This document shows positions 1-24,435 of a stretch of 24,435 bases of DNA, one piece after another. The DNA lies in NCBI RefSeq assembly GCF_000143415.4, contig NW_003314378.1:376990-401424 (forward strand), given 5' to 3'. The notes under the pieces are model-generated. The model saw nothing but the letters and a program-made list of their open reading frames with translations. It searched no databases and was not told the DNA's origin. Position 1 is the stretch's first letter. Every line of letters begins with the position of its first letter. The stretch comes from Selaginella moellendorffii. Lineage: Eukaryota > Plantae > Lycopodiophyta. The position numbers and the translations under genes were made by a program.

Positions 1-92
1 AACGTTTATAACTACTGGGCAGTTGCCGGTTCGATAGAGGGTTTTGCACACAGGGTGATTACAAGACTGCGGCAGCCCATCTGGTTTCTTCC

Positions 93-3000
93 ATGGAGGC
101 GGCTCTCCTGGTGGAGGACCCTGAACTACAGCTCAGTCGGCTGAGTGATGCAAGTCCGTTTTTAGTTGATTGCATAGACACTTACAAAGGCTCCTCGCTT
201 GAAAATCTAGAGACTGAAACAGCTGAGCCCAGGGATCATCTAGAGACTGAAACAGCTGAGCCCAGGATCCCGCATGCGCAGAAGGTAGAAAGATCCTTGA
301 AGCTAAAAAGAGCAGAAGCATATGCACATATGGGAATGGCGCAACTTGTACTGCTCAATTTAGTCGACAAGGCTTGCAAATGTCTCCATGCTGGTGCTGA
401 ATTGCTGCTAAGCGAACATGGATCTTCCGAAGATGCACAAGTAAGAGGAGTGCTGTTCATGTTACAGTACACACTTGCCGGGGTTCGCCTTGAGTATGGT
501 ACACCCGAGGAAGCTTTGGGGCTGTACGCGCAATGCAAGCTTTTGGCTCCAACACCAAGACTCGAGCTCAAGTGCGATGTTCACCTGGCTCACTGTGTCA
601 AGCGCCAAGGTCATTTCCGGGAGGCCACCCAGATGCTGACCAGGCTTTTGACAAACAAGCAAGGTTTGTTGGCCGAGGAGCGTGATGTCAACGCTCAACT
701 TCTGTTTGAGCTTGGGCAGAGTCTGCTTGGGACTGAGAACACAATCCAAGCCGTTATCAACCTTGAGGCCGCAAGAAGACTCTGGGAGGAAGTGGCAGAC
801 ACTTCAGGCTGCCTGCAGTGGTGCTGGTGCGTTCTTTTCCAAGCTTATATGTTGCTCCAGCGGTTCTCAGATGCATTGGATCTTGCTAAGCTGATATCAA
901 GTAACTTGGAGAAACTGGCACCAGGCGCAGAGCAGCTCTGGTACTTGATCAATGGGGGTAACTTTGCTTTTTTCGAAGATCACGAGTTTGTACGGGACAA
1001 GCTTACAGCATGCCTCGACACTGGCAGCCAGGAACACGATTGGCTGGAAAAAACCAGCATACTCCTCAATCTGGGGAACGCTTACCGGCAACTTGGGGAC
1101 TCGGATGCAGCTTTGGAGAAATATGAGGAAGTGTTTGCCTGCATTTCTAGGCTTTCGATACAGGAGGAGGCTCTAGTCCAGGACACTCTGGCATGCGTGC
1201 ACCTCAACCGCTCCGTGGTTTACAGGAACCAGGCGCTAGAGGAAAACCAGAGCAGGTGGATCGAATTAAGCAACAAGCAACTGACTGAGGCACAAGCAGC
1301 AGTGACAATATATCAGCAAGCTGGTCAAGCCCCTTCAGAGCTGGGATTCGCGTACCTTTCACAAGCAGCTGCTCTCATCAACCTAAAGAGCTATAGAGAT
1401 GCTGAAGCATGTCTAGACAGGGCTGAAGCTCTAACTAGCGGCAGCGAGCTTAAAACTGCCAAGGTCATGCTCGTGCGAGCTGGACTCCTAGAGGGCAAAG
1501 ATGAACTCGAGAGAGCACAAGTCTCTGCACACAAGGCACTCTTACTGCTAATGGAGATGCAGAGTAGGTTAAGAGGCCTGGAACATGCATGGGTGACTTT
1601 ACTTGCTGGAGACATGAGGAAGGCCTTCTATTTTATGCAGAAGCTGCTTATTGCAAGCAATAGGTACATGGACGCTCTCTTATGGGCCGAGAGGAGCAGG
1701 ATGCGGCTATATTTCTACAACATCAACCAACGAACTGTGTAATGAGATTACCACGTTTGTTCACAATCTTGATTTCTTTTAACTCTGAAACAGGCAAGAT
1801 GGAGAAGAGGGGGGCCTCTTGCGCTTCGACAGGGATGACCAGTACGCCATTGATTGCATCCGCGAGGCCGTGACAAGCTGTCCTCCAGGATCGGCGGTGG
1901 TGGAGTACACGTGTCCAACAAGTACGGAGGACGTCTTATACATATACGTCGTTCAGCAGGAGCAGTGTGCAGTTCATGTGCGGCAGGTACGCGTCTGTCG
2001 AGTTGTATGCTCTACTCAACCTATCATCTCAGGTGGACTTGAAGAATTTTTTCAGCAGCAAGCCGAACAAGAGGCTAGGCAAACGCTTGGACGCTCTTGT
2101 GAAGCGAACTCGGACAGCCATTGCCAAGGACACAGCTGAAGTTAAGGTCGGCCTGGGGATCCTTCACGAGTTACTCATCGTCCCAGTTCAGGAACTCCTG
2201 GCGAGCTGCAGCAGCGTAATCTTTGCTCCCCATGACGTCCTGTCACTGGTGCCATTTGCTGCACTGTACGATGGAAACGAGTTCCTTGTGAAAAACAAGG
2301 CAGTGGGGACGGTACCATCACTTCGAGCTCTGGGCCGCTGCCTCATCCGGCAGGAGGAGTTTGCCAAGAGAGACAGAGCAACAGCTTTCGTGGCCGGAAA
2401 TCCAGAGCCGATGGGCCTGGGTCTACCCCAGCTCAAAGGAGCAGCTCAAGAGGCGGGTGAAGTTGGACAACAGCTTGGTGTGGACGCTGTTATAGGCTCC
2501 GGAATGACGAAGGCACAGGTGATGAGCAATATGAGCAAGGCCAGCGTCGTCGTGCTCGTCACTCACGGGCTTTTGGACCGCTACTTTCAGCATGGGGCTC
2601 TAGTCATGCAAGCGGGCTCCACAGCGAGTGTTGCTGGGATGCGAGAAGCTGCGAGCAGTGCTCTAGTCATGCAATCGGCGGCTGCGAGTGCTGAAGCTGC
2701 AAAGTGCAGAACTGATGAGGTGATCACAGCCAAGGAGATCGAGACACTCGAAGTTCAAGCAGGCTTGGTGGTTCTCAGTGCTTGCCATGCTGGTGAAGGT
2801 CAAGTCTCAAGCGAAGGCTTGCTTGGACTGGGGCGTGCTGTGCTTCAAGCAGGTGCTGTTTGTGTTCTGGTCACGCTGTGGAAAGTGAACGACGCTGCAA
2901 CTCCAGAGCTGGTAACAGGTACGCCAAAGCCAGGCCCAGCTTCTGTCTCATTTTTGTGCTTCTGTTTTATCAGGATTTTTTGACGAACTCCTTAGAGGAC

Positions 3001-3122
3001 GACGTAATGTTCACGACGCTCTCAGAGCAGCAATGCTCAGAATGCTACACTTAGACATGCCAGTTCGTATATGGGCACCTATGGTGGCCTTTGGTTCGCC
3101 AGGACTGATGTTAAATTGGTGA
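93..3122 (+). CDS. TPR-repeat + C-terminal CHAT (caspase HetF-associated with TPRs) cysteine protease, about 957 aa; exons 93-1738, 1794-1986, 2033-2918, 2974-3122; may have a further 5' exon
   Basis: Removing three GT-AG introns joins ORFs 93..1742, 1819..2139 and 1967..2983 and a last exon in frame (2874 nt, TGA at 3120-3122). TPR-like helices include ILLNLGNAYRQLGDSDAALEKYEEVF and ALLWAERSRMR. CHAT motifs: LHELLIVPV, PHDVLSLVPFAAL, VPSL, GNP..LPQLKGAAQE, VLVTHG (His codon 2564), LVVLSAC (Cys codon 2783), EGLLGLGRAVLQAGA..VLVTLWKVND, ALRAAML..P..WAP..AFG. Confidence 0.88.
205..266 (+). repeat. In-frame 33-nt tandem duplication (LETETAEPR x2)
   Basis: ATCTAGAGACTGAAACAGCTGAGCCCAGG occurs identically at 205-233 and 238-266. 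Confidence 0.95.
1739..1793 (+). other. Spliceosomal intron 1 (55 nt, phase 2)
   Basis: GTAATG...TTTTAACTCTGAAACAG. Removal deletes the TAA at 1740 and restores the frame into the 1819 ORF. Confidence 0.85.
1987..2032 (+). other. Spliceosomal intron 2 (46 nt, phase 0)
   Basis: CAG|GTACGC...CATCTCAG|GTG. Joins HVRQ to VDLKNFF in the CHAT frame. Confidence 0.85.
2919..2973 (+). other. Spliceosomal intron 3 (55 nt, phase 1)
   Basis: AG|GTACGC...TTTTATCAG|GA. Removal gives the conserved CHAT end GFFDELLRGRRNVHDALRAAMLRMLHLDMPVRIWAPMVAFGSPGLMLNW*. Confidence 0.88.
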
Positions 3123-3215
3123 GGTTGTGGCTGAAGTGTTGTGTGATTGATTGTGGTGTTCGTATCAAATGTACTGTATGTTAATTTATAAATATTCAGT
3201 CATTCATAACACCTT

Positions 3216-3443
3216 TCAATATGTTTCTTCATTGTCACAATCCTGTTCAACCTCTGTATAGTCTTTTTCTAGGGCTGCCAAGTCTTCTCTGGCAATGGAG
3301 AGCTCTCCCTCTTCCATACCTTCACCAACATACCAATGCACAAAAGCCCATTTAGCAAACATAAGATCGAATTTGTGACTTATGTGAGAAAAAACTTCTG
3401 CAACAGCAGTGTTGTTGCTAATCATGCACACTGCCCTCTTGAC
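3216..3443 (-). pseudogene. TUA: Alpha-tubulin C-terminal fragment (about 75 aa, ending in Tyr)
   Basis: [75 protein letters not shown] matches the alpha-tubulin C-terminus. Normally invariant residues are substituted (AKRAF->AKWAF, EFSEA->ELSIA), and the 5' part is replaced by RT sequence. Confidence 0.9.
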
Positions 3444-3449
3444 ACTAGT

Positions 3450-4126
3450 GCGTACACTCCCCATGGGCTGATGAATGCTGTTTTTTGTTGATCTTCTTTT
3501 GCAACGTGTACTTGATTGAATTCGCTGAATTCATCTAGGAATGAATACATCTCGTGTCCGGCTACCGAATCCAGTATTTCATCCATAAATAAAATTGGAA
3601 ATGTGTCTGTGGTTGTGCTCTCGTTCAACTTTTTGTAGTTCACACATATTCGCAGTTTGCCATTTTTCTTGGGCACTATAACTAGTGGCGACAGCCATCT
3701 AGCATTCTGTATCAGCCTGATGAATTGAGCTTCAATTATCTTATCGAGTTCGGCTTTAACTCTCTCCTGGAAGTTCGGGTTCATTCGGTATGCTCTTTGT
3801 TTCTTCAGTGTTCCTCCTGAAATGAGTTGAATTCGGTGTGTATAGAGATCAGGAGGTATGCCCCATAACTCTTTGTATGACCATGCGAAAACATCCTGAT
3901 TAAGTCGCAAAAGGTCGATAACTTGTTGTCTGAAGTCGGAATCGAGTTCCTGAGCTATGAGAACATTTCGGGGCTTTTCGCTGGTCCCAATGTTTACTGT
4001 ATCAAGGTCTTCACTGACTTTGATCTTTTTTTGGAGAGTGTCTTCTCCTTCAACTAGTGCAGGAGTCTCGTTGAGGTCCATCTTTCTTTGGCTGTAATTC
4101 CTTGGGTTTGATATCCGGAGCTTCAC
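3450..4126 (-). mobile_element. Ty3/gypsy (non-chromovirus, Tat/Athila-like) reverse transcriptase N-terminal fragment, truncated before YxDD
   Basis: [77 protein letters not shown]. Confidence 0.88.
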
Positions 4127-4900
4127 GTTGATTGATCTTTGGCCATGTTTTGGCTTCTTGAGCAGTAGTCAGTTTTGCAAGTGGGCTGCTGATGAAGGGG
4201 AATTGATATCCTCTCAATGATGATGCTCCAAATTGATTAACTCCAGGAACTTGAGAACTCGGTGTCCGTCTGTCAGGACTAAATTCCCGGGTCTTGGGTA
4301 TCGGATTTGGAGTCTGAGTCTGACTGTCTTGTTGCCCGAACTTAGTGAATATTCGTTTGAGAATGTTATTGCGTTGTTGTTGGAGTTGTGATTTTCTGGC
4401 AGATCTATCTTTACCTTCTGTTTCTTTCTGCTGCTTTAATCGGGTCACCTTTAGCGAATGTTATTGAACTCATTCGACTGCATGCTTTGGACTGGGGTTC
4501 CTGAATCAAAGACAGTGTATTTGTATTGTTGATTGGTGTAGATCAGTACAAGTTTCTGAGGATCTACCACCATAATCACATCGTAAAGAGCTTTCTCAAG
4601 CTGTTCGAATGACAAATTTGGAGCTGCTAACCAGCTGAGATCAATATCTGGTGTACAGATCAGTCCTATCCTCCTGATGACGTTTATACGTTTCAGTCGA
4701 GAATAGAGATATTGTGGTCTCAGTATAGGGGGACGTTGTGATGGAATGGGACAAACAATGATTGTCAGAGTGTCCCAATCAATGTTGATATTTGCTAAGG
4801 GAGAGTTGATGATCTCCTGTGTGATCAAAAGTCGGAGAGGGCTGACGATCACTTGATACTCAATTGCGCACAAGGTGATATTTGTGATTTGAATATTTGT

Positions 4901-5359
4901 GATTAAGCATCTATGGGTTTAAATAGTATTAGGTTAAATAACCTCTTAGGAAGTTCGAATTTAAGAGTTCATGGTATTCAAAAGTTCTTGGATTTGACAT
5001 TATTGATTAGTTAAAAAGTCATGCCATATATTGTGATTGACATTGGAAGGTTTAGTTTGCCTCTGGTTGGGCTCAACTCGAGAGGCAAGGTGTCAAAAGA
5101 GCTAGGCTCTCAAGAGAGCTATGGCTCTCAACTTCCATTTACAAGGGTGTGATTTGCAAAGAAGTGTAATGAATTATAACTAACCAAAGAAAACAACTTC
5201 AAAGATGATCCATCGGGTATAAATATAAAAGGAAAGGGCTTATAAATAAAAATGCACCCCCTTTCCCAATATCTTAGGATATTTAAAGTGAAATATCCAT
5301 GGGTTTAAATAATACTGAGTTGGGTGACCTCTTAGAAACTCCAAACTCAGGAGTTTATA
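4901..5359 (+). mobile_element. Degenerate Cassandra-type TRIM (partial 5' LTR, PBS, internal region, 3' LTR about 5175-5359)
   Basis: Collinear with the reverse complement of 6011-6485. It has decayed 5S-like blocks (about 4901-4960 and 5290-5345), a TGGTATTCA PBS remnant at 4972, and many C>T/G>A changes. Confidence 0.8.
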
Positions 5360-6010
5360 TAAAGTTATATTTCACTAATAGTTTTTAGTGGATTTATTAT
5401 AGAAATTCAAATTACAATATCTCTCATATATTAGAAATTATAAATAAAAAGGTTGTTAGACAATCATATTTCATAAAAATTTACTAAATGGATTTATAGA
5501 TATTTAATATAAAGACCTGCTAACTTTTTGTCCTCCCTCAAAGGATGGCTTTCTCCTTATCCTCAGAATCACATCTAAAATCTAGAGTATTGATAAATTG
5601 AAAAAAAATCACAAAGCTTTATAAAAAGAAAAATAATTTTGTGCTAATGTAGTAGGAGGAAATAACCATAGTCTCATTTCTCAATTGTGTCATGGTCAAT
5701 GTATTTAAGAGAATCAGATCTAAAATTGTTATGCTCAATATATTTAAGAGAACTAAATTTAAAATCATGCTATATAGATGAGTGAGAAATATACCATTTT
5801 TTGAATTTAGATTTTTTGAGAGGCCACCCAGCCTAGTATTACTCAAACGTAAGGAGACTTAACCCCCAAATATCCCAATACTTAAACCTAACACGTTTTA
5901 ACCCAAACTAATTGGAAAAAAGGGTGTACTTTTGTTATTTCCCTCTATATTTGAATTATAGATTGTCTCTCAATTCGTTCTTTTTAATTACTTAGAATTT
6001 ACTATACTTC

Positions 6011-6605
6011 TGTAAGGTCCTGAGTTTGGACTTCTCGGGAGGTCACCCAGCCCAGTACTATTCAAACCCAAGGACGCTTAACTCCAACTATCCCAAGACC
6101 CTTGACCGATTGGAAAAGGGGGTGCACTCTTGTTCATGAGCCCTTTCCCTCTATATTTGAACCCCTATGGATCGTCTTTCGAGTCGTTCTCTTTGGTTGC
6201 TTACAATCCACCACGCTTCCCTGCAAGTTCACACCCTCGTGAACGAAAGTTGAGAGCCGCAGCTCTCCCGAGAGCCTCGCTCTCTTGACACCCTACCCCT
6301 TGGGTCGAGCCCAGCAGGAGCAAACTGGACCAGCCAGATGTCAATCAACATATGGTGTGATTCCCTTAGCCAACCAACAGAGTCGGACCCGAGACCTCTC
6401 TGATACCAAATGTAAGGTCCTGAGTTTGGACTTCCCGGGAGGTCACCCAGCCCAGTACTATTCAAACCCAAGGACGCTTAACTTCAACTATCCCAAGACC
6501 CTTGACCGATTGGAAAACAGGGTGCACTCTTGTTCATGGGCCCTTTCCCTCTATATTTGAACCCCTATGGACCGTCTCTCGAGTCGTTCTCTTTGGTTGC
6601 TTACA
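6011..6605 (-). mobile_element. Complete Cassandra-type TRIM (595 bp) with 5S-rRNA-derived LTR segments
   Basis: Two 195-bp LTRs (6011-6205, 6411-6605; TGTAAG...CTTACA; 7 mismatches). 5-bp TSD ACTTC at 6006-6010 and 6606-6610. tRNA-iMet PBS TGGTATCAGAG (minus strand, 6398-6408), purine-rich tract AGGGAAGCGTGGTGGAT next to the 3' LTR, and no retroelement ORF. Confidence 0.93.
6428..6483 (-). promoter_or_regulatory. 5S rRNA-derived Pol III internal control region (box A to box C) in the 5' LTR; second copy at 6028-6083
   Basis: Minus strand reads AGTTAAGCGTCCTTGGGTTTGAATAGTACTGGGCTGGGTGACCTCCCGGGAAGTCC. The recalled plant 5S segment is AGTTAAGCGTGCTTGGGCGAGAGTAGTACTAGGATGGGTGACCTCCTGGGAAGTCC (about 48/56 identical). 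Confidence 0.88.
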
Positions 6606-6738
6606 ACTTCCTTACAAGTTCATGCTCGTAAATGGAAATTGAAAGCCACAACTTTCCCAAGAGCTTTGCTCTTTTGACACCCTACTATTTATGTTGAACT
6701 TAATTGAAAGCAAATTAAATTTACTAAATGTCAATTTT

Positions 6739-6823
6739 AACATGTAGTGTAATTCTTTGTCATGTAATTCTCAACATATGATGTAATTCTCTGTCATGTA
6801 ATTCTCAATATATAATATAATTC
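6739..6823. repeat. 34-nt tandem repeat, about 2.5 copies
   Basis: AACATGTAGTGTAATTCTTTGTCATGTAATTCTC / AACATATGATGTAATTCTCTGTCATGTAATTCTC / partial third copy. Confidence 0.8.
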
Positions 6824-7360
6824 TGTTATCTTTGATTACTTACAACTACCTAGTCTCTAGAGGGTGGTACAATGAGAATTGTTATTTGTTCTATTTGATG
6901 CTAAATTTAATAAATCTTTATAATACATCCTAACATATTAAAATGTCAAAGCCACAAAAGTGTGCAATATTCCTGCCCAATAGCTAAAAGATAAATTACC
7001 CCATATAGAAAAAGAAATAGAATCACTTTGCAAAAACAGAAAAAATGTGTGTGTTAAGAGGGCTAAAATCACATTGCATTTAGTGTTAGGGCATTGTAAG
7101 AAAATTCAAAACTTATTTGCTAATGGGCTCTTTGGTTTTAAATATATGAGAATGGTAAGCAAAATTCCCAACTTCACTAAGGGCATTCCTAGTTATAATA
7201 AATTTTCTTATTATTTAGTAATATCTTTTCAGGCTACTATCAATTTTACCAAAAGGTTCTGATCTCTTTTGTGATTAAAAGACTTGAATCAATTCATTAT
7301 GAAATTTTTGCATAGACTATGCAATTCATTTCTTTTTTTTCCTTCACCTTGCTGTAAATA

Positions 7361-7972
7361 ATGTTCACATTGAGCATGTCCAGTAACCATGACAATTCAA
7401 ATGATCACCTTTATTTTATAGCAAACACATTGTATGCATCCCTGCATTTTCCATAAATTTTCCACTTAAAGAGAAAAATCCAACCCATAACCGACTACAA
7501 CTTATGAATGTGATTATCAGTTCAAAGAACTTCAAGAGAAAAACAAGCATCTAAAGCCATGAGAAGGTGATCTTTTTTTATCTTAGGCCTGCATTTTGCT
7601 CTATCAGAAATGCATATTGCAACTTTCCATGCCAAGTATATGTGCTAAATGACAATCGTCCAAGGCTCACACTAAAACATAATTGCACTTCAAGACTATT
7701 GCTCAACTAATAAGAACCCTTCCAGACACAAGTATGCATAGAGGTGGATTGCTTGCTTACCACACTCATGCGACACATAGACAGTGATCATCGTGTTTCA
7801 TCCCGCTCAATCAAATGCATCTCAATAAGCCCACACTTTCCATACATATAAACTCAACTACTAGAAAGAATTCAAGCACAGATTTACTTGCCCTTGGAGA
7901 GAATCTCCCAGCACAGTGCAAACACCCATGGCCTTCAGAAGAGTGATCTCATTGCCCTCCATGCCTCCAAGG
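7361..7972 (-). pseudogene. Highly decayed PLS-class pentatricopeptide repeat (PPR) gene remnant
   Basis: Minus-strand fragments across frameshifts: GNEITLLKAMGVCTVLGD, MYGKCGLIE (7830-7847), YTWHGK, an ITF/LMALDAC-like stretch, IYGKCRDAYNVF and VMVTGHAQ. These are typical PLS PPR motifs. Confidence 0.7.
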
Positions 7973-8216
7973 GTGCGAACTCTTACTCCAAGTACGTTTC
8001 TCAGTGGTCAAGGCTTTTGAGAGGTAAAATCGAACCCTATCCTACTTTTGCCCTTTCTTTTGTCGATCTTCCAGCTCGTAAGTCCTCAAATCCCGAAACG
8101 ATGATGAAAGAATCGCTTGGAACAGGTCCGGAAGTTTTGAATCAAAGAAATGGCAAGGGCGATGGAACAACGAGCGCTGGGGCGTGGGCGATCCGATCGC
8201 GCAGCTCGCCGCCAAG

Positions 8217-8755
8217 CCCGCTTGCAACTACAAGTAGTGTCTATCTGGAGCTGGAGGAGAGCTTGGCGAAGCACTTGGCTGGAGATCTCAGCGAAGAAAC
8301 AGGCATCAACTTCGCGGACAGTCGTGTTTTCAGTCTCAGCCCTGCTCCAAGTCGGGTGTTCGCGTCCTCCTCAGGCTCTCTTTTGCTGGCACACACAGCG
8401 AGCTTGATCTCGGCATCACTTGGACAGCCCCGGTGGATTGGTCTCCGGCTCGGGCTCAGTTCTACACAAGCTGGTACTTGGCTGGCAGCGGGAATGCAAG
8501 GGGATCCATCGTGATTTCGTTTCGGGCAAATGATGGTTCTTCCCGGGACTGTTGCTCTCCAGGCATCGAGGCAGCCGAGGATGATACCGAGGTATGTTCG
8601 TTTGAATGGCCACACGCTACAGGTTTCGTTGGATTGCCAAAACGTGGAGTTTTGGGACTGATGAGATTCACACCAGCAGAAGATCGCAAAGCTCCTGCGG
8701 CTGTGGAGATTTCTCAGCGAGTTTCTATTGCAACCCAGGCCATAACTCTTGACGA
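8217..8755 (+). pseudogene. GPI transamidase component PIG-T/GPI16 fragment, copy A (frameshifted)
   Basis: PLATTSSVYLELE, DLGITWTAPVDWS, YLAGSGNARGSIVI, MIPRYVRLNGHTLQVSLD and FTPAEDRKAP match recalled plant PIG-T motifs (VLAKSSNVYLQLE, DLGLTW, FLMGSGNERGAIAI, QIFPWYIKVYYHTLQ). Homologous to copy B. Confidence 0.78.
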
Positions 8756-8888
8756 TCTATTACCACGATGATCGATTCACAACCCAAGAGGGGGCTTTGC
8801 CAAGGACGAAACGCCGAGCAGCACGAAGGCGGGGGATAATCTCGTCTGGTGGGCGATCTAACAAAAACGCCATGGATTTCGCAAAGAC

Positions 8889-8984
8889 CCCTGTCATATG
8901 GTTCAAGTACATGGTATGATTTTTTTATTACGGGAACCCTGTCATATGGTTCAAGTACATGGTATGATTTTTTTATTACGGGAA
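8889..8984. repeat. Perfect 48-bp tandem duplication
   Basis: CCCTGTCATATGGTTCAAGTACATGGTATGATTTTTTTATTACGGGAA x2. Confidence 0.95.
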
Positions 8985-10370
8985 CCCGGTTGCCGAGATG
9001 ATGGCTATCAGGTAAGTGTAGAGGTAAACCGTTGTAGAAGACCCGGGTTCGATGCCGAAGGGTCCACTCAACAAGGACTTTTATGCAAAAATTTTCCTAA
9101 ATAAGGAGCCATTATTCTGGTTCGCCGGCTCACAAAAACAGCTTAGACCAGTCATTTAGGACATCGGTCTCCCAAAACAAACGTTTCGGGTTCGATTCTC
9201 TTCCCGATATTTGTAAATACCAAATACTGAATCATCGTCGATCATCAATGCGGATGCTCTGGCATCGCGACGCTGGAGTTGCGCAGATTGACGTGGGCAA
9301 GCTGGAGACTGCGGCGGCTGTGATAATCCATTTCCTGGCCTATCGGCGCAGCGGCGGCTCCAGCCCTGGCAGCTGATTCTCTTGTCTCGTCTGATTCCAT
9401 TGACAAGACATGATCGATCGCAGGCGCTCCTCCTGTCGCTCCTCCTCCTCCTCGCAGTGTAGCTTTCTCGACGCTGACCTTGTGTTTGGCGCCCTGGCGG
9501 CGGGATACGTTTTCAGGGACCAAGGTTGAGAGGTATGAACTTCCAGAGAAGTAGACTTTGTAAGCTTTCGGTGTGATCTTTCCAGGTTCAGGGCTGTGCT
9601 TGGAGCATCGACGCCACACATTCACCATCCATTCCTGTCACGAACAGGCAATTCCATCCTCAGGCAGCTCAAGTGGACGAAGTTCTCCATGTGCCTGGTG
9701 GGTTTGGGGGAATCAAACAAGCCCGCTTTTTCTCGGAGAGACTGCCGTCCTGCCCGAGCTTGATACTCCTCCCGATTTTAGCACCCAAAAATCACCCCGA
9801 TTCTTGAGACGCATCAAGGATATTTACTAGCCAGACTTCCATGGTGCATTGATCTGCCACAGGAGAACTAAATCTCTCGTACCTCTTGATTATTGCTAGT
9901 GAGAGCAGCAGGAGCTTGATGGTGCAGAACTACCACTTTCTGTTCTGTCTGGAAGCGTCCCAGTTGTCACCGCACCAAATGCCACGAACTTTCAATTGCT
10001 ATCTAGGGTATAAAATGAGTAACTATCACAAATATTCTTTTGCATAGCTCGAACCAAGGCACCACTGGACTACTGATCTTTCATAACATTATTAAGAAAG
10101 GAAGGCTTTAATGTGAAAAAAGCCTGATCTTGTCCATAACCAATAAGAGGGGATAGAGGATCAGCAAGCAATCCCAAAGTGTATGCGACATTTCTACTTC
10201 CATATTTTTTATGCTAGAACCAGTGCATCTTAGATTCTTTGACAAGGAGAGGCACTAAAATAGCATCAAACTTGTAAATAGGTACTGTGCATCACCTTGA
10301 CCACATCAAAATAAAAAGTAATACTGTGTTGATTTCCGGAAATTGAAGAGTAGTATAAATAAATTGCTAC

Positions 10371-10408
10371 GCGTTGCATGTAGCAACGCTTGGTTTGCTT
10401 AATACTAG
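10371..10408 (+). mobile_element. Helitron-type 3' terminus (hairpin + CTAG, followed by T)
   Basis: GCGTTGC-ATGTA-GCAACGC perfect 7-bp stem at 10371-10389, a 15-nt spacer, CTAG at 10405-10408, then T. Composition shifts to very AT-rich afterwards. Confidence 0.65.
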
Positions 10409-11758
10409 TTTTATTATTACTTATTAATCCAATTGATCAAATAAAGTTTATAATTATAAGCATGTTTGTAATTTATATATACAAGATTAATTTTATTGCA
10501 TATCAACCATTAGATGGTAGAATAAAAAAGAATATACTAGAAAAGGTTTAAGAAAGTTTATAAATTATAAACATGTTTATAAATTATAAATACAAGATTA
10601 ATCTAAATGAATAACAACCGTTGGATGGTAGAATATCCTAGAATATCCAAGCATATCCTAAGTATATTCACTACCATCCCAGTCCCCCTATAGGTTTGCT
10701 TAAGCAAACCAAAAGGGCTTTTCATAGATAACAAATTTTCTTGCATTTCTGGGACATGCGTATAGTGCCATTTGTTAAGCTCAATGAGAATAGAACCAAC
10801 ACCTTTAGCCTCATAGAATTTTGCATTGGTGACTCCACAATGGGTACTGGTGTAGGCAAGTCTACCAATTGAACAAAATTTACTTAATTTCTTGACATTC
10901 AAAATTATTGAATACATTGTCCTTTTGAAGGGTGAGCCAATAAATATATACTTCTAGATGGTGTAAGCCTTAATCAAGTATATGTTATTAATTTTAATAT
11001 TTGTGAATTTGAGATTTTATGGCTTAACTCTTTCTAGATTATACCATTTAAGGAGGTTTATTTATCCTATGCAAAGATTCATCCTATTTAGCAAGTAGTT
11101 TGACTTTGTTGTTTACAACAATGTCATTGCAATTGTCTTCTAAGACAATTGACTTTGTTGTAGTTGTTAAACTAGAAACTCTATATATTTACTCATTTTC
11201 TATTTTAGATTACAATTAATTTAAAAAGTTAGAATAAGGATTAACTATTATATTCATTTCAAAAGGAACTTTTATATATATTTATTTGAATTTTATAATT
11301 TATTTTTGCTTTAGATAATTGTAAACATAACAATTATATCATAAATTTATTTATTTTATATAATAAATTTAAAGTTTATAAAATTTTATTTAGGTACTCC
11401 AATGAAGTTTTAATGGTGTGGCATTTAGAAAAAGCAGTAAAAATATATCAATTTTTACTCTTTAGTGAAATTTCATAAACACTGAAAACATATATTGTGT
11501 TATAACATTACAAAGATAGAATAACTTCTTATTCTACTGTTGAAAAACCACTCAAATATGCTAACAATATCATAAATTTTATCACAACAATATAAACATT
11601 TAATAATATAAGCATTCAAGATTATTTTTTAATTTATGCATATCTTCAATTGAGAAAGAGTTTATTAAAAATTTATATATATACATTCAATATTAGATAT
11701 ATAAATATAATTCTTGTATATATTGTTATTAAGTTAAAATTTAATATTAAATATTTTT

Positions 11759-11933
11759 TGTGAGGGCCAAGTATATGGCTATGATGCTATATAAAAATAT
11801 TAGCATAGTAGGATTTTGGTAGCTGTTAGATTGATTTCAATCCAGATCACTCGCTCTTGTATATAAACTAGGGTTTATGGGTTAATTGATATGTACATTT
11901 TTTATATTCTTTTTCATATTCCATGCACTCACA
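11759..11933 (+). repeat. 5' LTR of outer gypsy element
   Basis: TGTGAGGGCC...GCACTCACA; direct repeat of 21614-21789. Confidence 0.9.
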
Positions 11934-12120
11934 TTGGTGGAGGTGATATGCACTTTAGATTATCCCTGAGGATTGTTTGGATTTGGGATTTTGGTTTACA
12001 TCTAGGTTTTTCCATTTGTTTTTTCCCTTTAGGATTTTGGTTTAGATTTAGCTTTTTGCATTATCTAGATCTTCATTTCCTTCTAGCTTTTGTCATTCCT
12101 CTTCTTTCACTCTTTCTTTT

Positions 12121-15100
12121 TTGTTCATCTTCATAGCAAATCAGCAATCTCCTCCTTTGACTCTAGAGCAGCAGTTGGTACAATTGCTTGATGCTATGTG
12201 CTTACAATTGAACAACCAAACTCAGTTGATAGCGGCATTCATGGCATGTGGTACAACTTCTCCTGCTCTTGGTGCCAATCCTCGCATTCAGCTGGAGTTT
12301 TTTCGTGGGAATCCTGGGGATGATGTGTACTATTGGTTCAATCACTTCACAGTGATTGCCACATATCATTCTTGGGATGATAATCGACATTTGCATGAGT
12401 TTCCCACATGTCTCCAAGGGACGGTGTTGTAGTGGTACAATGGTTTGAGTGCAGCCACTTGTAGGGATTGGAGTGTTCTCCCAGACGTCTTCAAACGCAT
12501 ATTTGGACATGCCGACGATTGTGATGATGCCTTCCAACAATTACATCATCTTCGCCAAGGGCCATCTGAGTCGGTGATGCAATTTAGCTTTCGTTTCCGA
12601 AGTCTTTTGCTTTGTGTGGAGCCAAATATGTCGGAGCGGATTAAGCTAGGAATGTTGTGGCCAGCACTTCATCAAGATCTTGTCGGACTTATGCATGCAC
12701 TTGCTCCAGCAACTCTTGACAATGTTTTTTGCTTGGCACAACATTATGAGATGTCACCTCGTCCACTTCTTGCTGCCCATCCTTTTGCTCCTCTTCCTGT
12801 AGGCGATGGTTCTGTTCCAATGGAGGTTGGTGCTGCTGCTGCTCGAGTCCAAGGACAAGGGCAAGGACGTGGTTGTGGCCATGACGTTTGTTGTTGGGCA
12901 TGTGATGAAGTTGGGCATACCTATTGGCATTGTTGGCGTTTTTCGGATTAGCAACCTCCATTTCCTGGGTGGGGACTTTGGCATCAACAACATCCCGTTG
13001 GTGTTGCTGTAGTGGAAGGTTTAGACACTACAATGCATCCGGGAAACGAAAAGTTGCGCGAGTAATGGAGGGACCTTGTGTGAATAATTCAATGACCCCT
13101 CCATCTTTCTTTCGGGAGTATCATCAAGGGGTTCACTCGGCATCGGTTCATTCAGTGTTTATTTTCCAAACTCATTTTTATAACAAGAGGTTTCCTATTA
13201 TTCTCTCTATATTGGTTGATACAGATTTGAGTTTATTTTCTATTGCTCAACCTATTGGCACAAGTTGCCGTTTACACTTGCGTCATGCGGTATAACCAGT
13301 TTTCATTCTTTATGGCAATAGCCGTACACATGCATGTGCACGGGATGAGGCGGACCTGGTTGTGCGTGTGGGTGATCTTGAGCTTGAGTTGCAATCCTTG
13401 CGGGTAGTGCCGAGTTAAGCTTCTGACCTCATCCTTAGTATGAATTGGTTGCAACACAATCATGCTAAATGTGACTTTGAGGCTTCTTCCCCTTGTCTCA
13501 TACTTCTTTATGTTTCATCCATTCCTCTCACTTTTGTACCTCTTCGTCCCTCTATTTCTACTTCTGCTTCCATTACTTTTGTTCCCCTATTATTTCCTCC
13601 TATGTTTCCGTCTTGTTCTTCTCTTCCCTTTTCCAGTCCCTTCAACAATCTTTGTGTTGCAGTGGTTGACCAGCTTATGAAGGAGTATTCTGATCTCTTT
13701 GACTTTGACACATCGTCTGGGGCCAAGATTGCCACACGTCATCCAATTCCAAATAGGGATGCTCGTTTAATCAAGGTTCCTGTTCGTTGTCGGTCACCCA
13801 AAGAGATCAAGATTTTACGCGCAAATGTTAAAGAAATGTTAGAGAAGGGTGTTATTCGGAAGTCACAATGTCCTTGGGTATGTGAACCTTATCTTGTGAC
13901 GAAGCCTGATGGGAGTATTTGTTTATGCATCAACTATCATCCGTTAAACGAAGTGACGATCCCAGATGTGTACCCTCTTCTTCACACTGTTGATCTTTTG
14001 GATTGTCTAAGGCGAAGTCATTGGTTCACCAAGCTAGATCTTGCTTCTGGGTACTGGCAAGTACCAATAGCCAAAGAAGATATTCCTTAGACTGCTTTTC
14101 GTATACCATTTAGATTGTATGAGTTCTTGGTGATGCCGTTTGGTTTGAACAATGCTCCAGCAACTTTCCAACGGATGATGGACGAAGTCCTTTGCGATAT
14201 GCTAGAGGTGACTGCTGACTTCATTGATGATGTCTTGATCCATTCGGAGGGGATGTGGGAGGAGCATGTTCATGATGTTCGTAAAGTGTTGGATTGGCTA
14301 CGGGACGTTGGTTTAAAGCTGAAGTGGTCAAAGTGCGTGTTTCGTTCCAAGGACACAACTTATCTTGGGTACTATATTTCTCCTGAGGGTTTGCAAATTG
14401 ATCTTGACAAACTTGTGGCTATTCTAAAGTTCCCTACTCTGAAGTGTGTAAATGATGTGTAGTGCTTTTTGGGCAAGGTGCAGTATCTCGGTCGCTTTGT
14501 GGATCATCTTTTTGATCGCACTGCACCATTGCAAGCGTTGCTGAAGTCATCAACATCATCTTTCATCTGGTCTCCGGATTGTCAGCAGGCATTCATGGAT
14601 CTCAAAGAGCTATTGACGACTCCTCCAGTTTTGGCATATCCTGACTATACTCGACCTTTTATTTTGCGCGTGGATGCTTTTGACATTGGTGTTGGAGGAG
14701 TGTTGATGCAAGAAAGCTTGAGTGTGCCTTGTCAGTGCCATCCCATTGTGTATATAAGCCATACATTACAACCAGCGGAGATGAACTACTCCACGATAGA
14801 GGAGTGTTTAGCAACACTCTGGGGTTTTGAGAAACTTCAGACATATCTACATGGTTCTTGGACATTACTTAAAGGTGACCATGCTGCCGTCACTTTATTA
14901 GTGAAATGGAAGAACTTCGTTAGTCGTACTACTAGGTGGGCATATGGGACATCATTGTGTAACTGAGAAGCTGCACAGGTTTTCTATTGGCCGAAGATGC
15001 GACGTGATGTTATCCGGTATGTGCATAGCTGCGTTTGGTGCCAAACTCGTAATATTCCCCCTCGTGTCGTGGAAGGACGGTTGGCATCAATTACAATTTC

Positions 15101-15300
15101 CCGTCCATTTGAGTTGGTGGAATTTGATCTTATAGGACCTTTTCCATGGTCGATTGCTGGCAATGAGTATGTTATTATTGTTTTTGACTACTCGACTCGT
15201 TGGGTGGAAGTTGATGCTCTTGCTAGCATCTTTGCAACTGTTGTTGGATACTTCCTCCTCAATCAAGTAGTGTTCCAGCATTCTTGTCTAGAGTAGATTC
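12121..15300 (+). pseudogene. Outer element gag-pol, 5' part (Gag, CCHC, PR, RT, RNase H, IN N-half), with stops and frameshifts
   Basis: LRQGPSESV, VPMEVG, CWACDEVGHTYWHC, ILVDTD (decayed protease), KLDLASGYWQV, VMPFGLNNAPATFQ, FIDDVLI, VDAFDIGVGGVL, NYSTIE and CVWC...DLIGPFP. An internal deletion lies between RNase H and IN near 14945. Confidence 0.9.
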
Positions 15301-15688
15301 TGTCAGGAATCCCCCAATTCTTGCCACATTCCTAACTCTCGCCGGATTCCTGACCTACAGACCACATTCCTGACTCTCGAGACACTTCCCTATTCCTGAC
15401 TCTCGAGACACTTCCCTATTTCTGACTCTCGAGACACTTCCCGATTCCTAAGTCTCGAGCCATATTCCTGATGATGATGTGGTGCCTCCTCGACCTCAGC
15501 TATATTTTGGCTGTCCTCGATCCAAGAGTGGTGGAGCTTCATCAACCTATAGTATATATAGGTTAGCCTTGTTCCATTTCTCCACAATCTGAATCAATGC
15601 CAGTGTAAGGCCTCTTCTTTGTTTCCACTAGCTTTTTCTCTTTGTCTTTTTGCATTTTCCAGTCTTGATCTTGTCGGGGGTCTTGACA
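15301..15688 (+). repeat. 5' LTR of inner chromovirus (388 bp; three 26-bp U3 repeat units; TATA near 15553)
   Basis: TGTCAGGAAT...TCTTGACA; unit ATTCCTGACTCTCGAGACACTTCCCT. Confidence 0.93.
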
Positions 15689-15786
15689 GTTTGATTCAGA
15701 TTGTGTTTTTTTGTTTTTTGATTTAGCTTGTTTTGATTGTTTGATTACCTTTGCCTTTTTTCCCCCTTTTTTCTTTCTTCTTGCCG

Positions 15787-16758
15787 ATGGAGTCTCCAAG
15801 TCATCCTGATTTCTTTGCTAAAGTCCTTGCAAAAATCCAGTCTGAGAATACCCAGGTGAAGGCGACCCTTCTTCGCATGCAGCAGGAGCTTGCTTCACTT
15901 TCGGCTCAAGGATCCAGCAAAGTTCCTGAACCGAAGGTGAGTTTCCCAGTGAAATTTTCAGGCAAGCGTTCGGAGCTTCGCGGATTCCTGAACCAGATGG
16001 AGTTGATCTTCGCACTTCAACATCGGCGGTACCCCACTCCCGAGTCTCAAATCGGCGCGATTGGGACGTTGCTTGAAGGTGCAGCCTTGTCATGGTTTTC
16101 TCCTCTTCTGGAGAAGAGCATGAAAGGGGTCATGGTTCCGGAGCTGATGGATCTTCAATTGTTCAAAGAGAAGCTCGAAGCATGTTTTGGCGAGACGGAT
16201 CGGGTTCGGGCTGCTACCACAAAGATGAGACGTCTCTCTCAGGGGTCTCGTCCTGCCGTGATCTACGCTGCAGAGTTCCAACTCCTTGCTTTGGACACTC
16301 AATGGGATGAGCGGGCCCTGATTGACCAATTTCGTTTCGGCCTCAACAACGGTGTCAAGGATTTGTTGCTCACCATGGAGGATCCCAAGGACCTATCGGA
16401 TGCCATCAACAAAGCTGTTCGATATGACAATCATCTCTTTGAACGTCGTCAGGAAAGTCGCCGCGCCGCTGTTTTTCCGTCCCAGACTTAGGAATCCCAG
16501 CTTGAGTCTTCGGGGCATACTCCTGAACCTACTGCTCCGGTTCCAATGGATATTTCTGGTACTCCCCGACTCATTAGAGGGAAGTTGAGTCTTGCTGAGA
16601 AGCAACATCGAATATCTCATAATCTTTGCCTCTATTGTGCTGATCCTAATCACAAAGCAGCTGTATGTCCCAAGAAGCCTCCCCGACTGCTCGAGTTCAC
16701 TCTGCCTCAAAGTCCACCTCTATTGCAGTCGGGAAACGACCCTGTCCAAACAGAGTAG
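15787..16758 (+). pseudogene. Inner element gag (premature TAG at 16489-16491), with CCHC knuckle
   Basis: PEPKVSFPVKFSGKRSELRGF, LSQGSRPA..YAAEF, QFRFGLN, VPMDI and CLYCADPNHKAAVC, in the same frame either side of the stop. Confidence 0.9.
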
Positions 16759-19700
16759 GAGCTGTCTGTTTAGACTCCCTGAATAAAAATCACTTTTCTT
16801 CTTTATCAAGCTCCTCACCACCTTTCATCAAAGCCACCACCAATTCCCGCAACTTCTGAGTCCCATGTCTCCTTTCTTTCACCGGACAATCAGGACTCAA
16901 GGCTCTGGCACTACTGGACTCGGGTGCAACTTCCTGCTTCATGGACACGGACTTTGCTGCCCGACATCACGTTCCTCTTTCTCCTACCATACGGGATTTG
17001 AGGGTTGAAGGCATCGGCGGGCATTTTGTGTCTCCATCTTCTGGACTTAGGGAAATGTTGCCCGTTCGAGTACACATCGGGTCCACCGTCACCGATATCG
17101 CCTTCAACATCATCAACAACAAGTCCTCCTTTGTGGTGCTCGGTCTTCCTTGGTTCCAACTACATCAGCCTCAGATCTGTTGGAAGGAATTACAGCTCAT
17201 CTCTCCCACGGCTTCCCCTGCTGTTCATCGAGTCCGAATCAGGAATCAGGGTTCTGTTCCTGACTCTACAAAGTTTTCACCATCTTCTTTTTCCTCTCTT
17301 CCATCTTACACTGGACCGTATCCTCGTCTCATCATTCCATTTAGTCATACGCCTCCTCCTATCTCCACAATCACTATGAAAGAACTCCTCCATGAAGAAC
17401 CTCTTTTCCTTTTTGCTTTGCATGTTTCTCCTGTCAGTCTTCCTGAGAAGTATCATGATTTTGGGGATGTGTTTGACAAGAAAAAAGCTAGTGTACTGCC
17501 TGTTCATCGGCCTTATGATTGTCCCATTGATTTACAGGAAGGAGCATCACCTCCGTGGGGGCCTATCTACGGGTTATCCCTGTCCGAGCTTAAGGCCCTC
17601 AAAGAGTATGTGGATGAGAACCTTGCCTCAGGCTACATTCAGCATTCGCAGTCCCCAGCTAGAGCGCCTGTCTTCTTTGTCAAGAAGAAGGATGGGAGCT
17701 TGCGGCTAGTCATCAATTACCGAGGTTTGAACAAGGTGACTATTCGGAACTGTTATCCGCTGCCCCTGATCTCGGACCTATTGGAACGCCTCGGCGGTGC
17801 CCGCTTATTCACCAAGATCGACCTCCGTGGAGCATACAACCTGATCCGGATCCGGCCTGGTGATGAATGGAAGACTACGTTCCGAACCCGCTATGGCCAC
17901 TTCGAGTACCATTTGGTTTGACAAATGCTCCAGCAGTTTTCCAACACATGGTGAACGGTCTTTCGGGAGTTTCTTGATCAGATGGTGATCATTTACCTTG
18001 ATGACATCCTCATCTACTCAAAAACTCAGGAGGAGCACGACGAACATGTACGCAAGGTGCTAGCGAAGCTGCGAGAACACGGCCTATATGCGAAGCTTGA
18101 GAAATGCTCGTTTGATAAGCAGTCTGTGGAGTTCCTTGGGTACATTGTCACTCCTGAGGGTATCACGATAGATCTTGCCAAAGTCAAGACTATTCTCGAA
18201 TGGGAGCCTCCACAATCACTGTCGGACGTTCAGGTTTTCCTTGGCTTCGCCAACTTCTACTGCAAATTCATTGATCACTACTCTGACATTGTCCTTCCTC
18301 TCACGCATCTCACTCGCAAGGATGTTCCCTTCTCTTGGTCTGCTACTGCCCAGCAGGCCTTCGACACACTCAAGACGGCCTTCAGTTCTGCTCCCGTCTT
18401 GATCCATGCTGATTCCTCACAACCTTTCTTCATCGAGGCTAACGCCTCCGACTTTGCCATTGGTGTTGTGCTGTCTCAACTCGGAGCGGATCACAAACTT
18501 CATCCGGTCGCTTTCCATTCTCGGAAATTCCAGCCTGCAGAGATCAATTACGAAATCCACAACAAGGAGCTTCTTGCCATCGTGGATTCCTTTGGAGAGT
18601 GGCGCCGTTTCTTGGAGGGGGCGGACCATTAAACAATAGTCTGGACGGATCACAAAAATCTCGAGTACTTTGCCACTTCCCGAGTTTTGAGCCGTCGTCA
18701 AGCAAGGTGGGCACAATTCCTGAGTTGGTTTGACTTTGTTATCAAGTACAGACCTGGAAAGCTTCAAGGCCTTCCTGATGCTCTTTCAAGGCGCTCCTAT
18801 CTCAGTCTTAGGCCTGGTAATCCTGCCTTCGATCAACAGGATCAAGTTATCCTCGGTCCTGATCGGCTTCAATTTATGGCAATTTCCCTGGCCCCTCAGG
18901 ACTCCTCCTTGATGGATGCGATCAGAAATGATCTCCAATCCGATGACCTCGCCAGTGATATTTTCACCCATCTTCAGGCTGGACACCCAGTGACCCCCGA
19001 CTGCCGGCGATTTGACGAGTTCGAGTTCTTAGATGGCTTATTGTACCGTGGGGAGCAGCTTTACGTTCCTGAAGGTGATGCTCGAAGGTTGGTCCTGATG
19101 GCGTGCCACGATAGCCCGACTGCTGGTCACTTCGGCATTGCGAAAACCTATGAGCTAGTTGCACGGGACTTTTGGTGGCCTCACATGGATGACTACATCA
19201 AAGCTTTTGTTACCCCCTGTGACACTTGTGCCCGGAATAAGGTACCTCGCCACCTTCCTTCATGTTTGCTTCATTCCCTCCCGGTCCCTTCAGGTCCTTG
19301 GGAATCCATCTCCATGGATTTCTTGAGTGATCTTCCGAGTTCTTGAGGCTTCAACAGTATTTTAGTCGTGGTGGATCACTTCACAAAGATGGCACACTTC
19401 TTGCCATGTACCAAGGAATTTTCGGGAGAGGACATGGCAAAACTGGTATTCAGGGAAATTTTCCGACTTCATGGGATTCCTACAGATGTGGTTTCGGATT
19501 GGGGGCCTCAATTCATCTCTCATTTCTGGCAACGGTTTTTGCAGCTGCTTGGAGTGAAGGCCAACCTCTCTTTGGCATATCATCCTCAAACTGATGGACA
19601 GTCCGAGGGAACGATTCAGACGCTGGAACAATTTTTGAGGTGCTTCATCAACTATCATCAGGATAACTGGTTCGATATCCTTCCCCTTGTTGAGTTCTCC

Positions 19701-20454
19701 TATAACAACTCTGTTCACTCCTCTCTTCGAGTTTCCCCCTTCTTTGTGAACTCTGGCCGAAATCCCCGATTCAATCTCTCACTTCTCCATCTGAATCCTC
19801 TCGTTCAAATCCCCGCTCTGAGGCATTTATCTCCAACCTCCAGGAAATCCACAACTCCATCTCCTTCCACCTCCATCGTGCTCAGGAATCTCACAAAACA
19901 TTTGCCAATGTCCATCGTCAGGATTGTCCCCTTACAATATCGGGCTTAAAGTCTGGCTCCTCAGGCGAAATATCTCCACCACCAGGCCCTGTCCAAAACT
20001 CGATTTCAAACGCCTCGGTCCTTTTCCTATCAGTGCCATCATTAATCCCGTCACTTATCGCCTTGCACTTCCCTCCTCATATCAAATTCACCCCGTTTTT
20101 CACTCCTCTCTCCTTGAGCCTTATATTCCCAGTTCTATTCCAAATCGGGTCATTCCTCCGCCTCCACCAGTGCAGCTCGAGGATGGGTCTGAGTACGAGG
20201 TTCAAGACATCCTTGATTCCAAGATTTCACGGTCTAAACTCTACTATCTGGTCGACTGGAAGGGTTACGGACCTGAGGAACGCACTTGAGAACCTGCGGA
20301 CAACCTGATTCATTCTCCTGACCTTGTTAAGGACTTCCACCGGCGCTATCCTTCTCATCCCAATCCTCATTCTTTTTCTCCATCTCCCATCCCTCGCCAC
20401 TCATCTCATCCTCCTCTTCGTTCTCGTTCACATCCTCGTTCCACTCGTTCTTGA
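16731..20454 (+). pseudogene. Inner element pol (PR-RT-RH-IN-chromodomain), disrupted by several stops and frameshifts
   Basis: ALLDSGA (16908-16928), [44 protein letters not shown]...CDTC, SMDF, AYHPQTDGQSE, LGPF and chromodomain EYEVQDILDSK...YYLVDWKGYGPEERT*EP (from 20191). Confidence 0.93.
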
Positions 20455-20465
20455 GGAGGGGGTGC

Positions 20466-20827
20466 TATCAGGAATCCCCCAATTCTTGCCACATTCCTGA
20501 CTCTCACCGGATTCCTGACCTGCAGACCACATTCCTGACTCTCGAGACACTTCCCTATTCCTGACTCTCGAGACACTTCCCGATTCCTGAGTCTCGAGCC
20601 ATATTCCTAATGATGATGTGGCGCCTCCTCGACCTCAGCTATATTTAGGCCGTCCTCGATCCAAGAGTGGTGGAGCTTCATCAACCTATAGTATATATAG
20701 GTTAGCCTTGTTCCATTTCTCCACAATCTGAATCAACGCCAGTCTAAGGCCTCTTCTTTGTTTCCACTAGCTTTTTCTCTTTGTCTTTTTGCATTTTCCA
20801 GTCTTGATCTTGTCGGGGGTCTTGACA
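20466..20827 (+). repeat. 3' LTR of inner chromovirus (362 bp; 5' TG mutated to TA; two 26-bp units)
   Basis: Direct repeat of 15301-15688. Confidence 0.93.
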
Positions 20828-20832
20828 GATTC

Positions 20833-21581
20833 TTTCGGATAATGGTTGCACATTTATAGTTGAGGCATTTCATGTTCTGACGTCTCGATTGGGGATATGT
20901 CACACTTTCACGAGTGCTTATCATCCATAATCAGACGGTTTAGAGGAACGGCTTGTTTGGACATTCAAAAGGATGATTGCAAAGTATATGAACTTTTAGC
21001 ATTCGGATTAGGATGGTTATTTGCCGTGTCTTCGGTATACATATGTCACAGGGGTGCAGAGTTCTATTGGTGCTTCACCATATAAACTCTTATATGGTCA
21101 TGATCTAATATTACCAATGGAGCTGGGTTTACTATCGCAATTGCCACGAGCTACCGATGCTAGGTCGTGGGATTAGTATTTGATAAGCATTCTTCCACTT
21201 GTCTGAGTAGAGTTTGCTGAACACTTAGGCCGCATACAAGTGGGACAATAACAGCGCTACAACTCCCATCATTGTCCACTTGTGGAGTACAAAGTGGATG
21301 ATTTGGTGTTAATTTGTTTTCCCCATCTTACGGTACGTGGTTTATCTAAGGGGCTCCTTGCACAGTGGAAAGGACCGTATCGGGTGTTGTGGCAAGTTGA
21401 AGCACAAGTTTATGAGGTTCGGCATGACATCTAGCAGGTTGATCCTCTAGAGATTATACATGTGCAGCGGTTGAAACACTTTATACAAAGAGATCAGGAG
21501 CAGTTAATACCATCTATAGATCTGCCAATGCCTCCTCCTAATGTTCCTCTAGATCCCAGCCCGTCTACAAGAGAACCCTAA
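20833..21581 (+). pseudogene. Outer element integrase C-terminal half (decayed), no chromodomain
   Basis: Resumes (IL)SDNG across the TSD, then SAYHP and QWKGPYRV (GPY/F motif). Confidence 0.8.
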
Positions 21582-21613
21582 TGGTCTTCCATTATTCTAA
21601 GAGGAGGGGATGA

Positions 21614-21789
21614 TGTGAGGGCCAAGTGTATGGCTATGATGCCATATACTAATATTAGCGTAGTGGGATTTTGGTAGCCGTCAGATTGGTTTCAATTCGG
21701 ACCACTCGCTCTTGTATATAAGTTAGGGTTTTTGGGTTAATTGATATGCATATTTTCTGTATTCTCTTTCCATATTTCATGCACTGACA
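21614..21789 (+). repeat. 3' LTR of outer gypsy element
   Basis: TGTGAGGGCC...GCACTGACA, following the PPT. Confidence 0.9.
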
Positions 21790-21828
21790 ATTTAGCAACT
21801 TTATTATTATTAAAATGTTTATAAATGA

Positions 21829-22637
21829 TAAGTGATAACTGCGGAAGGCAGATCAAATCCACGGTTTGCATCTAGAGGATGATCGTCGATGTGAAGAAAT
21901 CCCTGCATGAATGGAACAGCATCATCAATATCCCTTCCAAAGCAACCAGCAATATCACAAACCTTGTCAAAGTTACAGCCTGGGTTGCAATAGAAACTTG
22001 CAAAGGAATCTCCACAGCAGCAGGAGCTTTGTGATCTTCTGCCGGTGTGAATCTCATCAGTCTAGCCATGGACCAAAACTCCACATTTCGGCCATCCAAC
22101 AAAGCCTTTAGCGCGTGGCCATACAAATGAACAAACCATGGTATTATCTGGAGGATCATAATGTCAACGTAGTCGACTGCCTTGATACCTAAAGAGTAAC
22201 AGTTTCGAGAAGAACCATCATTTGCTCGAAACGAAATGATGATGGATCCCCTTGCATTCCCGCTGCCAGCCAAATACCGGCTTGTGTAGAACCGAGACCA
22301 ATCCACCCGGGCTCTCCAAGTGACTACAAGATCAAGCTCGCTGTTCATGCCAGCTTCATACTCAAGTAAAAGAGAGCCTGAAGAGGAGGCAAGCACCTGA
22401 CTTGGAGCAGAGCTGACTATTGTCCATGAAGTTGATGCCTATTTCTTCACTGAGATCTCTAGCCAAGTGCTTCGCCAAGCTCTCCTCCAGCTCTAGATAG
22501 ACACTACTTGTAGTTGCAAGCGGGCACTTGCCTTCCAGCTTTGAGCCAAACATCCTGGAGAGTGTCCAGCCTTGCAGCTTGGATGACAGATCTTCTGAAA
22601 CTGCTAGCTTTTGCAAAACAACTGTCAAGGTTAACAT
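21829..22637 (-). pseudogene. GPI transamidase component PIG-T/GPI16 fragment, copy B, with a retained 60-nt intron (21903-21962)
   Basis: LTVVLQ..WTLSRMFG..LEGKCPLATTSSVYLELE, YLAGSGNARGSI, LQIIPWFVHLYGHAL, and FDK|intron|GFLHIDDHPLDANRGFDLPSAVITY, compared with recalled plant PIG-T YDKGFLHIDEYPPDANQGFDIPSA. Confidence 0.85.
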
Positions 22638-22847
22638 CCAATTTTGAATATTAAGGCTATTGGGATGAAAAAAAATTTAATCAACTTATACAAAAATAAC
22701 AAGATCGTTAGTATTACTACATTTTTATAGTATCCATTGCAATGACAAAAATCCATAGTTCATACCTATCACTATATATCATTAGTATTAGCTATGATTT
22801 GTATTTGATTCATTTATTTTGTAAATTACACCTTATAAATCTTTATC
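22638..22847 (+). repeat. AT-rich degenerate direct repeat; second copy at 24241-24435 (runs off the window)
   Basis: Shared collinear blocks CCAATT.TGAATAT, TTAATCAACTTAT, TATTACTACAT, CATTGCAATGACAAAAATCCATAGTT, TATTAGCTATGATT and CTTATAAATCTTTATC, with an offset of about 1.6 kb. Confidence 0.85.
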
Positions 22848-24435
22848 ATTTATATGTATTTTCTTAACAATGTAGGTATCATGCATAGTGAAATCATTGT
22901 AGAGAAATAGTTTATGTTTTTCTTAGAAAAACTTGCAAGGTGGTGAGTGACTTTACCTAATGTAATCTATAAATCATGTAATTTTATTTTGAAATCACAA
23001 CTTTGGGAATATTGTCTCATATGCAAGTTTGTCTTCAAATCAAAGTAACTAATGCAGTAGCAAAACATTAGCACATTAGATGAGTTGCAATGATTGGCTA
23101 CTATAGTTTTCACTTCTAGTTCTATCATTACCTAATCACTAAAGGATTAGAATTTCTTTACCACAAATTAGGCCATCATGAAAAGCACTCTAAAGAAAGT
23201 GTTATACATTGTCATATTCCTTTAGCTGGTTTTTGTAATACAAACATAGAAATGTACAACAAATTTAATAAAGATTTTATATGTGCTACAATGACACAAG
23301 ATATGAATCTTCCCTTTTCCTTTGAGACCATTGATAAGTTTCATATGCTACTAAGTTATTTCTCATAAAAGCAAGAACAACAATATGTTAAAGTTTTCAA
23401 AGTTTCTTCTTCTGTTAGTTATTTTGAATTTAGTGCTGAGAATTCCATAGAATATATATATGGATGTACTAGTTATTAATTTACAAGGATTAAGTTCAAA
23501 GCAAAGGGAGTCTTTGGCTACAAAATACACTAGCAATGCAAAGCTGTGCAATCTTAAAGTAGTGGCACAAATTCCACATTTGCAATTATAAGGATGAACA
23601 CAATCCTAATGAAACACTTGCAAGGTGTGGAGATTCTAGAACTCTATTGTCTCCATTAAAAATTTAAATTTTTTGTACCAACTAACAAAGAATAATATAT
23701 ACTAAGCAAATGTATCTACCACCTTGTTAATAAAGATAAAATAGAACTAGGCTATGTGAGTTTTCTAGGAAAAGTGATTCCATATCAAGGATTGTGCCAA
23801 ATTCCTAAAATTTGCTGCCTTTGTTTTTAAAGTGCTAATCCTTTGTTCTAACTTTTTAAATTAATTATAATGAACAAAACATTTATTACATGGATTGCCC
23901 ATGGAAATGCATAATTTTATATTGGGACTAGAGTTATATTTCACCAATGAGCATGATGAGATCCAAATTGCAATATCCCTTGTGTATTGAAAATTACAAA
24001 TGAAAGGTTTAACTTACCTCGATTGCAATTTAGTGGGTGCTAGTTGAAATTAGCAAGGATCTGAGCTCTACTAAGAAAAGCAAAATTGCAAAGTTTTAGA
24101 TGATATTTATTTAGGTTATATGATATTAATATTATTGAAAGTTAAATAGTAAATGGAAACTGTAAGTAAGTTTTTATGAAAATGGAGCAATGCATAATTG
24201 AATTGTATCATAGAAAGTATCTGTAAGAGAAATAAATTCACCAATTATGAATATGGAATCTGTTGGTAAAGAAAGAAATTTTAATCAACTTATGGAACAA
24301 TAAAAAGATCCTGTTATTATTACTACATGTTTTATACTATTCATTGCAATGACAAAAATCCATAGTTTATAATTATTAGCTATGATTAGTGTTTGATTAA
24401 AAAATTTGAAAAATCACATCTTATAAATCTTTATC

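What the first reader, a model, noticed from the sequence alone, without database searches (positions are those of the whole stretch)
93..3122. Intact, intron-containing TPR-CHAT caspase-like protease in a land-plant genome
Seen: three short introns and a hidden last exon stitch the fragmented ORFs into about 957 aa of TPR solenoid plus a CHAT domain, with both catalytic residues (THG at 2564, SAC at 2783) and no disabling mutation, in an otherwise decayed neighbourhood. Established: TPR-CHAT proteins are common in bacteria (cyanobacteria, actinobacteria; HetF; Csx29 of Craspase), where TPRs gate protease activation, often in defence or cell death. The well-known plant clan-CD proteases are metacaspases, legumains/VPEs, GPI8 and separase. 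Inference: this may be an uncharacterised sensor-protease (immunity or cell-death) family of non-seed plants, either horizontally acquired and then intronised, or ancient and lost in seed plants.
Basis: partly seen in the sequence, partly recalled or inferred. Interest (0 to 1): 0.8.

Follow-up and report, generated by a model that had tools for sequence, protein, structure and literature searches.

The report
Spikemoss caspase-like TPR-CHAT protease gene
This is a real, expressed and correctly spliced gene of the spikemoss Selaginella moellendorffii for a caspase-like (TPR-CHAT) protease; its family is old in mosses, liverworts and lycophytes, was not seen in seed plants, and usually sits beside a possible cell-killing partner gene, so it may be an unstudied plant cell-death or defence switch.

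Summary
Exons 93-1738, 1794-1986, 2033-2918 and 2974-3122 give a stop-free 957-aa protein identical to RefSeq XP_024520776.1 of Selaginella moellendorffii. Transcript contigs from four studies skip exactly the three predicted GT..AG introns. Pfam CHAT scores E 5e-39. His (2564) and Cys (2783) are invariant in 85 homologues. The predicted fold (pLDDT 90.5) matches Craspase TPR-CHAT and separase.

One correction: the 957-aa model lacks its 5' end. The window starts inside the gene at an assembly artefact. The allelic scaffold and the transcripts extend the ORF by 192 aa or more of TPRs.

A 343-aa partner gene (four long helices plus a weak DUF4384 match) ends 44 nt upstream on the same strand. 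It lies on the same 4.6-kb transcript contigs and could be spliced in frame to the protease.

Plant homologues (lycophytes, mosses, a liverwort) form one clade and share an intron of identical position and phase. The gene is therefore old in land plants, not a recent import. Its nearest outsiders are cyanobacterial TPR-CHAT proteins. Partner homologues also flank the paralogues, a moss gene and a liverwort gene.

A cell-death or immune role remains inference. The scan found this before on other DNA: the allelic copy (s1-374794, s1-402608) and paralogues (s1-388106, s1-328935).

The parts
10..92 (+). It continues out of the window's 5' edge. The window carries two spurious G (39 and 53) that break the frame.
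   Evidence: All four transcript contigs lack one G at 39 and one at 53 and run on 1.5-1.6 kb beyond position 10. The corrected reading NYWAVAGSIEVLHTGDYKTAAAHLVSS is present in P0001. The allelic scaffold L001 is contiguous here.
93..1738 (+). Exon holding most of the TPR/helical-repeat region.
   Evidence: ORF. TPR_12, TPR_2 and TPR_1 hits at aa 311-349 of this piece, about nt 1023-1139. They exceed Pfam cut-offs in the full-length proteins. The contigs cover it without change.
1739..1793 (+). Intron, 55 nt, GT..AG.
   Evidence: Skipped in contigs of X1, X3, X4 and X6. Splice sites. Private to this gene: the paralogue, Diphasiastrum and Calypogeia genes lack it.
1794..1986 (+). Exon of 64 codons: beta strands of the N-terminal half of the protease module.
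   Evidence: Contigs. Strands E34-40, E48-55 and E61-67 of the AF2 model at pLDDT about 90.
1987..2032 (+). Intron, 46 nt, GT..AG.
   Evidence: Skipped in all four runs (joint 1983/2030 with cut +3). Private to this gene.
2033..2918 (+). Exon with the CHAT domain core. Catalytic His is at 2564-2566 and Cys at 2783-2785. A low-complexity loop lies between them, about 2600-2700.
   Evidence: Pfam CHAT E 5.4e-39. H243 and C316 invariant in 85 sequences. ATHG and LSAC motifs align with the DdvA CHAT domain. Fold match to Csx29 and separase. The loop has pLDDT 53-64.
2919..2973 (+). Intron, 55 nt, GT..AG, phase 1 inside a Gly codon. It is ancestral to the family.
   Evidence: Skipped in X1, X3, X4 and X6. 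A minor retained form is seen in X1. Same alignment column and phase in Selaginella P0002, Diphasiastrum P0004 and Calypogeia P0007.
2974..3122 (+). Last exon: the C-terminal helices and strand of the CHAT domain. Stop codon at 3120-3122.
   Evidence: Pfam CHAT positions 245-289. The CHAT hit runs to 289/289 in the full protein. Contigs.
3123..3204 (+). 3' untranslated region. Transcript contigs end between 3174 and 3204.
   Evidence: Piece table. A 6-nt allelic indel near 3169.

Best explanation
Window 10-3204 (+) is the 3' three quarters of an expressed Selaginella moellendorffii gene for a TPR-CHAT protease.

Shown:
- It is spliced as predicted.
- It belongs to a monophyletic family of lycophytes, mosses and liverworts that already carried one of its introns before those lineages split.
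- In this locus a 343-aa gene lies directly upstream on the same strand, with its stop 44 nt before the annotated protease ATG. It encodes four long N-terminal helices, a linker and a beta-rich part with a weak DUF4384 match.
- That gene is carried on the same 4.6-kb transcript contigs as the protease.
- Homologues of this partner flank the two Selaginella paralogues, a Physcomitrium homologue and one Calypogeia copy, in varying orientations.

Inferred:
- The TPR region holds the protease inactive until a ligand or protein partner binds, as in Craspase Csx29.
- The active CHAT domain then cuts the neighbouring helical protein, probably in its linker, and frees a membrane-active helical bundle that kills or signals.
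- This would be a plant counterpart of the fungal and bacterial pairs of a protease and a pore-former.
- In this locus the two may even be made as one polypeptide, through a 107-nt in-frame intron.
For: Gene, splicing and expression:
- establish the model, the spliced transcripts and the identity with RefSeq proteins.

Identity as a CHAT protease:
- Pfam CHAT scores 134.8 bits against a cut-off of 24, and 162 bits in the full protein with TPR families above their cut-offs.
- His and Cys are invariant.
- A profile of the family hits the DdvA and Craspase CHAT chains.
- The AF2 model has pLDDT 90.5 and pTM 0.90. Foldseek gives 7y84_C at E 5e-15 and TMq 0.60, and separase 5fc3_B at 1.6e-13.

Longer ORF:
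- P0001 (1149 aa) contains the corrected upstream reading.
- Its extra 192 aa carry TPR_2 at E 1e-8.

Age of the family:
- The plant clade has SH-aLRT 100.
- A phase-1 intron is shared by four genes of three genera.

Linkage to the partner:
- Layout of the allelic locus L001.
- Partner homologues in L002 at E 1e-53 to 1e-58.
- Partner homologues beside a Physcomitrium gene (E 7e-14) and a Calypogeia gene (E 6e-8).

Precedent:
- The Podospora TPR-CHAT Q2L-6 cleaves the clustered gasdermin Q1-6 (PMC8851545).
Against: - No activity, substrate or phenotype was tested.
- The partner's 'executioner' nature is weak. It has no Pfam HeLo or MLKL hit, DUF4384 is below the cut-off (E 0.0032), and a PDB profile search finds nothing.
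- The partner's AF2 model has pLDDT 47.5. MLKL, AtMLKL3 and NRG1 CC-R matches at Z 10.5-11.1 sit among unrelated helical bundles of the same Z.
- No partner homologue lies within 8-10 kb of the Diphasiastrum gene or of the second Calypogeia copy, nor beside 80 bacterial relatives.
- RefSeq models the two genes as separate.
- Other CHAT proteases have non-immune roles, for example HetF, separase and the anti-sigma factor DdvA.
Confidence: 0.5

Rival explanations
1. It is a functional TPR-CHAT protease with a regulatory or developmental job, such as processing a signalling or cell-cycle protein, as HetF, separase or DdvA do. It has no link to cell death or immunity. The neighbouring helical protein is a substrate, adaptor or co-regulated bystander of another kind.
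For: - The fold and profile matches include separase and the anti-sigma factor DdvA.
- The partner's pore-former likeness is inconclusive.
- Some family members lack the neighbour.
- The gene appears in contigs of 18 runs from 8 studies, so it is not obviously induced only by stress.
Against: - Linkage to the same partner family is kept in at least five loci of three genera despite changes of orientation. This argues for a dedicated two-component function.
- There is tandem duplication with dN/dS about 0.5 and, by unchecked earlier notes of this scan, birth-and-death clusters. Both are more typical of conflict genes.
Confidence: 0.33
2. In this locus partner and protease are one gene. Splicing of a 107-nt intron (L001 11143-11249) joins them into a single polypeptide of about 1,472 aa, ordered helical bundle, DUF4384-like part, TPR, CHAT. 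The window holds only its 3' part. This overlaps with the best explanation, which leaves the point open.
For: - The intron has GT..AG ends and keeps the frame (ILG|MTLF). The JGI model P0155 uses it.
- Contigs of 4.3-4.6 kb in three runs span both reading frames.
- The 5' extents of X6 and X1 differ by exactly 107 nt.
- The protease lacks the roughly 100 N-terminal residues of its homologues, and only 44 nt separate it from the partner's stop. That leaves no room for a promoter of its own.
Against: - RefSeq splits the locus, with a partner isoform that reads into this intron.
- The 107-nt match could be chance; my rough estimate is 8%.
- Contigs cannot prove a single molecule.
- The paralogous pairs lie on opposite strands, so fusion is not needed for function.
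Confidence: 0.35
3. It is a decaying pseudogene or a bacterial contaminant in the assembly.
For: - The surroundings are broken retroelements.
- The window's own 5' end carries frame-breaking extra bases.
- The closest non-plant relatives are cyanobacterial.
Against: - Spliceosomal introns are removed in RNA of four studies.
- The reading frame is intact and the dyad is invariant.
- Both haplotype scaffolds carry it, with one synonymous difference in 2.9 kb.
- Only 30-37% identity to bacteria, and a plant-only clade.
- The frame breaks are absent from the transcripts and from the allele.
Confidence: 0.02

Closest known systems
Csx29 / TPR-CHAT of type III-E CRISPR 'Craspase' (PDB 7y84, 8d9f, 7xsq)
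   Same: Same architecture, N-terminal TPR and C-terminal CHAT with a His/Cys dyad. It is the best structural match of the predicted CHAT module (E 5e-15, TMq 0.60). A profile hit at about 5e-5.
   Different: Only about 14-16% identity. There is no CRISPR context, since this is a spliced eukaryotic gene. The TPR region is far longer (about 740 aa). The activator and the substrate are unknown.
Cyanobacterial TPR-CHAT proteins
   Same: They are the closest non-plant sequences: 30-37% identity over the whole CHAT module, with the same TPR plus CHAT layout.
   Different: A long stem (2.26 changes per site) separates the plant clade. No partner homologue lies within 3 kb of 80 such loci. Plant genes have introns.
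Fungal HET-Q2-like TPR-CHAT protease with a clustered gasdermin (Podospora Q2L-6 / Q1-6), and the bacterial gasdermin-protease pairs cited there (PMC8851545)
   Same: A two-gene cluster of a TPR-CHAT protease and a small putative executioner with an N-terminal killing part and a C-terminal part. This is the model for the proposed mechanism.
   Different: The partner here is not a gasdermin. It has four long helices plus a weak DUF4384-like beta part. Cleavage is untested. Homology between the plant and fungal proteases was not examined.
Separase (Peptidase C50) and other plant clan-CD proteases (metacaspases, legumains, GPI8)
   Same: The caspase-hemoglobinase fold. Separase is the second-best structural match (E 1.6e-13).
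   Different: Pfam C50 scores only E 0.05, below its cut-off, and there is no Peptidase_C14 hit. This is a different family from all characterised plant clan-CD enzymes.
MLKL / HeLo / RPW8-type four-helix-bundle executioners (for the partner only)
   Same: The partner's residues 1-142 superpose on the MLKL N-terminal domain (Z 11.0-11.1), AtMLKL3 (10.8) and NRG1.1 CC-R (10.5).
   Different: Unrelated helical bundles score the same. The model confidence is low. There is no sequence or profile match. The partner has no kinase-like or NLR part.

Membership tests
CHAT domain proteases (Pfam PF12770, clan CD) | Match to the CHAT profile above the curated cut-off | tested here: met
   134.8 bits against a cut-off of 24 for exon 3 alone. 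162.1 bits over profile positions 7-289 of 289 in the full-length protein.
CHAT domain proteases (Pfam PF12770, clan CD) | Catalytic His (…THG) and Cys (…SAC) in the conserved motifs | tested here: met
   H243 and C316 of P0001:741-1149 are invariant in 85 sequences. They align with ATHG and LAAC of the solved DdvA CHAT domain. Codons at window 2564-2566 and 2783-2785.
CHAT domain proteases (Pfam PF12770, clan CD) | Caspase-hemoglobinase fold | tested here: met
   AF2 model with pLDDT 90.5. Top Foldseek matches are Craspase TPR-CHAT, separase, DdvA, gingipains and SAVED-CHAT.
CHAT domain proteases (Pfam PF12770, clan CD) | Cysteine-dependent peptidase activity | not testable with these tools
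   Needs a recombinant CHAT domain compared with a Cys-to-Ala mutant.
TPR-CHAT architecture (Csx29 / cyanobacterial type) | Tetratricopeptide repeats N-terminal to the CHAT domain in one polypeptide | tested here: met
   TPR_12, TPR_2 and TPR_1 are above their cut-offs in P0155. Further TPRs lie in the 192-aa upstream extension.
Craspase (type III-E CRISPR) accessory protease | Encoded with and bound to a Cas7-11/gRAMP effector | tested here: not met
   This is a spliced nuclear gene of a plant. Its neighbours are a helical partner gene and retroelements.
Clustered protease plus executioner cell-death modules (gasdermin-type) | Protease gene kept next to the executioner gene across species | tested here: met
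   Partner homologues lie beside three Selaginella genes, one Physcomitrium gene and one Calypogeia gene. They are absent near one Diphasiastrum gene and one Calypogeia gene.
Clustered protease plus executioner cell-death modules (gasdermin-type) | The partner is a gasdermin or another proven pore-former that is activated by cleavage | tested here: inconclusive
   No gasdermin or HeLo Pfam hit. MLKL-like superpositions are not above background. Cleavage is untested.
Separase (Peptidase C50) | Match to the C50 profile above its cut-off | tested here: not met
   13.2 bits against a cut-off of 27.8.

The most novel reading that the evidence does not exclude
Non-seed land plants keep an undescribed regulated cell-death system. 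A TPR-gated caspase-like CHAT protease cleaves a dedicated four-helix-bundle/DUF4384 executioner. In this Selaginella locus the two are spliced into one polypeptide of about 1,472 aa, a self-contained executioner-sensor-protease that activates by cutting itself. The system would descend from an ancient, possibly cyanobacterial, acquisition and would have been lost in seed plants.
Probability: 0.2. Interest if true: 0.85.

Novelty: new variant of a known kind. Interest (0 to 1): 0.6.

Why it matters
Plant regulated cell death is explained today by metacaspases, vacuolar processing enzymes, NLR resistosomes and MLKL-like proteins. No protease-plus-executioner pair of the gasdermin type is known in plants.

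A conserved, expressed TPR-CHAT protease tied to a small helical partner in bryophytes and lycophytes would be a testable candidate for such a pair. It could be tested in tractable species such as Physcomitrium. It would also link plant, fungal and bacterial cell-death logic.

The locus is in addition a clean case for asking how a bacterial-type defence protease became, or always was, a land-plant gene and why seed plants lack it.

On a practical level, the report shows that the RefSeq 957-aa model on this scaffold is truncated by an assembly artefact.

Tried and rejected
Searches that gave nothing:
- A word-index search with exon 1 and with the partner. Both are blank because the 90%-cluster representative (1149 aa) falls outside the allowed length range. 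This is not evidence of absence.
- A single-sequence PDB search with the CHAT exon. The profile search worked later.
- The ESM Atlas on the partner gave no usable hit. On the CHAT exon it only returned generic bacterial CHAT clusters.
- NCBIfam gave no hit.
- The look-up of encoding contigs had no record for P0001 or P0171.
It worked with 12 rows.
- Paper searches that combined 'CHAT domain' with plant terms gave zero or irrelevant results.

Ideas considered and dropped:
- I first read the mismatch at window position 10 as an upstream intron. The allelic scaffold is contiguous there, so I rejected that.
- I first supposed that the upstream extension itself was HeLo-like. It is TPR, and the helical protein is a separate reading frame further upstream.
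- dN/dS for this gene is not computable. The alleles differ by one synonymous site, and the paralogues are about 50% identical and therefore saturated. Only the tandem paralogues gave a value, 0.49.
- The attachment point of the plant clade among bacteria is unresolved, so I make no donor claim.
- Pseudogene and contamination are rejected.
Full report
**1. The observation**

The window holds ORFs at 93-1742, 1819-2139 and 1967-2983 (+). Joining 93-1738, 1794-1986, 2033-2918 and 2974-3122 gives a 2,874-nt reading frame of 957 codons with a single terminal stop. The introns are 55, 46 and 55 nt long with GT..AG ends.

Pfam finds CHAT at E 5.4e-39 in exon 3, the last 45 profile positions of the same model in exon 4, and TPR families in exon 1.

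**2. Expression and splicing**

Eighteen public runs from eight studies of one organism hold about 0.9 of the sampled words of the stretch. Contigs of four runs from four studies were laid on window 1-3600. All of them skip 1739-1793, 1987-2032 and 2919-2973, with GT..AG ends, and they end at 3174-3204.

The runs are only guessed to be RNA. DNA cannot lack introns, however, so these contigs are transcripts. All three predicted junctions are therefore confirmed. A minor contig in X1 reads through the third intron.

**3. Organism and identity**

An exhaustive HMMER search with exon 3 found 51,213 proteins at E <= 1e-3 and 30 at E <= 1e-30. The top hit, P0001, is 100% identical and is XP_024520692.1 of Selaginella moellendorffii, 1,149 aa.

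My spliced translation equals XP_024520776.1 (P0154, 957 aa, on the other haplotype scaffold). It also equals the last 957 aa of P0001. The gene is thus already in RefSeq as 'uncharacterized protein' and in UniProt as 'CHAT domain-containing protein'.

No paper in the searchable library combines 'CHAT domain' with moss or land plants.

**4. The 957-aa model is cut short**

- All four contigs lack one G at window 39 and one at 53. They run on for 1,497-1,632 nt beyond position 10, with sequence that does not match window 1-9.
- With the two G removed, the frame of ATG93 is open back to position 10, and the contigs' next 30 letters are open too.
- P0001 contains exactly this reading (…HNAGSFADSS NYWAVAGSIEVLHTGDYKTAAAHLVSS MEAALL…) and 192 residues before Met93.
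- The allelic scaffold (L001, GL377681.1) aligns with the window at 99.6% from position 10. It is contiguous there, with GG instead of GGG at both places.

I therefore read window 1-55 as the poor end of an assembled piece next to a gap, not as biology (inference). This explains why RefSeq's model on this scaffold starts at Met93.

The extra 192 aa carry further TPRs (TPR_2 at E 1e-8). Apart from these artefacts the two alleles differ in the gene only by a synonymous T/C at 2788 and a 6-nt indel in the 3' UTR.

**5. The protease domain**

In an alignment of 85 CHAT modules, 13 of them from plants, His243 and Cys316 are invariant. These are His983 and Cys1056 of P0001, or H791 and C864 of the 957-aa model.

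A profile of this alignment hits the solved CHAT domain of DdvA (E 1e-11) with ATHG and LSAC aligned, and the Craspase TPR-CHAT chains (about 5e-5).

The AlphaFold2 model of P0001 741-1149 has pLDDT 90.5 and pTM 0.90. Only a low-complexity loop between His and Cys is uncertain.

Foldseek matches:
- Craspase TPR-CHAT/Csx29 (7y84_C, E 5e-15, TMq 0.60)
- separase (5fc3_B, E 1.6e-13)
- DdvA, gingipains and SAVED-CHAT

Pfam C50 (separase) is below its cut-off and there is no metacaspase match. This is a CHAT-family clan-CD protease, distinct from the characterised plant clan-CD enzymes.

**6. Family and age**

Named relatives are two tandem Selaginella paralogues per haplotype (50-55% identity), Diphasiastrum (about 50%), the liverwort Calypogeia (42-45%), and the mosses Ceratodon and Physcomitrium (37-43%). 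After a gap in score come cyanobacterial TPR-CHAT proteins at 30-37%. No seed-plant protein appeared.

- A tree of 100 CHAT modules (IQ-TREE, quick search) puts all plant sequences in one clade. SH-aLRT is 100 and the stem is 2.26 changes per site. Its attachment among the bacterial sequences is unresolved.
- In the species-representative genome collection, 78 of the best 80 loci are cyanobacterial. That scan used one peptide pattern from an alignment rich in cyanobacteria, so it is biased.
- The window's third intron lies in phase 1 inside the Gly codon of L-V-T-G|F-F. An intron of the same column and phase is present in the Selaginella paralogue, in Diphasiastrum and in Calypogeia. Introns 1 and 2 are private to this gene.

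The gene therefore sat in land-plant genomes, with an intron, before lycophytes and liverworts diverged. This excludes a recent transfer.

An ancient bacterial origin remains plausible. The support is the low intron density and the fact that the nearest outsiders are bacterial. It is not shown, because other eukaryotic CHAT families were not placed in the tree.

The two tandem paralogues differ with dN/dS 0.49 (TPR 0.49, CHAT 0.39, small counts).

**7. The partner**

On L001 a 343-aa gene (P0151, LOC9635820) starts 1.69 kb upstream of window position 10, on the same strand. Its stop (11148-11150) lies 44 nt before the annotated ATG of the protease (11195).

- The old JGI model P0155 removes a 107-nt GT..AG intron (11143-11249) and fuses the two in frame.
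- Contigs of 4.3-4.6 kb span both reading frames. The 5' extents of X6 and X1 differ by exactly 107 nt, which may be chance.
- The protease lacks the roughly 100 N-terminal residues of its homologues. Homology begins at the Gly of that acceptor site.

One transcription unit is therefore likely. A fused protein is possible but unproven. RefSeq keeps two genes.

Partner homologues lie:
- tail-to-tail after both tandem paralogues (35-39% identity, E 1e-53 to 1e-58)
- head-to-head 1.4 kb from Physcomitrium PHYPA_016418 (E 7e-14)
- 8.4 kb downstream of one Calypogeia copy (E 6e-8)

None lies near the second Calypogeia copy or the Diphasiastrum gene, nor beside 80 bacterial relatives.

The partner has only a sub-threshold DUF4384 match (E 0.0032) and no PDB profile hit. 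Its model is poor (pLDDT 47.5), with four long helices at residues 2-141 followed by strands. The helices superpose on MLKL (Z 11.0-11.1), AtMLKL3 (10.8) and NRG1 CC-R (10.5). Unrelated bundles score equally, so this is compatible with an executioner-type bundle but no more.

**8. Mechanism**

Shown: an intact, expressed TPR-CHAT protease, and conserved linkage to one partner family.

Inferred, by analogy with Craspase and with the Podospora TPR-CHAT Q2L-6 that cleaves its clustered gasdermin (PMC8851545):
- The TPR solenoid keeps the protease off until a trigger binds.
- The protease then cuts the partner, in trans or, if the two are fused, in cis.
- This frees the helical N-terminal part.

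Rivals are a non-death regulatory protease, and the one-gene reading of this locus.

**9. Earlier notes of this scan**

The scan noted the same thing before on other DNA of this genome. The notes cover the allelic 4,800-letter locus (s1-374794, s1-402608), the tandem paralogues (s1-388106), a 42-kb CHAT cluster (s1-328935) and the partner just upstream of this window (s1-402806).

I re-derived the points that I use from my own calls.

**10. Surroundings**

The rest of the window is a tubulin C-terminal fragment (3219-3464, minus strand) and broken Ty3/gypsy gag, RT, RNase H and integrase ORFs.

Noticed in passing
window 1-55: The first 9 bases and two extra G (39 and 53, GGG instead of GG) disagree with the allelic scaffold and with all transcript contigs. 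This looks like a low-quality assembly end beside a gap.
   Followed up: partly
window 3216-3464 (-): An 82-aa ORF lies 94 nt after the protease stop, on the opposite strand. It matches only the last 24 positions of Pfam Tubulin_C (E 2e-4) and continues with an acidic tubulin-like tail. It is an isolated tubulin C-terminal fragment and is also called as a gene on the allelic scaffold.
   Followed up: partly
window 3422-4873 (-), 12100-15300 (+), 15750-20300 (+): There are several Ty3/gypsy-type retroelement copies with gag, RT, RNase H and integrase split over many ORFs by frameshifts and stops. The copy at 15.7-20.3 kb is the most complete.
   Followed up: partly
window 6011-6685, and 8240-8770 versus 21870-22640: Internal repeats. 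6011-6296 and 6411-6685 match inverted positions on the allele at 88%. ORFs at 8433-8771 (+) and 21872-22396 (-) share near-identical peptide stretches, so the same element is present twice in opposite orientation.
   Followed up: no
window 2600-2700 (P0001 aa about 1000-1030): A low-complexity, Ala/Ser-rich loop with an internal repeat (GALVMQAGS… / SALVMQSAA…) lies between the catalytic His and Cys. Bacterial homologues lack it (their matches split there) and its pLDDT is 53-64. It could be a regulatory or self-cleavage loop.
   Followed up: no
L002 (GL377701.1:100119-119855), 13134-14410 (+): A 375-aa gene without any Pfam hit lies just after the second protease-partner pair. An earlier first-reader note on a 12.9-kb piece mentions an 'atypical kinase' in such a tandem module. 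I did not examine it.
   Followed up: no
L006 / L007 (Physcomitrium Logan contigs): PHYPA_016418 (2,112 aa) carries two CHAT domains in one uninterrupted 6.3-kb reading frame. The partner homologue lies head-to-head 1.4 kb upstream.
   Followed up: partly
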